Source of the DNA: an uncultured Clostridia bacterium
GTDB taxonomy: Bacteria; Bacillota; Clostridia; Christensenellales; CAG-917
Direction: 5' to 3'
DNA length: 64,000 bases
Assembly: GCA_963542015.1 (NCBI GenBank)
Contig: CAUTUX010000004.1
Span: 5,497 to 69,496 of the forward strand
Shown: piece by piece, positions 1-64,000 of the stretch
Numbering within the stretch: position 1 is the first letter of the stretch
Layout of the letters: the number at the start of each line of letters is the position of its first letter
Translations under genes and position numbers: made by a program
The notes under the pieces: model-generated
Database searches by the model: none
The model's input: the letters and a program-made list of their open reading frames with translations, nothing else
Told to the model about the DNA's origin: nothing

Positions 1-164
1 ATACGAATGTGCAACTTGCTTTATTTGCATCAGAACTAAAATTTACACATCCTATAAGTGGAGATAAACATGTTATAAGAGCATATCCACCAGAAGAAGC
101 ACCATGGCTAGACTATAAAAGATACACAGACTCAATATTAGAACTGCTAATTAAAAACAGTTAA
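1..164 (+). CDS. pseudouridine synthase (RluA family), C-terminal fragment cut by the window start
   Basis: The frame starting at nt 3 reads ...LALFASELKFTHPISGDKHVIRAYPPEEAPW...IKNS and stops at TAA 162-164. The L-x-F-x-HP-x-SG pattern followed by a short P-rich tail is typical of RluA/RluD C-termini. Confidence 0.5.
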   Translation, partial: TNVQLALFASELKFTHPISGDKHVIRAYPPEEAPWLDYKRYTDSILELLIKNS

Positions 165-172
165 GGGAATAT

Positions 173-1834
173 ATGGAATTGATAGATAAGACAATCGGAC
201 AGTTACTTAAAGATGTGGCAAATGAATTGCCTAACAATATTGGTCTTGAATATAACACAAGAGAGTACTCTTTAACTTGGAAAGAACTTGATGAGCTAAC
301 AGACAAAATTGCAAAAGGATTTATGAGTCTAGGAGTACAGAAAGGGGATAAAGTGGCTATTTGGGCTACAAATATTCCTGAATGGTTTTTAACATTATAT
401 GCAACAGCAAAAATAGGAGCTGTCTTAGTTACTGTAAATACAAATTATAAGATTTTTGAATTAGAGTATCTTTTGTCGCAGTCTGACACAAAAGTCTTAG
501 TATGTATGCAAGGATTTAAAGACTCCAATTATGTTGAGATAATAAAAGAACTAGTTCCCGAAATTAATAGTGGTAATGAAGTTATAGAAAGTGAAAAGCT
601 GCCATTCTTGAAACAGGTTATTTTTGCTGGAAATTCAGAAATTCCACAAGGAATGATTAGTTTTGATAGTTTGATTGAACTTGGGAAAAAAGTTTCTGAT
701 AAAGAATATTTGGCGAGATTTAATTCAATTGATTGTAATGAAGTGGTTAATATGCAATATACCTCAGGAACGACGGGATTTCCAAAGGGGGTAATGCTAT
801 CACATAGAAATATAGTAAATAATGGAAAAACAATAGGCGAAGGAATGGCTTTAACATCCAAAGATAGATTGTGTATTTGTGTTCCAATGTTTCACTGTTT
901 TGGTCTAGTGTTGGCATTTCTTGCTTGTCTAACAAATAAAGCTTCTATGGTAGTTGTAGAGTCATATAATCCAGTTGTTGTTATGGAGACTCTTTCAAAA
1001 AAACAGTGTACTGCCGTGCATGGGGTTCCAACTATGTTTATTCATATGTTAGAACATCCAACATTCGATCAGTTTGATTTTTCTCATTTACGAACTGGCA
1101 TTATGGCAGGTTCTCCATGTCCAATTGAAATAATGAAAAAAGTTGTAGACAAAATGAATATGAAAGATATTGTTATAGTTTTCGGTCAAACTGAAGCGTC
1201 TCCAGGATGTACGATGACAACTACACATGACACTATAGAAAATCGAGTAACAACAGTCGGAAGAGCATTTCCACATGTTGAGTGCAAAATAATTAATCCA
1301 GAAACAAATGAGGAAATGCCATGCGGCGAGCCAGGCGAGTTTGTTGCAAGAGGATATAATATTATGCAGGGATATTATAAAATGCCTGAAGCAACAAAAA
1401 ATGTCATTGATAAGGATGGTTGGCTACATACTGGAGATTTATGTATAAAGAATAAAGATGGATATTACAAAGTTGTAGGTCGAATAAAGGATATGATCAT
1501 CAGAGGTGGTGAAAATATATATCCAAAAGAAATTGAGGAATATTTATATACAGTTGACGGAATAAGTGATGTTCAAGTCGTAGGGGTTCCAAGTGAGAAA
1601 TATGGGGAAGAAGTAATGGCATTCATAATTCTAAAGAAGAACTCTAATCTTACAGAAGACGATATTAAAAAATTAGTTAAGAAAAATATGGCACGACATA
1701 AAGTCCCGTCGTATGTTAAATTTTTAGATAAATTCCCGACAACAGCGAGTGGTAAAATACAAAAGTATAAGCTGAGAGAGATGGGAATTAAATTATTAAG
1801 CTTACATCAAGCAGCAAGTATTGAGACTGCATAG
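173..1834 (+). CDS. AMP-dependent acyl-CoA synthetase/ligase (FadD-like)
   Basis: 553-aa ORF with the AMP-binding signature YTSGTTGFPKG, then GWLHTGD, GRIKDMIIRGGENIYP and C-terminal SGKIQK. Confidence 0.9.
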   Translation: MELIDKTIGQLLKDVANELPNNIGLEYNTREYSLTWKELDELTDKIAKGFMSLGVQKGDKVAIWATNIPEWFLTLYATAKIGAVLVTVNTNYKIFELEYLLSQSDTKVLVCMQGFKDSNYVEIIKELVPEINSGNEVIESEKLPFLKQVIFAGNSEIPQGMISFDSLIELGKKVSDKEYLARFNSIDCNEVVNMQYTSGTTGFPKGVMLSHRNIVNNGKTIGEGMALTSKDRLCICVPMFHCFGLVLAFLACLTNKASMVVVESYNPVVVMETLSKKQCTAVHGVPTMFIHMLEHPTFDQFDFSHLRTGIMAGSPCPIEIMKKVVDKMNMKDIVIVFGQTEASPGCTMTTTHDTIENRVTTVGRAFPHVECKIINPETNEEMPCGEPGEFVARGYNIMQGYYKMPEATKNVIDKDGWLHTGDLCIKNKDGYYKVVGRIKDMIIRGGENIYPKEIEEYLYTVDGISDVQVVGVPSEKYGEEVMAFIILKKNSNLTEDDIKKLVKKNMARHKVPSYVKFLDKFPTTASGKIQKYKLREMGIKLLSLHQAASIETA

Positions 1835-1845
1835 GAGGTAATATA

Positions 1846-2640
1846 ATGAAAAAACTATGCTTTTCAACTATTGGATCACCAGATTGGAGTCTAAAAGATA
1901 TTATTTCCACAGCTAAAGATTTGGGATACAGTGCAATAGAGGTTAGAAGTATTGCTAATGAAATTTATGCTCCAAAAATGAAGGAATTTACAAAAGACTT
2001 AAGTAAAACAAAAGATTTGATTGCAGACTCAGGAATTAAAATTGCTATGTTATCATCAAATGTTGCATTTGCAAATCATCAAGATGTAACGGCATTAAAA
2101 AGAGCAGAAGAGTATTTAAAATTAGCAGAAAAGATGGATGTTACTTTTATTAGAGTAATGTCAACAGACAAACCATATTTTGACGGCGGTGATGAAGAAC
2201 TGTGTTTAAAACAGTTTGAAGAAATAGTTAAGATGGCAAATGATACAAAAGTTACAGTCCTAATGGAAACTAACGGTATTTTTGTTGATACCAAAAAACT
2301 TGGAATATTTTTAGATCAAGTTAAAGGGAATAGTGGAGCACTTTGGGATACACATCATCCATATAGGTTTAATGATGAACAGCTGTCGACATCTATAAAG
2401 AATTTAGGTTCAAAAATTAAGTATGTGCATTTAAAAGATAGTGTTATAAATAAAGGAAAGGTTGCATATAAAATAATGGGCACTGGAGATATGCCTATTA
2501 AGAATATTGTGTCTCTACTTCAAGAAAATAATTACGACGGATATTACACGCTAGAATGGGTTAAATTGTGGGATGATACACTTGAAGATGCTGGAATTGT
2601 ATTTGCACAATATGTGCAGTATATGAACAGATTACCGTAG
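1846..2640 (+). CDS. sugar phosphate isomerase/epimerase (xylose isomerase-like TIM barrel)
   Basis: 264-aa ORF with an SD (GGAGG) 7 nt upstream. The alternating beta-alpha pattern with IEVR, FIRV, LMETNG and HLKD strands resembles the AP_endonuc_2/TIM-barrel family. The assignment rests on pattern only. Confidence 0.6.
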   Translation: MKKLCFSTIGSPDWSLKDIISTAKDLGYSAIEVRSIANEIYAPKMKEFTKDLSKTKDLIADSGIKIAMLSSNVAFANHQDVTALKRAEEYLKLAEKMDVTFIRVMSTDKPYFDGGDEELCLKQFEEIVKMANDTKVTVLMETNGIFVDTKKLGIFLDQVKGNSGALWDTHHPYRFNDEQLSTSIKNLGSKIKYVHLKDSVINKGKVAYKIMGTGDMPIKNIVSLLQENNYDGYYTLEWVKLWDDTLEDAGIVFAQYVQYMNRLP

Positions 2641-3699
2641 TAGAGTTTTTAATAATAAATCAGCGTTATTATCGATTTTTATAGGATTAGAATATCTATT
2701 ATCTATATTGTCACTTGCTTTATATAACAAGTTGCATTTTGAATTCGCACAAAATGACAGTATTTCATTTTTAAGTTTTCCATTTATTGCAAGTATTGTG
2801 GTGTAAGGAATTAAATCTTGCAATAATTCCAGATCTTTTTTACGAATATTGAGTACCACAGATGCTACTAATCTTTTTAATGTTGATAAGGTTAATCGTT
2901 TTGAAGTTAAAGTATAAAATTCATCAAGAGTTTTAAATTGTTCCTTAGCTATTTTATAATTTAAACCTTCCTTTACATTTAATATTTCATTTAGTTCATC
3001 TGCATTTTTTGAATTTAACAAATACAAAGCTAATTTCTCATACACTAAATTTACATCTTTTGTTTTATATTTAACAAATTCTGGCACATTTTCATTAATA
3101 GGCTTTAGGTTATTTCTAATTTCTGTTGATGATGCCAAATTTAAATTCCTAGCAATCGTGTATAAATTTATATCGGAAGCCATCCTTTTTATACTATTTA
3201 TATATTCGATTCCTAAAATATTGTTTCCTGTCCAAAATGTTTTATCAATATTTTTCAAACTCAATTCGCATGATTTAGCATAGCTGTATCCTAATTTTAA
3301 ATATTCTTTGATTTGTCTATTAGTTATTTCATTTTCAAAACTATCCGAGATATTTTTTAGAACACCAATATCACCTAACTCGCTTCCAAAAGCGAGGGTG
3401 TAGGTTGCAAAGATTGCAGACAATGTTCGAATTGCACCTTCTGCAAATATTTTTGCATTTGAAAGAGAATAGATTGTAGGCAATTCAAAAACAACATCAG
3501 CCCCTGCCTTAATTCCCCATTCAGCTCTTGTAAACTTATCAGCAACAGCAAGGTCACCTCGTTGAGTAAATGAACCACTTAAAATAATTGCTATTAAGTC
3601 AGGGTTTAGATCTTTTTTTATACTGTCAATTAAAAATTTATGCCCATTGTGAAATGGATTAAATTCAGCAACTAAACAAACAATCTTGTTAAAAATCAT
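2632..3699 (-). CDS. tmcAL: tRNA(Met) cytidine acetate ligase / UPF0348 nucleotidyltransferase (YlbM type)
   Basis: The N-terminus IVCLVAEFNPFHNGHKFLI carries the HxGH nucleotidyltransferase motif, followed by ILSGSFTQRGDLAV. I place the start at the internal ATG at 3699; the first 26 codons of the 381-aa ORF are not family-like. Confidence 0.75.
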   Translation of the reverse strand: MIFNKIVCLVAEFNPFHNGHKFLIDSIKKDLNPDLIAIILSGSFTQRGDLAVADKFTRAEWGIKAGADVVFELPTIYSLSNAKIFAEGAIRTLSAIFATYTLAFGSELGDIGVLKNISDSFENEITNRQIKEYLKLGYSYAKSCELSLKNIDKTFWTGNNILGIEYINSIKRMASDINLYTIARNLNLASSTEIRNNLKPINENVPEFVKYKTKDVNLVYEKLALYLLNSKNADELNEILNVKEGLNYKIAKEQFKTLDEFYTLTSKRLTLSTLKRLVASVVLNIRKKDLELLQDLIPYTTILAINGKLKNEILSFCANSKCNLLYKASDNIDNRYSNPIKIDNNADLLLKTLLR

Positions 3700-3787
3700 T
3701 ACAATAAATATATAGCGTAGCGAGTTCAATTGGCAATATAGAACATAATTAAAAAAATTCTTAAAGCAACTTAACATGAGTACTAAA

Positions 3788-3816
3788 TTGACAAAGCTAA
3801 CGGGGGGGGGTACAAT
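3788..3816 (+). promoter_or_regulatory. sigma-70-type promoter TTGACA-17-TACAAT with a G9 run inside the spacer
   Basis: TTGACA lies at 3788-3793 and TACAAT at 3811-3816, with a 17-nt spacer aagctaacggggggggg (G9 at 3802-3810). AGGAGG at 3836-3841 and ATG at 3849 follow. The ylxM-ffh promoter at 15441-15469 uses identical hexamers and spacing. Confidence 0.65.
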
Positions 3817-3848
3817 TATTGGATATTTTGACCTTAGGAGGTAAATAT

Positions 3849-6650
3849 ATGAAGAGGAGAGAAAATCACAAATTAGAATATGCGATGCTTTTAATTCTAA
3901 TAATTTTGCTTCTCGTAATACTAATACCTGTAACCGTATATGGAATTAGAAACAAACAACAGCCTTATATACCTCCTATAGAAGAAAAGATAAAAGAAAA
4001 AAATCCATATGAAGAATTGGAGAAGCTCTTTAAGTTTAGAAAGCTTGAAGATACTTATGCTATAGAAAAATATATAGGTAAGCTATCAAAAGTAACTATC
4101 CCAACAGAATACAAAGGGCTTAAGGTTAATCAAATAGATGATGAGGCATTTGCAAATGTAGATTTTTTAGAAAAGGTTGATGTATCAAATACAATTGAAG
4201 GAATTGGTAACAAAGCATTTGTTAATTGTACCAATTTAAATGAAATCACATTACAAGAAGGTCTAAAAGAAATATTATCAGATGCATTTTCTAATACTGG
4301 TCTGAGTTCGGCAAAGATTCCAAGTACAGTGAAAAAGATAGACACAAGTGCATTTAAAGAATGCCAAAATTTAACTGAAGTTACACTTGAAGAAGGATTA
4401 AAATCAATAGGTGCTGAAGCATTTTTAGGAACACCAATTAAATCAATTACAATTCCAGGAACAATACAAAATATGGGCGATAGAGTTTTTGAAGGATGCT
4501 ATAATTTGAAAAAAGTTATTTTAGGAGAGGGAATAACAGAAGTAACACCAAGATATTTTAATAGAGCTACACTAGAAGACATAACAATTCCAGGAACAGT
4601 TGAAGTAATAAGAAGTCATACATTTTATTTACTTAATTGTCTAAAAACAGTAACACTCAATAAGGGAGTGAAAAAAATAGAAGAGAGGGCATTCCTAGAA
4701 TCTGCAATTAAATCGATTACAATTCCAGGCACTGTAGAGAAAATTGAGACTTATGCATTTAGTTATTGTAAAAATCTAAAGGAAGTAGTGCTCAATGAAG
4801 GATTAAAGGAAATAGCTGCTGATGTATTCAGATACACAGCAATTGAGTCAATTACTATTCCAGGTACTGTTAAGGAAGTAGGATGGGAAGCATTTGCATT
4901 TTGCGATAATTTAAAAAAGGTAACATTAGGCGAAGGAATAAGCAGTTTTAACAGTAATTATTTTAATGAAAAATCTTTAGAAGAAATAATACTTCCAAGC
5001 ACATTAGAAACAATAGGGGATAATGCATTTGAGAATTGTAAAAAATTAAAATCAGTGGATCTAAAATATGGTTTAAAAACAATAGGGTATGGAGCCTTTA
5101 AGGGAACATCAATTGAATCAATAAGAATCCCAGGAACAGTAGAAGAAATTGGAGATGAAGTTTTTAAAGGATGTAATTTAAAAAAAGTAGTCCTAGGCGA
5201 GGGAATAAAAGAGATAAAATCAAACTATTTCAATAGAGAAACATTAGAAGATATAACAATTCCAGGAACAGTAGAAGAAATTAGAGATAATGCATTTGAG
5301 AATTGTTATAGTTTAAAAAAAGTAGAACTTCATGATGGGCTGAAAAGAATAGGTGTTGCATCATTTGCTAGGACATCACTTAAGTCAATTCTAATACCTA
5401 GTACGGTACAGGAAATAGGAACTGTTGCATTTTATGACTGTCAGAATTTAAAACAAGTAGAACTTTATGATGGATTGAGAACAATAGGAAATGGAGCATT
5501 TAGCGAAACATCAATAGAATCAATAATAATTCCTGGAACTATTACAGCTATGGGGAGTGATGTTTTTGCAGACTGTAATAATTTGAAAAAAGTAGTATTA
5601 GGAGAGGGAATAGAAGAATGTACAGATAATTATTTCAATAAACCAACATTAGAAGATATAACAATTCCAAGTACGGTAGAGAAGATAAATACTGGAGTAT
5701 TTTATGATTCCAAGAATTTAAAAAAAGTTGAACTTCATGATGGATTAAAGCAAATAGAAGATTGTTCTTTTCAATATTCATCAATTCAATCAATTATAAT
5801 TCCAAAAACCGTTGAAAAAATAGGTGCTTCTGCATTTATGGGATGCAATAGTCTAAAAGATGTAACGCTTCAAGATGGACTGAAAAGAGTAGACTATTAT
5901 GCATTTAAAGGAACATTGATAGAAACAATAAGGATTCCAGGCACAATAACATTTGAAAAATTTGGAGATAAAGTTTTCGAAGAATGTGATAATTTAAAAA
6001 AAGTAATTTTAGGAGAAGGAATAAAAGATGTTGTAGATAATTACTTTAATACATCATCATTGGAAGAAATTTCAATTCCTGGCACAGTTGAAGAAATAAA
6101 TGCCTGTACTTTTGAAGATTGCAAAAAATTAAAATCTGTAACGCTTAATGAAGGATTAAAAACAATTTGGGATAGAGCTTTTGAAGAAACATCGATCGAA
6201 TCAATTATACTTCCAAGCACAGTGGAACTTATATATGATCGTGCCTTTGCCGATTGTAAAAAATTAAACTCAGTAATATTGAATAATGGATTAAAAGAAA
6301 TAGGTAAAGGTGCTTTCAGAGGAATAGCAATTGAATCAATTAAGATTCCAGCTACTGTGGTGTATATAGGAGATTATACATTTGGTAAATGTGATAATTT
6401 AAAAGATATAATTTTAGAAGAAGGAATAAAAACAATTGGGGATTTAGCATTTGGTGATGCACCAATTGGATCAATAACAATTCCAAGCACAGTAGAAGTG
6501 ATTGAGAAAGATATATTTGGGAGTAACGACAAGTTAAAAACGATAAATTGTAAAATAAAAAAGAGCTACTATGACACACATCAGACTCAACTTTATGGAT
6601 TAAGAGACTCAGAGTTAAAGGGGCGTAAAATTAACTGGTTAAATGGTTAG
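3849..6650 (+). CDS. BspA-type leucine-rich-repeat (LRR_5-like) surface protein with an N-terminal membrane anchor
   Basis: The start is at ATG 3849, 7 nt after AGGAGG. A hydrophobic anchor (LLILIILLLVILIPVTVYG) is followed by roughly three dozen ~23-aa repeats of the type I-x-IP-x-TV-x-x-IG-x-x-AF-x-x-C-x-x-LK-x-V-x-L. Confidence 0.85.
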   Translation: MKRRENHKLEYAMLLILIILLLVILIPVTVYGIRNKQQPYIPPIEEKIKEKNPYEELEKLFKFRKLEDTYAIEKYIGKLSKVTIPTEYKGLKVNQIDDEAFANVDFLEKVDVSNTIEGIGNKAFVNCTNLNEITLQEGLKEILSDAFSNTGLSSAKIPSTVKKIDTSAFKECQNLTEVTLEEGLKSIGAEAFLGTPIKSITIPGTIQNMGDRVFEGCYNLKKVILGEGITEVTPRYFNRATLEDITIPGTVEVIRSHTFYLLNCLKTVTLNKGVKKIEERAFLESAIKSITIPGTVEKIETYAFSYCKNLKEVVLNEGLKEIAADVFRYTAIESITIPGTVKEVGWEAFAFCDNLKKVTLGEGISSFNSNYFNEKSLEEIILPSTLETIGDNAFENCKKLKSVDLKYGLKTIGYGAFKGTSIESIRIPGTVEEIGDEVFKGCNLKKVVLGEGIKEIKSNYFNRETLEDITIPGTVEEIRDNAFENCYSLKKVELHDGLKRIGVASFARTSLKSILIPSTVQEIGTVAFYDCQNLKQVELYDGLRTIGNGAFSETSIESIIIPGTITAMGSDVFADCNNLKKVVLGEGIEECTDNYFNKPTLEDITIPSTVEKINTGVFYDSKNLKKVELHDGLKQIEDCSFQYSSIQSIIIPKTVEKIGASAFMGCNSLKDVTLQDGLKRVDYYAFKGTLIETIRIPGTITFEKFGDKVFEECDNLKKVILGEGIKDVVDNYFNTSSLEEISIPGTVEEINACTFEDCKKLKSVTLNEGLKTIWDRAFEETSIESIILPSTVELIYDRAFADCKKLNSVILNNGLKEIGKGAFRGIAIESIKIPATVVYIGDYTFGKCDNLKDIILEEGIKTIGDLAFGDAPIGSITIPSTVEVIEKDIFGSNDKLKTINCKIKKSYYDTHQTQLYGLRDSELKGRKINWLNG

Positions 6651-6808
6651 CATCTAAGTATTTTTAGTAATTTTTAAATAATATATCTATAAAATTTAAA
6701 ATTTTCCATAACATCATATCTTAGGTTAAGAAGTTAAGGTTTTGATTTAGTTTGTAAAAGTATGAGGCAATAAAATATAATTAATAATATTGTTTTGAGA
6801 GGTAAATA

Positions 6809-7804
6809 ATGAAATTTCTTGATGATTTATTAAGTAGAGCAAAAGTTTTAAATAAGAAAATAGCTCTTTGTGAAGTTGAAGATGAACGTGTTGTTAGTGC
6901 TGCGGATTATTTGTCATCTAAAGGCATATGTAAAGTAGTCCTAATAGGGAATGAAGAGCAGATTCGCCAACAATTTCCAAGTTTAAAATTGAAGGATGTT
7001 GAATTCTGGGATGTTAAGAAATATGCAAAGACAGAAGATTATATAAATCTTCTTTATGAGTTGAGAAAAGCAAAAGGAGCTACAATTGAATGGGCTAGAA
7101 ATGCTGTTAATACGGATATGTTAACATTTGCAGCACTTGGTCTTAAATCGGGCGATCTTGATGGTATTGTTGCTGGTGCAGTTTTATCATCTGCAGCGGT
7201 TTCTAGAGTTGCATTTCAGATAATAAAGGCAAAGCCAGGACTAAACAGTGTTTCATCATGTTTTGTAATGGTTCCTCCGGAAGGATTTAAGGGGACAAAA
7301 GAGAAAGCAATTATTTTTTCTGATTGTGGAGTTATTCCGTATCCAACAAAAGAACAATTAGTGGATATTGCATTTGCAGCAAAAGACAGTGCTGAAAAGA
7401 TTATTCAAACAAATCCAAGAATAGCGATGTTGTCATTTTCAACCAAGGGAAGTGCTAAACATCCAGCTGTTGAACTTGTACAAGAAGCATTTGAAATGGC
7501 TAAGGCAAAAGACGAGAATTTAGTTATAGATGGAGAAATGCAATTTGATGCTGCTTTTGTTGAAAGTGTAGGAAAACAGAAGGCACCTAATAGTAAAGTT
7601 GCTGGAGAGGCAAATGTATTTATTTTCCCTAACTTAGACGCAGGAAATATAGGATATAAGATAGCTCAAAGATTGGGAAATTTCACGGCTCTTGGACCTA
7701 TTATGCAAGGCTTGGATAAACCAATAAATGATTTGTCTCGTGGATGTAATATGATGGATATAGTATATGTTGCAGCAATTACATGTCTGCAATCACAGGA
7801 GTAA
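6809..7804 (+). CDS. pta: phosphate acetyltransferase
   Basis: 331 aa with family-typical segments (DGIVAGA, SDCGV, NVFIFPNLDAGNIGYKIAQR, INDLSRG). It lies directly upstream of ackA. Confidence 0.9.
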   Translation: MKFLDDLLSRAKVLNKKIALCEVEDERVVSAADYLSSKGICKVVLIGNEEQIRQQFPSLKLKDVEFWDVKKYAKTEDYINLLYELRKAKGATIEWARNAVNTDMLTFAALGLKSGDLDGIVAGAVLSSAAVSRVAFQIIKAKPGLNSVSSCFVMVPPEGFKGTKEKAIIFSDCGVIPYPTKEQLVDIAFAAKDSAEKIIQTNPRIAMLSFSTKGSAKHPAVELVQEAFEMAKAKDENLVIDGEMQFDAAFVESVGKQKAPNSKVAGEANVFIFPNLDAGNIGYKIAQRLGNFTALGPIMQGLDKPINDLSRGCNMMDIVYVAAITCLQSQE

Positions 7805-7809
7805 GAATA

Positions 7810-9009
7810 ATGAAGATTTTAGTATGTAATGCTGGGAGCTCATCACTTAAATATCAGTTGATTGATATGTCAAATGAAAAAGTATTGGTAAAGGGCTTAT
7901 GCGAAAGAATTAATATTGATGGAAGAATTTCGCAGAAGAATATTAATGGTAAACAGTTTAAAAAAGAAGCAACAATGAAGAATCATACCGATGCAATTAA
8001 GCTTGTTATCCAGTCTATAATTGACCCCGAATTTGGGGTAATTAAAGATATAAGTGAAATTGATGCTGTAGGTCATCGTGTTCTTCATTCGGCGGAAGAT
8101 TTTAATGATTCTGTTGTTATCACTGATGAAGTTTTAAAAATATGTGAAAAAAATGTTGAATTGGGACCTTTGCATATGCCAGGTAACATTGCATGCATTA
8201 AGAGTTGTATGGAAATATTAAAAGACAAACCAATGGTTGCAGTTTTTGATACGACATTTCATTCAACCTTACCACCTAAAGCATATATGTACGGAATAAA
8301 ATATGAAGATTATGAAAAATATAGAGTTAGAAAATATGGTTTTCATGGGTCATCGCATAAATTTGTTTCTAGTGAAACAATGAAGTATTTAAAAAATGAC
8401 AAAGCAAAATTGATAATTTGTCATATTGGAAACGGCTCTTCGCTTTCTGCAGTAGACAGTGGTGTTTGTATGGATACAAGTATGGGATTTACACCGTTAG
8501 CTGGGGTTGTAATGGGAACTAGAAGTGGTGATATTGACCCAAGTGCAGTTGATTTTTTGAGAAACAAATTAAATTTATCATCTGAAAAAATGGTCGACTA
8601 CTTAAATAAAGAATGTGGTATGCTCGGCATTTCTGGAGTTAGCTCAGATATGAGAGATGTTGAAAATAAAATGTTTACAGGTGACGAAAGATGCACTTTA
8701 TCAATTGAGATGATTGGATACACAATTAAGAAATATGTAGGAGCATATTTAGCTGTTCTAAATGGAGCCGATGCAATCGTATTTACGGGTGGAATAGGTG
8801 AAAATAGTGACATTATGAGAAAGCTTGTAACAGAGAACATGACAGCATTTGGCATTGAAATTGATGAGAAGAAAAACAATGTTAAAGCGTCTGAAATAAC
8901 AGACATTTCAGGCAAAAAATCAAAGGTTAAGGTTCTCATAGTTCCAACAAATGAAGAGCTCTTAATTGCCCGTGAAACTGCTGAAAAAGTAGCAAAAATG
9001 GCAAAATAA
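7810..9009 (+). CDS. ackA: acetate kinase
   Basis: From ATG 7810 the protein starts MKILVCNAGSSSLKYQL. It also contains GHRVLH, FDTTFH, YGFHGSSH and FTGGIGENS. Confidence 0.95.
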   Translation: MKILVCNAGSSSLKYQLIDMSNEKVLVKGLCERINIDGRISQKNINGKQFKKEATMKNHTDAIKLVIQSIIDPEFGVIKDISEIDAVGHRVLHSAEDFNDSVVITDEVLKICEKNVELGPLHMPGNIACIKSCMEILKDKPMVAVFDTTFHSTLPPKAYMYGIKYEDYEKYRVRKYGFHGSSHKFVSSETMKYLKNDKAKLIICHIGNGSSLSAVDSGVCMDTSMGFTPLAGVVMGTRSGDIDPSAVDFLRNKLNLSSEKMVDYLNKECGMLGISGVSSDMRDVENKMFTGDERCTLSIEMIGYTIKKYVGAYLAVLNGADAIVFTGGIGENSDIMRKLVTENMTAFGIEIDEKKNNVKASEITDISGKKSKVKVLIVPTNEELLIARETAEKVAKMAK

Positions 9010-9025
9010 AAGCAATTTTTATTAA

Positions 9026-9054
9026 TTGACTTTAAATGTATGTATATTTATACT
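9026..9054 (+). promoter_or_regulatory. candidate promoter TTGACT-17-TATACT for rpmF-plsX
   Basis: The hexamers lie at 9026-9031 and 9049-9054 with exactly 17 nt between them, 30 nt upstream of the rpmF start. Confidence 0.5.
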
Positions 9055-9084
9055 TGATTTTATTAAAAACGGAGGAATACTGAA

Positions 9085-9270
9085 ATGGCAGTACCAAAGA
9101 GTAAAAAGTCTAAATCAAAGACAAATTCAAGATTCGCAAACTGGAAATTAAAGGAGCAAAATCTTGTAAGATGTCCACAGTGTCATGAGTTTGTAAAACA
9201 GCACAATGTTTGTCCAAACTGTGGTGCATATGATGGAAAAGTTGTAATAGACCAAGACGCACAAAAATAA
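9085..9270 (+). CDS. rpmF: 50S ribosomal protein L32
   Basis: 61 aa starting MAVPKSKKSKSK, with CPQC...CPNCG zinc-ribbon cysteines. Confidence 0.9.
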   Translation: MAVPKSKKSKSKTNSRFANWKLKEQNLVRCPQCHEFVKQHNVCPNCGAYDGKVVIDQDAQK

Positions 9271-10280
9271 TGAAAATAGTTGTTGATGCATTTGGCGGCG
9301 ATTACTCTCCGGAAGAGATAATTTTCGGGGTAATTGATTATATTCAACAAAGCTCAAAAACTGAAATTATTCTCACAGGGAACGCAAATAAAATAAATGA
9401 AATTTTTAGAGAGAATAATTTTAATTCTTCACGGATCACAATTGTAGATGCTTCTGAAATAATAACTAATAATGATAGCCCTGTATTTGCAGTAAGAGAG
9501 AAAAAGAACAGTTCAATGACTGTTGCGTTGGATCTATTAAAATCTGATGGTGTTGATGCATTTGTAACTGCTGGTCCTACTGGTGCTGCACTTAGTGGTG
9601 CATTTATGAAGCTTGGAAGGATAAAGGGAATTTCACGCCCAGCACTTGCTTCGATTCTTCCAACAAAAATTGGTGGCAGTGCAATATTATGTGACTGTGG
9701 GGCCAATGTTGATTCAAAGCCAATAAACATGCATCATTTTGCAATAATGGCAAATTATTTTGCTAAAAACTATTTGGGAATTAAGAACCCAAGAATAGGG
9801 TTACTTTCAAATGGGACTGAAAAAGAGAAGGGTAATTTATTAAATAAAGAAGTTTATAAAATTCTTGAGCAAGATAATAAATTGAATTTTATTGGGAATT
9901 GTGAAGCAAGAGAATTATTGTCGGGCGACTACGACGTAATAGTTACAGACGGTTTTGCAGGAAATGTAGCACTTAAAACTGCGGAAGGAATTGCTGATGC
10001 AATCTTTACTAAATTAAAAACCACCCTTAAAAAGAAGGGTAATTTAATTCAGAAATTTGGTGCCTTACTTATGAAAGGTGTTTTCAAATCTGTTAAGAAA
10101 GCATTGGACTACAACACTCTCGGTGGAGCATGCCTTTTGGGAGTAAATAAAATCATTATAAAAGCACATGGTTCATCTAAGAGACTTGCTATTAAGAACT
10201 CAATTTTTCAAGCTGAAACTTTAGTAAAAGTAGAACTATGTAATAAAATCCATGAAGGAATTATAGAATATGGACTATAG
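9270..10280 (+). CDS. plsX: phosphate acyltransferase PlsX
   Basis: 336 aa starting MKIVVDAFGGDYSP, with CDCGAN and TDGFAGNVALKTAEG. Confidence 0.9.
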   Translation: MKIVVDAFGGDYSPEEIIFGVIDYIQQSSKTEIILTGNANKINEIFRENNFNSSRITIVDASEIITNNDSPVFAVREKKNSSMTVALDLLKSDGVDAFVTAGPTGAALSGAFMKLGRIKGISRPALASILPTKIGGSAILCDCGANVDSKPINMHHFAIMANYFAKNYLGIKNPRIGLLSNGTEKEKGNLLNKEVYKILEQDNKLNFIGNCEARELLSGDYDVIVTDGFAGNVALKTAEGIADAIFTKLKTTLKKKGNLIQKFGALLMKGVFKSVKKALDYNTLGGACLLGVNKIIIKAHGSSKRLAIKNSIFQAETLVKVELCNKIHEGIIEYGL

Positions 10281-10956
10281 TGCATTGTATGAAAAGATAA
10301 ATTATAAGTTCAAGAATGAGAAACTTTTAACAATTGCATTTACACATCCTTCAGTTAAAGTGGGCAACAATAAAATTATTACATACGATAGATTGGAATT
10401 TCTTGGAGATGCAATTTTAAATTTTGTAATTTCAGACCTTACTTGTGCTTTTTATCCAGATAAGAATTCTGGAGACCTTACAAAAATAAGACAAACACAT
10501 GTTAATAATAAAATATTAACAAATGTTGCCAAAAAACTTGATTTAGGAAAATACCTAATAAAGAACGCTTCTTTTGAACTAGAAAAGTCAGAAAAGATTT
10601 TTGCGGATTTATATGAAGCACTTGTTGCTGCAATATATAAAGATTCACAAAATATTATGACGGCGTACAATTTTATTTTTAATACAATAATGACACGGGA
10701 ATTAGAAATTAAAGAAGAAGACGATAATGATGTTCCTCCAGGAATTTATCGAACTGAAATAAACGAACATTGTCAAAAAAACAAATTTAAATATGAAATT
10801 GTCAATACAAGGCTTGATGATGGGACATTTAAGGCGACATTGACTATTAATAAATTTTCAATGAGTGGTGAAGGTCATACAAAGAAAGTAGCAGAAGAAG
10901 CGGCATGTAGGCGTTTTTACTATAAATTAATTAGAGGATGGTGCTTATGCGATTAA
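10270..10956 (+). CDS. rnc: ribonuclease III
   Basis: Carries the RNase III signature DRLEFLGDAILNF and a C-terminal dsRBD-like segment (GEGHTKKVAEEAAC). Confidence 0.9.
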   Translation: MDYSALYEKINYKFKNEKLLTIAFTHPSVKVGNNKIITYDRLEFLGDAILNFVISDLTCAFYPDKNSGDLTKIRQTHVNNKILTNVAKKLDLGKYLIKNASFELEKSEKIFADLYEALVAAIYKDSQNIMTAYNFIFNTIMTRELEIKEEDDNDVPPGIYRTEINEHCQKNKFKYEIVNTRLDDGTFKATLTINKFSMSGEGHTKKVAEEAACRRFYYKLIRGWCLCD

Positions 10957-13900
10957 ATAAACTTGTAATTAAAGGTTTTAAGTCATTTGCTGATAGAACA
11001 GAAATTGTTTTCAACGATAACTATACGGCAATTGTAGGACCTAATGGATGTGGAAAATCAAATGTTTCCGATGCAATAAAATGGACATTGGCGGAATCGA
11101 GACCTAGAGAAGTACGTTCAATGGGAAAAATGACAGATGTTATTTTTAAAGGAACAGAGAAAAGACCAAGTATGTCATATGCAGAGGTTTCGCTATATTT
11201 TGACAATACAAAAAAAGACCTCTTTAAGGGCTTAAATTATGATGAAGTTGTAATAACTAGAAAAATAGACAAGTCTGGAACCAGTGAATATTTTATAAAT
11301 AACATGAAATGTCTGCAAAAAGATATTAATGCTATGTTGCAAAATACGGGTATTGGAAAAAATGGATATTCAATAATCCACCAAGGAAAAGTATCTGAAA
11401 TATGTAGAGCAAAAGCACAGGAAAGACGTATGCTTTTTGAAGAGGCAGCTGATATTTCTAACTATAGAACTGATAAGGTACAGGCGGAAGAAAAGTTAAA
11501 AGATACTCAATATAAACTTGAATCAATGAATGAGATGATTCTTGATTATGAATCAAGACTTGAACCTTTGAGAAAGCAAGCAGAGAAAACAAGAAAAAGC
11601 GATGAACTTAAAGCCCAAATAAAAGAACAAGAAGTTAATTTGTTTATTTCTAAGTCAGACAGCATGCAAGAGACAAAACAAAAATTTGAAAAGAAGATCA
11701 ATAAGGCAACACTTGAAATAGTTGCTCTTGATGATGAGATGAATAAGATTTCAGCCCAGAATGATGAATACAGAAATGAGATTAACAGACTTGAAAAAGA
11801 ATTAACTGCAGTATCTACACAGATAACAGAAGTTATGGTTCAGAACGCAACCGACACTGGACAAATAAATACTCTTAAACAGAAGATGCAAGACTGTAAC
11901 ACAAATATTCAAAGAATAAATAGCGAGCTGGAAATACTTAACGAGAAGAAAGAAAAACTTGCTAAAGAACTTGAAGATAAGAAGGCAGAATTCAAACTGA
12001 AAAATGATGAATTAAATAGTAAATCTGCTACATACAATGAAAAAAATTCAAAGTATGAAATAATTGTCAAAACTAGTGGTGAGAGAAATTCAAAGCTTCA
12101 ACAGTTACATAAAGAATATATTGAAGCAATTGAAAAGAAAGGCAAATTAGATGAAGAGTTACAAGGAGTTAAGACAACGAAGGCTGTTAATGAATCTAAA
12201 GTTAATGACTTAAATAATTTCTTAACTGAAAATAAAGAAAAATTCGCCAATTTGCTTGTTGAAATAGATACATCTGATAAAGAAAAAAAGAAATACTACA
12301 ATTTAAAAATTGATGAATCTAATGCATATAATCAAGTTGAAGAAAATAGAAAAAAATTAAAACAGGAAATAGAAGATTTGCGTAATGAAATAGCAGAACT
12401 TAATAATGTTATGTCATCTCAGAGAACTAAGTATGAGGTTTTGAGTGACAACAAATCAAGATTATCTATTTTCAATGAAGCGACAAGATTATTGTTACAA
12501 GATAAAGATTTACCACAAATTAAAGGTAAATTGTTTGGAACTCTTGTTGACTTAATTAAAGTTCCAACAAAATACTCAACAGCTGTTGAATACAGTGTTG
12601 GAGGAGCTTATCAACATGTTGTAGTACCAACTGCTGATGATGCAACATTTTTAATTAATTACTTAAAAGAAAAGAAATACGGTCGTGTAACATTTAGACC
12701 ATTATCAACAACAAATGTTAAAGCAAAATCTGGAGAAATAATTGCTGCAAAGAAAGAATACGGAGTAGTAGGAATCGCATCTGAACTCGTTGAATGTGAT
12801 CCTAAATTTAGGAATCTCGTTGAATTTTTATTAGGTAATACACTGATAGTAGATAACGCCGAAACAGGTAAACAGTTATTTATGCAATATAGACAAGCAT
12901 TTAAAATCGCTACACTCGATGGAGATATCTTCTCAAGAGGTGGTGAAATAACTGGTGGTTTCAATAAGAGTCAAGCTTCAAAAATATTCTCACAACAAAA
13001 AGAAATTGATGATGCTAAAAAGACTATAGAGCAAACTAAAATTGCACTTGAAGAAAGTCATAATGAAATAAAGAGAAAGCAGATTGAAGTTAATGATCTT
13101 GCTGCCGTTCTCGAAGAAAGAAAGAATTCAATGCTTTCATATAGAGAAAAAGAACTTGCAGCTGAAAATACAATGACATTATTGGCACAGCAAAAAGAGG
13201 AACTGGAGAACATAATTCAAAAAGCACAAGAAGAATTAAGCCTATTGACATATGGTGCCAAGGACCTACAACCAAAACTTGAAGAACAGAGACGACTTGA
13301 AGAATTTGTTATCAAGAAAAAATTGGAATATGATGAAGCCTCAAAAATTAGTGCAGAGAGCCAAGCAAATGATGAAAGTGTCATTCTTGAAACTGAAGTC
13401 ATGAACTTGAAAGTTGAAACAGCTACATTGAGACAAATTGTTGCATCATTAACTCAAGACTTAGATAGACTGGATGTGGAAAATGCGAATATAGATAAAG
13501 ATATTAATAGTAGGAATGATGACTTAAATAACTACAAAAAAATCATTGAAGAAGTTGAGGAAAAGACAGGTAATATTAAAGTTGTTGGCGGTGACAGAAA
13601 AATAGTAGAAGATCTTGAACTTCAAAGAAAAACAATTGAATTAAGAAAAGAATTTGTCAGAGGAGAAATGGACAAAATTCAGAATAGAAAAGATTTAATT
13701 GTAGATGAACGAAGCCAACTTAATGAAAACAAATACAGAGAAGAAACAGCTCTTGATAAATATCTTGAAGAACTCAATGAAATGAGAACATACATCATTG
13801 ATACATATGATTTAACTTATGATGGAGCATTGCAGTTCAAATTGGAAGGATTTGAATCGTATGGAGCAAAAGAAAGAATTAAAGAGTTAAAAGCCAAGAA

Positions 13901-14537
13901 ATCTAGACTTGGAGATGTAAATGATTTAGCTATTCTTGAGTTAGCTGAAGTTGAAGCAAAATATAAAGATATGTCTGTAAAACGTGATGATGTTGTAGCT
14001 GCATGTAACGATATTCAATCATTGATCGCTGAGCTAACAGCAAAAATGCGTAATAAGTTCTTAGAGTCATTTAATAAGATCAGAGAAAATTATCAGAAAA
14101 CATTTGAGGGACTTTTCCTCGGCGGTAAGGGTGATCTTGAACTTGATTACTCTAAAACTGACGATCCATTGTTGGCAGATATCATAATTAAGGCGAAACC
14201 ACCTGGAAAGAAAGAAATGGATATTGGATTATATTCTGGTGGAGAACAAACTCTGATTTCTATCGCATTGCTGTTCTCGTTCATTTCACTAAAGCCAATG
14301 CCTTTCTGTCTACTTGATGAAGCAGATGCGGCGTTAGATGAACCGAATGGAGATTTGTTTGCACAGTTTATAAACAAATACGCTGTTAGTGGTTCACAGT
14401 TTATTGTTATTACACATAGAAGACAAGCTATGCAGTGTGCTAACTCAATATATGGTGTAACAATGCAAGAAAAAGGAGTATCTAAGCTAGTTTCAATTGA
14501 GCTAGAAGATGCAGTCAAAATGACTAAAGAAGCATAA
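10947..14537 (+). CDS. smc: chromosome segregation protein SMC
   Basis: The N-terminus MRLNKLVIKGFKSF...GPNGCGKSN is the Walker A region. Long coiled coils and a hinge follow, with C-terminal LSGGEQTL and CLLDEADAALD. The start is taken at the 4th codon (ATG 10947), which matches the family N-terminus. Confidence 0.95.
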   Translation: MRLNKLVIKGFKSFADRTEIVFNDNYTAIVGPNGCGKSNVSDAIKWTLAESRPREVRSMGKMTDVIFKGTEKRPSMSYAEVSLYFDNTKKDLFKGLNYDEVVITRKIDKSGTSEYFINNMKCLQKDINAMLQNTGIGKNGYSIIHQGKVSEICRAKAQERRMLFEEAADISNYRTDKVQAEEKLKDTQYKLESMNEMILDYESRLEPLRKQAEKTRKSDELKAQIKEQEVNLFISKSDSMQETKQKFEKKINKATLEIVALDDEMNKISAQNDEYRNEINRLEKELTAVSTQITEVMVQNATDTGQINTLKQKMQDCNTNIQRINSELEILNEKKEKLAKELEDKKAEFKLKNDELNSKSATYNEKNSKYEIIVKTSGERNSKLQQLHKEYIEAIEKKGKLDEELQGVKTTKAVNESKVNDLNNFLTENKEKFANLLVEIDTSDKEKKKYYNLKIDESNAYNQVEENRKKLKQEIEDLRNEIAELNNVMSSQRTKYEVLSDNKSRLSIFNEATRLLLQDKDLPQIKGKLFGTLVDLIKVPTKYSTAVEYSVGGAYQHVVVPTADDATFLINYLKEKKYGRVTFRPLSTTNVKAKSGEIIAAKKEYGVVGIASELVECDPKFRNLVEFLLGNTLIVDNAETGKQLFMQYRQAFKIATLDGDIFSRGGEITGGFNKSQASKIFSQQKEIDDAKKTIEQTKIALEESHNEIKRKQIEVNDLAAVLEERKNSMLSYREKELAAENTMTLLAQQKEELENIIQKAQEELSLLTYGAKDLQPKLEEQRRLEEFVIKKKLEYDEASKISAESQANDESVILETEVMNLKVETATLRQIVASLTQDLDRLDVENANIDKDINSRNDDLNNYKKIIEEVEEKTGNIKVVGGDRKIVEDLELQRKTIELRKEFVRGEMDKIQNRKDLIVDERSQLNENKYREETALDKYLEELNEMRTYIIDTYDLTYDGALQFKLEGFESYGAKERIKELKAKKSRLGDVNDLAILELAEVEAKYKDMSVKRDDVVAACNDIQSLIAELTAKMRNKFLESFNKIRENYQKTFEGLFLGGKGDLELDYSKTDDPLLADIIIKAKPPGKKEMDIGLYSGGEQTLISIALLFSFISLKPMPFCLLDEADAALDEPNGDLFAQFINKYAVSGSQFIVITHRRQAMQCANSIYGVTMQEKGVSKLVSIELEDAVKMTKEA

Positions 14538-14538
14538 A

Positions 14539-15435
14539 ATGGGATTTTTTTCTAAAATAAAAGAAGGCTTAAAAAAGACAAATGAAAAGTTTGCAAAAAA
14601 ACTTTTCTTTGCTTTTAAGGCTAGGAAACTTAATGATGAATTTTATGAAGGACTAGAAGAAGCATTAATAACATCAGATGCTGGAATAGGAATAACCGAA
14701 AAACTAATAGAAGATCTTAAAAGTGAATGTTTTACAAGAAAGATAACAACTGTTGATGGTGCAAAAGACTGTCTCAAGGAACTTGTTTTAGACGAAATTG
14801 ATTTTGATATTACAGAATACAGTTATCCTTTGGTAATGTTGATTGCTGGAGTAAATGGAGTAGGTAAAACTACATCAGTGGGTAAGTTAGCAAAGATGTT
14901 TAAGGATAATGGCAAGTCAGTTCTTATAGCAGCCGCAGATACATTTAGAGCGGCAGCGTCAGAACAGTTGCAAGAATGGGGAGACCGTTCTGGAGTTAAA
15001 GTAGTAAGGCAGAAAGAAGGAGCAGATCCAGCAGCAGTAGTATTTGATGCAATAACATCAGCAAAAGCAAAAAAGACAGATGTGATTTTAGTAGATACAG
15101 CTGGTAGGTTACATAACAAAAAAAATCTAATGGACGAGCTTAATAAGATATATAGAGTAACTAATAGAGAGTTTCCTCAGGCAGATGTAAGAACATATCT
15201 TGTACTAGATGCTACAACTGGACAAAATGCTTTACAACAAGCAAAGACATTTAGAGAAGTAATAGAAGCAGATGGAGTTATTCTAACTAAACTTGACGGC
15301 ACAGCAAAAGGCGGAGTTGTGATTGCATTGGGATATGAAATTAATTTACCAGTCATTTATGTTGGAGTTGGTGAGGGAATAGATGATTTAATTCCATTCT
15401 CACCTAAAGAATTTATTGATGCAATTTTTGATTAA
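14539..15435 (+). CDS. ftsY: signal recognition particle receptor FtsY
   Basis: Contains GVNGVGKTTS, DTAGR and TKLDGTAKGG of the SRP-GTPase family. Confidence 0.95.
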   Translation: MGFFSKIKEGLKKTNEKFAKKLFFAFKARKLNDEFYEGLEEALITSDAGIGITEKLIEDLKSECFTRKITTVDGAKDCLKELVLDEIDFDITEYSYPLVMLIAGVNGVGKTTSVGKLAKMFKDNGKSVLIAAADTFRAAASEQLQEWGDRSGVKVVRQKEGADPAAVVFDAITSAKAKKTDVILVDTAGRLHNKKNLMDELNKIYRVTNREFPQADVRTYLVLDATTGQNALQQAKTFREVIEADGVILTKLDGTAKGGVVIALGYEINLPVIYVGVGEGIDDLIPFSPKEFIDAIFD

Positions 15436-15440
15436 AACTT

Positions 15441-15469
15441 TTGACAAAAATTTTTAACTTGAATACAAT
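15441..15469 (+). promoter_or_regulatory. candidate promoter TTGACA-17-TACAAT for ylxM-ffh
   Basis: Perfect -35 at 15441-15446 and TACAAT at 15464-15469, with a 17-nt spacer. Confidence 0.55.
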
Positions 15470-15494
15470 GGTGTCAAGCATTTGAGGTTGACAC

Positions 15495-15806
15495 TTGGAT
15501 AGATTTTATATTAATGAACTACACGGTATATACGGTAATTTATTAACAGAACATCAAAATGAAATGTTGTCGTTGCATTATGGTGAAGATTTATCTTTTG
15601 GTGAAATAAGCCAAATGTTTAATATCAGCAGAGCAGCGGTATTAAATGCAGTGAATAAAGCAGAGACAGCTTTAATAAAGTTTGAAAATGCTTTAAAAGT
15701 GTGGGAAACATTTAATAAAATTGATGGGGTCATTACGCAGGGTCTTAATGAAAATGCAGATACTGTGGAGTGTTTAAAAAACATTAAAAAAATATTGGAG
15801 AATTAA
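15495..15806 (+). CDS. ylxM: UPF0122/YlxM putative HTH protein of the ffh operon
   Basis: TTG start 7 nt after GAGG. The pattern LLTEHQNEMLSLHYGEDLSFGEIS is sigma-70 region-4-like. It holds the conserved position between ftsY and ffh. Confidence 0.75.
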   Translation: MDRFYINELHGIYGNLLTEHQNEMLSLHYGEDLSFGEISQMFNISRAAVLNAVNKAETALIKFENALKVWETFNKIDGVITQGLNENADTVECLKNIKKILEN

Positions 15807-17134
15807 TGTCGGTATTTGAGAACTTAAGTGACAGAATAAATCATATTTTTTCAAAGCTTAGGAATAAAGGGAAATTAACAGAACTTGAGATTAAAAATGC
15901 AATGAGGGAAATTCGAGTTGCATTGCTTGAAGCTGATGTTAATTATGCCGTTGTTAAAGATTTCATAAATATAGTATCCCAAAAAGCTGTTGGGGAAGAT
16001 ATTCTAAAGTCATTAACTCCAGTACAACAAATCATTAAAATTGTTAATGAAGAACTGATTGCATTAATGAGTTCTAATGATCAAAAGCTTACATTTTCAA
16101 GTAAGCCAATTTCAGTATACATGATGTGCGGTCTTCAAGGTGCTGGAAAAACAACAATGTGTGGAAAGCTCGCAAAATATCTCACAAAGCAAAACAAGAA
16201 AGTCTTACTAGTTGCTTGTGATATATACAGACCTGCAGCCATAGAGCAATTGGAAATTGTTGGTAAAAAGGCAAATGTTGAAGTTTTCCAAAAAGGTAAA
16301 ATTGCACCATTAAAAATAGCTAAAGAAGCCTTAAAATATGCTGAAAAAAATCAGTTTGATGTAGTAATTTTAGATACTGCTGGAAGATTGCATATTGATG
16401 CGGATTTAATGAAAGAACTTTCTGAAATTAAAAAGGCTATCGATATTCAAGAAATACTCCTCACAGTAGATGCAATGACTGGACAAGATGCAGTAAATGT
16501 TGCCAAGGCATTTAATGACCAATTGGATATAACTGGCGTTATCATCACAAAACTTGATGGCGATACAAGAGGTGGAGCTGCCTTATCAATAAAGGCAATT
16601 AGTGGCAAGCCAATTAAGCTTATTGGAACTGGTGAAAAAATTGAAGATTTGGAACCATTCCATCCAGATAGAATGGCATCACGTATTCTTGGAATGGGAG
16701 ATGTCTTAACATTAATTGAAAAGGCACAAGAGGCAATAACTGAAGATGAAGCGAAAAGTTTAAGACAAAAAATGAAAGATAATAGTTTCACTCTAGACGA
16801 TTATTTAAAACAATTGGATTCAGTTAAAAAAATGGGTGGAATAACAAATATTATAAAACTTATACCAGGGTTGCAGAGAAAGTTAAATGGGGCAATGCCT
16901 AATATAAGTGAAGATGAAATTAAAAAAACAAAAGCAATAATTCAGTCTATGACAAAAAAAGAAAGAAAAAATCCTGAAATAGTTAAATCAAATAGGAAAA
17001 AGAGAATTGCCAATGGAAGTGGAACAAACATTCAAGATGTAAATCATTTATTAAAACAGTTCTTAGCATCTAAAGAAATGATGAGTAAAATGGCAAATGG
17101 GAAAGGATTAAGAGGGATGATGAATCCTTTTTGA
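15806..17134 (+). CDS. ffh: signal recognition particle protein Ffh
   Basis: Contains GLQGAGKTT, DTAGR, TKLDGDTRGG and a Met-rich M domain. Confidence 0.95.
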   Translation: MSVFENLSDRINHIFSKLRNKGKLTELEIKNAMREIRVALLEADVNYAVVKDFINIVSQKAVGEDILKSLTPVQQIIKIVNEELIALMSSNDQKLTFSSKPISVYMMCGLQGAGKTTMCGKLAKYLTKQNKKVLLVACDIYRPAAIEQLEIVGKKANVEVFQKGKIAPLKIAKEALKYAEKNQFDVVILDTAGRLHIDADLMKELSEIKKAIDIQEILLTVDAMTGQDAVNVAKAFNDQLDITGVIITKLDGDTRGGAALSIKAISGKPIKLIGTGEKIEDLEPFHPDRMASRILGMGDVLTLIEKAQEAITEDEAKSLRQKMKDNSFTLDDYLKQLDSVKKMGGITNIIKLIPGLQRKLNGAMPNISEDEIKKTKAIIQSMTKKERKNPEIVKSNRKKRIANGSGTNIQDVNHLLKQFLASKEMMSKMANGKGLRGMMNPF

Positions 17135-17170
17135 TAAATATAAAAGTATATAAAACGGAGGATAATTTAT

Positions 17171-17413
17171 ATGGTAAAGTTAAGATTAACAAGAATGGGT
17201 TCAAAGAAAGCACCTTTTTATAGAATAGTTGCTATCGATAGTAGAAAGGCAAGAGATAGTCAGTATATTGAACAAATTGGAATATACAATCCAACTGTAG
17301 AACCAAAGATGATTCAAGTTGATACTGAAGTTGCACAGAAGTGGCTCGGATTGGGTGCTCAACCAACAGAAACAGTTAAGAGTTTATTTAAGAAACAAGG
17401 AATTATTAAATAA
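17171..17413 (+). CDS. rpsP: 30S ribosomal protein S16
   Basis: Starts [21 protein letters not shown]. Confidence 0.95.
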
Positions 17414-17634
17414 TGATTGATTTGATAAAATTTTTAATTGGCGAGTTTATCGGAGAAGAAAAATTCACAATTGATCAGGACGAAGATGACATTATTGTAT
17501 ACATTGAAAAAGACAGCATGGGTGCAATAATCGGAAAGTCTGGTAAAATTGTAAAAGCTATAAGAACAATAATGCGTTCTAAAAACTTTAAAGATAAAAG
17601 CAACTATAAATTAACAATTAAAGAGCGTGAATAA
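17413..17634 (+). CDS. KH-domain RNA-binding protein (YlqC/UPF0109)
   Basis: Contains the GxxG KH core GAIIGKSGKIVKAIRT and holds the conserved position between rpsP and rimM. Confidence 0.8.
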   Translation: MIDLIKFLIGEFIGEEKFTIDQDEDDIIVYIEKDSMGAIIGKSGKIVKAIRTIMRSKNFKDKSNYKLTIKERE

Positions 17635-18127
17635 TTTAATTCCTATTGGGAAAATATTAAAACCTAGGGGACTAAAAGGGGAACTAAAGGTTGATATTTA
17701 CTCAAAAGAATATAGGAACATTCTCATAGTTAAAAAAGTATTTATAGATAGTATTCCATATACCAAGGAATCTGCAGCTACATATGGCGGTTTTGTATAT
17801 ATAACTCTTGAAGGGATTGACTCGCTTGAAAAAGCTTCAAGTTTTAAAGATATGGAGATCTGTATTGAAAGAGAACAGTTTGCAAAATTACCCGATGGGT
17901 ATAATTATATAGTTGATTTGATAGGATGTACTGTTGCTGTATCTGATAAAGAAATTGGACAGCTTGTTGATGTATATAATTATTCAGATAGATATGTATA
18001 TGTAGTAAAAGGTAAAAGCATTTTTCATGTGCCAGTAGTTGATGGTTTAATTTTATCTAAAGATCTAAGAAGCAAGTTAATTGTATTTGATCCAGAAGTA
18101 TTTGAAAGAGTTGGAGTAGAAAATTGA
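17627..18127 (+). CDS. rimM: 16S rRNA processing protein RimM
   Basis: Has IGKILKPRGLKGELKV at the N-terminus and lies in the rpsP-rimM-trmD order. Confidence 0.85.
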   Translation: MNNLIPIGKILKPRGLKGELKVDIYSKEYRNILIVKKVFIDSIPYTKESAATYGGFVYITLEGIDSLEKASSFKDMEICIEREQFAKLPDGYNYIVDLIGCTVAVSDKEIGQLVDVYNYSDRYVYVVKGKSIFHVPVVDGLILSKDLRSKLIVFDPEVFERVGVEN

Positions 18128-18825
18128 CAAAGATTCACATTCTTACAATATTTCCAGAGTTCTTTGATGTATTCAATTACAGCATCTTAGGAAAAGCTAT
18201 AGATGCCAAACTGATTTCATTTAATATTATTGATATAAGAAAATATACAACTGATAAATACAAAAAGGTTGATGATACTCCTTTTGGTGGCGGTGCAGGA
18301 ATGTTGATGCAGTATCAACCTATTAAAAATGCACTTGATGATATAGACCCTGCTCATAAATTAAAAAGAATTATTTTTTCTCCTAAGGGAGATGTTTTAT
18401 CTCAACACTACATTGAGTCATTTAATCTCAACGAATTTATTCTAATTTGTGTAAATTATGAAGGGATTGACGAGAGACTAATTGATACAGAAATAGATGA
18501 AATGATTTCTATAGGCGACTATATCTTAACAGGTGGTGAGATTGCTGCATTTGTTTTTGTTAATGCATTAGGGAGGTATATTGATGGGGTGCTTGGATCT
18601 GGAGATTCACTTAAAAGTGAAAGCTTTGCAAATGGATTATTAGAATATCCACAATATACAAAACCAAAAACAGTTAATGGGCAAAGTGTTCCAGATATTC
18701 TACTAACTGGAAATCATAAGTTAATTGATAAATGGAGATTTGAGAAAAGTCTAGAAGAGACTTTTAAACATAGAATGGATCTTTTAAATAAAATAAATAT
18801 AGAGGACTACATACCGAAAAGATGA
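18124..18825 (+). CDS. trmD: tRNA (guanine37-N1)-methyltransferase
   Basis: Contains ILTIFPEFF, DDTPFGGGAGM and YILTGGE. The TTG start overlaps the rimM stop (TTGA). Confidence 0.95.
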   Translation: MTKIHILTIFPEFFDVFNYSILGKAIDAKLISFNIIDIRKYTTDKYKKVDDTPFGGGAGMLMQYQPIKNALDDIDPAHKLKRIIFSPKGDVLSQHYIESFNLNEFILICVNYEGIDERLIDTEIDEMISIGDYILTGGEIAAFVFVNALGRYIDGVLGSGDSLKSESFANGLLEYPQYTKPKTVNGQSVPDILLTGNHKLIDKWRFEKSLEETFKHRMDLLNKINIEDYIPKR

Positions 18826-19664
18826 CTATTAACTGGTTTCCTGGACATATGACAAAAGCTGTACGAGCAATGAAAGAGCATATTAATATGGTTGACTCTC
18901 TCATATATATCTTGGATGCCAGAGCGGTTAAGTCATGTTTAAATCCAGTATTGAATAATATTTGTAGAACAAAAAATGTTTTATATTTAGTTAACAAATG
19001 TGACCTTGTTGAAAGCGCAGATTTAAAAGAATGGGAAAGATATTTTACTAAAAATAATATGCATTATTATTTCTGTGTGGGTACTCAAGTTAAAGCGAAG
19101 GAAATTATTTCAAAACTAAAAGAAGTTAACAATGAAAAGTTGAAAAAAGCAGAAATCAAAGGAATAAAATATCAAATTAAAGCAATGGTAGTGGGAATAC
19201 CTAACAGTGGAAAATCAACTGTAATCAACTCAATTTCAAATAAAGTTAAGACAGTAACTGGCAATAAACCTGGGGTTACTAGAGGAGTACAATGGATACA
19301 TTTAAATGAGGTTTCGTTACTTGATACACCAGGAACATTATGGGGAAAATTTGAAGATGAAGATACAGCTCATAATCTTGCATATATAGGAAGTATAAAT
19401 GATGATATCTTGGATATTGAGGAACTTGCATTTGATTTCATAAATAAAATTAAAAATCAATATTTTAATTGTATACAAGAAAGATACAGTGTTTCAGATA
19501 TTAGTAGTGAAACAGCAGAAATAATAGAACAAATTGCGGATAAATGTAACTTTAAATTAAAAAGTAATAATACTGATTATTCACGAACAGCAAAGAGAAT
19601 AATTACAGATTTTAGACAAGGCAAACTTGGCAAAATAATGCTTGATAGATATTGGGATGAGTAA
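18822..19664 (+). CDS. rbgA: ribosome biogenesis GTPase A (YlqF/RbgA)
   Basis: Starts INWFPGHMTKA, with circularly permuted GTPase motifs NKCDL and GIPNSGKST and DTPG. Confidence 0.9.
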   Translation: MTINWFPGHMTKAVRAMKEHINMVDSLIYILDARAVKSCLNPVLNNICRTKNVLYLVNKCDLVESADLKEWERYFTKNNMHYYFCVGTQVKAKEIISKLKEVNNEKLKKAEIKGIKYQIKAMVVGIPNSGKSTVINSISNKVKTVTGNKPGVTRGVQWIHLNEVSLLDTPGTLWGKFEDEDTAHNLAYIGSINDDILDIEELAFDFINKIKNQYFNCIQERYSVSDISSETAEIIEQIADKCNFKLKSNNTDYSRTAKRIITDFRQGKLGKIMLDRYWDE

Positions 19665-20271
19665 GCTTTTTGATTTTGATCTAAATATTATTAAAAATGA
19701 AAACAAATCATTGATTTGTGGTATTGATGAAGTTGGTAGAGGTTGCTTGGCAGGACCAGTGTTTTCAACCGCAATAATTATGTTGTATGAGAAATGCATT
19801 GAAGGTGTAAACGATTCGAAGGAATTAACCCCTAAAAAAAGAGAAATAGTTTTTGATGAAATAATGAAAAATGTAACAGACATCTCAACGACTGGGATTT
19901 CCAATGTTGATATAGATAAATATGGAATTCTGAAATGTACAATCAATTCAATGAAAGAAAATATTGAAAAGTTAAAAGCTAATCCAGATTTAATTTTAGT
20001 TGATTATATTGATTTATCACCAGAATACGAATGTGGTAGATATAATTTTCGAGACATTGTACATGGAGATACTGTTTCATATGCCATTGCAGCCGCATCT
20101 ATTGTTGCAAAAGTGACGAGAGATAAATTTATGTGCGATTTATCAAAAGAGTATCCACAATATCATTTTGAGAAAAATAAGGGATACGGAACTGCCGAAC
20201 ACATAGCAGCAATAAAGGAATTTGGACCATGCCCTATACACAGAATGACATTTATTAAAAATTTATTCTGA
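19657..20271 (+). CDS. rnhB: ribonuclease HII
   Basis: Contains ICGIDEVGRGCLAGPV and DSKELT. The start is uncertain: ATG 19657 is chosen, TTG 19642 is possible. Confidence 0.88.
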   Translation: MSKLFDFDLNIIKNENKSLICGIDEVGRGCLAGPVFSTAIIMLYEKCIEGVNDSKELTPKKREIVFDEIMKNVTDISTTGISNVDIDKYGILKCTINSMKENIEKLKANPDLILVDYIDLSPEYECGRYNFRDIVHGDTVSYAIAAASIVAKVTRDKFMCDLSKEYPQYHFEKNKGYGTAEHIAAIKEFGPCPIHRMTFIKNLF

Positions 20272-20396
20272 ATCCCTTCTATATATTATATTTAATTGTT
20301 TATACATATATTTTATGTTAAAATTTTTCACATGGCTCAACTGTTCCTATGCTGGAAGATATTCAGTAAGAACTTTTGTAAGATTTGGAGGAAGTC

Positions 20397-20738
20397 ATGA
20401 ACATAATTGATGTATTAGAAAAAGAGAGCATGAAGCAAGATTTGCCTAAAATTGAAATTGGTGATCAAGTTAATGTATTTGTTAAAGTTGTTGAAGGCAA
20501 CAGAGAGCGTATTCAGTCATATGAAGGAACTGTTATAGCACTTAAACATGGTGGTGTAAGACAGACAATGACTGTTAGAAGAATCAGTTATGGTGTAGGC
20601 GTTGAAAGAACATTTCCGCTACATTCACCAAGAGTTGATAGAATAGAAGTTGTAAGACACGGAAAAGTAAGAAGAGCTAAATTATATTATCTAAGAGAAA
20701 AGACAGGTAGAGCAGCGAAGTTAAAAGAAATTAGATAA
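20397..20738 (+). CDS. rplS: 50S ribosomal protein L19
   Basis: ATG 20397 follows GGAGGA. The protein contains [12 protein letters not shown]-type and RRAKLYYLR segments. Confidence 0.95.
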
Positions 20739-20750
20739 CTGAGGGTAAAA

Positions 20751-22937
20751 ATGAAAAAGAGAGTTCTCTCAATAGTAATAACTGTATTGGTTTTGTTACT
20801 TGCAATGTTTTCATTTGCTGCATGTGGTGAAATCGATGAAAATACAAATTTAGTCAAAAATGGAGCTTTTGAGGATTTTAATGACAGTAAGTTTGATAAC
20901 TGGACTGTTTTTGATGAATCGAAAGGGACTTATGAAAAAGTTTCTCCTGCTGAAAAAGAAAATAATGCAAAAAGTGATGGGTTTAATTTCGGTAAAGGAA
21001 TTTTAAAATTAAAAAATGACAAAACTGAAAATTTTGTATCCATCTCTCAGACAATTAAAGTAAAAAAAGATCAAGTATATAAATTGTCTATTAGTTGGCG
21101 TTATGAAGTTGAATATGATAAGCCTGCTAAAACTACCAAGGGATATCTTCAATTAAATGACGGTGCAACAAAAATATCGCATAAAGATGGTATAAATGAG
21201 AAGTGGAACACCACTGAAGTTTATATTAAATCCAAGTCAAGAGACTTAAAGTTGGAAGTTCTTTTAGGGACAAAAGACGCCAAAGAAAAAGGTAATTTGT
21301 ATGTTGATAATATTTCCTTAACTGCAGTTAAAAATCCTCCAGCAGGAACAACAGTTACAACTGTTGCAAAAACAAGCAGAGGAAGTGCTAAATACAATAT
21401 TAAAAGTCAGTCAGGCACAATTTTAATTGTCTTTGCTTCATTGATCACAGTTGCATTGGTAATTGCAGGTTCTGTTCTTGCTAGAAGAGCATACAGTAAA
21501 AAAGATGTATTTGAAGATTTTGCAACGGCAAAGATAGCAAAAAATAATCCTGCAATGGCAGCACATTTAGATAAATATCAATTCATCTACATTGGCGTCA
21601 TAATTGCAGTTTGTGCACTTTTATTAAGATTTATTTTGCTTTTTACAACTTACGGATTTGGTAAGGAAATGACTAGTACAATAGAAACTGCAAGATCTAT
21701 AGCAAAGACTAGTGATTTAACAAAATTCTATTCAAACAACAAAAACAGTACAGCGGCTCCAGGATTTTTATATCTCCTATCTATATTGGGAGCATTTGGA
21801 ATAAAGAGCAATAGTGATTTATCAATCATGATAAGGTTTATAAATATCTTATTTGATATTGGTATAGTATTAACGCTCTATTTTTATGGTAGAAAATATG
21901 TTGGTAACAAATTATCAACAATATATTCGTCATTATATGCTTTGTTACCAATTGCTTTCATAATGTCAGCAATGTCAAATACTTTCTTAAGTGTACTTAT
22001 TGCATTCATATTGATGTTGACATTATTGTTACTTGAAAAAAAATATATTGCTTTTTATGCAATGTTACCTTTAGCAATTATATTTGATTTGAGAGTTATG
22101 GCAGCAGTACCAGTGCTAGCAGTTGTAATGGTATTTGATTATATTAAAGACGATGCTTCAATTGCAAAATTCACAAAGAATAGAGCAGTAATGGTGTTCG
22201 GAATCTTGGTAACTTTAGTAATGCTTTACTTGTTAACATTACCAATAGCAATTACTCAGATTAAAGGCAAAGATGCATTCTACGGATACAAAGCAATTGC
22301 AAATGTAATGATAAATAATAAGATATTTGTTTTGAACGGATTAAATCTTTATGCCTTAGCTGGAATGAATGGGCAAGAAGTACTTAAGAGTACAGTAATA
22401 CTTAATATAATATTTATTATAGTATTTGAGATATTCGTTATATCTATGTTTATAGGTAAAAAGAATAAGTTGGATGTACTTTTACTGATTGCACTAACAT
22501 ATTCAGTTATGGGAATCCTCACAATGAAAGTAGACTACACATATATTGTAATTCCAATTGCAATTCTTATGTTACATACAATGATTGTAGGTGATAAGAG
22601 ATTATATTTCATTAATGCTGTATTTATGTTCTTGTCAGTAGTAAACCTAACGCAGATGATTAATGTTTCACAGTTTATTGGTGGTAAGACCAGTGCAATT
22701 GCACAAAATCAATTGGTTGCATTTGAAGAAAGAGACCCATTCTTAATTTTCTTTTCTGTGGTTGCACTGTTAACATTGCTATACTATATGTATGTTTCAT
22801 ACTCAATTACAGTAAGTAAGAAAGTAGTTGATATAAAACCAATGAACGAAAATCTTTTCAAATATATTAAAAATAAATTTGTAATGCTAAATAGATATTT
22901 CAAAGAAAAGAAAATAGCTAAACAAGCTGCTAAATAA
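20751..22937 (+). CDS. lipoprotein-signal protein with an N-terminal CBM-like beta-sandwich domain fused to a polytopic GT-C/PMT-like membrane domain
   Basis: The signal plus lipobox-like FAAC at residues 21-24 is followed by NLVKNGAFEDF...NW, typical of CBM4/9-like modules. Roughly a dozen or more hydrophobic helices follow. The function is inferred from architecture only. Confidence 0.45.
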   Translation: MKKRVLSIVITVLVLLLAMFSFAACGEIDENTNLVKNGAFEDFNDSKFDNWTVFDESKGTYEKVSPAEKENNAKSDGFNFGKGILKLKNDKTENFVSISQTIKVKKDQVYKLSISWRYEVEYDKPAKTTKGYLQLNDGATKISHKDGINEKWNTTEVYIKSKSRDLKLEVLLGTKDAKEKGNLYVDNISLTAVKNPPAGTTVTTVAKTSRGSAKYNIKSQSGTILIVFASLITVALVIAGSVLARRAYSKKDVFEDFATAKIAKNNPAMAAHLDKYQFIYIGVIIAVCALLLRFILLFTTYGFGKEMTSTIETARSIAKTSDLTKFYSNNKNSTAAPGFLYLLSILGAFGIKSNSDLSIMIRFINILFDIGIVLTLYFYGRKYVGNKLSTIYSSLYALLPIAFIMSAMSNTFLSVLIAFILMLTLLLLEKKYIAFYAMLPLAIIFDLRVMAAVPVLAVVMVFDYIKDDASIAKFTKNRAVMVFGILVTLVMLYLLTLPIAITQIKGKDAFYGYKAIANVMINNKIFVLNGLNLYALAGMNGQEVLKSTVILNIIFIIVFEIFVISMFIGKKNKLDVLLLIALTYSVMGILTMKVDYTYIVIPIAILMLHTMIVGDKRLYFINAVFMFLSVVNLTQMINVSQFIGGKTSAIAQNQLVAFEERDPFLIFFSVVALLTLLYYMYVSYSITVSKKVVDIKPMNENLFKYIKNKFVMLNRYFKEKKIAKQAAK

Positions 22938-22940
22938 ATA

Positions 22941-22965
22941 AAAGCCCCAAAAGGGGCTTTTTTTA
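22941..22965. terminator. bidirectional rho-independent terminator
   Basis: aaagcccc-aaaa-ggggcttt is flanked by an A-run and a T-run, between convergent genes. Confidence 0.8.
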
Positions 22966-23727
22966 TTTCATATTATTTATAAATGTTTCAATCAAATCAA
23001 GTGGTATTTTTTCAAAAATTATATTAGCTGAAAATTCTTCAGCTATTTTAATTTTTTCTTCAGAGTTAACGGTCCATAAGAGTATAGGAAGTTTCCCAAT
23101 GTAACTTTTTAGGTATGTATTTTCTTTAAATTTTGGATTTAATGACCTTACATCGTAAGCAATGAAGTCAGGTTCACTATTTTGAATTACTTTCAATTTT
23201 CCGAAGTAATTAAGCATAAATGAACGCTCTTTATTTCCAAAACGCCAAGAGGCAAGTTGACCACAGTTAAAATCAGAATGTTGTTTAAGGTATTTAACAG
23301 CCTCAAAATTAAAAGATTGAAAAGCAAGTCTTCCACTATAGTTTTTTGTTTGATTATCAGCTGTAGCCTCAATTCCGTGATAATACGGATTCAAACCTTT
23401 AATTTCACACAATATTCCAGTTTGATTATCAACGAAATCCAAAACTTCTTCAAAAGTTGGGATCTGCTCTTTTGTTCCAGGTAATTTTAATTTTCTTATT
23501 TCATCAAAAGTAGTAGAGGATATGGACTTTTTTATCCCAAAAAGTCTTTTTAAATTATAATCGTGGAAAACTATTAATTTTTTATCTTTTGTGAGTTGGA
23601 CATCTAGTTCAATATTAAAATTGTGGTCAATAGCGTTCTTAAATGCAGAAATACTGTTTTCAGGTATACCATTGCCATGCAAACCACGATGGCAAACTGG
23701 TCTTTCCATCAACCAATTTAATCCCAT
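22963..23727 (-). CDS. glycerophosphodiester phosphodiesterase family protein
   Basis: Contains the GDPD motifs HRGLHG..PENSISAF, IELDVQLTKD and VFHD. Confidence 0.8.
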   Translation of the reverse strand: MGLNWLMERPVCHRGLHGNGIPENSISAFKNAIDHNFNIELDVQLTKDKKLIVFHDYNLKRLFGIKKSISSTTFDEIRKLKLPGTKEQIPTFEEVLDFVDNQTGILCEIKGLNPYYHGIEATADNQTKNYSGRLAFQSFNFEAVKYLKQHSDFNCGQLASWRFGNKERSFMLNYFGKLKVIQNSEPDFIAYDVRSLNPKFKENTYLKSYIGKLPILLWTVNSEEKIKIAEEFSANIIFEKIPLDLIETFINNMK

Positions 23728-23806
23728 ATCTTCCCCATATGTAATTTATTGATAAAATTTTAAGCTTTAATTATAATATTGTCAATATTGATTTTTGAGG
23801 AAATAC

Positions 23807-25606
23807 TTGAATAAAAACAACATTAGAAATTTTTGTATCATTGCACATATAGATCACGGTAAGAGTACATTGGCAGATAGATTAATAGAAAAAACTCAAA
23901 CTGTAGCCTTAAGAGATATGACATCTCAGTTGCTAGACAACATGGATATTGAGCGTGAGCGTGGCATTACAATAAAGTTGCAAACTTGTCGCATGAAATA
24001 CAATTATAAAGGTGAGGACTATATTCTTAATTTAATAGATACTCCGGGGCATGTCGACTTTACCTATGAAGTCTCCAGATCCTTGGCCGCTTGTGAAGGT
24101 GCTCTTCTTATAGTTGATGCGACACAGGGAATAGAAGCCCAAACATTATCTAATTTATATTTAGCATTAGAAAATAATCTCGAGATAATTCCAGTAATAA
24201 ATAAGATTGATTTGCCATCAGCAGATGTTCCTGCAATTAAGAAGGAAATTGAGGATATTATCGGATTAGATACATCAAATTGCCCATTAGTATCAGCAAA
24301 AGAAGGAATAGGGATTACAGAATTAATTGAAGCCGTAATTGAAAAAATTCCTGCACCAGTTGGAGATGAAAATGCACCGCTTAAAGCATTAATTTTTGAC
24401 AGTTTTTATGATAACTTCCGTGGTGCAATTTCAATGGTAAGGGTTTTTGATGGAAGAGTAAAAGTAGGAGACAGAATAAAAATGTTTTCTACAAAAAAAG
24501 AATTTGAAGTTGTTGAAGTAGGATATTTTCATCCGTCATTATATAGTTCCAGCGAAGTCAAAGCTGGAGAAGTTGGTTATATTGCTGCCAGCATTAAAAA
24601 TGTATCTGATACGGCAGTAGGTGACACCATTACTCTTGCAGACAATCCAGCAAAAGAACCGTTAGCTGGATATAAAAAGTCAGTGCCGATGGTATACACT
24701 GGTGTTTTTCCAGCGGATGGATCAAAGTATGATGATTTAAAAGAGGCATTACTAAAACTTCAATTAAATGATGCTTCTTTATCATTTGAGCCTGAAGTTT
24801 CAAAAGCACTTGGATTTGGATTTAGATGTGGCTTTCTTGGATTGCTTCATATGGATATAATTCAAGAAAGAATAGAGCGTGAATTTGATTTAAAGATTAT
24901 AACTACCGCCCCTAGTGTTTCATACAAAGTAATGAAAACAAATAACGAAGAAATAATAGTAGATAATCCTATTTCCCTACCTTCGCCAAGCAACATAATA
25001 TATATTAAGGAGCCAATGGTTAAAGCCACAATATATACTCCGCCAGAATATGTTGGAACAATTATGGAACTATGTCAGGAAAAGCGAGGAACGATGGAGG
25101 ATATGTCATATATTGATTCAAAGAGGGTAAGTATAATTTATAAAATGCCACTTAATGAAATCGTATATGATTTTTTTGATATTCTAAAATCAAGAACCAA
25201 GGGTTATGCTTCATTGGATTATGAAATGGCTGATTACGAAAAAAGTGATTTATTGAGACTCGATATCTTAATAAACGGAGAAGTTTGTGATGCACTTTCA
25301 CTTATAACGCATAAAGATAAAGCATATGCAAGAGGAAGAGCAATTGTAGAAAAACTTCGAAATGTTATTCCTAGACAATTGTTTGAAATACCAATTCAGG
25401 CAGCTATTGGATCCAAAATAATAGCTAGAGAAACAGTTAAAGCTGTTAGAAAAGATGTTCTTGCAAAGTGTTATGGTGGAGATATAACCAGAAAGAAAAA
25501 ACTTCTTGAAAAACAAAAAGAAGGAAAGAAACGTATGAGGAAGGTAGGCTCTGTTGAAATTCCGAGTGATGCATTTATTACGATTCTAAAACTATCGGAT
25601 GAATAA
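23807..25606 (+). CDS. lepA: elongation factor 4 (LepA)
   Basis: Contains [25 protein letters not shown] and NKIDL, with the LepA C-terminal domain. The TTG at 23807, 6 nt after GAGG, is preferred over the TTG at 23795. Confidence 0.95.
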
Positions 25607-26669
25607 ACCTGCATCAGTTTATATTCATTTCCCATTTTGTAAAAGCAAATGTTCATATTGTACATTCAATTCAATAACTGATTTGAGTTTAAAAGAAAAA
25701 TATATAAATAAGTTACTCGAAGAAATTTCAAATACTAAAATAAATTCATCAATTGATACAATATACTTTGGTGGTGGCACACCTTCTTTGATGTCTGAAG
25801 ACGAAATAAGATTCTTGGCAAATAAACTTAAAGAAAAAAATAAAATAATTGACGACTATGAATGCACCATCGAAGTAAATCCAGAAAGTGTTTCTGAAGA
25901 AAATTTGGCAACATATAAAGAGGTTGGTATTAATCGAATAAGTGTTGGGATCCAGTCGTTACAAGATTTCGAATTAAAGAGCATGAATAGAATTCATACT
26001 TCATCTGAAGCAATAAATAAATTAGAGTTGGTATCTAAATTTTTCGATAATATTTCTTGTGATTTAATAGTTGGTTTTAAGGAAAATAAAACATTAATAG
26101 ATACGGTAGAAAAACTTAAAAAATATGCAAAATCTTTATCAATATATCTTTTATCATTTGATGAAAAAACACTGCTTAATCCGCAAGAAACATATATTGT
26201 TAAAAATGAAGATGAGTGTATTGATAGATATAACGAACTTATAGATCATTTATTAAATATTGGATATCTAAGGTATGAAATATCAAATTTTGCATTTCCA
26301 GGATATCAGTCAAAACATAATATGAAATACTGGTTACGGGGTACATACTATGGGTTTGGGGCTGGTGCACATTCATTTATATCTGAAAAAAATTTAAGGT
26401 TTAGCAATAGTGACACTATTGAAAACTATCTCAATGATAAAGGAAAATCGTATGAACAATTGACCGTAAAAGATATTTATGAAGAGAAAATAATGCTAGG
26501 GTTGAGAACGATTTATGGGATTGAAAAAAAATATGTAAATGAAAAAATACTAGCAAAATATAAAGGATATTATTTATTAAAAAATGATAAATTTATACTC
26601 AATAGTAAAGGTATGAATATTATGAATCGTATTTGTTTAGACATAGTAGAATTGGTTGGTCAAGCTTGA
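25599..26669 (+). CDS. hemW: radical SAM HemW/HemN-like heme chaperone
   Basis: Contains [16 protein letters not shown] (CxxxCxxC) and GGGTPS. Its position after lepA is conserved. Confidence 0.85.
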
Positions 26670-26724
26670 TTTTTCATTGATAAGGGCATTGCAATTTGAT
26701 ATTATTTAATCAACGGAGAGTTTC

Positions 26725-27864
26725 ATGGTTCCAGATTTAAAATATGATGTAAAGAACAAAACTGCACCTCTTGCCATAGTGGCAACACCTGGAGCGGGCG
26801 AATTAGCAGCTTCAATTGATAGTTGGCTAATAAGCTGGTTTAAGAAAGATTTGGGTGACAGAAAATCATTTATTATTGAATCAGATTGTCCAAGGTTTAC
26901 AAACGGTGAAGGTAAAGGAATTATATATGAAACTGTGCGAGGCAAGGATTTATACATAATATGTGATCCAAACAATCATGGGATCACTTACAATATGTAT
27001 GGAAAACAAATTCCTATGACGCCAGATGAGCACTTTGCCGATCTCATAAGACTTTTGGGAACAACAACTGGAAAGCCCAAGAGAATAACCGTTATAATGC
27101 CAATGCTTTATGGTGGCAGACAGCATAGAAGATCAGCAAGAGAATCATTAGATTGTGCACTTATGTTGCATCAGCTACAGCACATGGGAGTAAAAGACAT
27201 CATTACTTTTGATGCACATGACCCAAGAGTGCAGAATGCAGTTCCTCAGATGGGGTTTGACAATTATTTTCCTCATTATCAAATTTTAAAGAAGTTATCT
27301 AAGCATTTCCCGGATGTGCAGTTTAATAAAGATAGAATGATGGTTATTTCACCTGATGAAGGGGCAATGCCTAGAAACATTTATTATGCATCAATCCTAG
27401 GTCTTGACTTAGGGATGTTCTACAAAAGAAGAGATTATACAAAAATTATAAATGGAAGAAATCCAATAGTTGCACATGAATATATCGGAAGTTCAGTCAT
27501 GGGAATGGATGTATTTGTGGCAGATGATGTAATTGCAACTGGAGATTCGATATTAAAACTTGCATATGAGATAAAGGAGAAAGGAGCAAGAAGAGTCTTC
27601 CTAGCACCTACATTCTCATTATTCACAGAAGGTATTGAGAAATTTAATAAAGCATATGAAGAACACGCTTTTGAAGGAGTGTTATCAACCAATCTGACAT
27701 ATAGAATTCCTGAATTAAAGGATGCAAAATGGTTCTATGAAGCAGATATGTCAAAATATCTTGCATATATTGTGGCTGCATCCAACTATAATATTTCAGC
27801 ATCTACCTTGTTAAGTCCGTCAGAAAAAATCAAAAAATTAATGGAAAGAATTAATAGTAAATAG
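26725..27864 (+). CDS. prs: ribose-phosphate pyrophosphokinase (long form)
   Basis: Contains a PRPP-binding loop VFVADDVIATGDS and a YGGRQHRR-type flexible loop. At 379 aa it is longer than the ~315-aa class I enzymes. Confidence 0.8.
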   Translation: MVPDLKYDVKNKTAPLAIVATPGAGELAASIDSWLISWFKKDLGDRKSFIIESDCPRFTNGEGKGIIYETVRGKDLYIICDPNNHGITYNMYGKQIPMTPDEHFADLIRLLGTTTGKPKRITVIMPMLYGGRQHRRSARESLDCALMLHQLQHMGVKDIITFDAHDPRVQNAVPQMGFDNYFPHYQILKKLSKHFPDVQFNKDRMMVISPDEGAMPRNIYYASILGLDLGMFYKRRDYTKIINGRNPIVAHEYIGSSVMGMDVFVADDVIATGDSILKLAYEIKEKGARRVFLAPTFSLFTEGIEKFNKAYEEHAFEGVLSTNLTYRIPELKDAKWFYEADMSKYLAYIVAASNYNISASTLLSPSEKIKKLMERINSK

Positions 27865-27873
27865 GAGGATATT

Positions 27874-28512
27874 TTGAAAATTTCTTGGCTTGGGCATTCG
27901 GCTTTCAAGTTAGAGGAAAGCACTGGTACTGTTTTGGTTGCTGATCCTTATTCGCCCGTTTCAGGACATTCGATACAAAAAATTAAATCTGATATTGTAA
28001 CTGTAAGTTGTGAAAGTTGTTTTAATGCACTTGCATCTGGAATAGAGGGTACCCCTACAATTATAAGTAGACCTGGCTCATATGATATTGAAGGCGTGCA
28101 TATACATGGCTTTTCAGAGGCAGCTTTAAATAAAGTAGACAGCAAGAACATAATATATAAGTATCGTTTAGATGGTGTTGATGTATGTCATATGGGAAAT
28201 ATTAATTCAGAATGTACAACTCTGTTAGTTGAAACTATAGCACCTATTGATGTATTATTAATTCCAGTTGGCGGACATGACACAATTGATGCCGATTTGG
28301 CAAAAGAATATGTAGAAAAATTAATGCCAAATATTGTTATTCCAATGCATTTCAAAGAAAAAGATTGTGATTGCGACTTAGACAAGAGACATGATTTCGT
28401 TGATTTATTTGATGAAGATGAAATCGAAGTAAAAGAAGAAAAAACAATTGAATTTGATAGATATAATGTAGATTCGGAAGAAACAAAAGTCCTTTTATTA
28501 AAAAAACTCTAA
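27874..28512 (+). CDS. metallo-beta-lactamase-fold hydrolase (UPF0173-like)
   Basis: TTG start after GGAGGA. The N-terminus is MKISWLGHSAFKLE. Confidence 0.7.
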   Translation: MKISWLGHSAFKLEESTGTVLVADPYSPVSGHSIQKIKSDIVTVSCESCFNALASGIEGTPTIISRPGSYDIEGVHIHGFSEAALNKVDSKNIIYKYRLDGVDVCHMGNINSECTTLLVETIAPIDVLLIPVGGHDTIDADLAKEYVEKLMPNIVIPMHFKEKDCDCDLDKRHDFVDLFDEDEIEVKEEKTIEFDRYNVDSEETKVLLLKKL

Positions 28513-28530
28513 ACATCTATTCGGAGGAAC

Positions 28531-29901
28531 ATGTATAACATAGAAGATTTAGATTCAAAAAACATTTTTGCGTTGCGTTTACTAGCAAAAGAATTTGGGA
28601 TTCAATCTCCAACAAAACTAAAAAAAGATGAACTTATTGAAAAAATAAATAAGATTGCAAACAATATCGAAACTGGAGAGTTACCAATTAAAAGCGATGT
28701 TGAAAATGTAGTAAAAAAAGAAAAAATGGTGCAAAATGAGGAAAAGATAATTCAAGCATCAGGACAACTTGAAATAATGCACAGTGGATATGGATTTTTA
28801 AGAGCACAAAATCAACATGATTCAAACTCTTCAGATGACATATATGTAAGTTTACCTAAAATAAAATCATTCAAATTAAAACAAGGTGATATAGTTGTTG
28901 CAAATTGTAAGCAGACAACTGATTCAAAGCAACCTGCATTAATTGATGTAATATCAATTAATGGTATGCCATACGCTGAAGTTAAAAATAGAGTAGAATT
29001 TGATAGTTTAATTCCTATTTATCCAAATGAAAGGTTAGTTTTAGAATCAGCTGGAAGTCAAAATGATTTTGCAATTCGTTGTATAGATTTAGTAGCACCA
29101 ATCGGAAAAGGTCAAAGAGCTATGATTGTTTCACCACCTAAAGCAGGTAAAACGACTTTGCTAAAATCAATAGCTAATGCTATTTCTACAAATTATCCTG
29201 ATATAGAGCTTTTAGTTTTACTTATAGATGAACGACCAGAAGAAGTTACCGATATGCAACGCTCAATAAAAGGAACTGTGGTTTATTCTACATTTGATGA
29301 GTTGCCTGAAAATCATACGAAGACTGCGGAAAAGTTGCTTGAAAGAGCTAAGAGAAGTGTAGAGATGGGAAAGGATGTTGTAATACTAATGGATAGTTTA
29401 ACAAGACTTGCCAGAGCATATAATTTAACTGTTCCACCTACTGGAAGAACTTTGTCTGGTGGTATTGATCCAGGTGCCTTACATTCCCCAAAAAGATTTT
29501 TTGGTAGTGCAAGAAATATTGAAAATGGTGGTTCCTTAACAATAATAGCAACAGCCTTAGTTGATACTGGAAGCAGAATGGACGATGTTATTTTTGAAGA
29601 ATTCAAGGGCACAGGTAATATGGAAATACACTTGAATAGAAATTTAAGTGAAAAGAGAATATTCCCTGCTATTGATTTGGCAAAATCTGGAACCAGAAAA
29701 GAAGAGTTGCTTTTAACCAAGAGTGAACTAGAAGCGACATGGATTATAAGAAAAATGCTAACAGATAATCCAGATGCGATTCAGTTCCTTTTGAACATGA
29801 TAGTAAAAACTAAGACAAATAAAGAATTTATCGACACATTTACATCACAAGTAATGGCATTAAAAAAGAAGGGATTTGATACTGCTAAAACAAATAACTA
29901 A
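28531..29901 (+). CDS. rho: transcription termination factor Rho
   Basis: Has a Rho_N-like N-terminus (LRLLAKEFGI), GYGFLR, Walker A PPKAGKTTL, DSLTRLARAYN and FPAIDL. Confidence 0.95.
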   Translation: MYNIEDLDSKNIFALRLLAKEFGIQSPTKLKKDELIEKINKIANNIETGELPIKSDVENVVKKEKMVQNEEKIIQASGQLEIMHSGYGFLRAQNQHDSNSSDDIYVSLPKIKSFKLKQGDIVVANCKQTTDSKQPALIDVISINGMPYAEVKNRVEFDSLIPIYPNERLVLESAGSQNDFAIRCIDLVAPIGKGQRAMIVSPPKAGKTTLLKSIANAISTNYPDIELLVLLIDERPEEVTDMQRSIKGTVVYSTFDELPENHTKTAEKLLERAKRSVEMGKDVVILMDSLTRLARAYNLTVPPTGRTLSGGIDPGALHSPKRFFGSARNIENGGSLTIIATALVDTGSRMDDVIFEEFKGTGNMEIHLNRNLSEKRIFPAIDLAKSGTRKEELLLTKSELEATWIIRKMLTDNPDAIQFLLNMIVKTKTNKEFIDTFTSQVMALKKKGFDTAKTNN

Positions 29902-29904
29902 AAA

Positions 29905-31278
29905 TTAAGCAGTATGATATTTTTTTGACTTAATCAGCAATAAATTCAAAAAAGAGCTAAGTGGCAGATTCGCAAATAAAACAGCTGGGATTATTATACA
30001 TTCAAACCGATGATATTTATCAGCAATTTTAATTTCAGGAACAAAGAAAGCAATGATTACTGAAGCTCCAATTAAATTTAAAGAAATAATGAATCGTAAT
30101 AATAATGATAATTTAAAGTTAAATCTATCACGAACTCTTTTATGAGGATTAGCTAGATATATAACAATTGGCGATAGTGCAAGTATCAAAGAAATGATTG
30201 ATACTGGCATAAAATAAACATAGCTTATGTGCTTATATAGCGAAACCCAAAATACAGCTAATTCAATGGCAACAATTGCAAAAAATATAAAGCTAAGATC
30301 TCTTTTAATTCTATTTACAAATAGGAAGTTTAAGTCATAAAATTCTGATGAATTCTTTTTATTATATGCTCTTAATTTAAATCCATTTGCGTAGAGATCG
30401 GTCTTAATATCAGTATGAAATGTTTCAGACAGATCTTCTTCATCAGCATCAATTTCAAATTCCTTATTGTTTAATTCCTGATAAAAATCCTTGTAATTAG
30501 ACTGGGATTTTTCATATTCATATTGAGCAGTTTCATCACCAAAAGTTTTTAAATTATCTAAAGTTTTACGAGGCTTTACTTTATTAACTTTTGCTGATTC
30601 TGGTTCTTTTTCTGTTTCAGCCTTCAATTTTTTATATAATTCTAAAAGTGTCAACTTTGGAGTATTACTACTTGGTATATCAAGATCATCAATAGTTTTT
30701 GGTCCTTGTTTAGATTCAATATAAATAGGCTTCTCAATTTCAACTATTTTTTCTTGAATTACTGGTTTAATAACCTCTTTCTCAATGTATACTGGTTTTT
30801 CTACCTCAACAATTTTTTCTATTATTTTATCCTTATAAATAATTTTTGGCTTTTGCTCAGGATCCTTTTCTTTTTTTGTGTATGGTCTTAATTCAGTTGG
30901 ATCAAATGGAGGAGTCTCGTGATTTAAATTAAATTCGTCAGAAGAAACAAGATTATCAAGTATTGTCCTTGAAAATCTATATTTTTCTTTTTCTTTTTCT
31001 AAATATTTTCTACCTTCTTCGGTTAGTTTGTAGTAGCGTCTTTGAGCACCACTTGTATCTTTTGCATCACCAAGCACTGATGAAACTAGACCCTCTTCCT
31101 CAAGTCTATTTAGTTTATTATATACAGTTGCTGATTTTAGTTTGTAAACACCAAGCGTATTTGTTTCAATTTGTTTTAAAATGTCATATCCGTAGCCACC
31201 GTTTTTTGCAAGAGTATTTAATATTATTGTGGTAACATTACCCCTAATAATATCACTATTTACCGACGACATATCCAT
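29905..31278 (-). CDS. PadR-type winged-helix regulator fused to a multi-pass membrane domain
   Basis: The N-terminus GNVTTIILNTLAKNGGYGYDILKQIE...RRYYKLTEEG is PadR-like. A repetitive E/K/P/I linker (EKPVYIEKEVIKPVIQEKIVEIEKPIYIE) follows, then about 4-5 C-terminal hydrophobic helices. Confidence 0.7.
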   Translation of the reverse strand: MDMSSVNSDIIRGNVTTIILNTLAKNGGYGYDILKQIETNTLGVYKLKSATVYNKLNRLEEEGLVSSVLGDAKDTSGAQRRYYKLTEEGRKYLEKEKEKYRFSRTILDNLVSSDEFNLNHETPPFDPTELRPYTKKEKDPEQKPKIIYKDKIIEKIVEVEKPVYIEKEVIKPVIQEKIVEIEKPIYIESKQGPKTIDDLDIPSSNTPKLTLLELYKKLKAETEKEPESAKVNKVKPRKTLDNLKTFGDETAQYEYEKSQSNYKDFYQELNNKEFEIDADEEDLSETFHTDIKTDLYANGFKLRAYNKKNSSEFYDLNFLFVNRIKRDLSFIFFAIVAIELAVFWVSLYKHISYVYFMPVSIISLILALSPIVIYLANPHKRVRDRFNFKLSLLLRFIISLNLIGASVIIAFFVPEIKIADKYHRFECIIIPAVLFANLPLSSFLNLLLIKSKKYHTA

Positions 31279-31367
31279 GTAGAAAGTATATATTTTAAAT
31301 TACTTTAAAGTCAATTTTATAATCTAATAGAAAGAATTCTCTATTATAAAAAACGCCATTATTTATA

Positions 31368-32432
31368 CTAATCTTCTGGTTTATTTGTAAAATCAATTAA
31401 TTCTGCGGCATCTCTACGCTTTTCTTCATCTGTAGCGACATAATGTTTAACTGTAGTATTTACATCTTTGTGTCCAAGTATGTCCGCTACAAGATAAATA
31501 TCACCAGTTTTTGAATATAAATTTGTTCCAAAAGTAGAGCGTAGTTTATGAGGAGTAATATTTTTTAAAGGAGTAACAATTTTTGCAAATTTTTTCACTA
31601 AGTTTTGAATTGCCCTTGGGCACATGCGTTTTTTTTGTAGTGAGAAAAACAGTGGATCTGTGTTACCATTTACTAATTCAATATCTTTTTGGATTGACAT
31701 CCTTTCGTTGTTAATATAGGTTTCAAGCAAGTTTTTAACGACATCATTAAAATATAATATTTGCTCATCTCCGCCTTTTCGCTTAACTTTAAATTGTTTT
31801 TGTTCAAGATTGACATCATCAATATTTAATCCTACACATTCACTGATACGTATGCCTGTGGATAGTAGAAGAGTAATTAACGCTAAATCTCTTTCTTTTG
31901 TTTTCACGGCAGAAGCATATTCTCTATTAGTTAAGCCTTTCCCGAATGTAACAGTTTCTATTAAATCGCTAGCTTCATCTTCTTTTAATCTAATAATTTC
32001 TTTTTTGTGTAGTTTAGGATTTTTTACTTTGACCCCAACATTTTTAGAAATTTTCTCCTTATTATAAAAATATGCCAATATGTGTCGAATACTAGATAGT
32101 TTTCTCGATTTACTAGCTTCTTTGTTTGTATGGTTAATTCCATCTTTATCATAAAAACTAAGATAGGATAAAAAACTCTCAATATGTGAAATTGTAATCC
32201 TTTCTAGGTCCGAAATTGAGAACTCTTCAACTCTGGTCGCTTTAAAAATAAGAATGTTTTCATGTAAATAAGTAAAAAAAGTTTTTAAATCATGAGCATA
32301 ATTTAGTCTTGTTAATGTTGAAGTGCTTTGTTCAATACCAACAAAATATTCGGTACAAAAATAGGGGAGCTCATTGAGAAGTGTTTGAATTTTTTTTATG
32401 TTATTGATGTCTCGTTCTTTGTAATAATCCAT
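31368..32432 (-). CDS. site-specific tyrosine recombinase (XerC/D/S-like integrase)
   Basis: The C-terminal catalytic region contains TGIRISE, HKLRSTFGT and LGHKDVNTTVKHY. The size (354 aa) and N-terminal layout resemble XerS-type enzymes. Confidence 0.85.
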   Translation of the reverse strand: MDYYKERDINNIKKIQTLLNELPYFCTEYFVGIEQSTSTLTRLNYAHDLKTFFTYLHENILIFKATRVEEFSISDLERITISHIESFLSYLSFYDKDGINHTNKEASKSRKLSSIRHILAYFYNKEKISKNVGVKVKNPKLHKKEIIRLKEDEASDLIETVTFGKGLTNREYASAVKTKERDLALITLLLSTGIRISECVGLNIDDVNLEQKQFKVKRKGGDEQILYFNDVVKNLLETYINNERMSIQKDIELVNGNTDPLFFSLQKKRMCPRAIQNLVKKFAKIVTPLKNITPHKLRSTFGTNLYSKTGDIYLVADILGHKDVNTTVKHYVATDEEKRRDAAELIDFTNKPED

Positions 32433-32493
32433 ATTTCAATATTAACACATATAAAAGCTGTTTGTAGATATGTAGGTATATTATAATTGCAAT

Positions 32494-33072
32494 ATGGAAA
32501 TAAGAAAAATTACAAAAAATGAACTTGATGTTACTGCAAAAAAATTCACAGAATTCTTTTATGAATATAAAGCGTATGACTATTTTATAAGCAGCGAAAA
32601 CAAATTTAATAAAATGTACAATATGTTTTTGTATGAATTGTATCCAACATACAAATTTACATATGTCTTTGGAGATTTTAAAGGATTATGTGTAATGCAA
32701 AAACCTGGGGATAAAGATGTTAAAAACTGTTACAGAAAAGATTTCATTAAACAGTTGCTCAATATAATTCCAAAAGATGAAATTGAAAGAGTTAAGAAAT
32801 ATATTAAATTCGCAAAAGAAATTGCTAAAAAATATTTTAATGAATCTGAAGATTGTTATGTAAGGAACCTTGGCGTGGATAAAGAATGTAGAGGAGAAGG
32901 AATAGCAAAAAAAATGGTTGAGATATTGTCAAAAGGTAGAAATGTTTATCTAGAAACTCATGACAAAAACAACATTTTAATATATAAAAAAATGGGATTT
33001 GAACTTGTCCATGAAGAGCCATTTGCTGAAAATGTAATCCATTATTGTCTTAAAAAGTATTCTAAAAACTGA
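32494..33072 (+). CDS. GNAT family N-acetyltransferase
   Basis: Contains the acetyl-CoA binding motif RGEGIAKKMVE and a C-terminal YKKMGFE. Confidence 0.7.
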   Translation: MEIRKITKNELDVTAKKFTEFFYEYKAYDYFISSENKFNKMYNMFLYELYPTYKFTYVFGDFKGLCVMQKPGDKDVKNCYRKDFIKQLLNIIPKDEIERVKKYIKFAKEIAKKYFNESEDCYVRNLGVDKECRGEGIAKKMVEILSKGRNVYLETHDKNNILIYKKMGFELVHEEPFAENVIHYCLKKYSKN

Positions 33073-33130
33073 GTATTCTATATTTAGCCAATATTTAGAG
33101 TTCTAAAATAAACATACATCAAAAATAAGA

Positions 33131-33667
33131 TTATTTGCGTAATTTTCTTGGAATTTTAACAAAATTACTAATAAAATACTCTCTTTTTATTAAATTTGAC
33201 TTAATTAAAGCATCCTTAAGAACCAAAATAAACGGTATACCAGCAAATAAAATCACAATACTTTGACTGGTAAATATTTCGAGAAATGCTATCCAATATA
33301 CTGTTTCTTGATCTAAGAATAAGAATATAACTGGAACTAATAGGGCATTAATTATTATAGGTGGCATTGCTGCAAGATAAATATTTTTTCTCAAGTGACG
33401 TGTTAAAATTGCTGCAATTGAACTGGCAAATGTGCCTATGACAATATCTACTGCACCATATGGAGATAGTAGATTTGAAAACATACAACCAAACATAATG
33501 CCAGGGACGCCTTCTGGTAGGAGAACTGGAAGTAATGTTAATACTTCTGATAAGCGGAATTGTAGTGGTCCATATGCTAAGTTAACTAATGATAAAATAA
33601 ATGTAATAACGAAATAAATTGCGGCTATAATGCCAGAACGAGCGATCGCTCTTATGCTTTTTTCCAA
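33131..33667 (-). CDS. queT: queuosine-precursor transporter QueT (ECF S-component-like)
   Basis: Polytopic 178-aa protein. The start is reassigned to TTG 33667, 6 nt after GAGGTG. The 26 upstream codons of the ORF translate the riboswitch. The preQ1-I riboswitch context supports the call. Confidence 0.7.
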   Translation of the reverse strand: MEKSIRAIARSGIIAAIYFVITFILSLVNLAYGPLQFRLSEVLTLLPVLLPEGVPGIMFGCMFSNLLSPYGAVDIVIGTFASSIAAILTRHLRKNIYLAAMPPIIINALLVPVIFLFLDQETVYWIAFLEIFTSQSIVILFAGIPFILVLKDALIKSNLIKREYFISNFVKIPRKLRK

Positions 33668-33673
33668 AATACA

Positions 33674-33710
33674 CCTCGGTTTTTTAATTAGTTGGGTTTC
33701 CGACACCAAC
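33674..33710 (-). promoter_or_regulatory. preQ1-I riboswitch (translational, overlaps the SD)
   Basis: The minus strand reads GUUGG-UGUCGGAAAC-CCAAC-UAAUUAAAAAA-CCGAGG. It has a 5-bp P1, an ACCC-containing loop and an A-rich tail. Tail CCGA can pair with loop UCGG (P2 pseudoknot) and overlaps the GAGG SD. The layout parallels the B. subtilis queC and T. tengcongensis preQ1-I aptamers. Confidence 0.8.
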
Positions 33711-33716
33711 GAAAGT

Positions 33717-33745
33717 ATACTAACATGATAACCAAGGTACGGCAA
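33717..33745 (-). promoter_or_regulatory. candidate promoter TTGCCG-17-TAGTAT for the riboswitch-queT transcript
   Basis: Minus-strand hexamers lie at 33745-33740 and 33722-33717 with a 17-nt spacer. This places the TSS about at the first G of the aptamer. Confidence 0.45.
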
Positions 33746-33795
33746 TTATTTTTTATATATTCAGATATCATATATAATTTTTTCAGAGGTAAATA

Positions 33796-34260
33796 ATGAA
33801 TTTAGATATTAATAGAGATTTAGATGTCGCATTTAGTACTGGAGCATTTCTTGTATCTGGCGATAATGTTATGACTGTTAGTTGGGGATTTGTTGGCGTA
33901 ATGTGGGGTAAGAAAATTTTTATTACTCCCGTTAGAGAGTCTAGATATACTAAGACATTTATTGATAAAAATAATCACTTTACAATCAGCATTCCAGAGA
34001 AAAATACTCTGCAAAAAGCAATTTCAATTTGTGGAACAAAGAGTGGGCGTGATTGCAATAAATGGGAAGTCGCAAATATTGAAAAGCAACAAGCAAAACA
34101 ACTTGATGAAAGTGTGGTAAAAGGATGTTCAAAGTATTTCGAATGTAGAGTTTTATATAAAATGCAAATGAAAGATATACCTTTAGAAGGTTGTGAAAAA
34201 TTCTACCCTACGAAAGATATGCATACACTGTACTTTGGCGAAATAATAGAGGAATATTAA
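33796..34260 (+). CDS. flavin reductase-like (FMN-binding split-barrel) domain protein
   Basis: Contains GAFLVSGDNVMTVSWGFVG...FTISIP, a pattern typical of the flavin reductase-like domain. Confidence 0.6.
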   Translation: MNLDINRDLDVAFSTGAFLVSGDNVMTVSWGFVGVMWGKKIFITPVRESRYTKTFIDKNNHFTISIPEKNTLQKAISICGTKSGRDCNKWEVANIEKQQAKQLDESVVKGCSKYFECRVLYKMQMKDIPLEGCEKFYPTKDMHTLYFGEIIEEY

Positions 34261-34265
34261 AATTT

Positions 34266-34520
34266 ATGAAAGCTTGGGCAAAAGTAATGCAAAAAGATAA
34301 AATATTTAAAGATATTGTCTATGATGGTGTTGCAAAAATAAATTATGAGAATATATTTAAAATGCTCAAATTTGCATGCGAAAAGCTTGATTTGTCTTGC
34401 CCTGTGCTTTTAGATTCTCAAATAAAACATATGAAGCAATTTAGACGATTTGCATTTTTGCCTGATGATTTTATGGAACCTGTAGACTTTACAAAGTTTG
34501 AAATAGAAATATACAAATGA
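34266..34520 (+). CDS. hypothetical small protein (84 aa)
   Basis: The ORF is tightly packed (ATGA overlap with mazG) and I recognise no family. Confidence 0.4.
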   Translation: MKAWAKVMQKDKIFKDIVYDGVAKINYENIFKMLKFACEKLDLSCPVLLDSQIKHMKQFRRFAFLPDDFMEPVDFTKFEIEIYK

Positions 34521-35563
34521 GAAAAGAAATAATTAAATTTTTAGAAAAAGAAAACCATACAGATATTAGAATTCTTAAGTATAGCGATAATATTGAGCTT
34601 GAATTTTCAATGGATAATATATTGTTTGAATGCACTTCAGAATATATTAACGAACTTATCGCCAGACAAATTAACTTTAGGCGAATTTCTGATGACATTG
34701 TATTTATAGCGAAGACACAATTAACTTCTCGATACAGTTACACATTTAATGATTTAGAAGAAATTATGAAAGTTCTCAGAGGGGAGAATGGTTGTGCGTG
34801 GGATAAAGTACAGACACATCTTAGCATTAAGAAAAATTTAATTGAAGAGACATACGAATTAGTTGAAGCTATAGATTTACAAAATAAAGAGATGATGCAA
34901 GAAGAAATTGGAGATGTGCTTTTACAAGCAGTTTTCCATGCAACAATTGCTAGAGATGAAAATGGATTTACTATTAAAGATGTGCTAAATGAACTGTGTA
35001 ACAAACTGATTTCACGACATACACATATTTTTGGTTCAGATAAAGCTACATCTTCGCAAGAAGCACTTAATTTGTGGAACAAAGCTAAGCTAGTTGAAAA
35101 AGAACAAAGAAGTGATACAGATAGAATGTTGCAGCTGTGCAATACTTTACCAAGTCTTATGTATGCAAATAAATCGCAAAAGATAGCTGCAGATTCAAAT
35201 TTTGATTTTATAACTAACAAAGAAATTATAGAAAAAATTCAAGAAGAAATAACTGAATTTTTAGAAGCAAGTAGAGAAGAAAAAAATATAGAAGGTGGAG
35301 ACATACTGTTTTCTGTAGTTAATTTACTAAGGAAGAACAAGGTTGAACCTGAAACTGCACTAAGACTTGCAACAGAAAAATTTATAAAAAGATATATAAT
35401 TTTTGAAAAATTTGCCTTAAAAAAATATAGTAAAAAAATATCAGAATTAGATATGGATAAATTAAATAATTTGTGGAATGAGATTAAATCGAAATATTCT
35501 TTAATCCTGAATAAAATGTCATTTAAAGAAGTTGCAAATTTGGAAATTAATGAAAATAGGTAA
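34517..35563 (+). CDS. mazG: MazG-family nucleoside triphosphate pyrophosphohydrolase (two MazG domains, extra ~75-aa N-terminus)
   Basis: Contains WDKVQTH...EETYELVEAID...EEIGDVLLQAVFHA and a second EExxE/GD repeat (EEITEFLEA...GGDILFSVV). Confidence 0.8.
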   Translation: MRKEIIKFLEKENHTDIRILKYSDNIELEFSMDNILFECTSEYINELIARQINFRRISDDIVFIAKTQLTSRYSYTFNDLEEIMKVLRGENGCAWDKVQTHLSIKKNLIEETYELVEAIDLQNKEMMQEEIGDVLLQAVFHATIARDENGFTIKDVLNELCNKLISRHTHIFGSDKATSSQEALNLWNKAKLVEKEQRSDTDRMLQLCNTLPSLMYANKSQKIAADSNFDFITNKEIIEKIQEEITEFLEASREEKNIEGGDILFSVVNLLRKNKVEPETALRLATEKFIKRYIIFEKFALKKYSKKISELDMDKLNNLWNEIKSKYSLILNKMSFKEVANLEINENR

Positions 35564-36509
35564 TATAGAATTAAAATCCAATATTTTTGCAGCACCAATG
35601 GCTGGATATTCTGAAGCAGGATATAGATATCTTGCAGGCGAATCTGGTGCTGGTCTTACATACACTGAAATGATTTCGGCTAAGGGAATTGTATATGGCA
35701 GTGAAAAGACATTTCAATTGCTTTATAAGTCTAAAAAAGATAACAATAAAACCGCAGTTCAGATTTTTGGTTCAGAACCAGAATTCATATATAAAGCTTG
35801 TAAAAGTGGTGTATTTGAGAAATTTGAAATAATAGATATCAATATGGGATGTCCTGTTAGAAAAATTGTGAACAATGGGGATGGATCAAAGTTACTTGAA
35901 AATCCAAAACTTGCTGGAGAAATTGTTCGTGCTGCAATTGAAGGGAGTAGAAAGCCTGTTACGGCAAAAATACGCAGTGGCATTGATTCAAGCGATGTAC
36001 TTGCATACGATGTCGCTCTTGAACTTGAAAAAGCTGGATGTAGTGCCGTTACGATCCACCCAAGAACTAGAGTACAAATGTATCAAGGCACAGCGAATCA
36101 TGAAATAACCAAAAATCTTAAAAAACTTTTAAAGATTCCTGTTATTGCAAATGGAGATATTAAGGATAAGGATTCATTTGAAAATATAAAGAATAAAACA
36201 GATGCTGACGCATATATGGTGGGAAGAGCTTCGTTAGGCAACCCAGGAATATTTTCTGAATTATTAAATAAAAATGAAACCATTAGCAAATATGATGCAG
36301 TACTTGAACATATTGCAGTGTTGAATGAATATATGCCACAACACATTATTCTAAATCTAATGAAATCAAATCTCTGTTTTTATTTAAAAGGATTAAACAA
36401 TGTTAAAGAAATTAAGATGAAGGTAGTTAGTTTGAATAATTATCAGGATATGATGTTGTTAATAAATAATGAATTAAAAAATTACTTTATAAAACTGTCT
36501 TATCTTTAA
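35550..36509 (+). CDS. dusB: tRNA-dihydrouridine synthase
   Basis: Contains APMAGYSE, IDINMGCP and TIHPRT. The start is taken at ATG 35550. Confidence 0.9.
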   Translation: MKIGNIELKSNIFAAPMAGYSEAGYRYLAGESGAGLTYTEMISAKGIVYGSEKTFQLLYKSKKDNNKTAVQIFGSEPEFIYKACKSGVFEKFEIIDINMGCPVRKIVNNGDGSKLLENPKLAGEIVRAAIEGSRKPVTAKIRSGIDSSDVLAYDVALELEKAGCSAVTIHPRTRVQMYQGTANHEITKNLKKLLKIPVIANGDIKDKDSFENIKNKTDADAYMVGRASLGNPGIFSELLNKNETISKYDAVLEHIAVLNEYMPQHIILNLMKSNLCFYLKGLNNVKEIKMKVVSLNNYQDMMLLINNELKNYFIKLSYL

Positions 36510-36554
36510 AAATACATAAAAATATGATATTGTAACTTAAAGCCAAGGAGGAAT

Positions 36555-37127
36555 ATGCATAATTATCAAAAGCCAGGCGTTGTATACGGTAAAAGATTTT
36601 TTGATGTATTATTTAGCTTTTTAGGAATTCTTTTAGCTTTGCCAATTATCTTAATTTTAATAATCCTAGGTTTAATATTTATGGGTGGTCATCCATTTAG
36701 TAAAACAGTAAAAATCGGTAAAAGTGCCAAAACTTTTAAAATGTTCTTATTCAGAACAAAAAAACCTAAAAAACAAAGAGATGACACCATAATTAGTGAA
36801 GAAGAAAGATTAAGTGGGTATGGTAAATTTTTAAAAAAGACCAAATTATATAGAATTCCATTACTCTTTCATATATTAACGGGAGAGATGAGTTTTATAG
36901 GACCTGAAGCATTAAATGCTAACCAAGAAAGTTTGGTTGTTGGGAGACATCAAGCAAGATGGTTTGTTCGTCCTGGAATGAAATCAATAAAAGATACTAT
37001 CAAAAATGAAAATCTTGAGTGGATTGATAAATTGAATCTTGAACTCTTATATGTTGATAAGATTTCAATGTCATTAGATTTGAAGATTTTATTTAACACT
37101 GTAGATATAAATATTAAGGGTGTTTGA
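36555..37127 (+). CDS. bacterial sugar transferase (polyprenyl-phosphate glycosyl-1-phosphate transferase family)
   Basis: Contains KRFFDVLFSFLGILLALPI, FRTKK and IPLLFHILTGEMSFIGPE. The motifs are somewhat divergent (GPEA rather than GPRP). Confidence 0.7.
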   Translation: MHNYQKPGVVYGKRFFDVLFSFLGILLALPIILILIILGLIFMGGHPFSKTVKIGKSAKTFKMFLFRTKKPKKQRDDTIISEEERLSGYGKFLKKTKLYRIPLLFHILTGEMSFIGPEALNANQESLVVGRHQARWFVRPGMKSIKDTIKNENLEWIDKLNLELLYVDKISMSLDLKILFNTVDINIKGV

Positions 37128-37240
37128 AATAAAATTTCAGTAAATTATTATCACAAAATATTATTGCTTAAATTAATAAAATTAAGAGTAATTCTTTTAT
37201 TTTTTCTACTTTGAAAAACCCAGCGAAAATGCATATTGGT

Positions 37241-37269
37241 TTGCTATAAAAAAACGCATTTGTTATACT
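37241..37269 (+). promoter_or_regulatory. candidate promoter TTGCTA-17-TATACT for ppdK
   Basis: The hexamers lie at 37241-37246 and 37264-37269. AGGAGG follows before ATG 37304. Confidence 0.5.
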
Positions 37270-37303
37270 CATTGACAGTAAATAAATTTTAGGAGGAATT
37301 TCA

Positions 37304-39943
37304 ATGAAATTCGTATATCAATTCAAAGAAGCAGCAGAATTAGAATGTGATAAGAGAGCGTTATTTGGTGGTAAGGGTGCAAACTTAGCAGAGATGACAA
37401 AGTTAGGAATGCCTGTTCCACAAGGATTTACCATTACAACAGAAGCATGTACACAGTACTACAATGATGGCGAAAAAATTAACCCATCAATTGAAGCTGA
37501 AATAATGGAAAATATTAAAAAGCTTGAAGAGATTACAGGAAAAGAATTTGGTTCAGAAGAAAATCCTTTACTCGTTTCTGTACGTTCAGGTGCAAGAGCA
37601 TCAATGCCAGGAATGATGGATACAATTTTGAATTTAGGTTTAAATGATGTTGTTGTTGAGAAGTTCGCAAAGAAAACAAACAATCCTAGATTTGCATATG
37701 ACTCATATAGAAGATTTATTCAGATGTATAGCGATGTTGTTATGGAAGTAGGTAAGAAATACTTTGAAGCTTTGATTGATAAAAAGAAAGAAGAAAAAGG
37801 TGTAAAACTTGATACAGAATTGACTGCAGAAGATTTAAAGGATTTGGCAAATGCATTTAAGGCTGAATACTTAAATAAAATTGGTAAACCATTTCCACAG
37901 GATCCAAAAGAACAACTTATGGGTGCAATTAAAGCAGTATTTAGAAGCTGGGATAATCCTAGAGCAATTTACTACAGAAGAATGAATGATATTCCTGGAG
38001 ATTGGGGAACAGCTGTCAATGTTCAAATGATGGTATTTGGTAACATGGGCAAGACTTCAGGAACTGGTGTTGCATTCTCAAGAAACCCAGCTACTGGTGA
38101 AAAAGGATTATTTGGCGAATATCTTATGAATGCTCAAGGCGAAGATGTTGTTGCTGGCGTCAGAACACCATCTCCAATCTCTAAGTTACAAAAAGAAAAC
38201 CCAGCAGCATATGATCAGTTTGTAAAAATAGTAAATAAACTTGAAAAACATTACAGAGATATGCAAGACATGGAATTTACAATTGAAGAAGGTAAATTAT
38301 TCATGTTACAAACAAGAAATGGTAAAAGAACAGCTGCAGCTGCAATGAAAATTGCATGTGATTTAGTTGATGAAAAAATGATTAAACCTAAAGATGCTGT
38401 ACTTATGCTTGATCCAAAACAATTAGATGCTTTGTTGCATCCTCAATTTGATGCTAAAGCATTAAAAGCTGCAAAGAAAATAGCATCTGCACTTCCAGCA
38501 TCTCCAGGTGCTGCAACTGGTAAAATTGTATTTACAGCACAAGATGCAACAGAATGGGTAACAGAAAGAGGTGAAAAGAAAGTTATTCTTGTAAGACTTG
38601 AAACATCTCCAGAAGATATTGAAGGAATGCATTATTCTCAAGGTATCTTGACAGTACGTGGTGGTATGACATCTCATGCAGCTGTTGTTGCAAGAGGAAT
38701 GGGAACATGCTGTGTATCTGGTTGTGGTGATATTAAAATTGATGAAGAAAATAAGACATTTGAATTAGGCGGAATGACATTCAAAGAAGGAGATTGGATT
38801 TCATTAGATGGCTCTACGGGTAATATTTATGGAGAAGAAATCCCTACAGTTCCTGCAAAATTAACTGGTGATTTCGCTAGAGTAATGGAATGGGCTGATA
38901 AGTTTAGAAAATTAAAAGTAAGAACAAATGCTGATACGCCAAAAGATGCAAAACAAGCTAAAGATTTTGGTGCTGAAGGTATTGGTTTGTGCAGAACTGA
39001 GCACATGTTCTTTGAAGAATCAAGAATTAAAGCTGTTAGAGAAATGATTTGTTCAGACACATTAGAAGGTAGAGAAAAAGCACTTGCAAAGATTTTACCA
39101 ATGCAACAGAATGATTTTGAACAGATTTATGAAACTCTTGAAGGGTTACCAGTTACAATAAGATTCTTAGATCCACCTTTACATGAATTCCTCCCAACAG
39201 ATGAAGCTGATATTGCAGATTTGGCAAATACAATGGGTAAGACTGTTGATGACATCAAAGCAATCATCAGATCTTTACATGAATTTAACCCAATGATGGG
39301 TCACAGAGGATGTAGATTATCAGTTACATATCCTGAAATCGCAGTAATGCAGACAAAAGCTGTTATTGGTGCTGCAATTAAAATTTCAGAGAAACATCCT
39401 GAATGGAAGATTGTACCTGAAATAATGATTCCACTTGTTGGTGAAGTAAAAGAATTAGCATATGTAAAGAATATAGTTACTGAAACAGCAAAGGCTATGA
39501 TTAAAGAAAATAAATCAAAACTTAAGTTCAAAATAGGTACAATGATTGAAATACCGCGTGCTGCAATCACAGCTGATGAAATTGCAACAGAAGCAGAATT
39601 CTTCTCATTTGGTACAAACGACTTAACACAGATGACATTTGGATTCAGCAGAGATGATGCTGGTAAGTTCTTAAAGGACTACTATGACAAAAAGATATAT
39701 GAATCCGATCCATTTGCAAAACTTGACCAAAAAGGTGTTGGACAGTTGATTAAAATAGCTGCAAGATTAGGAAGAGAGACAAGAAGCAATTTACACTTAG
39801 GAATCTGTGGAGAACATGGTGGTGATCCATCAACAATTGAATTCTGCCACAATGTAGGTCTTGACTATGTATCTTGCTCACCATACAGAGTACCTATCGC
39901 AAGACTTGCAGCAGCTCAGGCAGCATTAAAGAGTGCTAATTAA
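37304..39943 (+). CDS. ppdK: pyruvate, phosphate dikinase
   Basis: 879 aa with GGKGANLAEM, the phospho-His region GGMTSHAAVVARGMG, and the PEP/pyruvate domain motifs GLCRTEHMF and FFSFGTNDLTQ. Confidence 0.97.
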   Translation: MKFVYQFKEAAELECDKRALFGGKGANLAEMTKLGMPVPQGFTITTEACTQYYNDGEKINPSIEAEIMENIKKLEEITGKEFGSEENPLLVSVRSGARASMPGMMDTILNLGLNDVVVEKFAKKTNNPRFAYDSYRRFIQMYSDVVMEVGKKYFEALIDKKKEEKGVKLDTELTAEDLKDLANAFKAEYLNKIGKPFPQDPKEQLMGAIKAVFRSWDNPRAIYYRRMNDIPGDWGTAVNVQMMVFGNMGKTSGTGVAFSRNPATGEKGLFGEYLMNAQGEDVVAGVRTPSPISKLQKENPAAYDQFVKIVNKLEKHYRDMQDMEFTIEEGKLFMLQTRNGKRTAAAAMKIACDLVDEKMIKPKDAVLMLDPKQLDALLHPQFDAKALKAAKKIASALPASPGAATGKIVFTAQDATEWVTERGEKKVILVRLETSPEDIEGMHYSQGILTVRGGMTSHAAVVARGMGTCCVSGCGDIKIDEENKTFELGGMTFKEGDWISLDGSTGNIYGEEIPTVPAKLTGDFARVMEWADKFRKLKVRTNADTPKDAKQAKDFGAEGIGLCRTEHMFFEESRIKAVREMICSDTLEGREKALAKILPMQQNDFEQIYETLEGLPVTIRFLDPPLHEFLPTDEADIADLANTMGKTVDDIKAIIRSLHEFNPMMGHRGCRLSVTYPEIAVMQTKAVIGAAIKISEKHPEWKIVPEIMIPLVGEVKELAYVKNIVTETAKAMIKENKSKLKFKIGTMIEIPRAAITADEIATEAEFFSFGTNDLTQMTFGFSRDDAGKFLKDYYDKKIYESDPFAKLDQKGVGQLIKIAARLGRETRSNLHLGICGEHGGDPSTIEFCHNVGLDYVSCSPYRVPIARLAAAQAALKSAN

Positions 39944-39972
39944 GAAATTAATTACATTTAAATACTGAAATT

Positions 39973-40001
39973 AAAAGCCATTTAGTAATTAGATGGCTTT
40001 T
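39973..40001 (+). terminator. rho-independent terminator after ppdK
   Basis: aaaagccat...atggctttt is a 9-bp stem followed by T residues. Confidence 0.7.
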
Positions 40002-40025
40002 AAAATATAAAGGGATGTTATTTAC

Positions 40026-41735
40026 ATGGCAGAGGATTTTAATAGTTTTAAGCAGAATTTATTATCGAGAGTAAACTTAGCCGATGTAATAGCTGATTAT
40101 ATTCCTATTAAAAAAAAAGGTGTTAGATTTTTTGCAAAATGTCCATTTCATAATGAAAATGATGAGTCATTCTGCATAAACAGTGAAGGATATTATCACT
40201 GTTTTGGATGTCAAGCATCTGGGAATGCTATCACGTTTATAATGCAGTATGAATCAGTAAGTTTTATGGATGCCATTAAAATTTTGGCAAAAAAATATAA
40301 TGTAGATATTCCAAAATTTACAAGTAATTTTTCATCACAAGAACATTACGAACATAGTGAAACTTTAAAAAAGATAATGGATGAAACCCGTATTTTTTAT
40401 TTGGAGAATCTAAACAGTCCTGGTGCGGAAGAAGCTATTAGATATTTGGAAAGTAGAGGTATTACTCAAGAAGTAAGAAAATATTATTCAATTGGTTTGT
40501 CACCAGATAAAACATCTTTATTTAATTATTTAAATAGAAAAGGTTACCTAACAAAAGATTTACTTGATTGTGGAGTTATTACTCATTACAACACCGATTT
40601 CTTTGCCGAAAGAATTATTGTTCCAATATTTAACAGTAGGAATGAGTGTGTTGCATTTGGTGGTAGAAAATATAAAGAAGGTCACGAGGGCGGTAAATAT
40701 ATTAACAGTGGTGACACTGCATTATTTAAAAAAGGGAATATCATTTTTGGTGCAAATTACATTAGAAAAGAAAGAAGTGCACAAAATCAGATAGATGAAG
40801 TTATTTTAGTTGAAGGATATATGGATGTAATTGCATTAGGATCTGTAGGGATTAAAAATGTCGTAGCAGGAATGGGAACCGCTTTAAAGCTTTCACAGTG
40901 CAACGAAATTAAGCGTTTAGCTAGCAATGTTCTAGTTTGTTATGACGGTGATGATGCTGGACAAAAAGCAGCAACGAACAATTTGCTAAGCCTATATGAA
41001 GTAGGGTTATTTCCAAAAGTTATTACGTTGGATTATGGCTTAGATCCAGATGATACTGTTAGAAAATTTGGCAAGGAATATTTCCTTAACAAAGTAAAGT
41101 CAGCAACTGGAGCCATTGACTTTTTGATAAATCGTCAGAAAGAAGGACTTGATATTGAGAAGTATAACGATAAGATGTTATTTGCAACAAGATTGCGTGA
41201 TAATATTTTTGAAAAACTACCATCAGAAATTGCTAGTACACTCTCTCATCAAGTTTCTAAAGATTACGATATTGACATGAGTGAATTAAGTAAAATGGTA
41301 GTGGCGTCACAAGTAGTACATAAATCGTCTCTAGAAAAACAACAAGATAACCAAATTAAAGATGAACAGATCTTGTTAAAATACTTATTGATAAAGTTGC
41401 CTTTTGTAGATATAGAGCAAATAAAATTGGAATACTTTTCTGATTCATTTACTAAAGAGCTATTTAAATTTGTTTTGAGTAATTATTCGTTACCAAAAAC
41501 AGAACTTGCAAACAAGCTATATGAGACATTTCAGTCATATGGAAAAGAATTTAATGATTATACTGAAGAGTTAAATAAATTATTTCAGTCAGATACCTTT
41601 AAAGAAGAAAAAAATGAAGATACCGAGTGTCGTGATCTTCGTAATCAGGAATCGACATATAATAAAATTTTAAAGAAGTTGCATACAAGGTATAAGCAAA
41701 AAAAATTATTAGAAAAAAATATAAAAATACATTAA
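40026..41735 (+). CDS. dnaG: DNA primase
   Basis: Contains the zinc ribbon CPFHNENDESFCIN...YHCFGCQASGNAI and the TOPRIM motifs EGYMDV and YDGDDAGQKA. Confidence 0.95.
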   Translation: MAEDFNSFKQNLLSRVNLADVIADYIPIKKKGVRFFAKCPFHNENDESFCINSEGYYHCFGCQASGNAITFIMQYESVSFMDAIKILAKKYNVDIPKFTSNFSSQEHYEHSETLKKIMDETRIFYLENLNSPGAEEAIRYLESRGITQEVRKYYSIGLSPDKTSLFNYLNRKGYLTKDLLDCGVITHYNTDFFAERIIVPIFNSRNECVAFGGRKYKEGHEGGKYINSGDTALFKKGNIIFGANYIRKERSAQNQIDEVILVEGYMDVIALGSVGIKNVVAGMGTALKLSQCNEIKRLASNVLVCYDGDDAGQKAATNNLLSLYEVGLFPKVITLDYGLDPDDTVRKFGKEYFLNKVKSATGAIDFLINRQKEGLDIEKYNDKMLFATRLRDNIFEKLPSEIASTLSHQVSKDYDIDMSELSKMVVASQVVHKSSLEKQQDNQIKDEQILLKYLLIKLPFVDIEQIKLEYFSDSFTKELFKFVLSNYSLPKTELANKLYETFQSYGKEFNDYTEELNKLFQSDTFKEEKNEDTECRDLRNQESTYNKILKKLHTRYKQKKLLEKNIKIH

Positions 41736-41747
41736 AATTAAGAGGAT

Positions 41748-43235
41748 ATGATGATAGATAAAAAGAAATTAACCGCTTTAGACATTATTTTGGAAGATAA
41801 GGGTTTTCTTGTTGATAAAAAAGATGCTCAAATTAACAAAAATGAGTCTGTATCTGAATCTACAAAAGAAAATAGTAATGAAGTAGCACCTGAAAAGCAG
41901 ACAATCCAAAAACTTTTGAGTAAAATTAAAATAGATAACAAATCTGAAAGTACTAAACCTGCAAAAAAAACGAAGAAGATAAGTAAAAAAAATGCACAAA
42001 ACCGATTGAGTGAAATACCAACACTTAATACATTTATTAGTATAAGCGAAGAAAAAACTAAGGAACTTTTAAAGAACAATTTTACAGAAGCTTCTAGAAT
42101 AATAGCTGGGCAAGAAATTGCACCAGAAGGGTTCTTATTCGCAGATCTTGATTTGGATGAAATTGATAAATATGGGAAAGGAAATAAGAAGTTTCTCCAA
42201 GAGATAAAAAAATTGTATGAGACAGCAAAAGCAACAAACTCAATCACATTATCAGAAATTAATTTACGATTAGAAAAATTCTATCCAGATGTTGACGAGA
42301 TGGAATATATTTATTCAGCATTTAAGAATAAAGGCATAACAATTATTGAAGATGAAGTACCTACAAAAATAGATTTTCAAGATCCAAATATGAGTTTAGA
42401 TAGATATGTGGATGACTCTGTTAAGCTTTACTTAACTGAAATAGGACAAGTTGAACTTTTAAAAACAAAAGAACAAGAAAAAGAACTTGCCATGAGAATA
42501 GAGGCTGGAGATGAAGAAGCAAGAAAACGACTCATTGAAGCGAACTTGCGTCTTGTTGTTTCTTTAGCAAAAAAATGGACTGGTAGAGGAATGTCATTTC
42601 TTGATTTAATACAAGAAGGCAATGGCGGATTGATGAAGGCAGTTGAGAAATTCGATTATAAAAAAGAATTCAAGTTTTCAACATACGCAACCTGGTGGAT
42701 CAGACAGGCAATTACAAGAGCAATTGCAGACCAATCAAGAACTATTAGAATTCCTGTCCATATGGTCGAAACAATCAATAAGCAAGCAAGGACAATAAGA
42801 GCATTAACACAAGAATTAAATAGAGAACCAACCCAAGAAGAGATTGCAGAAAAAATGGGAATCTCAGTTGAAAAAGTTATTGAAATACAGAAAATAAATC
42901 AAGACCCACTTTCTTTAGAAACACCAATCGGAGAAGAAGATGATAGCCATATTGGTGATTTCGTTGAAGATCATTCAGCTATTTCGCCAGTTGAAGCAGC
43001 TGAGCATAAATTATTGCGTGAACGACTTATGGAAGTTTTAAAAACATTAACTGCTCGAGAAGAGAAGGTTCTCAGGTTAAGGTATGGTCTTGATGATGGA
43101 CATACAAGAACTCTTGAAGAAGTAGGACATGTATTCAATGTTACAAGAGAAAGAATAAGACAGATAGAGGCAAAAGCTATTAAAAAGCTTAAATCGCCAG
43201 CGAAGACAAAAAAATTGGAGGATTTCAATGTTTAA
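41748..43235 (+). CDS. rpoD: primary RNA polymerase sigma factor (RpoD/SigA) with a long K/E-rich N-terminal region
   Basis: Region 2 contains [19 protein letters not shown] and [14 protein letters not shown]. Region 4 contains [20 protein letters not shown]. Confidence 0.95.
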
Positions 43236-43851
43236 ATTGGACGAAAGATTAAAAAGAATTGCAGATCTAATTACATTTAATAGTTTTGCGGATATTGGGT
43301 GTGACCATGGCAAACTTGTTGCATATAAAAGTGAAGATTGTTCAAAAATAATTGCAACAGATATAAATGAAAAATGTCTTGCTAAAACAATTAAGCTTAT
43401 AAAAGAGAATAATTTGATGAGTAAAGTAGAAACTCGTTTAGGTAATGGACTTGATGTAATTGCAGATAACGAAGTTGAGTGTATAGTTATAGCAGGAATG
43501 GGTGGCGACTTGATTGCAGACATTATATCTGCAAATAAAAATTTTGATTGTTATATTTTATCGCCAAACACGCATCCAGAAATTGTTAGAGAAAAACTGA
43601 TACAAAAAGGATATAAAATTGATGTTGATGAAATGTTGTTCTTTAATAGAAAATGGTATCCAATAATCAAGGCAACAAAGGGCACTGATACTCTTGATAA
43701 TTTGCAAATTAAATACGGAAAATTCTATAAAACAGAGCCATCTACAATTGAATATTTAAAATATAAAAGAACTTTACTAAAGCAAATTAATAAAGACTCA
43801 TTAAATGAAGTTATTGCTGAATTGGACAATATTTTAAGTCATGTATGTTGA
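43228..43851 (+). CDS. trmK: tRNA (adenine22-N1)-methyltransferase TrmK-like
   Basis: Contains [10 protein letters not shown] and IAGMGG and holds the conserved position after rpoD. Confidence 0.8.
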
Positions 43852-44575
43852 AGATATAATTAATCAATTAGAAAAAATCGCACCGACTGATCTTGCTGAA
43901 GAGTGGGATAATGTTGGTTTACTAATTGGTGATAGAAAAAATGAAGTTTCAGGAATACTTATTTCTTTAGATTGCGATGAAAGCACAGTAGATTTTGCGA
44001 TTAAAAACAATTTAAATTTAATAATTACACATCATCCAATAATTTTTAAAGGTCTTAAAAAAATTAGCGAATCAAATAAAAATGTAATTAAGTTAATTCA
44101 AAATAATATTTCGGTATATTCTGCACATACAAATTTCGATAATTGTAGTAGAAGTATGAACAATTACATAGCAGACAAACTGGGAGCTTTTAATATTAGA
44201 AAGGAACAGGAAGGAATTATTTTTTCAATAAAGACAACCTTACTCAAAGATTTTGCACTTAGAGTTAAAGAAATTATTTCTGAAGATATGTTAAAAATAA
44301 AGGGTGATTTAAGAAAAAATGTTTCAACTGTTTATTTGTGTACTGGATCTGGCATGAATTCTGAATCTTTTGCCCATGCTGAAGAAGTATGTGATGTCTT
44401 CGTTACATCTGAAATAAAACATAATTATTGGGTAGAAGCTAGCAAATTGGCATTAATAGAATTCTCTCATTTTTCTAGTGAATTGCCATTTGAAAGTATT
44501 GTTTATGATATACTTAAAAGTGCTGAAATACCAGTTAAAAAAGCAAATTCAAACAAACCATATAAAATTATATAA
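43841..44575 (+). CDS. Nif3-like dinuclear metal centre protein
   Basis: Contains EEWDNVGLLIGD, ITHHPIIF and YSAHTNFD. Confidence 0.85.
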   Translation: MYVEDIINQLEKIAPTDLAEEWDNVGLLIGDRKNEVSGILISLDCDESTVDFAIKNNLNLIITHHPIIFKGLKKISESNKNVIKLIQNNISVYSAHTNFDNCSRSMNNYIADKLGAFNIRKEQEGIIFSIKTTLLKDFALRVKEIISEDMLKIKGDLRKNVSTVYLCTGSGMNSESFAHAEEVCDVFVTSEIKHNYWVEASKLALIEFSHFSSELPFESIVYDILKSAEIPVKKANSNKPYKII

Positions 44576-44586
44576 GGAGCTACGAG

Positions 44587-48332
<3,746 letters not shown>

Positions 48333-48354
48333 TACATGAATGGAGAAATAAACA

Positions 48355-50283
48355 GTGGAAATTAAATTAGAAAATGGAGTGTCGTTAAGTTACTCACAAC
48401 CAAAGAAAGGTTTTGAAATTTTAAAAGATGCAAATGTACCAAATGCAAAAAGAGTTCTAGTAATGTCTGTAAATGGAGTTACTAAAGAACTCAACAGTGT
48501 TGTGAATGAAGATGCAACCATTAAGTTTTATACATTCGATGATGAAGAGGGTAAGAGGGCATATAGACATACCTGTTCTCATATTTTAGCTCAAGCTATA
48601 ACTAATATTTATCCAACTGTTAAATTGGCAATAGGACCATCTATTGAAAATGGTTTTTATTATGATTTTGATTTTTTAACATCAATTGGGCGTGAAGAAT
48701 TCGAAAAAATTGAAACTGAAATGAAGAACATTATTAAAGCAAATTTCCCAATCGAAAGATTGGAATATTCCAAAGAAGAAGCAGAAAAATATTTGATGAG
48801 TAAACAGCAAACATATAAATTAGAGTTACTTGCTGATTTGCCAGAAAATGAAGAAATTACATTTTATAAACAAGGTGAATTCCAAGATTTGTGTAGTGGT
48901 CCACATTTAACATCAACTGGAAAGATTAAAGCATTTAAGCTCACATCATTAACGGGAGCATATTGGAGAGGTTCTGAAAAAAATAAAATGCTTACAAGAA
49001 TTTATGGGACAGCATTTGAAAAAGAATCTCAACTTGATGAATATTTACAGAAACTTGAAGAAGCAAAACTTAGAGATCATAATAAATTAGGTAGAGACCT
49101 AGAATTATTTATGACTGATGAAAATATTGGTCAGGGATTAGCTCTATTGATGCCTAAAGGAGCTAAAGTAATACAAATTCTTGAGAGATTTGTTGAAGAT
49201 GAAGAAGAAAGAAGAGGGTATATCTTTACAAAAACCCCTTTACTTACAAAACCAAATTTATTTGAAACATCAGGACATCTTGCACACTATAAAGATAAAA
49301 TGTTTTGTTGTAATCCTGATACAGATGAAGAGTTATATTTGAGACCTATGACATGCCCTTTCCAATTTACAATATATAACAACGGAATTAAATCATACAG
49401 AGATTTGCCTTTAAGATACTCAGAGACTTCTACATTATTTAGAAAAGAAGCATCTGGAGAAATGCATGGACTGATAAGATTGAGACAATTTACATTGTCT
49501 GATGGTCATATAGTATGTACTAAAAAGCAGCTAGAAAGCGAATTTAAAGGTACGTTTGATTTAGTTAAATTTATGTTAGATACATTTGGTCTAACTGATG
49601 ATGTAACTTTTAGATTTTCAAGATGGGATCCAAATAATGCTAAAAAATACATTGGTACAAAAAAGGAATGGGAACATACTGAAAAAATTATGGAGAATCT
49701 CTTGAAGAAAGCTGGAATCAAGTATGAAGAAGGATGGGGAGAAGCTGCTTTCTATGGACCTAAACTTGATGTACAGTTAAAAAATGTTCATGGTAAGGAA
49801 GATACAATTATTACAATCCAAATTGACTTCGCACTAGCAAAACGATTCCAAATGACATATATAAATGAAAATGGTGAAAAATCTATTCCATACATAATTC
49901 ATAGAAGTTCAATTGGTTGCTATGAACGTACATTAGCAATGTTGATAGAAAAATATAATGGAGCTTTCCCTGTTTGGTTTGCGCCAGAACAAGTTAAGAT
50001 TTTATCCTTAACGGATAGAACGGCGGATAAAGTACTGGAATATAAAAACGAATTGCTAAAATATAATATTCGAGTAGGTACTGATCTAAGAAATGAAAAA
50101 TTAGGAAAGAAAATTAGAGATGCAAGACTTGAGAGAATTCCATATATTTTAATAGTGGGAGATGCAGAGGCAGAAAAGAATATTGTTTCTGTAAGGAATA
50201 GAGAAGCGGGAGATATGGGGACAATGTCATTAAGTGATTTTATAAAGATTATTAATGAAGATATTGTTTCGAAAAAACATTAA
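48355..50283 (+). CDS. thrS: threonyl-tRNA synthetase
   Basis: GTG start. It has a TGS N-terminus, the editing-domain HTCSHILAQA, class II motifs (FRKEASGEMHGLIRLRQFT) and an anticodon-binding C-terminus. Confidence 0.95.
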   Translation: MEIKLENGVSLSYSQPKKGFEILKDANVPNAKRVLVMSVNGVTKELNSVVNEDATIKFYTFDDEEGKRAYRHTCSHILAQAITNIYPTVKLAIGPSIENGFYYDFDFLTSIGREEFEKIETEMKNIIKANFPIERLEYSKEEAEKYLMSKQQTYKLELLADLPENEEITFYKQGEFQDLCSGPHLTSTGKIKAFKLTSLTGAYWRGSEKNKMLTRIYGTAFEKESQLDEYLQKLEEAKLRDHNKLGRDLELFMTDENIGQGLALLMPKGAKVIQILERFVEDEEERRGYIFTKTPLLTKPNLFETSGHLAHYKDKMFCCNPDTDEELYLRPMTCPFQFTIYNNGIKSYRDLPLRYSETSTLFRKEASGEMHGLIRLRQFTLSDGHIVCTKKQLESEFKGTFDLVKFMLDTFGLTDDVTFRFSRWDPNNAKKYIGTKKEWEHTEKIMENLLKKAGIKYEEGWGEAAFYGPKLDVQLKNVHGKEDTIITIQIDFALAKRFQMTYINENGEKSIPYIIHRSSIGCYERTLAMLIEKYNGAFPVWFAPEQVKILSLTDRTADKVLEYKNELLKYNIRVGTDLRNEKLGKKIRDARLERIPYILIVGDAEAEKNIVSVRNREAGDMGTMSLSDFIKIINEDIVSKKH

Positions 50284-50285
50284 TT

Positions 50286-50374
50286 TGGCGGAAGAGGAGA
50301 GATTCGAACTCTCGAAGCATTTCTGCTTACACGATTTCCAGTCGTGCGCCATAGACCAACTAGGCGACTCTTCC
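50286..50374 (-). tRNA. tRNA-Ser (anticodon GGA), with encoded CCA
   Basis: The minus strand reads GGAAGAG..CACGA-CUGGAAA-UCGUG-long variable arm-GAGAG-UUCGAAU-CUCUC-CUCUUCC-G-CCA. The cloverleaf was folded by hand. Confidence 0.9.
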
Positions 50375-50440
50375 AGACAATTAATTATATATACGATATA
50401 ATAAAAAAACAAACATTGAATAATTCTGAGATGGAGAGAT

Positions 50441-51202
50441 ATGAAAATAGCTTTTTTTATAAACAAGCAAGCAGAAACAATAGATTTTAAAGATGTAATA
50501 AAAAAAGTTAAACATGAAATAGTAATAATAAATTCAGTTAATGAGTTGGATTTATCTTTTAATGTTGTAGTCGTTTTTGGTGGTGATGGGAGTATTTTGA
50601 AAGTTGCAATAAAAGCAGCAGAACTGAATATAAGCATATTAGGAATAAATTTTGGGAATTTGGGTTTCCTAACTCAATTAAAAAAGACAGATAACCTTAT
50701 TAAAACACTGAATAATATTGAAAATATGCAGTTAAATAAACGTAGGACAATACAGTGTCTAACCAATGGTAATTATGCTCTGAATGAATTTGTTATCAAA
50801 AGCTCGTCAATTACTCCAATATATACCAAGTTGTTTATAGATGATGTGTACATAGATAATTTCCATGGTGATGGTCTAATTATCTCAACGCCAACAGGTT
50901 CTACAGCATATTCTTTGTCAGCTGGAGGACCAGTATTAGATCCTAAAGTTGAAGCAATTGCAATAGTTCCTTTGGCAGCACATTCGCTGAGGTCAAGACC
51001 ACTTGTAATATCAAATAAAGCAAAAATTAAAGTTGAAATAACTGGAGAAAATATTGTACTTGCTGTAGATGGTAAACGAATCTCTGAAAGTTCAAAATAT
51101 TTGGAATTTATAGTCCCAGATTTGAAAGTTAATTTCATAGAAACTGGTGATGACTTTTATTCGAAACTATTTTTAAAGCTTGGAGATTGGAAAAGTAACT
51201 GA
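50441..51202 (+). CDS. nadK: NAD kinase
   Basis: Contains GGDGS, NFGNLGFL and TPTGSTAYSLSAGGP. Confidence 0.9.
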   Translation: MKIAFFINKQAETIDFKDVIKKVKHEIVIINSVNELDLSFNVVVVFGGDGSILKVAIKAAELNISILGINFGNLGFLTQLKKTDNLIKTLNNIENMQLNKRRTIQCLTNGNYALNEFVIKSSSITPIYTKLFIDDVYIDNFHGDGLIISTPTGSTAYSLSAGGPVLDPKVEAIAIVPLAAHSLRSRPLVISNKAKIKVEITGENIVLAVDGKRISESSKYLEFIVPDLKVNFIETGDDFYSKLFLKLGDWKSN

Positions 51203-51209
51203 GGTGTAC

Positions 51210-51671
51210 ATGTCAAAAAATAGCAGACAAACGGATATATTAAACTTAATTAAAGAATTTGAAATTGAAAAACAGGAAGAGCTTGTTGAAAGATTAAATT
51301 CTCTTGGACACAACACAACTCAAACAACTGTTTCAAGAGATATAAATGAGTTGAAATTAATTAAAGTTAAAGCAGAAAAACGACCAGGATATAAATATAA
51401 AGAAAAACAAAATACTGAGCAAAAACAATATTTGAATGTTTTTAAGAATGTTGTTAAAGAAATAAATGCAAGTTTAAATTTAATAGTTATAAAAACAGTT
51501 GTTGGAAGTGCAAATCCCGTGGCTGCATTGCTTGATCAATTTTCATTTGAAGAAATAATCGGTGTTATAGCTGGTGATGACACTATTTTCGTAGCTGTAG
51601 ATAATCCTGATAATACAGAAAAAATAGTTTTGAAATTAAAAGAAATATTAAATAACGGAATGGTTGAGTAA
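51210..51671 (+). CDS. argR: arginine repressor
   Basis: ATG 51210 follows GAGGTG. The protein contains TQTTVSRDINELKLIKV and GVIAGDDTIFV. Confidence 0.9.
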   Translation: MSKNSRQTDILNLIKEFEIEKQEELVERLNSLGHNTTQTTVSRDINELKLIKVKAEKRPGYKYKEKQNTEQKQYLNVFKNVVKEINASLNLIVIKTVVGSANPVAALLDQFSFEEIIGVIAGDDTIFVAVDNPDNTEKIVLKLKEILNNGMVE

Positions 51672-53356
51672 TGTTATCAAAATTGTTCGTACAAAACATA
51701 GCATTGATAGAAAAGCTGGAACTTAATTTAAATAATGGTTTAAATATCCTTACGGGTGAAACAGGTGCTGGTAAATCAATAATTATAGATTCCATAAATT
51801 TTGTATTAGGCGAAAGAGCAGATAAAACTTTAATAAGACACGGAAGCGATTATGCGATAGTTGAAGCGGTCTTCGATGAATATCTAACAGATGAAATAAA
51901 ATATTACCTAAATGATATAGGTATTGAATGTGAAGAAATACTTATTATTAAAAGAAAAATGACAATTGATAATAAGAATGAATGTCGTATCAATAATCAA
52001 GTTGTAACATTAAATACATTAAAAGGATTAACTCAGTTGCTTGTTGATGTGTACGGACAACATCAGCATCAGTCTCTTTTGAATGTAAAAGAGCATATTA
52101 ATTTTATTGATTCAATTGGGAAACTTGAAATTATAATCCCCCTAGAAAAATATCAAGAAGCTCTCAGTGAATATTCAAATATATATAATCAACTCAAAGA
52201 ATATGGAGATATTAATGAAAGGCATGAAAAACTTTCAAAGCTTAAAACCATAATAGAAGAGATTGAGACATTAGACCTAAAAGAAAATGAATATGAAGAA
52301 TTGTTAGCACAAAGAGAAAAAATGAAAAATGTCACTGAGATCGCAGAAAAATTAAATAATGTAAAAAATTTCTTAGATAATAGTGAATACTCAATAAGTC
52401 ATCAACTAAAAATGGCAACACAAGCAATTTCGTCTATTACATCGTATGATAATGAACTTGAAGATATATACAATAGACTTGATTCCGCAAAAATAGAATT
52501 AGATGATTTAATTGAAATGCTGGAAGGCAACTTGAATTCCTTGGATTTTAATGAGTTTGAATATGATAGATTAGAAACAAGAATTGAAGAAATAAAACAT
52601 GTATTTAAGAAGTATGCCAACGGCTATGCAAAATTAAATGAGTATTTAAATAATATAAAAATAGAATATGACAACTTAGATAATGCAGATTTTAATATCA
52701 ATGTATTAACTGAAAAATTAAAAAAACTTGAAATAATAGTCAAAGAAAAGGCTGATATTCTATATAAGGCTAGACTAAAAGTAGCAAAGACATTTGAAGA
52801 AAATATCTTAAAACATTTATCAGATTTAGGGATGGGTAGCACTAAATTTAAAGTAGAAATACATCATTTAGAAAATATTGAATCGTATAAAAAGAATGGA
52901 GCAGATGAAGTTGAATTTTTAATTGCACCAAACGCTGGAGAGCCTCTAAAGCCATTATCAAAGATAATTTCTGGTGGCGAGATGTCAAGATTTATGTTGG
53001 CAGTTAAGAATATTAGCTCGGCAACTGATCATATCGCCACAATGATATTTGATGAAATTGATACAGGAATTTCTGGAGTAATATCTCAAAAAGTTGCAGA
53101 AAAAATGTGTAATATTTCTAGACATAAACAAGTTATAGCTATCACACATTTGCCTCAATTGGCATCTATGGCTGATTATCATTATTTCATCGAAAAATAT
53201 GAGAAGGATAATAAAACATTTACAAAAATAGAGTTACTAATGGAACCAGAAAGAGAATTGGCAAGAGTTTTAGGTAATACTGCAAACTCAGAAACTGCAA
53301 TTATTCACGCAAAAGAACTTTTAAAATATGCAAAGGAATACAAAGCTAAACTTTAA
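51671..53356 (+). CDS. recN: DNA repair protein RecN
   Basis: Contains Walker A GETGAGKSI, a coiled coil, SGGEMSRFML and FDEIDTGISG. Confidence 0.95.
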   Translation: MLSKLFVQNIALIEKLELNLNNGLNILTGETGAGKSIIIDSINFVLGERADKTLIRHGSDYAIVEAVFDEYLTDEIKYYLNDIGIECEEILIIKRKMTIDNKNECRINNQVVTLNTLKGLTQLLVDVYGQHQHQSLLNVKEHINFIDSIGKLEIIIPLEKYQEALSEYSNIYNQLKEYGDINERHEKLSKLKTIIEEIETLDLKENEYEELLAQREKMKNVTEIAEKLNNVKNFLDNSEYSISHQLKMATQAISSITSYDNELEDIYNRLDSAKIELDDLIEMLEGNLNSLDFNEFEYDRLETRIEEIKHVFKKYANGYAKLNEYLNNIKIEYDNLDNADFNINVLTEKLKKLEIIVKEKADILYKARLKVAKTFEENILKHLSDLGMGSTKFKVEIHHLENIESYKKNGADEVEFLIAPNAGEPLKPLSKIISGGEMSRFMLAVKNISSATDHIATMIFDEIDTGISGVISQKVAEKMCNISRHKQVIAITHLPQLASMADYHYFIEKYEKDNKTFTKIELLMEPERELARVLGNTANSETAIIHAKELLKYAKEYKAKL

Positions 53357-54731
53357 AATATTCAAGAATTTTCTGAATATTTAATGTTTTAGAAATAATA
53401 ATCGAATTTTTAGTTTTATAATTAAATTTTCCGTATGTAGTTACAAGAATATGTCCATCTTGTGTACACACAATTCCACAATATCCAGTATCGCTATCTG
53501 CAGTTTTGTAATCTCTTTCTTCATTTTGATTTTTTGCATAAGAATGTTGTAGCTTTAGGAGTAGCAAACCAGGTTTTTTATCTTTGATATCACTATAATT
53601 GCCAATCCACAACATAGTTCCTCTTGAAAATTGATTTTTAGGACTTGGTTTATTTCCGTAATATGAAATATCTCTAAACGTCATACAAAGTAACCCTGTA
53701 TTCTTGTCTACAGTAACTTTGTGTCGGTCACCAGTTATGTTTGTAGTTGTTTCTGTAAGGGGACTCCATGTCACACATTCATCCGTTGATGTGGCAAAAT
53801 ATGCTTGAGTTTTTCTATTTTGAGCTCTCATTATAATCATTATTTCGTTACTTTTTGGATCTCTAAAAACACAAGGTTCACACAAACCTGCTAAAGATTC
53901 AATACGGCGTTGATTCATAAATATTGGTTCAGGATCAGACCATTCCATTTCACCATTATCATTAAAGGACAATACAGACTTATAAATTTTAAAAGAGTAG
54001 TCATGAAAGAATCCTGCCCACTTATTTATGAATTGATTTGTATTAGGATCTTTGAGTTGAACTAATGATGCCATCGCTACAATTGGATTCCACTTCCCCG
54101 TCATTTCTTTATATTTATTTCTTTTAGCTAATGGACTAAAAAAATGTTCGAATTCACCCCAGTTTTTACCGTTTTCATCACCTAAAGAACATGAAAAACC
54201 TTCACCATGTTTTATAAACTGTTGCCATCCTGGACGCCCACTTATTAAAATTGTTTTTGTCTCATTTTTATATTTTGGATGCATTTTAAAGTTAAGTTTA
54301 TATAGAGTAGGGGTTTCTTCAGATTTTAAAAATGATTTAGGTAAATCTTTTTCTTTTATCCAAGTATACCCATTGTCATAAGATCTCGACATTAAAATTT
54401 CTCCTCTGCCATGTCCCTTAACATATGTTGTTAAAATTGAACCATCGTTACAAGTAATGCTGTCTGGATGTGCTAAATAATTTTTACGATTAGAATTACT
54501 ATTACTTTTATCTTGGCTTATATATTCATCAACAATTGAGTAATCATACATATGTCTGATTTTATTTCCGAAGTTTGAATCATTAAATTGGTTTTGTTCT
54601 GGCTTTAGAGTTGAATCAATACTTTTATAATTTAGTTCAGGAATAACCTTATTATTTTTTTCACATGAAGCAAAAGAAAAAACAAATAAAATAATCAATA
54701 TTAATGTAAGAATGTATTTTTTTAACCTCAT
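53346..54731 (-). CDS. BNR/Asp-box repeat (sialidase-like) lipoprotein
   Basis: From ATG 54731 the signal peptide ends in the lipobox FASC. Asp-box-like SYDNGYTW and STDECVTW are present. Confidence 0.65.
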   Translation of the reverse strand: MRLKKYILTLILIILFVFSFASCEKNNKVIPELNYKSIDSTLKPEQNQFNDSNFGNKIRHMYDYSIVDEYISQDKSNSNSNRKNYLAHPDSITCNDGSILTTYVKGHGRGEILMSRSYDNGYTWIKEKDLPKSFLKSEETPTLYKLNFKMHPKYKNETKTILISGRPGWQQFIKHGEGFSCSLGDENGKNWGEFEHFFSPLAKRNKYKEMTGKWNPIVAMASLVQLKDPNTNQFINKWAGFFHDYSFKIYKSVLSFNDNGEMEWSDPEPIFMNQRRIESLAGLCEPCVFRDPKSNEIMIIMRAQNRKTQAYFATSTDECVTWSPLTETTTNITGDRHKVTVDKNTGLLCMTFRDISYYGNKPSPKNQFSRGTMLWIGNYSDIKDKKPGLLLLKLQHSYAKNQNEERDYKTADSDTGYCGIVCTQDGHILVTTYGKFNYKTKNSIIISKTLNIQKILEYFKV

Positions 54732-54823
54732 TTGAAAATTATAAACTAAATTTACATCCATGTTAATGTTGTAATCTTTTTATAACAAAACAAAGATGTT
54801 ATCATAAATGTGTTGAGGTAGTA

Positions 54824-55321
54824 ATGTTAAGTGATTTTGAATTAAATATTTATAAAGCATTAGATGAATTAGTCGGTAGCGAAAAGAAATTTAAAATTCT
54901 TGAAACTGAGGATATTTTAAATACTACAAAAAAATTTGATACAACAGCAGATATAGCAAAAATACCAGATGTAATTAAAGACTTTAAAGATAAAGATTTA
55001 ATTGATTTAAAATATTTTACCCCTGAAGAATTTTGCTTGATGATTAAGAAGGATTTAAATGAATTAATTGCTGAAACAAATGTGTACAAAAAAGTAGTAG
55101 AGAGTACAATTGAAAGTAGTCCTTCTGAAAAAAGTACTGAAGATGAAATAAAAAAAGAAAAAGTAACAAAGAAGGAACTAAAATCAGATACCAAAAATAA
55201 AGAACTAACAAGACAAGTAAAATCAAACATGACATTATTATATTCATTTCTTGGCAGCTTTTTCGGTGCAATTGTTTGTGGTATTGTTTTTGTACTATTG
55301 TATTTTTTTCTTAAGAGGTAA
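54824..55321 (+). CDS. hypothetical tail-anchored membrane protein
   Basis: An SD GAGGT precedes the ATG. A soluble N-terminus and a K/E-rich linker are followed by a single C-terminal TM (LLYSFLGSFFGAIVCGIVFVLLYFFL). Confidence 0.45.
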   Translation: MLSDFELNIYKALDELVGSEKKFKILETEDILNTTKKFDTTADIAKIPDVIKDFKDKDLIDLKYFTPEEFCLMIKKDLNELIAETNVYKKVVESTIESSPSEKSTEDEIKKEKVTKKELKSDTKNKELTRQVKSNMTLLYSFLGSFFGAIVCGIVFVLLYFFLKR

Positions 55322-55324
55322 TAG

Positions 55325-55723
55325 TTGGCATTAGAAAAACAACATGTTTTATCAAAAACAGAAAAGACAATAATGAAAACCATTTATAATTCTTCCAACA
55401 AAAAAACGGGAGAGTGTTTGCTTACACCTTATGCTATTTTCGAAAAAGTAAGCTATGACATCAAAATTAACGAATCTGATTTGGAAGAATCGCTTCGTTC
55501 CTTAGAAATTGATGAATATTTCACAAATACAGTATCTGATAAAAAAGGTGAAAAGGTTTACTGCATTAACTTAAGTCCTAAAGGAAGAGCCTTTGCACGT
55601 ACAGAAAAGACATATAAAGTTAATTTGTTCATTAAGATAGTTATTGCTTTAGTTTGCGGAGCTTGCTCTGGGTTGGCAGCTTGGGGTATTAAAACACTGC
55701 TAACTTTATTTATAAAAAAATAG
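55325..55723 (+). CDS. hypothetical wHTH-like protein with a C-terminal membrane anchor
   Basis: TTG start after GAGG. The N-terminal pattern (LSKTEKTIMKTIY...LRSLEIDEYF...INLSPKGRAF) resembles a MarR/PadR-type winged helix. A C-terminal TM follows. Confidence 0.45.
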   Translation: MALEKQHVLSKTEKTIMKTIYNSSNKKTGECLLTPYAIFEKVSYDIKINESDLEESLRSLEIDEYFTNTVSDKKGEKVYCINLSPKGRAFARTEKTYKVNLFIKIVIALVCGACSGLAAWGIKTLLTLFIKK

Positions 55724-55782
55724 AAAATTTGAAAATTAACTATTAAGCGTGCTATTATATTATTTATAGAGCTTTAGGGAAT

Positions 55783-56550
55783 ATGTTTGATATTAATTTA
55801 GTTATAATTATTGCGGTTGTTTTGGTTGCACTTTCAATTGTAACTAGCGTTCTTATAGTTTTAATTAACAATCACCTACAAGAAAAAATCCTTAATAAAA
55901 GAATTGAAGGAGGAAAATATAAAGACTTAGATTTAGATGCATTTGCAGAAGAAAAACGCATTAAAAAATTAAAAGAGCAAAAACATCAAGAAGAGTTAAA
56001 AGTCGAGAAATTAGCCGATAAGAAAAAAGCTAAAGAAGAAAAACTTGAGGCACAAAAGCATAAAGATGAAATTAAAGCAGCAAAAACTGCTGAAAAAGAA
56101 AATCTTAAAGCTGAGAAGTTAGAGAAACAAAGACTTCAAGAAGAACTTAAAGCTGAGAAACTTGCACAAAAGAAAGCAGAGGAAAGTGCGGTTACAAGTG
56201 AATCTAAAAAAGAAGAAAAGCCTCAAAAAGAAACAAAGACAAGTGCAAAGAAAAATATTGAAGCAGATTTAATGAATAGACTTCAGAGTGAATTAGTTAA
56301 ATCAAATGTAATTAAAGAAGAGGATGTTAAAGATAGTCCTACAACTAATAAAAAAGGAAAAGGAACGGACAAAACAAAAACTAAAACTAAGATCACTGCC
56401 GACGCAAACGATTGCGAAACAACTAGACCAAAAAAACAAGTGAAGACTGATATGGAATCAGAATTACAAGCAAAGCTAATTAGAGCAAGACTCGAACTTG
56501 GAAATATAACAGAAGACGAGTTAATTAAATATAAAAAGAAACTTGGTTAA
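55783..56550 (+). CDS. hypothetical N-terminally anchored K/E-rich coiled-coil protein
   Basis: An N-terminal TM (VIIIAVVLVALSIVTSVLIVLI) is followed by repetitive EKL/KAEK segments. Confidence 0.5.
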   Translation: MFDINLVIIIAVVLVALSIVTSVLIVLINNHLQEKILNKRIEGGKYKDLDLDAFAEEKRIKKLKEQKHQEELKVEKLADKKKAKEEKLEAQKHKDEIKAAKTAEKENLKAEKLEKQRLQEELKAEKLAQKKAEESAVTSESKKEEKPQKETKTSAKKNIEADLMNRLQSELVKSNVIKEEDVKDSPTTNKKGKGTDKTKTKTKITADANDCETTRPKKQVKTDMESELQAKLIRARLELGNITEDELIKYKKKLG

Positions 56551-56580
56551 AAAAAATTTACTTTAAAGTAAATAAAAAAT

Positions 56581-56609
56581 AAATAGAGCACTGGTAAAAT
56601 GCTCTATTT
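56581..56609. terminator. bidirectional terminator between the 255-aa ORF and eno
   Basis: aaatagagca-ctggtaaaa-tgctctattt forms a 10-bp stem with A/T-rich flanks. Confidence 0.7.
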
Positions 56610-56620
56610 AATATTTAAAT

Positions 56621-58036
<1,416 letters not shown>

Positions 58037-58060
58037 TTAAAAGCACAAGAGGTGTGAGTA

Positions 58061-59137
58061 ATGTTTAACAGAAAAAAAGACATATTAAATGCTTGGATCC
58101 CTGTAATTTTATTTGTCGCAATTTTTGTAACGATGCTAGTAATTGCGACTTTTAAAGACTTAGAGATAAGTAAATTTCTAACAAGAAATGCCTTGCCTAA
58201 AGGACAAGTTAATTACTTAGCTAAAGATATATATGGAGTAGCTGGTGAAATGGTTGGTGCTATTCCAGTTTTTTTGTTGTTTTCATTTGCTGGTGTTGTT
58301 ACATTTCACTATTTTGATAGATTAAAACTTAAGAGATTACGCATTTTTATGAGAATAATAGGCGTTTTGGTAGTTTTTCTAGGAATGTTCTTAATGTTTA
58401 GAGATATTTTTAAATATTTGTTTAGACATTTATATGCCTATAAATATTTAGATTCAATTACACTCGAATGGAAAGACACTGATTTATATAAAGAAAAAAA
58501 ATTAGCCATGTATTTAGTATATGGCTTTTTAGCCTTAATTTTCAGCACAGTTCTATTATTTGCTGGGCACTCACTTCCAAAAGATAAGTTAAAAAATCTT
58601 TTGATATTTGCAGTAGTGGCTGGATTAGCTGCAATTATAATTGTTGCTTTGACTGAAATTATAAAAACACCAATGGGTAGAGTAAGATATAGATCAATGC
58701 ATGCAATGGGAGACACTGACTTTAGACAGTATACACCATGGTATGTAATGAATGGAGAAAGAAGGGTTAATCTTGCAGAAGCAAGCTATGGATTAGAAAA
58801 GGATGCATTTAAATCTTTCCCATCAGGACATACATCAGCTGCTGGCATAACATATTGTTTATTTATGTTGCCGGAAGTATTGAAAATTAAAAATAAAGAA
58901 TTAAAAAGAATGTGTTATGAGATTCCTATATTTTATACAGGTGCAGTAGCATTAAGCAGAATAGTTGCTGGGGCACATTATATGTCGGATGTACTATTTG
59001 GTGGCACAATGGCATTTTTATTAATGATTTTATTTAAAGAAATATTTATAGTAAAATTTAAAAATATTAAAAGATTATTTGGTAAATATACTCCGATTAT
59101 TGAAGAGACGATAGAAATTCCAGAACAAATAGTTTAA
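58061..59137 (+). CDS. PAP2-family membrane phosphatase
   Basis: Contains the acid phosphatase motifs KTPMGRVRY, PSGHTS and SRIVAGAHYMSD, with multiple TM helices. Confidence 0.8.
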   Translation: MFNRKKDILNAWIPVILFVAIFVTMLVIATFKDLEISKFLTRNALPKGQVNYLAKDIYGVAGEMVGAIPVFLLFSFAGVVTFHYFDRLKLKRLRIFMRIIGVLVVFLGMFLMFRDIFKYLFRHLYAYKYLDSITLEWKDTDLYKEKKLAMYLVYGFLALIFSTVLLFAGHSLPKDKLKNLLIFAVVAGLAAIIIVALTEIIKTPMGRVRYRSMHAMGDTDFRQYTPWYVMNGERRVNLAEASYGLEKDAFKSFPSGHTSAAGITYCLFMLPEVLKIKNKELKRMCYEIPIFYTGAVALSRIVAGAHYMSDVLFGGTMAFLLMILFKEIFIVKFKNIKRLFGKYTPIIEETIEIPEQIV

Positions 59138-59138
59138 T

Positions 59139-59214
59139 GCAGGTATGGCTCAGTCGGTAGAGCAGTTCACTCGTAATGAACAGGCCGTCAGTTCGATTCT
59201 GACTACCTGCTCCA
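59139..59214 (+). tRNA. tRNA-Thr (anticodon CGT), with encoded CCA
   Basis: GCAGGTA/TACCTGC acceptor stem, GCTC/GAGC D stem, GTTCA-CTCGTAA-TGAAC anticodon arm, GTCAG-TTCGATT-CTGAC T arm. It starts 1 nt after the PAP2 stop codon. Confidence 0.9.
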
Positions 59215-59551
59215 ATTAATACAATTTCAACTTATATGCTTTATATACAATATTTTAACGCAAAAAAGTTGATTAATTTAATTTTAAACAAACATGCTTG
59301 TTATTAGAAAAACAAAGCATAAAAGTAAATATAATTTAATTGATAAATATTTGCAAGAAAGAGTATTTCATTGAATCATCATTTACGCTTCTAAATTTAA
59401 AATTAAAGCAAATAAGTTGAACCTATAAAAAATAACTTTAAAATAAGATAAAAAACAGAGAAGTAACTTTTAGTATAAAAATATGCCTGGTTTATGGGTA
59501 ACATCTAACAAAAATTATAATAAGAAATATTAGAATGAGTTAACTTAAAAT

Positions 59552-59578
59552 AAAAAAACACTCAGTGAGTGTTCTTTT
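59552..59578. terminator. bidirectional rho-independent terminator inside the ORF-free region
   Basis: An A7 run is followed by the aacactc-agt-gagtgtt hairpin and then cTTTT. On the minus strand the hairpin is followed by T7. Confidence 0.6.
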
Positions 59579-59755
59579 ATGAGAGCCTCGAGCTCCAGTC
59601 TTATAAACCTAGCTTTTATCTGCACAACATAATTGTGTCACGTCTTTGTAACCATTACACGTTGTCGACAAATAAATAATAAAGGAGAAAAAAATGTCAA
59701 AAATTGAAAAATTGTAAATAGAAAATTAATAAAAAATCAGCCAATAACACAAATA

Positions 59756-59866
59756 TACTTTTATGCTTTAAATAATTAAAAATAAGCGTAAAAGTAATTA
59801 TTTTAAATTATCAAACTATATTTACTTTTATGCTATTAAATATTATAATTAAAGCATTAAAAGAAA
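59756..59866. promoter_or_regulatory. inverted-repeat operator candidates overlapping the promoter of the AbiEi-like gene
   Basis: tacttttatgctt (59756-59768) and aagcgtaaaagta (59784-59796) form a 13-bp IR with 1 mismatch. atttacttttatgct (59820-59834) faces agcattaaaagaaat (59852-59866). A TTTACT-17-TATAAT promoter (59821-59849) lies between them. A further copy, agcataaaagtaaat, lies at 59316-59330. Confidence 0.5.
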
Positions 59867-59873
59867 TTAGCAG

Positions 59874-60470
59874 ATGACAAAATACACAGAGATATTAAAT
59901 ATTGCAAATTCAAATAATGGACTTATTACAACCAACATGATAGTTGATGCTGGTTATTTAAGAAGTAACATAAATTATCTTTTAAAGTTAGGATTATTAA
60001 TTCGTGTGAGTAGAGGAGTATATAAAATACAAGACGCTGTAGAGGATGAATTTTTAAATGCTCAGACAAAATATAAAAAAGGCGTTTTTTGTTTAGAAAC
60101 TGCGTTATATTTATACAATATGATTGATGAAAAACCGAATAAAATACAGATGACATTTCCAAAGACATATAACTATACTAATCCAAAAAAAGATGGAATT
60201 ATATGCAATAATTCTGTAGAGCCACAATATAGTCTGGGTGTAGAAAATGTTATTTCGCCAAGAGGCAATATTGTACGAGCATATAATTTAGAACGAACAA
60301 TTTGCGATATTTTAAAACCTGTAAAAAATAGAGGACTTAGATTTATAAGGGAAACTTTACAAAAATATATGTTAAAAGAGAATAAAAATATAGCTTTTCT
60401 TTCTCAATGTGCTAGAGATTTGAAAGTTGAAAAAGAACTTAAACTACATCTTGAGTTGCTGACATTATGA
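59874..60470 (+). CDS. AbiEi-like antitoxin/transcriptional regulator (no AbiEii partner present)
   Basis: The N-terminal wHTH GLITTNMIVDAGYLRSNINYLLKLGLLIRVSRGVYKI and the C-terminal CLETALYLYNMID...RAYNLERTICDIL match the AbiEi (COG5340) pattern. Confidence 0.7.
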   Translation: MTKYTEILNIANSNNGLITTNMIVDAGYLRSNINYLLKLGLLIRVSRGVYKIQDAVEDEFLNAQTKYKKGVFCLETALYLYNMIDEKPNKIQMTFPKTYNYTNPKKDGIICNNSVEPQYSLGVENVISPRGNIVRAYNLERTICDILKPVKNRGLRFIRETLQKYMLKENKNIAFLSQCARDLKVEKELKLHLELLTL

Positions 60471-60472
60471 TT

Positions 60473-61432
60473 TTATTTTAATAATTTCTTTTTCCAAAGG
60501 ACTATAGCTAGTACAATACTACAAACTAGAGATAGAGCAATTACAACCCAAAATCCCCATTCTTTACCTTGAAATGGAACTTTCGTATTCATTCCCCAAA
60601 ATGCTGCAAATAAAGCTGGAATAGCTAGAATAAGAGTAATAGAAGTTAAGACTTTCATGACAACATTTAAATTGTTTGAAATTATAGAGGCATATGCATC
60701 CATAGTTCCAGATAAAATATCTCTATAAATATTTGCCATTTCAATAGCCTGTTTATTTTCAATAATAACATCATCTAACAATTCTTTATCTTCATCAAAC
60801 ATTTCTATTATTTTGGTTAATTTTTCGACAACTATTAGATTAGATCTTAATGAAGTAGAGAAGTATACTAATGATTGTTCTAAGTTCATCATTTCAATCA
60901 ATTCTTTATTTTTTGTAGATTTTTCAAGTTCATTTTTTATTCTTTGAGAAGCTTTATCTACCTGACTAAGGTATTGTATGTATTTTTTAGAAATTGTGTA
61001 TTGTAATTGTAATAAAAACCGTGATTTTTTATGAACATTAATCCCTCTAATAAATCTTCCATAAATTAAATCGTTAACAATAGAGGTTTCAGAAAGACAA
61101 ATTGTTATTATCGTTTTTCCTGTATTTATAAATCCAAATGGAATAGTTGAATATGTATAAAGATTTTGATCTTCATCTTCTTCAGTAATTGGAATATCTG
61201 TAAGAATTAATGTTGAATCGTTTTCATAATCGATTCTAGGTCTTTCTTCATCATCAAGTGATGATTTAATTAAGTTTTCTTCTACATTAAATGTCTTGGA
61301 AATAAATTCAATTTCTTTATCTGTTGGATTAGATAAATGTAACCAATGATCGGTGTAATCGTAATTATCTAATAAATCCTCAAAATTGATTGAAACTGTT
61401 GAATTATTTTCTTTTTTAAAAACTTGAATCAT
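60473..61432 (-). CDS. corA: CorA-family divalent metal ion transporter
   Basis: The C-terminus has two TM helices with FWGMNTKVPF (GMN signature), preceded by a cytoplasmic funnel-domain-like N-terminus. Confidence 0.85.
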   Translation of the reverse strand: MIQVFKKENNSTVSINFEDLLDNYDYTDHWLHLSNPTDKEIEFISKTFNVEENLIKSSLDDEERPRIDYENDSTLILTDIPITEEDEDQNLYTYSTIPFGFINTGKTIITICLSETSIVNDLIYGRFIRGINVHKKSRFLLQLQYTISKKYIQYLSQVDKASQRIKNELEKSTKNKELIEMMNLEQSLVYFSTSLRSNLIVVEKLTKIIEMFDEDKELLDDVIIENKQAIEMANIYRDILSGTMDAYASIISNNLNVVMKVLTSITLILAIPALFAAFWGMNTKVPFQGKEWGFWVVIALSLVCSIVLAIVLWKKKLLK

Positions 61433-61436
61433 TTAA

Positions 61437-61573
61437 CCCTCCAAAGACTGCCAGAGGGAAACAGTAAATATTTACCTCAGCGTCACAATATTTAAACTTT
61501 TACTTCGACCGTCTGATTCCATTATTTACCTCAAAAGCGTCTTAATTTTAACAAACTTAAATTAACTTATCAA
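61437..61573 (-). promoter_or_regulatory. corA promoter plus ~115-nt structured leader
   Basis: The minus strand carries TTGATA (61573-61568)-17-TAAAAT (61550-61545). There are direct repeats GACGCT(TT)TGAGGTAAATA at 61541-61523 and GACGCTGAGGTAAATA at 61484-61469. A CCCTC...GAGGG hairpin (61458-61437) includes the SD GGAGGG. Confidence 0.4.
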
Positions 61574-61610
61574 ACAAATAAATAACCATATTAGTGCCTT
61601 TTTTATGCAA

Positions 61611-61640
61611 CTATGCGTAAAATTATTATTTTACGCATAG
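61611..61640. repeat. perfect 13-bp inverted repeat (hairpin) immediately after the rep stop codon
   Basis: ctatgcgtaaaat-tatt-attttacgcatag. It is either a terminator-like element or an origin-associated hairpin. Confidence 0.6.
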
Positions 61641-62789
61641 TTATTGATTATTTATTTCTTTAGTAATTTTTTTAGCTATATTCTCCCCTATTCTTCTGTT
61701 AACTTTAATTTCATAATATTTAATTTTATTAAACTCATCTTCCTTTATAAGAGACATTCCATTTTCTTTAACAAGCTTCTCAATAAGACCAGGAGTGCAA
61801 TAATAGATGTCTGTATTGCGGACATCAAAGTTGCGAGTTCTATAGAAGCGTTTTTCCCCAAATAATGTTGCTGGTTCTTTAGTTATATATTTAGTAAGGT
61901 AGTTTACAATTTTCTTTTGTCTTACATTAGGTTCAATACAAACAACAGTATTAAAACCTCTATCCCATTCCTGGCAATTAAATATCTGATTGTTAAATAC
62001 CGTATAAAGGAACTTTCCATAATCCTTGCTTTTGCTGTTACTATTTCTTGCTGGTTTTAATAAAAGGTCAATATCAGCAATTAATGCATGCAGATGGAAT
62101 CCGCCTTTTTCATGCTCCTCTACTACCGATAATACTTTTACATCCTTATTTATCTTTTGTAGCTCCATCAGAAAATAACGCCATTGTTGTTTTATTGCGT
62201 TTCTATCCATCCTTATAGCTTCATCCTTAAAAGTGAAAGTGCAGAAATATTCCCAGTTGTAGTTCAGAGCGTAATCGTAAAAATTCTTTTTAGCTCTAAC
62301 ATCACCTAAACGAACTGACTTTATCAATTGAGCTAAAGTTGCATTATCATTTATTTTCTCAATCATCTCAGTTTCTTTATTTAGCTTAAAGTTTCTTCCA
62401 GTACTCCGCTCTTGCCAATAAGCATTATCATGAGACATTGCTGAAGTAATCATATCTGACTCATCAGAACAGTTTGCCAGGTCTACTTTTGGCGTTAAAA
62501 ATCCTTCTTCAAAAAAAGCTAATTCAATTTCATTAGTAACATCTGAATACTTAACAATCGTGTTTTTTAATGTTCGATCGACTTTTTTAAAAACTTCATT
62601 TTTATCTTTATAAACTTTGCTATATTTATCTTTTTGAAAAATATCAAATAGACTTCCTTGCATTCCAGACTTTTCATATATCTTAAAGTCTTTTTGATAT
62701 TGCTTATTTATGGGATCTTTAAAAAACTCATCTACTTGCTCTTTATTTAAATTTCCTTTAATTAAATCTTCAAATATTACTTCTTTCAT
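61641..62789 (-). CDS. rep: rolling-circle replication initiator (HUH endonuclease Rep)
   Basis: Motif 1 is FCTFTF, motif 2 (HUH) is GGFHLHALI, and motif 3 is NYLTKYITKE with a Y-x-x-x-Y pair. A strong SD AAGGAG precedes the ATG. Confidence 0.8.
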   Translation of the reverse strand: MKEVIFEDLIKGNLNKEQVDEFFKDPINKQYQKDFKIYEKSGMQGSLFDIFQKDKYSKVYKDKNEVFKKVDRTLKNTIVKYSDVTNEIELAFFEEGFLTPKVDLANCSDESDMITSAMSHDNAYWQERSTGRNFKLNKETEMIEKINDNATLAQLIKSVRLGDVRAKKNFYDYALNYNWEYFCTFTFKDEAIRMDRNAIKQQWRYFLMELQKINKDVKVLSVVEEHEKGGFHLHALIADIDLLLKPARNSNSKSKDYGKFLYTVFNNQIFNCQEWDRGFNTVVCIEPNVRQKKIVNYLTKYITKEPATLFGEKRFYRTRNFDVRNTDIYYCTPGLIEKLVKENGMSLIKEDEFNKIKYYEIKVNRRIGENIAKKITKEINNQ

Positions 62790-62829
62790 TTTTCACTCCT
62801 TTTTCTTTGAAAGACAATAAAAATAAATA

Positions 62830-62845
62830 TGTAAGAATTCTTACA
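62830..62845. repeat. perfect 16-bp palindrome TGTAAGAATTCTTACA between the nick-site hairpin and rep
   Basis: Read directly from the sequence. It lies 41 nt upstream of the rep ATG, a position suited to an operator or Rep-binding site. Confidence 0.5.
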
Positions 62846-62872
62846 CTTTTTTTAAGGTGTTTTTGCAATAGT

Positions 62873-62897
62873 GCTACCATTATCAAGTAATGGTAGC
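62873..62897 (-). other. candidate double-strand origin (dso) nick-site hairpin
   Basis: The minus strand reads GCTACCATT-ACTTGAT-AATGGTAGC, a 9-bp perfect stem. CTTGATA (62887-62881) sits in or at the edge of the loop, on the same strand as the rep sense strand and 84 nt upstream of rep. CTTG/ATA is the nick core of the pC194/pUB110 family and the phiX174 origin. Confidence 0.55.
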
Positions 62898-62970
62898 TTT
62901 AACTATCCTGATGAATTAATACTGACAACCGTTTCGCATTGCTTCATACTAGTTCCCTCCTTCATATATA

Positions 62971-63200
62971 TTCCTGCGTGCGTTGCACGCCTAAGGGTCG
63001 AGCATGCCTCGGCGTTCGCCTCTGGGCATGCTCTTCCTAATTTACGGCTTGCTGCCTCATCGCCGGCGTGGCTAGGGGTCATGCGATCCCTAGCCACCTT
63101 GGTACGACTTTCTGGATCTCTACCAGCTGTCAAGGCGTGAACATAAACGCTAAAGCATTTATCCTTCCCGCCAGCAAAGCTGGAACCTTGACAGCCGTCT
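62971..63200 (-). other. GC-rich multi-hairpin element: candidate single-strand origin (sso) or novel structured RNA
   Basis: A hand count gives 130/230 = 56% GC, against 15/60 = 25% for 62701-62760 inside rep. There are six perfect stems: 63186-63195/63126-63135 (10 bp); 63171-63175/63179-63183 (5 bp); 63143-63150/63155-63162 (8 bp); 63068-63077/63088-63097 (10 bp); 63000-63008/63025-63033 (9 bp); 62976-62981/62985-62990 (6 bp). Confidence 0.5.
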
Positions 63201-63231
63201 GTTTCTTTTATCAATTCCTTCATCGTTATTT

Positions 63232-64000
63232 TCATCTCTTGTCCTCTATATGGTTATATTTAGAGAGGTCACGGATAAAATAACTGTTCTGAGCTTGTAG
63301 CTCCGCTATGGTTGCTCGTGTTGACTCATAGGTAGGTACATCTCCTATTCCTACCTCTTCGCTTCGTGATGCGTCAAAAAACGCTTGATATGCATCTGTC
63401 TTAAATCTGTCTGAATATATCTTCTTTAACATTAGGTAATATTTATGCTCTGTTTTTTCATCCAGCATCCCGTGAGAGACTTCTAAGCGACATTTATATA
63501 GCCCGTATTTATTCAAAATCCGTTCGTTAATTCCATAGATCCAGGATATAAACTTCCTGGCTAAATAATATTTAAGAGAATCATTAGAACGATAAAAAAT
63601 ACGATCAAGGTTATATCGATCAAATAAATTAATACTCCATTCTATAAATACACGCTCAAAATATAACGGGAACACGCATTTATATTCATCACTCTTAATT
63701 ATGCTGATTATGTCAAACAACTCCCGCATATCTGCCTCTAAGGATTCTGGGCGTTGTTCATCTACTAATATCTTGCTATATGGATAGTGATTAATCGTGC
63801 TGGTATGTCTGATTAGCTTTATAAATGCGTTAAAATAATCATTCTTTTGATTAGGTTCATCATCTGTTCTCTTCATCCCTTGCGTTGTTATCTGATTGCC
63901 TCTCTCTTTACCAATCTCTGTTATTGCGAAAAACCCAAAATCAAACACATTTGATAACTGATTGTCTTCTATTATTTTTTTACCTAATCTCAAAAAATCA
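63232..64000 (-). CDS. hypothetical protein, N-terminus probably beyond the window
   Basis: The frame is open to the window edge (in-frame codons precede the TTG at 63993). I recognise no family. Its stop overlaps the next ATG (ATGA at 63235-63232). Confidence 0.5.
   Translation of the reverse strand, partial: DFLRLGKKIIEDNQLSNVFDFGFFAITEIGKERGNQITTQGMKRTDDEPNQKNDYFNAFIKLIRHTSTINHYPYSKILVDEQRPESLEADMRELFDIISIIKSDEYKCVFPLYFERVFIEWSINLFDRYNLDRIFYRSNDSLKYYLARKFISWIYGINERILNKYGLYKCRLEVSHGMLDEKTEHKYYLMLKKIYSDRFKTDAYQAFFDASRSEEVGIGDVPTYESTRATIAELQAQNSYFIRDLSKYNHIEDKR

Follow-up and report, generated by a model that had tools for sequence, protein, structure and literature searches.

Genes and features of the LRR locus

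The window, meaning the whole 64-kb stretch of DNA that was analysed, contains a gene for a 933-aa BspA-type LRR protein (Table 1). In the Pfam search PF13306 (LRR_5) scored 767.9 bits, above the gathering cut-off of 27.7, over 8 stretches of the protein, which places it among the BspA-type LRR proteins. PDB sequence matches were a 'Cell surface protein' (4gt6), PcpA (4cp6) and TpLRR (6mlx), and hydropathy showed a single strongly hydrophobic segment at residues 12-30. Both the LRR_5 domain and this N-terminal helix agree with the preliminary description, in which the promoter was said to drive a membrane-anchored BspA-type LRR protein of this length. The protein is of a kind predicted to be surface-exposed or to interact with the host, its localisation being assigned by homology. 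Internal 135-nt periodic repeats were found in the gene, and an exact look-up of the protein of the window returned no record.

The neighbours of the LRR locus were tmcAL, pta and ackA, and no regulator gene was adjacent. A SigA-type sigma factor gene is encoded within the window. Rfam and tRNA scans showed no match near the promoter or the LRR locus, and neither other poly-G promoters nor other LRR_5 genes were found within the 64 kb.

Table 1. Coordinates of the features of the LRR locus and of the comparison promoter in the window
Feature	Position	Strand	Basis
HIGH_NTase1 (TmcAL/YlbM-like) gene, divergent neighbour	2632-3699	-	Pfam PF05636, E 7.9e-80
Promoter-plus-gene cassette, 2,961 bp, absent from L001	3775-6735	.	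L001 alignment
-35 hexamer TTGACA	3788-3793	+	Sequence reading, promoter scan
Promoter spacer, AAGCTAAC + G9, 17 nt	3794-3810	+	Sequence reading, promoter scan
G9 homopolymer, hypermutable element	3802-3810	.	G/C run count and length differences across 17 contigs
-10 hexamer TACAAT	3811-3816	+	Sequence reading, promoter scan
Ribosome-binding site AGGAGG, 7 nt 5' of ATG	3836-3841	+	
933-aa BspA-type LRR_5 protein	3849-6650	+	Pfam LRR_5, E 2.7e-235; N-terminal transmembrane helix, residues 12-30
pta, downstream neighbour with own promoter region, kept in empty-site strain L001	6809-7804	+	
Comparison promoter, same hexamers and same 17-nt spacing	15441-15469	+	Upstream of ylxM-ffh

Promoter and G tract

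A promoter matching 11 of the 12 consensus positions was located 32 nt upstream of the AGGAGG-N7-ATG start at 3849, where the LRR gene begins, and received the top score of the promoter scan across positions 2500-8000. The order of TTGACA, a 17-nt spacer ending in G9 and TACAAT had been reported beforehand and was found exactly so at 3788-3816. The pattern TTGACA-N17-TACAAT occurred twice in the window compared to 0.02 copies expected from shuffles. Its second copy, also pointed out earlier, was confirmed ahead of a YlxM/UPF0122 ORF (15495-15806) and then ffh. Judged from the sequence, TTGACA and TACAAT around the G tract are very probably the sigma-A promoter of the LRR gene. The further suggestion that the 17-nt form is the optimal promoter needs a qualification: most strains carry G10 (18 nt), and the 17-nt state of the window is therefore a minority state.

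Apart from the G9 tract, no G/C run in the window exceeded 5 nt, so that the earlier remark that no comparable run was present proved correct. The run-length counts were 66 runs of 4, 2 of 5, none of 6-8 and one of 9. Under an order-0 expectation, 0.01 runs of at least 9 were predicted for the window, and runs of at least 5 were depleted (3 observed vs 11 expected). The genome has a GC content of 31% and the tract is its sole poly-G in about 64 kb, while in 95 kb of related loci G/C runs of at least 6 occurred solely as promoter tracts. In the window (G9) and in the relatives with a pure tract (G8-G12) alike, the homopolymer reaches or exceeds about 8 nt.

Tract length among related contigs

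Related loci were fetched with the HIGH_NTase1 (tmcAL) protein as anchor, and the exact protein was present on 7 contigs. Look-up with pta returned one short contig which ends before the promoter, and exact look-up of the AP-endonuclease protein of the window returned no record. For JGI metagenome contigs, a search for the exact promoter pattern with a variable gap gave 0 matches and a protein-guided second scan gave 2 loci, while a scan of the genome collection gave the sister-species MAG alone. The comparison set consisted of the window and 16 further, independent metagenome contigs that carry the same promoter. All 17 belong to one species-level lineage and come from at least 5 assembly series. 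The tract length of each contig is one consensus value as opposed to a read-level count.

Comparison of the tract across these related genomes, as the preliminary description had proposed, showed G10 as the modal state (10 of 17 contigs), with G9, G12 and GGAG7 in two contigs each and G8 in one. The flanks were near-identical, with 96-99.9% identity among same-lineage contigs. The pure tracts correspond to spacers of 16 (G8), 17 (G9), 18 (G10) and 20 nt (G12), and a pure G8-G12 run was kept in 15 of the 17 copies and in two genomic contexts. With one interruption (GGAG7) among about 17 copies, the purity of the tract is not clearly above what neutral decay would leave. In a 2-kb alignment of 12 sequences, the only indels were the tract and one single-base deletion, the tract being the sole recurrent one, and the four A7/T7 runs, at 3613, 3751, 3997 and 4671, were invariant. 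L018 (G9) and L019 (G12) differed at 3 of 1972 flanking sites, and the window (G9) and L005 (G12) at 6 of 1575. The left half of the spacer was also polymorphic among strains (AAGCTAAC, AAACTAAC, AAACAAAC or AAGCTAAT); haplotype AAGCTAAC carried G9, G10, G12 and GGAG7, and haplotype AAACTAAC carried G8, G9, G10 and G12. Tract length differed among close strains far more than the surrounding sequence did. On these alignments the G tract is the hypermutable-length site of the locus, and the comparison therefore supports the interpretation first given to it; we infer, with good support from the sequences, that the tract may act as a phase-variation switch.

Conservation of the promoter and distribution of the cassette

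Among the same-species contigs, L018 alone (TGGACA) departed from TTGACA at the -35 hexamer; the sister species had ATGACA and the paralogue L017 had TTGACA. For the -10 hexamer, other strains showed TAAAAT, TAGAAT and (G)ACAAT, L019 had lost the T, the sister species had TAACAT and L017 had TAAGAT. The GGAGG ribosome-binding site was kept in all same-species and sister-species copies, and L017 had GTGGGG instead. The sister species carries an orthologous gene at the same site with both hexamers at 17 nt and a spacer (GAGGTAGTGA) that is G-rich, non-repetitive and without a homopolymer. The spacer of the paralogue, which is 40% identical, is GGGGAGGGGG with an interrupted G4AG5. Between this species, the sister species and L017, the -35, the -10 and the start region formed conserved blocks while the surrounding sequence diverged. 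By these sequence criteria, the tract lies between hexamers of 11/12 consensus at 17-nt spacing that are kept in the orthologue and the paralogue. Among strains, the promoter core showed 9 variable sites of 52 compared to 2 of 88 in the adjacent intergenic DNA.

The full 933-aa ORF was retained in most contigs. L021 had a 466-aa allele, the gene was split in L026, and in L019 it was called as 958 aa, gene callers moving the start when the tract changes. Divergence was much faster for the LRR alleles than for the gene beside them: within one strain pair, dS was 0.080 and 0.009, respectively. The dN/dS of the LRR gene was 0.48 between the window and L002, and a different pair, the window and L018, gave 0.19 for tmcAL.

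L001 matched the window at 3000-3774 (99.6%) and 6736-7200 (96.3%), the two segments abutting where the cassette is absent, with TTAA microhomology at both deletion edges. The promoter-plus-gene cassette was also present in a second genomic context, a GDSL-lipase copy as opposed to the tmcAL-pta copy. No transposase or recombinase was found that would mark the cassette as a mobile element, the edges showing the TTAA microhomology alone, and no signature of horizontal transfer was seen, the GC of the cassette (0.29-0.31) matching that of the flanks. A part for the tract in the divergent promoter of tmcAL was rejected because L001, whose site is empty, lacks the tract but still has the same 75 nt ahead of tmcAL. 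An inverton was rejected as well; the best flanking inverted repeat was 19 nt at 74% complementarity, the orientation was the same in 17 of 17 contigs, and no recombinase was found among the neighbours. Overall, the type of gene together with its population behaviour (fast divergence, cassette deletion, a split allele and length alleles) is typical of contingency loci.

Discussion

The mechanism considered here is itself already known. Both N. meningitidis porA and T. pallidum tp0126 have a poly-G between the -35 and the -10 and are transcribed best at 17 nt, and in porA the tract length sets the spacing and results in graded high, medium or no expression (PMC7864442). It is probable, and the reading we favour, that the slippage-prone poly-G in the sigma-A-type spacer makes this locus a volume-control contingency locus of the porA/tp0126 type for the BspA-like LRR gene. 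The tract, as the 3' half of the spacer, would slip at replication, and gain or loss of G would change the distance between -35 and -10 (16, 17, 18 or 20 nt). The RNA polymerase holoenzyme would then contact both hexamers better or worse, and the outcome would be heritable and reversible high, intermediate or off levels of the surface protein. For this, we infer from the sequence that the hexamers would form a working promoter and that tract length may change at high frequency within a clone, to which the recurrence of equal lengths on two haplotypes lends indirect support. Expression would be expected to follow spacer length with the 17-nt form strongest, by analogy with the general 17 ± 1 nt spacer rule and the tp0126 and porA precedent. 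The presence of G10 (18 nt) in 10 of 17 contigs could also mean a fairly stable preferred state and not frequent switching.

Long G runs are error-prone on Illumina and assemblies can miscount them by about one base. A fixed tract with apparent variation from sequencing or assembly error would fit this, and also the low coverage behind two of the extreme lengths, G12 of L005 (2.9×) and G8 of L026 (4.75×). It is nevertheless very unlikely, as G9 and G12 stand on contigs of 95 kb and 102 kb (L018 and L019), several pipelines gave G10, in ten contigs, while the window has G9, GGAG7 is identical in two independent assemblies (L003 and L004), and no other homopolymer changed length in the 2-kb alignment. 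The G-rich spacer might instead be a site that a regulator recognises, or belong to the structure of promoters in this gene family, with control by a protein and length variation merely tolerated. In its favour, the spacers of the sister species (GAGGTAGTGA) and of L017, the distant paralogue (GGGGAGGGGG), are likewise G-rich at this position, and a CRP homologue jointly regulates the tpr poly-G promoters of T. pallidum (PMC7864442). In a sequence-specific site, however, length changes of 8-12 nt and an internal G to A change would be unexpected, the adjacent genes (tmcAL, pta and ackA) include no regulator, and the spacer of the sister species is only loosely similar, which makes this reading highly improbable.

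The variation could also be drift at a tract that is hypermutable but functionally neutral, in front of a dispensable and decaying LRR gene and without an evolved switch. On this view the tract would still slip, and its length may still alter expression. Deletion of the cassette in L001, the split gene of L026, the 466-aa allele of L021, the mutated -35 of L018, the lost -10 T of L019, the excess of variable sites in the promoter core (9/52 vs 2/88 in adjacent intergenic DNA) and the dN/dS of 0.48 all speak for it. We regard drift as unlikely, though worth serious consideration, given that most contigs keep the full 933-aa ORF at a dN/dS well below 1, that pure G8-G12 persists in 15 of 17 copies and two contexts in a genome otherwise without G/C runs longer than 5, and that the sister species has kept the gene in the same place. 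The TGGACA -35, the lost -10 T, the split gene and the full deletion are equally compatible with a dispensable gene under relaxed selection.

A broader version of the favoured volume-control reading is put forward tentatively, with the odds somewhat against it: the poly-G would be a knob on a self-contained cassette of promoter and BspA-LRR gene that strains gain, lose and exchange and that has a copy at a second chromosomal site, with the sister species hard-wired at 17 nt.

In porA of N. meningitidis, a surface-protein gene, a G homopolymer lies within the spacer of a sigma-70-type promoter, and the predicted promoter described here has the same layout. porA encodes a porin in a Gram-negative pathogen, and its switching and expression were shown by experiment, whereas the present case concerns an LRR_5 protein of an uncultured Clostridia commensal and between-strain length variation alone. 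The tp0126 gene (an OmpW homologue) likewise has its poly-G between -35 and -10, and its tract length varies within and among isolates (PMC7864442). T. pallidum is a spirochaete with a GC-rich genome in which poly-G tracts are common, in contrast to a single tract in about 64 kb at 31% GC. In the low-GC, Firmicutes-related Mycoplasma hyorhinis, a poly-A in the -35/-10 spacer of the vlp genes reportedly turns variable surface proteins ON and OFF. The vlp genes, again reportedly, form a multigene lipoprotein family with poly-A and not poly-G, whereas two pure-tract contexts were found here, which may or may not share a genome, with the distant paralogue L017, whose spacer has an interrupted G4AG5, as a third. 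BspA-like LRR surface proteins of Candidatus Mycoplasma girerdii are phase-varied by simple sequence repeats according to metagenomic data (PMC5476646), but these are mostly CA dinucleotides causing frameshifts in or near the coding sequence and not a promoter-spacer homopolymer that would act on transcription. Within the same class Clostridia, Clostridioides difficile has invertible promoters for surface and signalling genes, namely cwpV, the flagellar switch, cmrRST and pdcB/pdcC (PMC11868660). Those depend on site-specific inversion between inverted repeats, and neither such repeats nor an inverted orientation was found here. Within one literature collection, a search on repeat-based promoter switches in Clostridia gave general papers only.

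For annotation, an intact ORF may not mean that the LRR gene is expressed in every strain, its called start shifts with tract length, and the locus is a hotspot of allele exchange. The tract could serve as a marker of strain-level heterogeneity in surface-protein expression that is readable directly from metagenomic reads. Most documented cases of repeat-mediated phase variation come from pathogens, and a recent review has asked whether this reflects biology or database bias (PMC11868660). The organism is a human-associated uncultured Clostridia bacterium, a group in which poly-G promoter switches are rarely reported and only inversion-based phase variation is well documented so far. With natural spacer alleles of 16, 17, 18 and 20 nt and the sister species as a 'locked' control, the locus is a clean, testable candidate. 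If both copies occur in one genome, they would form a small multi-locus repertoire of phase-variable adhesins, and if the favoured reading is true, the porA-type mechanism would be extended to commensal Firmicutes.

Probable promoter and G tract in the window

The LRR gene is preceded by the top promoter-like site in 2500-8000 of the window (11/12 matches in a consensus scan), and re-reading of the sequence showed that the coordinates in the preliminary description were exact for both hexamers, the 17-nt spacer, the G9 tract and the start codon. The window has a G+C content of 30.8% and G/C runs of 5 or more were avoided (3 observed vs 11 expected from base composition in an order-0 model). 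Runs of length 4 occurred 66 times and of length 5 twice, none had a length of 6 to 8, and the G9 tract was the single run above 5 (no other of comparable length had been noticed from the sequence alone), with 0.01 runs of at least 9 expected (order-0 model). TTGACA-N17-TACAAT occurred twice vs 0.02 expected, the other copy being the one already reported ahead of ylxM-ffh. Runs of A of 8-9 nt were frequent (14 A8+ and 2 T8). The + strand showed a strongly positive GC skew across the whole window and carries the majority of genes.

Table. Coordinates of features at the LRR locus and of related copies (window positions unless a contig is named).
Feature	Position	Details
Promoter to start	3788-3851	TTGACA-AAGCTAAC-GGGGGGGGG-TACAAT-(19 nt)-AGGAGG-(7 nt)-ATG
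-35 element	3788-3793	TTGACA
G9 tract	3802-3810	within the 17-nt spacer
-10 element	3811-3816	TACAAT
Start codon	3849	ATG
LRR_5 ORF	3849-6650	933 aa; Pfam LRR_5 (BspA type), E 2.7e-235, eight stretches
HIGH_NTase1 (TmcAL/YlbM-like) gene	2632-3699	upstream of LRR gene, divergent
Second TTGACA-N17-TACAAT	15441-15469	upstream of YlxM/UPF0122 ORF and ffh
Second-context copies	L009 1396-3285; L011 1396-2033; L012 77-577	homology starts at window 3745

LRR gene and genomic neighbourhood

The Pfam match agreed with the earlier identification of a 933-aa BspA-type LRR protein. Its gene has periodic internal repeats of about 135 nt, and the protein has a single strongly hydrophobic segment at residues 12-30, with none elsewhere. 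Matches were found with the solved LRR structures of a 'Cell surface protein' (4gt6), pneumococcal PcpA (4cp6) and T. pallidum TpLRR (6mlx). The RBS TAGGAGGTAAATA (3835-3847) is 92% complementary to 3966-3978, a coding stretch 118 nt further on. A predicted mRNA fold of 3823-3995 pairs the two (z = -2.37), so that the RBS may be sequestered.

The LRR gene is followed by pta and ackA, and smc, ftsY, ffh, ppdK, dnaG and a SigA-type sigma factor gene are also in the window, which is an ordinary chromosomal context. A 728-aa ORF (20751-22937) and a 242-aa ORF (44587-45315) had no Pfam match at E ≤ 0.001. A single TGA in frame (46296-46298) interrupts a GH2 beta-galactosidase gene (45312-48332) and leaves two ORFs; the frame continues beyond this TGA, which sits where family members usually have Gly. 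Since all other window ORFs read normally under table 11, the most probable reading is a nonsense mutation or pseudogene and not recoding.

Tract length among related contigs

The queries for related loci were the exact TmcAL protein, another TmcAL allele of its 90% cluster and pieces of the LRR protein from its N-terminus, and one protein-guided metagenome scan added further loci. Besides the window, 16 independent contigs, drawn from several assembly series, carried the same promoter. One related contig came from a Human Microbiome Project sample, and TmcAL was 88% identical in the nearest species-representative MAG of the genome collection. The comparison across related genomes, which had been proposed as a check, showed that the tract differs in length, so that the -35/-10 distance is 16, 17, 18 or 20 nt, with 18 nt the most frequent. 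The G8 call and one G12 call come from contigs at 3-5x coverage and are taken with caution.

Table. Tract alleles on 17 contigs.
Tract	Genomic context	Contigs
G8	tmcAL-pta	L026
G9	tmcAL-pta	window, L018
G10	tmcAL-pta	L002, L020, L021, L022, L023, L024, L010 (=L025)
G12	tmcAL-pta	L005; L019 (T of -10 replaced as well)
GGAG7	tmcAL-pta	L003, L004
G10	second context	L009, L011, L012

When 12 sequences were aligned over 2 kb (window 2700-4700), indel columns were confined to the tract and one single-base deletion (L010), and four A7/T7 runs were constant in length in all 12. Flanking positions differed at 3 of 1972 between L018 (G9) and L019 (G12), contigs of 95 and 102 kb, and at 6 of 1575 between the window and L005 (G12). 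Spacer haplotype AAGCTAAC was found with G9, G10, G12 and GGAG7, and haplotype AAACTAAC with G8, G9, G10 and G12. Over the 26 loci fetched (95 kb in total), G/C runs of at least 6 were promoter tracts only. Together these results identify the tract as a specific, recurrent length-mutation hotspot.

Conservation of the probable promoter

The promoter was compared with that of a sister species (L007, L013-L016) and of a 40%-identical LRR_5 paralogue (L017), which sits in a NAPRTase/AddB context, with another short LRR_5 ORF behind it that may mark a split gene. Blocks conserved across both species and the paralogue were TAAA-(T/A)TGACAAA, TA..AT and the start region, and the intergenic DNA outside them was unalignable. 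The sister species shares the GGAGG RBS, with GTGGGG instead in the paralogue. The sister-species promoter, ATGACA-AACTAAAGAGGTAGTGA-TAACAT, has a fixed 17-nt spacer that is G-rich at the tract position and non-repetitive. The paralogue promoter (L017 1385-1512) is TTGACA-AATCACAAC-GGGGAGGGGG-TAAGAT, with a nearly homopolymeric spacer (GGGGAGGGGG) and 19-nt spacing. This conservation supports the two hexamers as putative functional elements, and a spacing of 17 nt as the probable 'designed' one of the promoter family. The pure poly-G spacer may thus have arisen in this lineage or be an older feature decaying by interruption, and the three points compared (this species, the sister species and the paralogue) fit both directions of change. 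An inverton was excluded for the promoter region by comparing contigs and checking for flanking inverted repeats.

Loss and diversity of the cassette

One strain (L001) with an identical TmcAL protein lacks window 3775-6735 (2,961 bp, from the promoter through the LRR gene to 85 nt past its 3' end), so that tmcAL and pta are direct divergent neighbours (junction at L001 3926). TTAA microhomology is present at both deletion edges (...GCAACTTAA/CATGAG... and ...GAAGTTAA/GGTTTTGA, slash at the edge). The sister species carries the LRR gene at the same site; the gene is therefore ancestral there and L001 represents a deletion. Because L001 keeps the tmcAL upstream region without the tract, a role of the tract in the divergent tmcAL promoter was excluded. 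The promoter (G10) and the 5' part of the LRR gene (1.9 kb or more) were also found in a second context in three independent assemblies, at 94-96% identity and preceded by a GDSL-lipase gene and a 94-aa ORF. Both contexts were present in one metagenome (ODUH01), and the second copy would be a paralogue or else mark an alternative site of insertion.

Between the window and L002 (269-3070), dS was 0.080 for the LRR gene (dN/dS 0.48, 92.5% aa identity) vs 0.009 for tmcAL, a difference that indicates recombinational allele exchange at the cassette. The promoter core (3788-3848, tract excluded) had 9/52 variable sites vs 2/88 in adjacent intergenic DNA (Fisher p = 0.002) and 65/1000 in tmcAL (p = 0.008). 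The variants included TGGACA (T->G) at the -35 of L018 and, at the -10, TACAAT, TAAAAT, TAGAAT and GACAAT; the third -10 position showed three different bases and never the consensus T. The LRR protein has 933 aa in most strains, 466 aa in L021 and 280 aa in the sister species (L013 1501-2343), and in the G8 contig (L026 807-3597) a short deletion near window ~4505-4520 splits the gene into 233+716 aa. Deletion, second context, allele exchange, and promoter and length variants are consistent with fluctuating or diversifying selection on a surface antigen.

Interpretation of the length variation

These same features (cassette deletion, allele exchange, promoter polymorphism and length alleles) are also compatible with drift, and the main rival is a neutral hotspot on a decaying, dispensable gene, which we regard as rather unlikely. 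That the length variation arose in assembly is very improbable, since G10 was agreed by ten contigs from different pipelines, two assemblies both gave GGAG7, and the contigs that contrast G9 with G12 are long; a pure sequencing artefact is unlikely on the same grounds. Equally little weight is given to the G-rich spacer being a regulator-binding or structural element.

The reading that we favour, and consider reasonably probable, is slippage at the promoter. Slipped-strand mispairing at the G run would alter spacer length and with it the placement of -35 relative to -10, and under the usual spacing rule for sigma-70/sigma-A promoters this one would be expected to be strongest at 17 nt (G9, window), weaker at 16 and 18 and essentially off at 20. 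The cross-strain comparison supports the phase-variation switch first proposed from the window, but the 17-nt optimum of the window is not the modal state, which is G10 (18 nt). We infer each step from varying length to varying expression and on to an adaptive switch.

This kind of system is already well known. The proposed mechanism is established for N. meningitidis porA and T. pallidum tp0126; in both, poly-G separates -35 from -10 and a spacing of 17 nt is optimal (PMC7864442). In Ca. Mycoplasma girerdii, repeat-mediated phase variation is also known to act on BspA-like genes, through coding CA repeats (PMC5476646). In the literature searched, no comparable repeat-based promoter switch was found for Clostridia. 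The interest lies in an uncultured human-associated Clostridia bacterium as the host of such a candidate switch, and the natural allelic series together with the sister-species control makes the locus directly testable.

Follow-up and report, generated by a model that had tools for sequence, protein, structure and literature searches.

In the Ff phages (f1, M13 and fd), the last morphogenesis gene is followed along the viral strand by a block of large hairpins, the hairpin that is nicked to start the plus strand, and then rep; the hairpin block serves both as packaging signal and as minus-strand origin. The Vibrio phages CTXphi, VGJphi and TLCphi have genomes of 5-10 kb, with an HUH Rep and a divergently transcribed repressor of the RstR type. 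They carry no integrase, and they integrate as IMEX, ie without a recombinase of their own and through an attP that mimics a chromosomal site. In TLCphi, which integrates at the terminus site, the attP consists of one arm and the centre with a degenerate second arm, a pattern described for both TLCphi and GGI (PMC5357621). Remnants and variant copies of the Vibrio IMEX phages pile up at the same site. Inoviruses are also known from gut Clostridia (Enterocloster; PMC10061712) and from metagenomes (PMC6813254), and all of these were found via a pI-like (Zot) marker, the pI/Zot-like morphogenesis ATPase being the only universal marker of filamentous phages (PMC6813254).

The window, ie the whole 64,000-nt stretch of DNA analysed here, holds only the Rep-proximal 2.4 kb (61621 to 64000, minus strand) of an element whose copies measure 7.5-9.7 kb. 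This segment is read as the replication end of an integrated rolling-circle element of about 9-10 kb which, judging by its sequence, is most likely (probability roughly 0.7) a temperate, non-tailed ssDNA phage of the filamentous kind. That reading fits an integrative phage of the IMEX type such as CTXphi, VGJphi or TLCphi: the size, HUH Rep, RstR-type divergent repressor, missing recombinase, mimicry of a chromosomal site by attP, integration at a terminus site (a probable one in this host) by one arm plus centre, and accumulation of remnants and variants at one site all recur here. The differences from the Vibrio phages are the host (uncultured monoderm Clostridia), an att site that is a perfect palindrome rather than a XerCD dif, a Rep of family PF23343 and not of the RstA or Cri type, and the absence of homologues of pI/Zot and coat proteins. 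With the inoviruses of gut Clostridia and metagenomes the element has in common the host class, the form of a small prophage flanked by direct repeats, and related HUH Reps. The sequence-only reading had allowed for an integrated plasmid, an integrative mobilisable element, an ssDNA prophage fragment or a chimeric assembly, and these options can now be narrowed to an element that has integrated at a specific site and continues past the window end at 64000.

Rep and its origin

The rep gene (61641 to 62789, minus strand) encodes a 382-aa HUH rolling-circle replication initiator, recognised by profile match and by motifs. Both the ORF and the three RCR motifs noted previously were confirmed, in order: motif I is FCTFTF (F182, T184, T186 and F187), the HUH motif is HLHALI (H232/H234), and the catalytic motif is NYLTKYITKE (YxxKY), with the tyrosine pair Y297/Y301 and K304. 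Membership of an RCR-type family was established through Pfam PF23343 (REP_ORF2-G2P; residues 181-305, E 3e-10, score 40.7 bits where 27.8 is the cut-off), which is also present in 16/16 database homologues, and Rep matches phrog_3419 as well. The residues of motif I, the HUH motif and the tyrosine motif are invariant in 17 sequences, at identities down to 29%. The closest phage relatives in GenBank are Inoviridae Reps (26-32% identity) from genomes which encode Zot; a microvirus reading of these first matches was rejected because the records are Inoviridae carrying Zot. Only distant relatives were found in the genome contig collection (40% identity or less) and in IMG/VR (37% or less), neither of which yielded the species of the window, and an exact look-up of the window's Rep matched no contig. 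The predicted model of Rep had a pLDDT of 63.6 (75-87 in the core) and gave 46 matches in BFVD at E<=1e-3, those with names being phage Rep proteins (best E 4e-12). The top matches in the PDB were HUH nucleases, and were weak (E>=0.04). By profile and motifs Rep is an intact two-tyrosine HUH initiator, with a predicted nicking activity.

The double-strand (plus-strand) origin (62863 to 62897, minus strand) comprises a hairpin and a conserved 3' flank, ACTATTGCAA. The coordinates and arms of the perfect 9-bp hairpin noticed earlier upstream of Rep on the same strand proved correct. Its arms are GCTACCATT (62897-62889) and AATGGTAGC (62881-62873), the loop is ACTTGAT, and the whole hairpin (62897-62873) lies 83 nt 5' of the Rep ATG. 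CTTGATA is at 62887-62881 on the Rep sense strand, with the nick predicted between G62884 and A62883 (CTTG/ATA); the origin oligonucleotide for this strand is GCTACCATTACTTGATAATGGTAGCACTATTGCAA. Folded as DNA, the hairpin has a free energy of -10.5 kcal/mol (z = -5.2), which none of 200 shuffles equalled. The window contains 16 copies of CTTGATA, where 15 would be expected, and 5 perfect hairpins with a stem of at least 9 bp, where shuffles give 4.0. Since each is found at chance frequency, what counts is that the two coincide beside Rep, and what the relatives show.

Among those relatives, the 35-nt origin core is identical in L001-L007 though Rep identity is 62-92%. At Rep identities down to 34% the stem sequence changes four times while the loop keeps (T)ACTTGATA, which is retained on different stems in L013, L014, L016, L017 and L018; L009-L012 carry TTCT(T/C)GTT in its place. 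There are five stem/loop versions in all, and at the level of sequence they show that the origin hairpin is conserved by compensation. The proposal of an HUH Rep with a cognate CTTG/ATA hairpin origin inside a chromosome is hence not only supported but strengthened by the comparison. A perfect 16-bp dyad, TGTAAGAATTCTTACA (62830 to 62845, minus strand), also lies in the interval from the origin to the ribosome-binding site of Rep. Other dyads occupy the equivalent place in relatives (ATGTAT..ATACAT in L003, TATGAA..TTCATA in L002), and the dyad is operator-like; a role as operator may be supposed.

CTTGATA had been named as the origin core of pC194/pUB110 and of phiX174, and this was borne out: pUB110 and phiX174 carry it at their origins, and the pC194 origin, tcttatCTTGATAATaagGGTAACTATTGCC (NC_002013), was aligned with that of the window. 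The best local alignment with pC194 lands exactly on the pC194 origin, a score which 11/300 shuffles equalled. The two have in common the nick core CTTG/ATA and its flank (CTTGATAAT..GGTA..ACTATTGC), with 21 identical positions, whereas the likeness to pUB110 stops at 7 nt. In phiX174, CTTG/ATA is cut after the G (its record places the origin at 4306, the position that follows CTTG). The phiX174 gene A protein has the two-tyrosine YxxKY motif found in Rep, and its motifs I and II align with those of Rep in the right order, but not significantly (E 0.17).

The suggested resemblance to pC194 thus stands for the nick site and fails for Rep, which is not a Rep_1/pC194-family protein. A search at E<=1 found no match of the Rep_1 profile (PF01446) to Rep; when profiles were compared, nothing of the pC194 Rep aligned at the motifs. 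The Reps of pC194 and pUB110 belong to Rep_1 and have another catalytic motif, in contrast to the two tyrosines found here. That a rolling-circle plasmid or integrative mobilisable element related to pC194/pUB110 has integrated here, captured in the chromosome and producing no virion, is for us an unlikely explanation, though one with some weight. It would account for a nick core and flank whose best match within pC194 is the pC194 origin, for an order of structured region, dso and rep which resembles sso-dso-rep, and for the lack of a recognisable capsid or pI gene. Besides the Rep_1 result and the YxxKY motif of phiX174/phage type, the points against it are the absence of a Mob/relaxase gene from the element, a repressor and about ten conserved orphan genes, rich in membrane proteins, in fixed order, and the CS-6-like TAGCGT of ssoA, which is not conserved. 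The plasmids are also smaller, whereas the present element is integrated and of about 9-10 kb.

A prophage of the Microviridae, like phiX174 or the gokushoviruses, is very improbable. It would share CTTG/ATA and YxxKY with phiX174 protein A, and the fold matches in BFVD include microvirus Reps. However, the capsid genes of microviruses such as phiX174 have no counterpart in the element (no F/VP1 match among the ORFs of L006 in Pfam or PHROG), the Phage_GPA profile did not match Rep, and neither the size of 9-10 kb nor the content of membrane proteins fits.

The attachment site and mobility of the element

The right end of the element, at about 61621, lies within attR (61611 to 61640), a palindrome of the form CTATGCGTAAA-ATAATAAT-TTTACGCATAG; to its left in window coordinates is the host chromosome (CorA). 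The attB (window 61640-61611) is a perfect palindrome, with two inverted 11-bp arms around a centre of 6-8 bp. Empty sites contain a single copy of the palindrome, and occupied sites have attL (host..AACTATGCGTAAAATAATAATT|GTGCTTAA) as well as attR. The part of attB also found in attP is one arm and the centre, the centre being ATAATAAT. Contig L001 (8,995 nt) carries attP and has a 30-nt terminal overlap, and is therefore a circle. Looking up CorA in independent assemblies of the same host yielded empty sites (L048, L049, L052, L054 and L055) and occupied sites (L047, L050, L051, L053 and L056) with identical CorA proteins. When metagenome contigs were scanned for the exact palindrome pattern, a single contig of relevance, a short one, was obtained along with seven that are unrelated. 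The empty and occupied sites in the same host species, together with the att sites and the circular form, show that the element is mobile.

The same rule was seen in other hosts. A second host species (L003) has the same arms with another centre, and the repeat of its resident element matches that centre; in Christensenella-like MAGs (L014, L016 and L017) the site is CTATTCGCAAA-N8-TTTGCGAATAG. One arm plus centre is therefore the rule in three clades of hosts, although the centres differ between them.

These observations also bear on whether the locus is an assembly chimera, in which a plasmid or phage contig has been joined to the chromosome, for example by the mis-join that had been suspected near 59.2 kb. 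The DNA does come from an 88-kb contig of a MAG, and the window ends inside the element, but 10 or more independent assemblies, made from different samples, have the same Rep-palindrome-CorA junction, and there are matching empty sites and precise att duplications. The CorA-AbiEi-PAP2-enolase backbone, which runs across 59.2 kb, is likewise the same in at least 10 independent assemblies, and a chimera can for practical purposes be dismissed.

It is also improbable that the locus is a decaying, domesticated prophage remnant which does not replicate and is inherited vertically next to corA. Deleted or truncated copies do exist (L056 and L059), the 'empty' sites hold a remnant of about 190 nt of a phage gene, and the window copy is visible only in part, its left two-thirds lying beyond the window. 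Even within a single host species, however, some genomes have the element and others lack it; two or more gene-content types are found at the same att site, there is a circular attP contig, and the catalytic residues of Rep and the origin are all intact. The window segment aligns end to end with 9 other copies at 81-92% identity, and with L008 at 72% identity over most of its length. Such copies, 8-19% divergent yet collinear, are what is expected of a circulating population.

No recombinase domain was found in the element ORFs (Pfam, genes of at least 15 loci plus direct scans), in which only HTH and Rep domains appeared; several of the ORFs have no detectable family, and this negative is limited by the chance of a recombinase hidden among these orphans. 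The sequence-only reading had reported no Mob/relaxase, capsid or integrase, which is right for the whole element, but the window itself does encode a host Xer-type tyrosine recombinase (31368 to 32432, minus strand; 354 aa; Pfam Phage_integrase and Phage_int_SAM_1). Among NCBIfam families it matches XerS best (E 3e-52, with 177 bits short of the cut-off of 267), followed by XerA, XerC and XerD, and the gene sits among housekeeping genes, outside the element. The host itself can be placed only roughly, its ThrRS being 66% identical to that of an Acutalibacteraceae MAG. This XerS-like host enzyme is a candidate for integrating and excising the element, and as the only Xer gene seen it suggests a system with a single recombinase.

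Integration by Rep itself, HUH-mediated as for IS91, Helitrons and AAV, or by an unrecognised recombinase of the element instead of the host Xer, seems rather unlikely. The dependence on Xer is inferred, and the ORFs without a family leave some room for another enzyme. On the other hand, CTTGATA is absent from attB and from the junctions, and a pair of inverted 11-bp arms that flank a centre of 6-8 bp, with one arm plus centre in attP, in three clades, is the signature of tyrosine-recombinase/IMEX sites.

Both GC skew and gene orientation switch (converge) at attB; as the two switches coincide, the effects of replication and of coding strand are not separated. The palindrome agrees with the dif sites of E. 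coli and B. subtilis at 13/28 positions and with difSL at 18/28, and no canonical dif was present within 64 + 21 kb. A nearly identical palindrome occurs in promoter regions of unrelated organisms. We read attB as a dif-like palindrome, probably at the replication terminus, and as a candidate site of chromosome dimer resolution. In the literature, no Xer-exploiting element that uses a palindromic terminus site served by a XerS-like enzyme was found described for Firmicutes.

The structured block and the genes of the element

On the 5' side of the nick site lies a GC-rich block (62976 to 63196, minus strand) which folds into four hairpin domains: a Y-shaped one, a pair of long hairpins, of which one has GGCGAACGCC at its tip, and a short one with the stem GCGTGC/GCACGC. 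A structured element upstream, in the order structure-dso-rep, had been proposed, and is confirmed by the GC content, 52-56% in the block against 25-30% around it, and by fold z-scores of about -5 to -7 (-5.0 to -6.7). In L003 the block is only 58% identical, yet the same four domains are formed with different stems (z -7.7), and compensatory changes affect 11 base pairs of the block. Rfam contains no family for the block, nor for an sRNA-like repeat. The 110-aa ORF that spans the block is not regarded as a gene, since L003 and L051 have no ORF call there. A single-strand origin of the ssoA type was rejected because CS-6 (TAGCGT), which is present in the window block, is not conserved; the loop of the homologous hairpin differs in L001, L003, L053 and L056. 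We propose, from its structure and position, that in the displaced single strand the block may act as complementary-strand origin, as packaging signal, or as both.

A ribosome-binding site and a 14-codon micro-ORF (62903 to 62962, minus strand), recognised by their conservation in variants, separate the block from the origin. AGGAGG is at 62962-62955, and the micro-ORF, MKQCETVVSINSSG (62947-62903), ends 5 nt before the origin hairpin. It has exactly 14 codons in 11/11 distinct variants, in which its stop lies 2-15 nt before the hairpin and only M1 and C4 are invariant. The order of these parts along the viral strand is that of the Ff intergenic region. However, the window has no sequence similarity to Ff, the nick site of Ff is different, and here the block is GC-rich in an AT-rich genome and the 14-codon ORF is interposed between block and nick hairpin.

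In every relative, the last gene before the origin region encodes an ATPase-like protein of about 723 aa, of which the window contains the C-terminal 255 codons (63232 to 64000, minus strand; from the ORF list), the gene running past the window end. The protein has N-terminal transmembrane segments and P-loop-like motifs, which in 723-aa full-length homologues (L002, L006, L047, L050 and others) read GTMGTKKT, a deviant Walker A (GxxGxKKT), and VDEQRPES. Its C-terminal domain has more than 150 homologues in Clostridia MAGs, at 40-46% identity. Profile searches of Pfam (including all 44 members), PHROG, NCBIfam and the PDB gave no match, and hhalign against inovirus Zot (probability 0.1) gave no Zot similarity. 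An AlphaFold model built from 43 sequences was of low confidence (pLDDT 58.5), and with this model Foldseek found no match in the PDB. The motifs suggest an ATPase-like function; the topology is opposite to that of pI/Zot, the membrane part here being N-terminal.

The element also encodes a small transmembrane protein, large proteins bearing a signal or anchor, and a basic protein. A 54-aa protein has a hydrophobic N-terminal helix and a basic C-terminus, without homology to known coat proteins, and an N-terminal anchor motif is common to proteins of 315 and 450 aa; a protein of 713 aa is also among the orphans. The repressor is divergently transcribed, and its best family is RstR of CTXphi. 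Together with the repressor, about ten conserved orphan genes, rich in membrane proteins, keep a fixed order at Rep identities down to 58%. No homologue of pI/Zot, coat, capsid or secretin proteins was detected among the element ORFs (L006; Pfam, PHROG). On its sense strand the element has a GC skew of +0.27 to +0.29, double that of the leading strand of the host, and its GC content is host-like.

Proposed life cycle and significance

In a temperate phage of the filamentous kind, the hairpin would be extruded in the supercoiled circular duplex, and Rep would cut CTTG/ATA on the gene-sense strand and stay bound to the 5' end via Y297 or Y301. A host polymerase would then elongate the strand from the 3' OH, copying rep, attP and the other genes, so that the four-domain GC-rich block, just 5' of the nick, would be displaced last. 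The second tyrosine would cut the regenerated origin and the strand would be sealed into a circle, on which the folded block could provide a priming site for the complementary strand and/or a packaging signal, like the f1/M13 intergenic region. For lysogeny, attP would copy one arm and the centre of the palindromic terminus site, and a host Xer-type enzyme (candidate at 31368-32432) would insert and excise the element, as for CTXphi, VGJphi and TLCphi, under control of the divergently transcribed RstR-like repressor.

More tentatively, the sequences may represent an undescribed lineage of temperate, integrase-less rolling-circle elements, probably non-tailed ssDNA viruses with morphogenesis genes (including that for the membrane-anchored ATPase-like protein) for which known phages offer no detectable relatives, which use a non-canonical terminus palindrome served by a single XerS-like enzyme in uncultured gut Clostridia and Christensenella-like bacteria; we regard this as possible, at somewhat less than even odds.

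The CTTG/ATA core links the phage-type two-tyrosine Reps with a plasmid origin, that of pC194, and the Rep/origin pair is directly testable, with a nick site that stays constant while the stem varies in five versions. The block, some 220 nt long, is an undescribed nucleic-acid structure that is conserved, shows compensatory changes and lacks an Rfam family. For a group of bacteria about which little is known, the att site points to the place of dimer resolution and to one Xer-type recombinase that acts there; in Legionellales, too, it was the integration of mobile elements that revealed the dif system (PMC9765430). An element without the pI-like (Zot) marker would be missed by marker-based detection. 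Small prophage-like elements of this sort occur in gut Clostridia and are invisible to marker-based searches for inoviruses and microviruses, only Rep and the repressor being recognisable in them.

Rep and its origin

Reading of the minus strand from 58800 to 64000, with its open reading frames listed, gives a 382-aa frame at 61641-62789(-) which carries FCTFTF, HLHALI and NYLTKYITKE, the three rolling-circle motifs ascribed to it in the sequence-only reading. In Pfam, Rep matches PF23343 (REP_ORF2-G2P) above threshold and none of Rep_1, Phage_GPA, Phage_CRI and Rep_trans at E<=1. A rolling-circle initiator family is also matched in PHROGs. The motif residues, including both tyrosines (Y297 and Y301), are invariant in 17 Rep sequences, and the family and motifs are regarded as established. 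In profile comparison, phiX174 protein A aligned at motifs I-II in the correct order but non-significantly (E 0.17), and nothing of the pC194 Rep aligned. Only 16 cluster-level relatives of Rep were found among 5.8 billion proteins, and its only matches in GenBank phages are 'bajarodino' and 'Dulem' viruses (26-32% identity), one record of which, on inspection, is annotated Inoviridae and has Zot. The structure model of Rep is moderate (pLDDT 63.6, core 75-87); it matches phage Rep models in BFVD down to E 4e-12, and its top PDB matches are HUH nucleases, with weak E-values.

The hairpin with CTTGATA noticed upstream of Rep on the same strand was confirmed by reading, 83 nt 5' of the Rep ATG. 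Its arms are GCTACCATT (62897-62889) and AATGGTAGC (62881-62873) and its loop is ACTTGAT; CTTGATA, on the sense strand of Rep, occupies 62887-62881. The folding energy of the hairpin as single-stranded DNA is -10.5 kcal/mol (z -5.2). Neither feature alone is above chance. The window has 16 copies of CTTGATA (15 expected), and there are 5 perfect hairpins with a stem of at least 9 bp, compared to 4.0 in shuffles, two of the five being the origin hairpin and the attachment palindrome. The case for an origin therefore rests on its context and on comparison with relatives.

Upstream regions were compared on the contigs of the 16 Rep relatives and of relatives from species-representative genomes. 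Where Rep is 62-92% identical to that of the window (L001-L007), a 35-nt core, GCTACCATTACTTGATAATGGTAGCACTATTGCAA, is identical and its flanks have diverged; at 58% (L008) a single arm base of the hairpin is altered. At 38% identity (L013) the stem is CGACACC/GGTGTCG and encloses GCTACTTGATAAT, at 38-40% (L014, L016, L017) TTGATACTAC/GTAGTATCAA encloses xTACTTGATA, at 37% (L009-L012) TGTGACCAGT/ACTGGTCACA encloses TTCT(T/C)GTT, and at 34% (L018) a GC-rich palindrome is followed immediately by TACTTGATAAT. Conservation of the origin by compensation is established, and a constant loop motif in a repeatedly exchanged stem is how a site recognised and nicked by Rep should look in sequence. A perfect 16-bp dyad, TGTAAGAATTCTTACA, at 62830-62845(-) separates the origin from the ribosome-binding site of Rep and is operator-like; relatives have a different dyad at this position.

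The likeness to the pC194 origin pointed out in the sequence-only reading is real. That origin, taken from NC_002013, is tcttatCTTGATAATaagGGTAACTATTGCC, and 21 positions are identical in the window origin, cattaCTTGATAAT-GGTAgcACTATTGCaa. When the 51-nt window origin is aligned locally with all of pC194, the best-scoring place is exactly the pC194 origin, with a score reached by 11 of 300 shuffles. CTTGATA was also found at the origins of pUB110 and phiX174 (in the phiX174 record at 4306, directly after CTTG), but it is all that these share with the window origin. The likeness to pC194 is limited to the DNA site and does not include Rep.

Gene content and the structured block

All related contigs carry a fixed array of genes that ends with Rep. 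In one relative, L006, this consists of genes of 84 aa and 97 aa, a divergent HTH repressor, a 54-aa membrane protein, a 132-aa gene, the gene of a basic 122-aa protein, 315-aa and 450-aa proteins with N-terminal anchors, a 713-aa protein that has a C-terminal anchor as well as a signal sequence, genes of 183 aa and 33 aa, a 723-aa ATPase-like protein with N-terminal transmembrane segments and then P-loop-like motifs, and finally Rep, preceded by the GC-rich block and then the origin hairpin. The module in the window is the visible end of such an integrated element and begins within the 723-aa gene, of which the final 255 codons are present. These 2.38 kb align over their full length with 9 other copies at 81-92% identity, and with L008 at 72% over most of the segment. 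No recombinase domain was found in any gene of the element. Downstream of Rep in L009 (6383-7420), a distant relative with 37% Rep identity, there is an IS30-like transposase (HTH_38 + rve), which recalls ORF3 of the Spiroplasma plectrovirus SpV1; integration by other routes may occur within the wider group.

The block at 62976-63196(-) has a GC content of 52-56%, against about 30% for the genome, and folds far beyond shuffles. The block of L003, from a second host species, has only 58% identity, yet independently folds into the same four domains, whose stems differ in sequence, and an 11-sequence alignment holds compensatory changes at 11 pairs. The block has no match in Rfam. A 110-aa ORF over it was rejected as a gene because no counterpart is called in L003 or in the occupied site L051. 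Between block and hairpin (62903-62962(-)), all 11 variants have an AGGAGG ribosome-binding site and then an ORF of exactly 14 codons, ending 2-15 nt before the hairpin, in which M1 and C4 alone are invariant. This micro-ORF could specify a leader peptide coupling translation to the origin or to Rep control, or a tiny structural protein.

Integration at a palindromic site

The host is an uncultured low-GC member of the Clostridia, with a ThrRS 66% identical to one from an Acutalibacteraceae MAG; the window lies on an 88-kb contig. Contigs of the host species were gathered by look-up of the window CorA protein. Empty sites (L048, L049, L052, L054, L055) have MutS-MutL-MiaA-Met-gamma-lyase on one side and CorA-AbiEi-PAP2-enolase on the other, with one copy of attB, CAACTATGCGTAAAATAATAATTTTACG(A/C)ATAGTTG. 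In occupied sites (L047, L050, L051, L053, L056) the element separates Met-gamma-lyase from CorA and spans 7.5-9.7 kb from attL (AACTATGCGTAAAATAATAATT, then GTGCTTAA...) to attR (...AACTATGCGTAAAATAATAATT, then TTACGCATAG). The attR of the window is 61640-61611, its first base one after the Rep stop codon. The ends of a Logan contig of 8,995 nt (L001) overlap by 30 nt, indicating a circle, and the contig has an attP junction of AATTATGCGTAAAATAATAATT with GTGCTTAAAAT. The element is therefore mobile and site-specifically integrating, with a circular form; these properties and the att sites are established. The chimeric join of a plasmid to the chromosome raised in the sequence-only reading, and mis-assembly in general, are ruled out by the number of independent assemblies sharing identical junctions, and across 59.2 kb, where a mis-join had been suspected, the backbone is continuous in independent assemblies. 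The finding is real and was rightly read as a rolling-circle core embedded in a chromosome.

The 'empty' attB sites (about 9640-9790 in L048, L049, L052, L054 and L055) hold, just left of the palindrome, a remnant of approximately 190 nt from the element's 121/122-aa basic-protein gene (MSKIEINKNTR...), and an element copy in L059 (1-430) has a left end beginning at that gene. The remnant and the L059 copy suggest that elements have integrated at attB repeatedly and been partly deleted there.

Several other features lie near CorA. A tRNA-Thr(CGT) gene (59139-59214(+)) and an AbiEi-type antitoxin gene (59874-60470(+)) stand between PAP2 and CorA, and no AbiEii toxin partner was seen adjoining the latter. 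In the second host species (L003/L004) the region is syntenic apart from the AbiEi gene, which it lacks; the comparison used protein-gene tables, which can show this gene and not the tRNA. An sRNA-like element of about 150 nt (approximately 59545-59700(-)) ends in an intrinsic terminator, AACACTC..GAGTGTTTTTTT, and a second, inverted copy is present in L048 (9420-9640(-)), so that the two flank the attB-CorA-AbiEi segment. One of its hairpins shows a compensatory change (CCAGG..CTGG vs TCGGG..CCGA); it matches no Rfam family.

The attachment palindrome has two 11-bp inverted arms about a centre of 6-8 bp, CTATGCGTAAA-ATAATAAT-TTTACGCATAG. The second host species (L003) has the same arms with another centre, ..AGCGTAAA-AGAAAGAT-TTTACGCT.., and the repeat of its resident element matches the centre of its own host's site. 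Christensenella-like MAGs have CTATTCGCAAA-GGTATGGT-TTTGCGAATAG as their site; there the repeats are again left arm plus centre, and the second attP arm is degenerate, an attP design described for TLCphi, GGI and VGJphi (PMC5357621). At empty sites, GC skew changes at the palindrome, from positive in the 10 kb on its left to mostly negative on its right, and the genes converge there; over 1-56 kb of the window the skew is +0.15 to +0.27, and about 85% of genes are directed at the site. Skew and gene orientation fit a replication terminus. No canonical dif was found in the 64 + 21 kb examined, and the palindrome is identical to difSL at 18 of 28 positions. Among housekeeping genes, beside rho, a 354-aa tyrosine recombinase (31368-32432(-); Phage_integrase + Phage_int_SAM_1) matches XerS best in NCBIfam (E 3e-52, short of the equivalog cut-off), with XerA, XerC and XerD next. 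This enzyme is a candidate for the only chromosome-dimer resolvase of the host, and is encoded 30 kb from the palindromic site, which resembles a dif acted on by a single Xer. We infer that integration depends on Xer and that the palindrome functions as dif. A nearly identical palindrome, GTGCGTAAAATAATAATTTTACGCAC, is present in unrelated low-GC metagenome contigs (L042, L044, L045); in L042 and L044 a gene has it between its ribosome-binding site and a -10-like box, and it recurs in L045. In these contigs it therefore looks like an operator, a caution against calling the motif dif from sequence alone.

Relation to filamentous phages

The element does not fit Inoviridae, Microviridae or the pC194 plasmid family, because one defining feature of each was looked for in it and not found. 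A filamentous-phage-like virus fits in that the closest Reps are inoviral, the best family of the repressor is RstR of CTXphi (E 6e-16, below cut-off), and the origin region is laid out as in Ff phages. Size, a gene set rich in membrane proteins and a lifestyle of the IMEX type (integrative mobile elements exploiting Xer) are also consistent with it, as is the sense-strand GC skew, which at +0.27 to +0.29 is double that of the host leading strand, with a GC content like the host's. However, pI/Zot, the universal inovirus marker, is undetectable in the element, and the ATPase-like protein has a reversed topology and no confident fold. Among GenBank phages the 713-aa protein has no match, and the ATPase-like protein matches only an unannotated 57-kb 'Bacteriophage sp.' record.

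By analogy, the mode of action of the element fits that of an IMEX-type filamentous phage. Rep would nick CTTG/ATA in the extruded hairpin, and leading-strand synthesis would then pass through rep and attP and round the circle. The GC-rich block would be displaced last and, on the single strand, may start complementary-strand synthesis and/or direct packaging; the round would be ended by the second tyrosine. Integration and excision would be carried out at the terminus palindrome by a Xer-type enzyme of the host.

Follow-up and report, generated by a model that had tools for sequence, protein, structure and literature searches.

A GC-rich, covarying hairpin island beside a rolling-circle nick site as the probable single-strand origin of an integrated inovirus-like element

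A GC-rich island of 230 nt on a contig of an uncultured Clostridia bacterium (GCA_963542015.1, CAUTUX010000004.1) is probably the single-strand (minus- or lagging-strand) origin region of an integrated rolling-circle element of ~9.7 kb. The island occupies positions 62971-63200 of the window, as the whole 64,000-nt stretch of DNA that was analysed is called here. On the rep-sense (minus) strand it lies 79-329 nt 5' of a hairpin that carries the nick motif CTTGATA and pairs extensively with itself, a placement and an intrastrand pairing that are those of a single-strand origin (sso). An sso had been proposed in a preliminary description of this DNA, and this reading is now supported by conserved non-coding pairing, by G.T pairs on the rep-sense strand and by a likeness, on that strand only, between the first domain of the island (Domain I) and stem-loop I of plasmid sso's.

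The island contains 130 G+C in 230 nt (56.5%, 0.565), exactly the count given before (130/230, 56%), and it is the sole 230-nt stretch of the window with a GC content of at least 0.48 (mean of the 230-nt profile 0.308, sd 0.043). The stems of the preliminary description were all found again at their positions, and the minimum-energy folds hold exactly those helices. The island folds better than shuffled sequence on both strands and with both parameter sets: with RNA parameters, -102.5 kcal/mol (z -5.6) for the minus strand and -101.2 kcal/mol (z -6.5) for the plus strand, with none of 200 shuffles matching the native island, and with DNA parameters, -56.7 (z -6.3) and -52.2 (z -5.6), respectively. 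Over the window copy and its sister clade z ranges from -5.6 to -7.6, and the distant relatives L020 (z -6.2) and L021 (z -3.2) have analogous hairpin blocks upstream of their nick hairpins.

Domain I (63124..63197; this and the following features are on the minus strand) is a three-way junction, present in the computed folds, in which the closing stem S1 surrounds hairpins H1 and H2. S1 joins 63197-63186 with 63135-63124 and has an invariant core, TGTCAAGG/CCTTGACA. It had been located correctly as GCTGTCAAGG/CCTTGACAGC (63195-63186 with 63135-63126), but its length is 12 bp instead of 10, the full stem being CG+GCTGTCAAGG with CCTTGACAGC+TG, which adds a second G.T pair; four of the 12 pairs covary, and RNAalifold recovers Domain I independently. 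The sequence of H1 (63171..63183, CCAGC-TTT-GCTGG) is free and its pairing is kept, as seen in three versions: CCAGC/GCTGG, (A)CTTGC/GCAAG(T) in L009, and CCC-GAAA-GGG in L022, the last of them identical to the internal hairpin of some seed rows of the Rfam family RF01691. H2 (63139..63168) consists of ATAAATGC-TTTA-GCGTTTAT (63143-63162), with one T.G pair, and a 3-bp extension, GAA/TTC, that covaries to GAG/CTC; its base, ATAAA/TTTAT, is invariant, and its upper part pairs poorly in L009 (A.A and G.G).

Three further hairpins follow Domain I. H3 (63068..63097), also in the folds, has a perfect 10-bp stem, GTGGCTAGGG/CCCTAGCCAC, and a 10-nt loop to which all changes within the window clade are confined; in the L009/L026 clade its position is taken by another hairpin, of 15 bp and with a T.G pair, where changes are again found only in the loop. 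In H4 (63000..63033) an outer stem of 9 bp, GAGCATGCC/GGCATGCTC, surrounds the core AGAGGCGAACGCCG (63010-63023); this core, with the small hairpin GGC-GAAC-GCC in it, is identical in all copies, while six of the nine outer pairs are changed on both sides in L009 (GCTGGGCG/CGCCCAGC). H5 (62976..62990) is GCGTGC-AAC-GCACGC; it reads GCGTCGC-AA-GCGACGC in L009, with two pairs swapped from G-C to C-G and one pair added, and it changes in L004 only in the loop (AAC to AGA).

Between the island and the nick hairpin there are an invariant Shine-Dalgarno sequence, AGGAGG (62956-62961), and an ORF of 14 codons (62903-62947) encoding MKQCETVVSINSSG, whose length is conserved together with the Shine-Dalgarno sequence and whose peptide diverges (MYRCVMALSFNRRE, MHYCEMGKYFNQLE). 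The putative double-strand origin (dso) is the hairpin at 62871..62897, GCTACCATTA-CTTGATA-ATGGTAGC, with CTTGATA in the loop (TATCAAG at 62881-62887 of the plus strand); this motif is the nick site of the pC194 type (PMC10378824). The hairpin is identical in the window, L001, L004, L005, L007-L011 and L026 and differs by one base in L012; the distant L020 shares its loop, and L027 has a CTTGAC variant.

Eleven related copies of the island, recovered from metagenomes, made it possible to follow its evolution. Within the window clade three of 113 paired columns vary, all of them still paired, versus 19 of 118 unpaired columns (Fisher p 5e-4). Between clades, in a hand-fitted, structure-guided alignment that represents essentially two deep lineages and one H1 variant, 16 of the 48 pairs scored differ in both partners, with 99.5% of cells paired. 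Shuffles give 2.2 +/- 1.4 such changes (none of 500 reaching the observed 16), and slid controls give 0-3, with 29-40% paired. RNAalifold returns the same helices with 15 compensated pairs, and all six changes between L026 and L009 fall in linkers or loops. Covariation among collected homologues had been named beforehand as a check; compensatory changes were found by both pair counting and RNAalifold, indicating that the pairing of the island is under selection. With regard to the strand, G.T pairs occur on the rep-sense strand at 3/3 positions, with no A.C there; these are the wobble positions among ~58 pairs, the rest of which are Watson-Crick. The minus-strand preference expressed before agrees with these pairs and with the RF01691-type resemblance, which is likewise found on the rep-sense strand only.

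Searches for further relatives by sequence gave little. In 'distant' mode, blastn of the island against 72,556 plasmids and 50,697 phages found no match, and Rfam at gathering threshold returned only two tRNAs from the whole window. A DNA pattern, CCTTGACA...AGAGGCGAACGCC, had 4 + 1 matches in genome and viral contigs, which were judged to be chance because ~8 are expected by estimate and the rest of the structure is missing from all of them; a stricter 29-base pattern had no match in JGI metagenomes.

The element that carries the island is integrated next to (upstream of) corA, and relatives either have it or lack it at one chromosomal site. Where that site is empty (L002, L003, L006), the attachment sequence occurs once, and where it is occupied, a direct repeat of ~22 nt marks the far left end; the right end is the palindrome AACTATGCGTAAAATAATAATTTTACGCATAGTT (61606..61642), which abuts the Rep stop codon and is the attachment site. 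The island thus belongs to an integrated, phage-like element and not to a free plasmid. Its gene order is a 723-aa Walker-A/membrane protein, the island, the CTTGATA nick hairpin and an HUH Rep. Rep (382 aa, 61641..62789) is a rolling-circle protein with the motifs FCTFTF, HLHALI (HUH) and YLTKYITK; it matches PF23343 (REP_ORF2-G2P, inovirus/plectrovirus type, E 3e-10) and phrog_3419 (rolling circle DNA replication initiation), and it is 26-32% identical to replication initiators of records classed as Inoviridae, which also encode Zot and a repressor. Genome and viral contigs gave no match to Rep, whether looked up exactly or scanned with protein patterns. The ~723-aa protein, whose C-terminal third (63232..64000) is cut by the window end and which is full length in L004 (6032-8203), has N-terminal membrane segments and the Walker A motif GTMGTKKT; it is 36% identical to its L018 homologue and has no Pfam or PHROG match. 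Its assignment as Zot was rejected, hhalign having aligned the Walker A (P-loop) motif only; its AlphaFold model is poor (pLDDT 54, pTM 0.39), and Foldseek of this model against the PDB found nothing at E<=0.001. The other element proteins had no Pfam or PHROG match, and no virion protein was identified in the element by family or fold; two of its products are coat-like membrane proteins of 54 and 33 aa. The distant relative L021 has a weak Zot adjoining its hairpin block. No GC-rich block was found upstream of Rep in Bajarodino virus 16 or after the 726-aa homologue in MT835493. Judging from its genes, the element looks like a filamentous-phage-type (inovirus-like) prophage.

The closest counterparts of the island among known origins are the ssoT class of Bacillus rolling-circle plasmids (pBAA1, pTA1015, pTA1040, pTA1060) and ICEBs1 sso1, whose first stem-loop is catalogued in Rfam as RF01691, the 'Bacillus-plasmid RNA'. 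The sso's of pTA1040 (5109-5307) and pTA1060 (6349-6549) have been defined experimentally (PMC4595007), and the RF01691 seed rows NC_001764.1/5114-5169 and NC_001766.1/6354-6409 coincide with their start, which makes RF01691, on the published positions, stem-loop I of these proven sso's. In addition, the Bacillus subtilis seed row 'upstream of ydcS' has the position of ICEBs1 sso1, which is similar to the pTA1040/pTA1060 class, is orientation-specific and lowers ssDNA (PMC4595007). Domain I of the sister-clade copy L011 scores 30.2 bits against RF01691, whose gathering score is 31 (E 0.0055 for 27 kb and all families); L022 did not match RF01691 in Rfam, and the window copy matched nothing in Rfam at E<=10 in 701-nt and 111-nt scans. 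When the RF01691 model was rebuilt from the published seed and run with filters off, L011 reached 27.5 bits (E ~1e-5) and L022 21.4 bits (E ~6e-4) on the rep-sense strand, versus 9.6 and 9.2 bits antisense; the window copy reached 9.9 bits (E 1.9), below the 13 bits to which chance matches in the window rise. Domain I of the window copy and that of L022 are plainly homologous. In the reverse test, a Domain I model did not find pTA1060 or pTA1040, and plain local alignment to their sso's was no better than shuffles.

The resemblance can be followed in the parts of the stem-loop. The 9-bp closing stem of RF01691, with the core GUCAAC/GUUGAC, is present in the window as GCTGTCAAGG/CCTTGACAGC; Lactobacillus plasmid seed rows have the identical arms, GCUGUCAA and UUGACAGC, and S1 differs from them in the innermost pair alone (G-C for C-G). 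Shared with the ssoT class are the opening stem NNUGUCAA(C/G)...(G/C)UUGACANN, a large loop with GGGA(G/A)GGAU(A/U)AA and a variable internal hairpin, a GC-rich multi-hairpin block of ~200-230 nt in an AT-richer replicon, and a rolling-circle element driven by a Rep or relaxase. The loop of RF01691 has a 5' block, GGUA(A/C)(C/G)CGG, and a 3' block, GGGAGGAU(U)AAGGAG, that abuts the 3' arm. The 3' block is GGGAAGGATAAA here, and CCCGAAAGGG is common to L022 and RF01691 seed rows such as NC_007104; unlike in RF01691, a hairpin of 24-26 nt (H2, ~25 nt) is inserted between this block (GGAUAAA) and the 3' arm. The 5' motif GGUA(A/C)CGG is absent in the window copy, which keeps only GG, and L009 has GGGUAC. 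Other differences are that the window copy misses the RF01691 model and only sister variants match it, that H3-H5 have no detectable similarity to the downstream hairpins of the class, and that the island is carried by an integrated, phage-like element, in a low-GC bacterium that is uncultured, instead of by a Bacillus or Lactobacillus plasmid or an ICE. Domain I thus distantly resembles stem-loop I of pTA1040/pTA1060 (RF01691), of which it appears to be a diverged relative. The preliminary description could not place the island among ssoA, ssoU, ssoT and ssoW; it is ssoT-like, not ssoA, by a distant likeness that does not come through the window copy alone. Nor is the high GC content, which had been called foreign to the host, evidence of foreign origin, because the proven multi-hairpin sso of pTA1060 (201 nt) also has 58% GC in a plasmid stretch of ~41% GC.

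The ssoA origins (palA; pT181/pE194/pLS1-type plasmids) are folded ssDNA elements of ~160 nt recognised by RNA polymerase (PMC5703833). The hexamer TAGCGT, which had been pointed out as identical to their CS-6, is indeed present in H2 (63152-63147) and lies partly in the hairpin loop, but it is not conserved (CAGCGA in L009/L026) and is rejected for this reason as evidence of ssoA; TAGCG(T/A) in a terminal loop is not found across clades, a chance (T/C)AGCG 5-mer is estimated at ~0.5-1 per such region, and, unlike ssoA, the island has no blastn match to any PLSDB plasmid. With the filamentous phages Ff (f1/M13/fd) the island shares a block of viral-strand hairpins immediately 5' of a Rep nick site, together with a replication gene. 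Host RNA polymerase primes the Ff minus origin, which is active only in single-stranded form, as is proposed for the island. Unlike Ff, there is no sequence similarity (blastn against phages), the nick motif is CTTGATA of the pC194/phiX174 type and not GTTCTTT/AATA, a 14-codon ORF stands between island and nick hairpin, and virions of the element are hypothetical.

If the island is an sso, Rep would cut the nick hairpin (62871-62897) at CTTG/ATA on the rep-sense strand, which it would then displace, and the island, because it is just 5' of the nick, would become single-stranded last. It would then fold into Domain I, closed by the S1 core, and three strong GC-rich hairpins, which would resist coating by single-strand-binding protein and offer a duplex-like landing site. 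We infer that a host enzyme, by analogy most likely RNA polymerase, would make there the RNA primer for the complementary strand. RNA polymerase primes other Gram-positive sso's. H3-H5, and especially the H4 core, may add sso activity or, if virions are made, serve as a packaging signal. A promoter model on single-stranded DNA was also considered: the 3' arm of S1 contains TTGACA, the -35 consensus, but neither flank offers an acceptable -10 at a distance of 16-18 nt in either clade, and this specific model was therefore not adopted, and no convincing -35/-10 layout could be drawn on the folded strand.

Among the other readings, the least credible is that the island is a gene for a small protein, whose 110-aa ORF (62903-63235, minus strand) has 91-92 aa in relatives and would be coupled in translation to the gene before it. 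This ORF is open in eight of nine window-clade variants, its ATG shares bases with the stop of the preceding gene (ATGA, the 723-aa gene running 4 nt into it), and both window-clade indels are multiples of three that keep the frame (an ATA insertion, and H1 from 13 to 10 nt), as in a translated ORF. Against it, the homologous frame of the L009 clade has four stops and no ORF called, L005 has a TAG at codon 5, ~18 of ~21 substitutions are non-synonymous and located where the DNA is unpaired, and the ORF has no Pfam or PHROG match; an 89-aa frame open across the island on the opposite strand indicates that long open frames arise here by composition. The outcome that the preliminary description had named as the sign of coding sequence turned out the other way, with stops in the sister clade and compensatory changes present, and the island is, on these comparisons, non-coding. 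It is very unlikely, though somewhat less so, that the inverted repeats which all stems form in duplex DNA act as such, as palindromic operators or cruciforms bound by Rep (as an enhancer) or by a regulator. The 3' arm of S1, CCTTGACA, does resemble the nick motif (CTTGATA here, CTTGAC in the nick hairpin loop of L027), but stem sequences are swapped wholesale between clades with complementarity kept, which points to selection for folding and not for a fixed protein-binding sequence, and the one-strand G.T pairs would be A.C mismatches in the other cruciform arm.

More weight, though it is still unlikely, is due to a structured RNA; the island could be a small RNA or could act in cis within the operon mRNA, between the 723-aa gene and the mini-ORF/rep, to govern stability, processing or translation. 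The strand that folds is the mRNA-sense strand, and the island is very probably transcribed, since it lies between co-directional genes and is followed by the invariant AGGAGG and the 14-codon ORF; covariation alone cannot separate RNA from ssDNA, Rfam lists RF01691 as an sRNA, and the Bacillus-plasmid motif was among the probable RNAs of Weinberg et al. On the other hand, a scan of 62600-63400 found neither a terminator nor, on the rep-sense strand, a promoter-like site, so the island is not an obvious stand-alone RNA gene. No Rfam family matches besides the sso-coincident RF01691, whose members with experimental data act as DNA origins, and the long, nearly all Watson-Crick stems with freely drifting linkers and loops look more like DNA hairpins than like a ligand- or protein-binding RNA core. 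The novel ncRNA offered as an alternative in the preliminary description is, thus, less likely than an sso, and slightly more doubtful still is its most specific form, a six-helix ncRNA of ~230 nt belonging to an undescribed inovirus-like prophage family of uncultured low-GC bacteria and controlling, for example, rep/mini-ORF expression or phage-host interaction. If the island did act as RNA, the likeness of Domain I to plasmid sso's would mean a shared RNA function overlooked in plasmids too. About as unlikely as the structured RNA, when taken as the exclusive explanation, is a filamentous-phage packaging signal or other ssDNA recognition site whose hairpins are bound by virion or assembly proteins; such a role can coexist with an sso in Domain I. 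In Ff, hairpin A starts encapsidation. The order of morphogenesis-type gene, hairpin block, nick hairpin and Rep mirrors the Ff intergenic region, where packaging signal, (-) ori and (+) ori follow one another (PMC11962056). The Inoviridae-classed Rep relatives with their Zot and repressor, the weak Zot of L021 and the small coat-style membrane proteins favour this role as well, and the combination of an invariant H4 core with a covarying outer stem suggests a protein-recognised loop. The failure to identify any virion protein by family or fold, the absence of similarity to the Xanthomonas inovirus packaging-signal consensus, and the resemblance of Domain I to sso's of plasmids and ICEs, which are not packaged, argue against it.

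Where a rolling-circle plasmid, an ICE or an ssDNA phage can replicate depends on its single-strand origin, and few sequence classes have been described. If the island is one, the sso type of pBAA1, pTA1060 and ICEBs1 would extend to an integrated, phage-like element in an uncultured bacterium of very high AT content, with a new architecture made of an inserted hairpin and three unrelated downstream hairpins, suggesting that sso modules are swapped among plasmids, ICEs and filamentous-type prophages. The coincidence, by coordinates, of the 'sRNA' family RF01691 with experimentally defined DNA origins bears on the annotation of that family. The island itself is a compact DNA structure supported by covariation and a possible portable sso or packaging signal for low-GC hosts.

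Read on its minus (rep-sense) strand, the region at 62971-63200 of the window is a GC-rich island of 56.5% GC (130 of 230 nt), as the preliminary description had counted, in a sequence whose 230-nt stretches have a mean GC content of 30.8% (sd 4.3%) and nowhere else reach at least 48%. The minimum-energy fold of this strand consists of exactly the helices listed in that description, all present where it had placed them, but its 10-bp outer stem is in fact a 12-bp stem that includes one G.T pair, and its 8-bp hairpin is lengthened by a 3-bp helix (GAA/TTC). The outer stem (S1) closes Domain I (63124-63197), which contains the hairpins H1 and H2 and is followed by H3, H4 and H5. The folding energy is -102.5 kcal/mol with RNA parameters, versus -76.3 +/- 4.7 for shuffled sequences (z -5.6), and -56.7 kcal/mol with DNA parameters (z -6.3). 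The plus strand folds almost equally well (z -6.5 and -5.6, respectively) because the stems are inverted repeats, and both strands thus surpass their shuffled controls, with z from -5.6 to -6.5.

A search for homologues of the adjacent Rep gene identified 11 further loci with the island region. Islands of the window type are found in seven more distinct metagenomic loci (L001, L004, L005, L007, whose island recurs unchanged in L008, L012, L022 and L023), and a diverged type is present in L009, L010, L011 and L026, whose Rep is 62-63% identical. Distant relatives (L018/L019, L020, L021 and L027, Rep 30-40% identical) have hairpin blocks of their own, with elevated GC, upstream of the nick hairpin, with fold z values of -6.2 in L020 and -3.2 in L021.

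A 110-aa ORF covers the island, its start overlapping the stop codon of the upstream gene (ATGA), and an 89-aa frame is open across the island on the opposite strand too. As a gene the 110-aa ORF is not conserved: in the L009 type the homologous frame contains four stops and no ORF was called there, L005 has a TAG at codon 5, and of the roughly 21 substitutions seen in the window clade about 18 alter the amino acid. The single point favouring its translation is that both indels in this clade are multiples of three. Pairing, on the other hand, is strongly constrained. In the window clade, variation affects 3 of 113 paired columns, with the pair kept in all three, versus 19 of 118 unpaired columns (Fisher p 5e-4), and the six island differences between L026 and L009 all fall at unpaired positions. 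The two clades were compared on a structure-aware alignment (A4), fitted by hand, from which H3 was omitted because it is replaced rather than aligned, a different 15-bp hairpin occupying its place in the L009 type. Its 48 pairs are 99.5% paired and 16 of them have changed on both sides, in what are effectively two deep lineages, versus 2.2 +/- 1.4 in column shuffles (16 reached in 0 of 500) and 0-3, with 29-40% pairing, in partner-sliding controls. Free prediction with RNAalifold on A4 recovers S1, H1, H2, H4 and H5 with 15 compensated pairs. H1 occurs in three versions (CCAGC/GCTGG, CTTGC/GCAAG, and CCC/GGG with a GAAA loop), and the outer stem of H4 changes from GAGCATGCC/GGCATGCTC to GCTGGGCG/CGCCCAGC, while the core that it encloses, AGAGGCGAACGCCG, does not vary. 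The island is a conserved, non-coding, multi-hairpin fold, kept by compensatory change.

The earlier choice of the minus strand, based on one T-G pair, agrees with all three wobble positions now available (two in the window type, one in H3 of L009), which are G.T on the rep-sense strand and never A.C, a statistically weak argument. Rep would displace this same strand, which is also that of the mRNA, and the choice of strand therefore cannot separate single-stranded DNA from RNA. That the island acts as an RNA is nevertheless improbable: neither a sigma-70-like promoter on the rep-sense strand nor a terminator was found at 62600-63400, making it unlike an independent RNA gene, and its stems are long and almost wholly Watson-Crick, with loops that drift freely, which we infer to be closer to DNA hairpins than to a functional RNA core. 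The -35 consensus TTGACA does occur in the invariant 3' arm of S1; no convincing -35/-10 pair was found on the folded strand.

Rfam gave no match on the island in the window. A permissive scan of the relatives matched Domain I of the L009 type, on the rep-sense strand, to RF01691 ('Bacillus-plasmid RNA'), with 30.2 bits, the gathering score being 31 (E 0.0055 when 27 kb were scanned with all 4227 families, 8.5e-5 in a 421-nt scan). This motif is a hairpin with a conserved loop, which on plasmids of Bacillus and Lactobacillus lies upstream of rep or mob genes and, as an exception, upstream of ydcS in B. subtilis (Weinberg et al. 2010, PMC2864571). Its seed rows include NC_001764.1/5114-5169 (315-370 of our pTA1040 record, L029) and NC_001766.1/6354-6409 (355-410 of the pTA1060 record, L028), and the single-strand origins (sso's) of these plasmids are located at NC_001764.1 5109-5307 and NC_001766 6349-6549, respectively; ICEBs1 sso1, which is experimentally orientation-specific and lowers single-stranded DNA, lies between nicK and ydcS (Wright, Johnson and Grossman, PMC4595007). 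Because the coordinates coincide, RF01691 is the first stem-loop of the pTA1040/pTA1060 sso class. Rfam types RF01691 as an sRNA gene, and its position upstream of ydcS also coincides with that of ICEBs1 sso1; what the family represents is probably DNA rather than RNA. This sso class is referred to here as ssoT.

The pTA1060 sso, a 201-nt hairpin run of 58% GC within a plasmid stretch of ~41% GC, has the overall character of the island. Domain I seems to resemble stem-loop I of the proven sso's in sequence: the window and the Lactobacillus plasmid rows agree letter for letter in the stem GCUGUCAA...UUGACAGC, the block GGGA(G/A)GGAU(A/U)AA is common to both, and both have a variable internal hairpin (CCCGAAAGGG in L022 and several seed rows). 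Compared with RF01691, Domain I has an insertion of ~25 nt ahead of the 3' arm, the hairpin H2. A model rebuilt from 20 seed rows and run without filters over 97 kb gave 27.5 bits in L011 (E about 1e-5) and 21.4 bits in L022 (E about 6e-4) on the rep-sense strand, and 9.6 and 9.2 bits on the antisense. Domain I of the window itself scored 9.9 bits (E 1.9), below chance matches elsewhere in the window (13 bits), a reverse search with a Domain I model gave no match in pTA1060 or pTA1040, and plain local alignment of the island with their sso's was no better than shuffles. The relationship therefore appears distant; it concerns Domain I only and would rest on sister variants, whose homology with the copy in the window is unambiguous.

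On the minus strand, the island is preceded by a large gene (63232-64000, its 3' part, truncated by the window end) and followed by an invariant AGGAGG with a 14-codon ORF (62903-62961), a nick hairpin with CTTGATA in its loop (62871-62897), Rep (61641-62789, 382 aa), a palindrome and corA, so that it lies 79-329 nt 5' of the conserved CTTGATA hairpin. Rep belongs to PF23343 (REP_ORF2-G2P, E 3e-10) and phrog_3419 and contains the motifs FCTFTF, HLHALI (HUH) and YLTKYITK. Its closest annotated relatives, at 26-32% identity across about half of Rep, are the replication initiators found in 'bajarodino' and 'Dulem' viruses; the one record examined, bajarodino virus 16, is assigned to Inoviridae and also encodes Zot and a repressor. 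The 14-codon ORF is constant in length while its peptide diverges (MKQCETVVSINSSG, MYRCVMALSFNRRE and MHYCEMGKYFNQLE in the window, L001/L007 and L009 equivalents), retaining Cys4 and Asn11; the window copy continues the reading frame of the spurious 110-aa ORF, to which it is fused. It could encode a leader peptide that controls rep, or else a very small virion protein.

A look-up of the corA product retrieved metagenomic contigs of the same chromosomal region with and without an element of ~9.7 kb, inserted in the perfect 34-nt palindrome AACTATGCGTAAAATAATAATTTTACGCATAGTT (window about 61606-61642, abutting the Rep stop codon; empty site at L002 9785-9835; L012 1580-1608 and 11295-11338), with a ~22-nt direct repeat at its far end. 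It encodes, in order, a divergent HTH repressor, small membrane proteins, proteins of 315, 450 and ~710 aa with a common N-terminal membrane segment, a 183-aa protein and a 723-aa protein (Walker A GTMGTKKT), followed by the island, the nick hairpin and Rep. Apart from Rep, no element protein gave a family match, and attempts to classify the 723-aa protein yielded no assignment. The 54-, 315-, 450- and ~710-aa proteins start with the same segment followed by (K/N)GFK (for example ILLIIFLGG..GLG.A.KGFK; L004 927-5376, L007 1143-1307), which suggests a paralogous membrane-anchored family, possibly of virion proteins, lacking database relatives. No integrase gene is recognisable in elements of the window-type clade, a host Xer-type recombinase or Rep itself being candidates for integration; in L021, a distant relative, Rep is followed by a tyrosine integrase. 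We infer that the element is an inovirus-like prophage. Beside the insertion site are a tRNA-Thr(CGT), an AbiEi_4 antitoxin-like gene and corA (window 59139-59214, 59874-61432), and the corA/PAP2 flank is itself variable, since L009/L010 lack the AbiEi gene there. A repeat of 150-190 nt (about 80% identity) has chromosomal copies close to the insertion site and, further downstream, close to the PAP2 gene, and also lies within the element (L002 9468-9654; L004 445-515 and 11724-11909; L007 1781-1930; L012 3461-3607) and may be a small mobile or intergenic repeat.

The island is probably an sso. The preliminary description had offered this reading, and the conserved rep-sense fold, the position and the resemblance of Domain I are in keeping with it. 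Rep would nick at CTTG/ATA and displace the strand, the island would be the last segment to turn single-stranded and, once folded, could provide the entry site for synthesis of the primer from which the complementary strand is made. The primer would be made by the host RNA polymerase, as at sso's of Gram-positive bacteria (PMC5703833, PMC4595007), a primase route being a conceivable alternative. H3-H5 may add to origin activity, three stem-loops being required in the pBAA1 sso (PMC4595007), or, should the element be a filamentous phage, may instead include a packaging signal, with the Ff intergenic region as a parallel (PMC11962056). The invariant 3' arm of S1, CCTTGACAGC (63126-63135), resembles the nick motif of Rep (62881-62887), which reads CTTGATA in the window and, in the loop of the L027 nick hairpin (about 2760-2790), CTTGAC; CTTGA is also found in a hairpin loop of L018 (about 3700-3725), and a GTCAAG/CTTGAC closing stem recurs in L020 and L021.

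Specialists would expect a rolling-circle element to carry a hairpin-rich sso upstream of its double-strand origin, and the surprise is moderate. What is new is the architecture of the island, its host, a phage-like integrated element in an uncultured bacterium of ~30% GC, and the bridge that it would provide between the sso's of plasmids and ICEs and inovirus-type elements.
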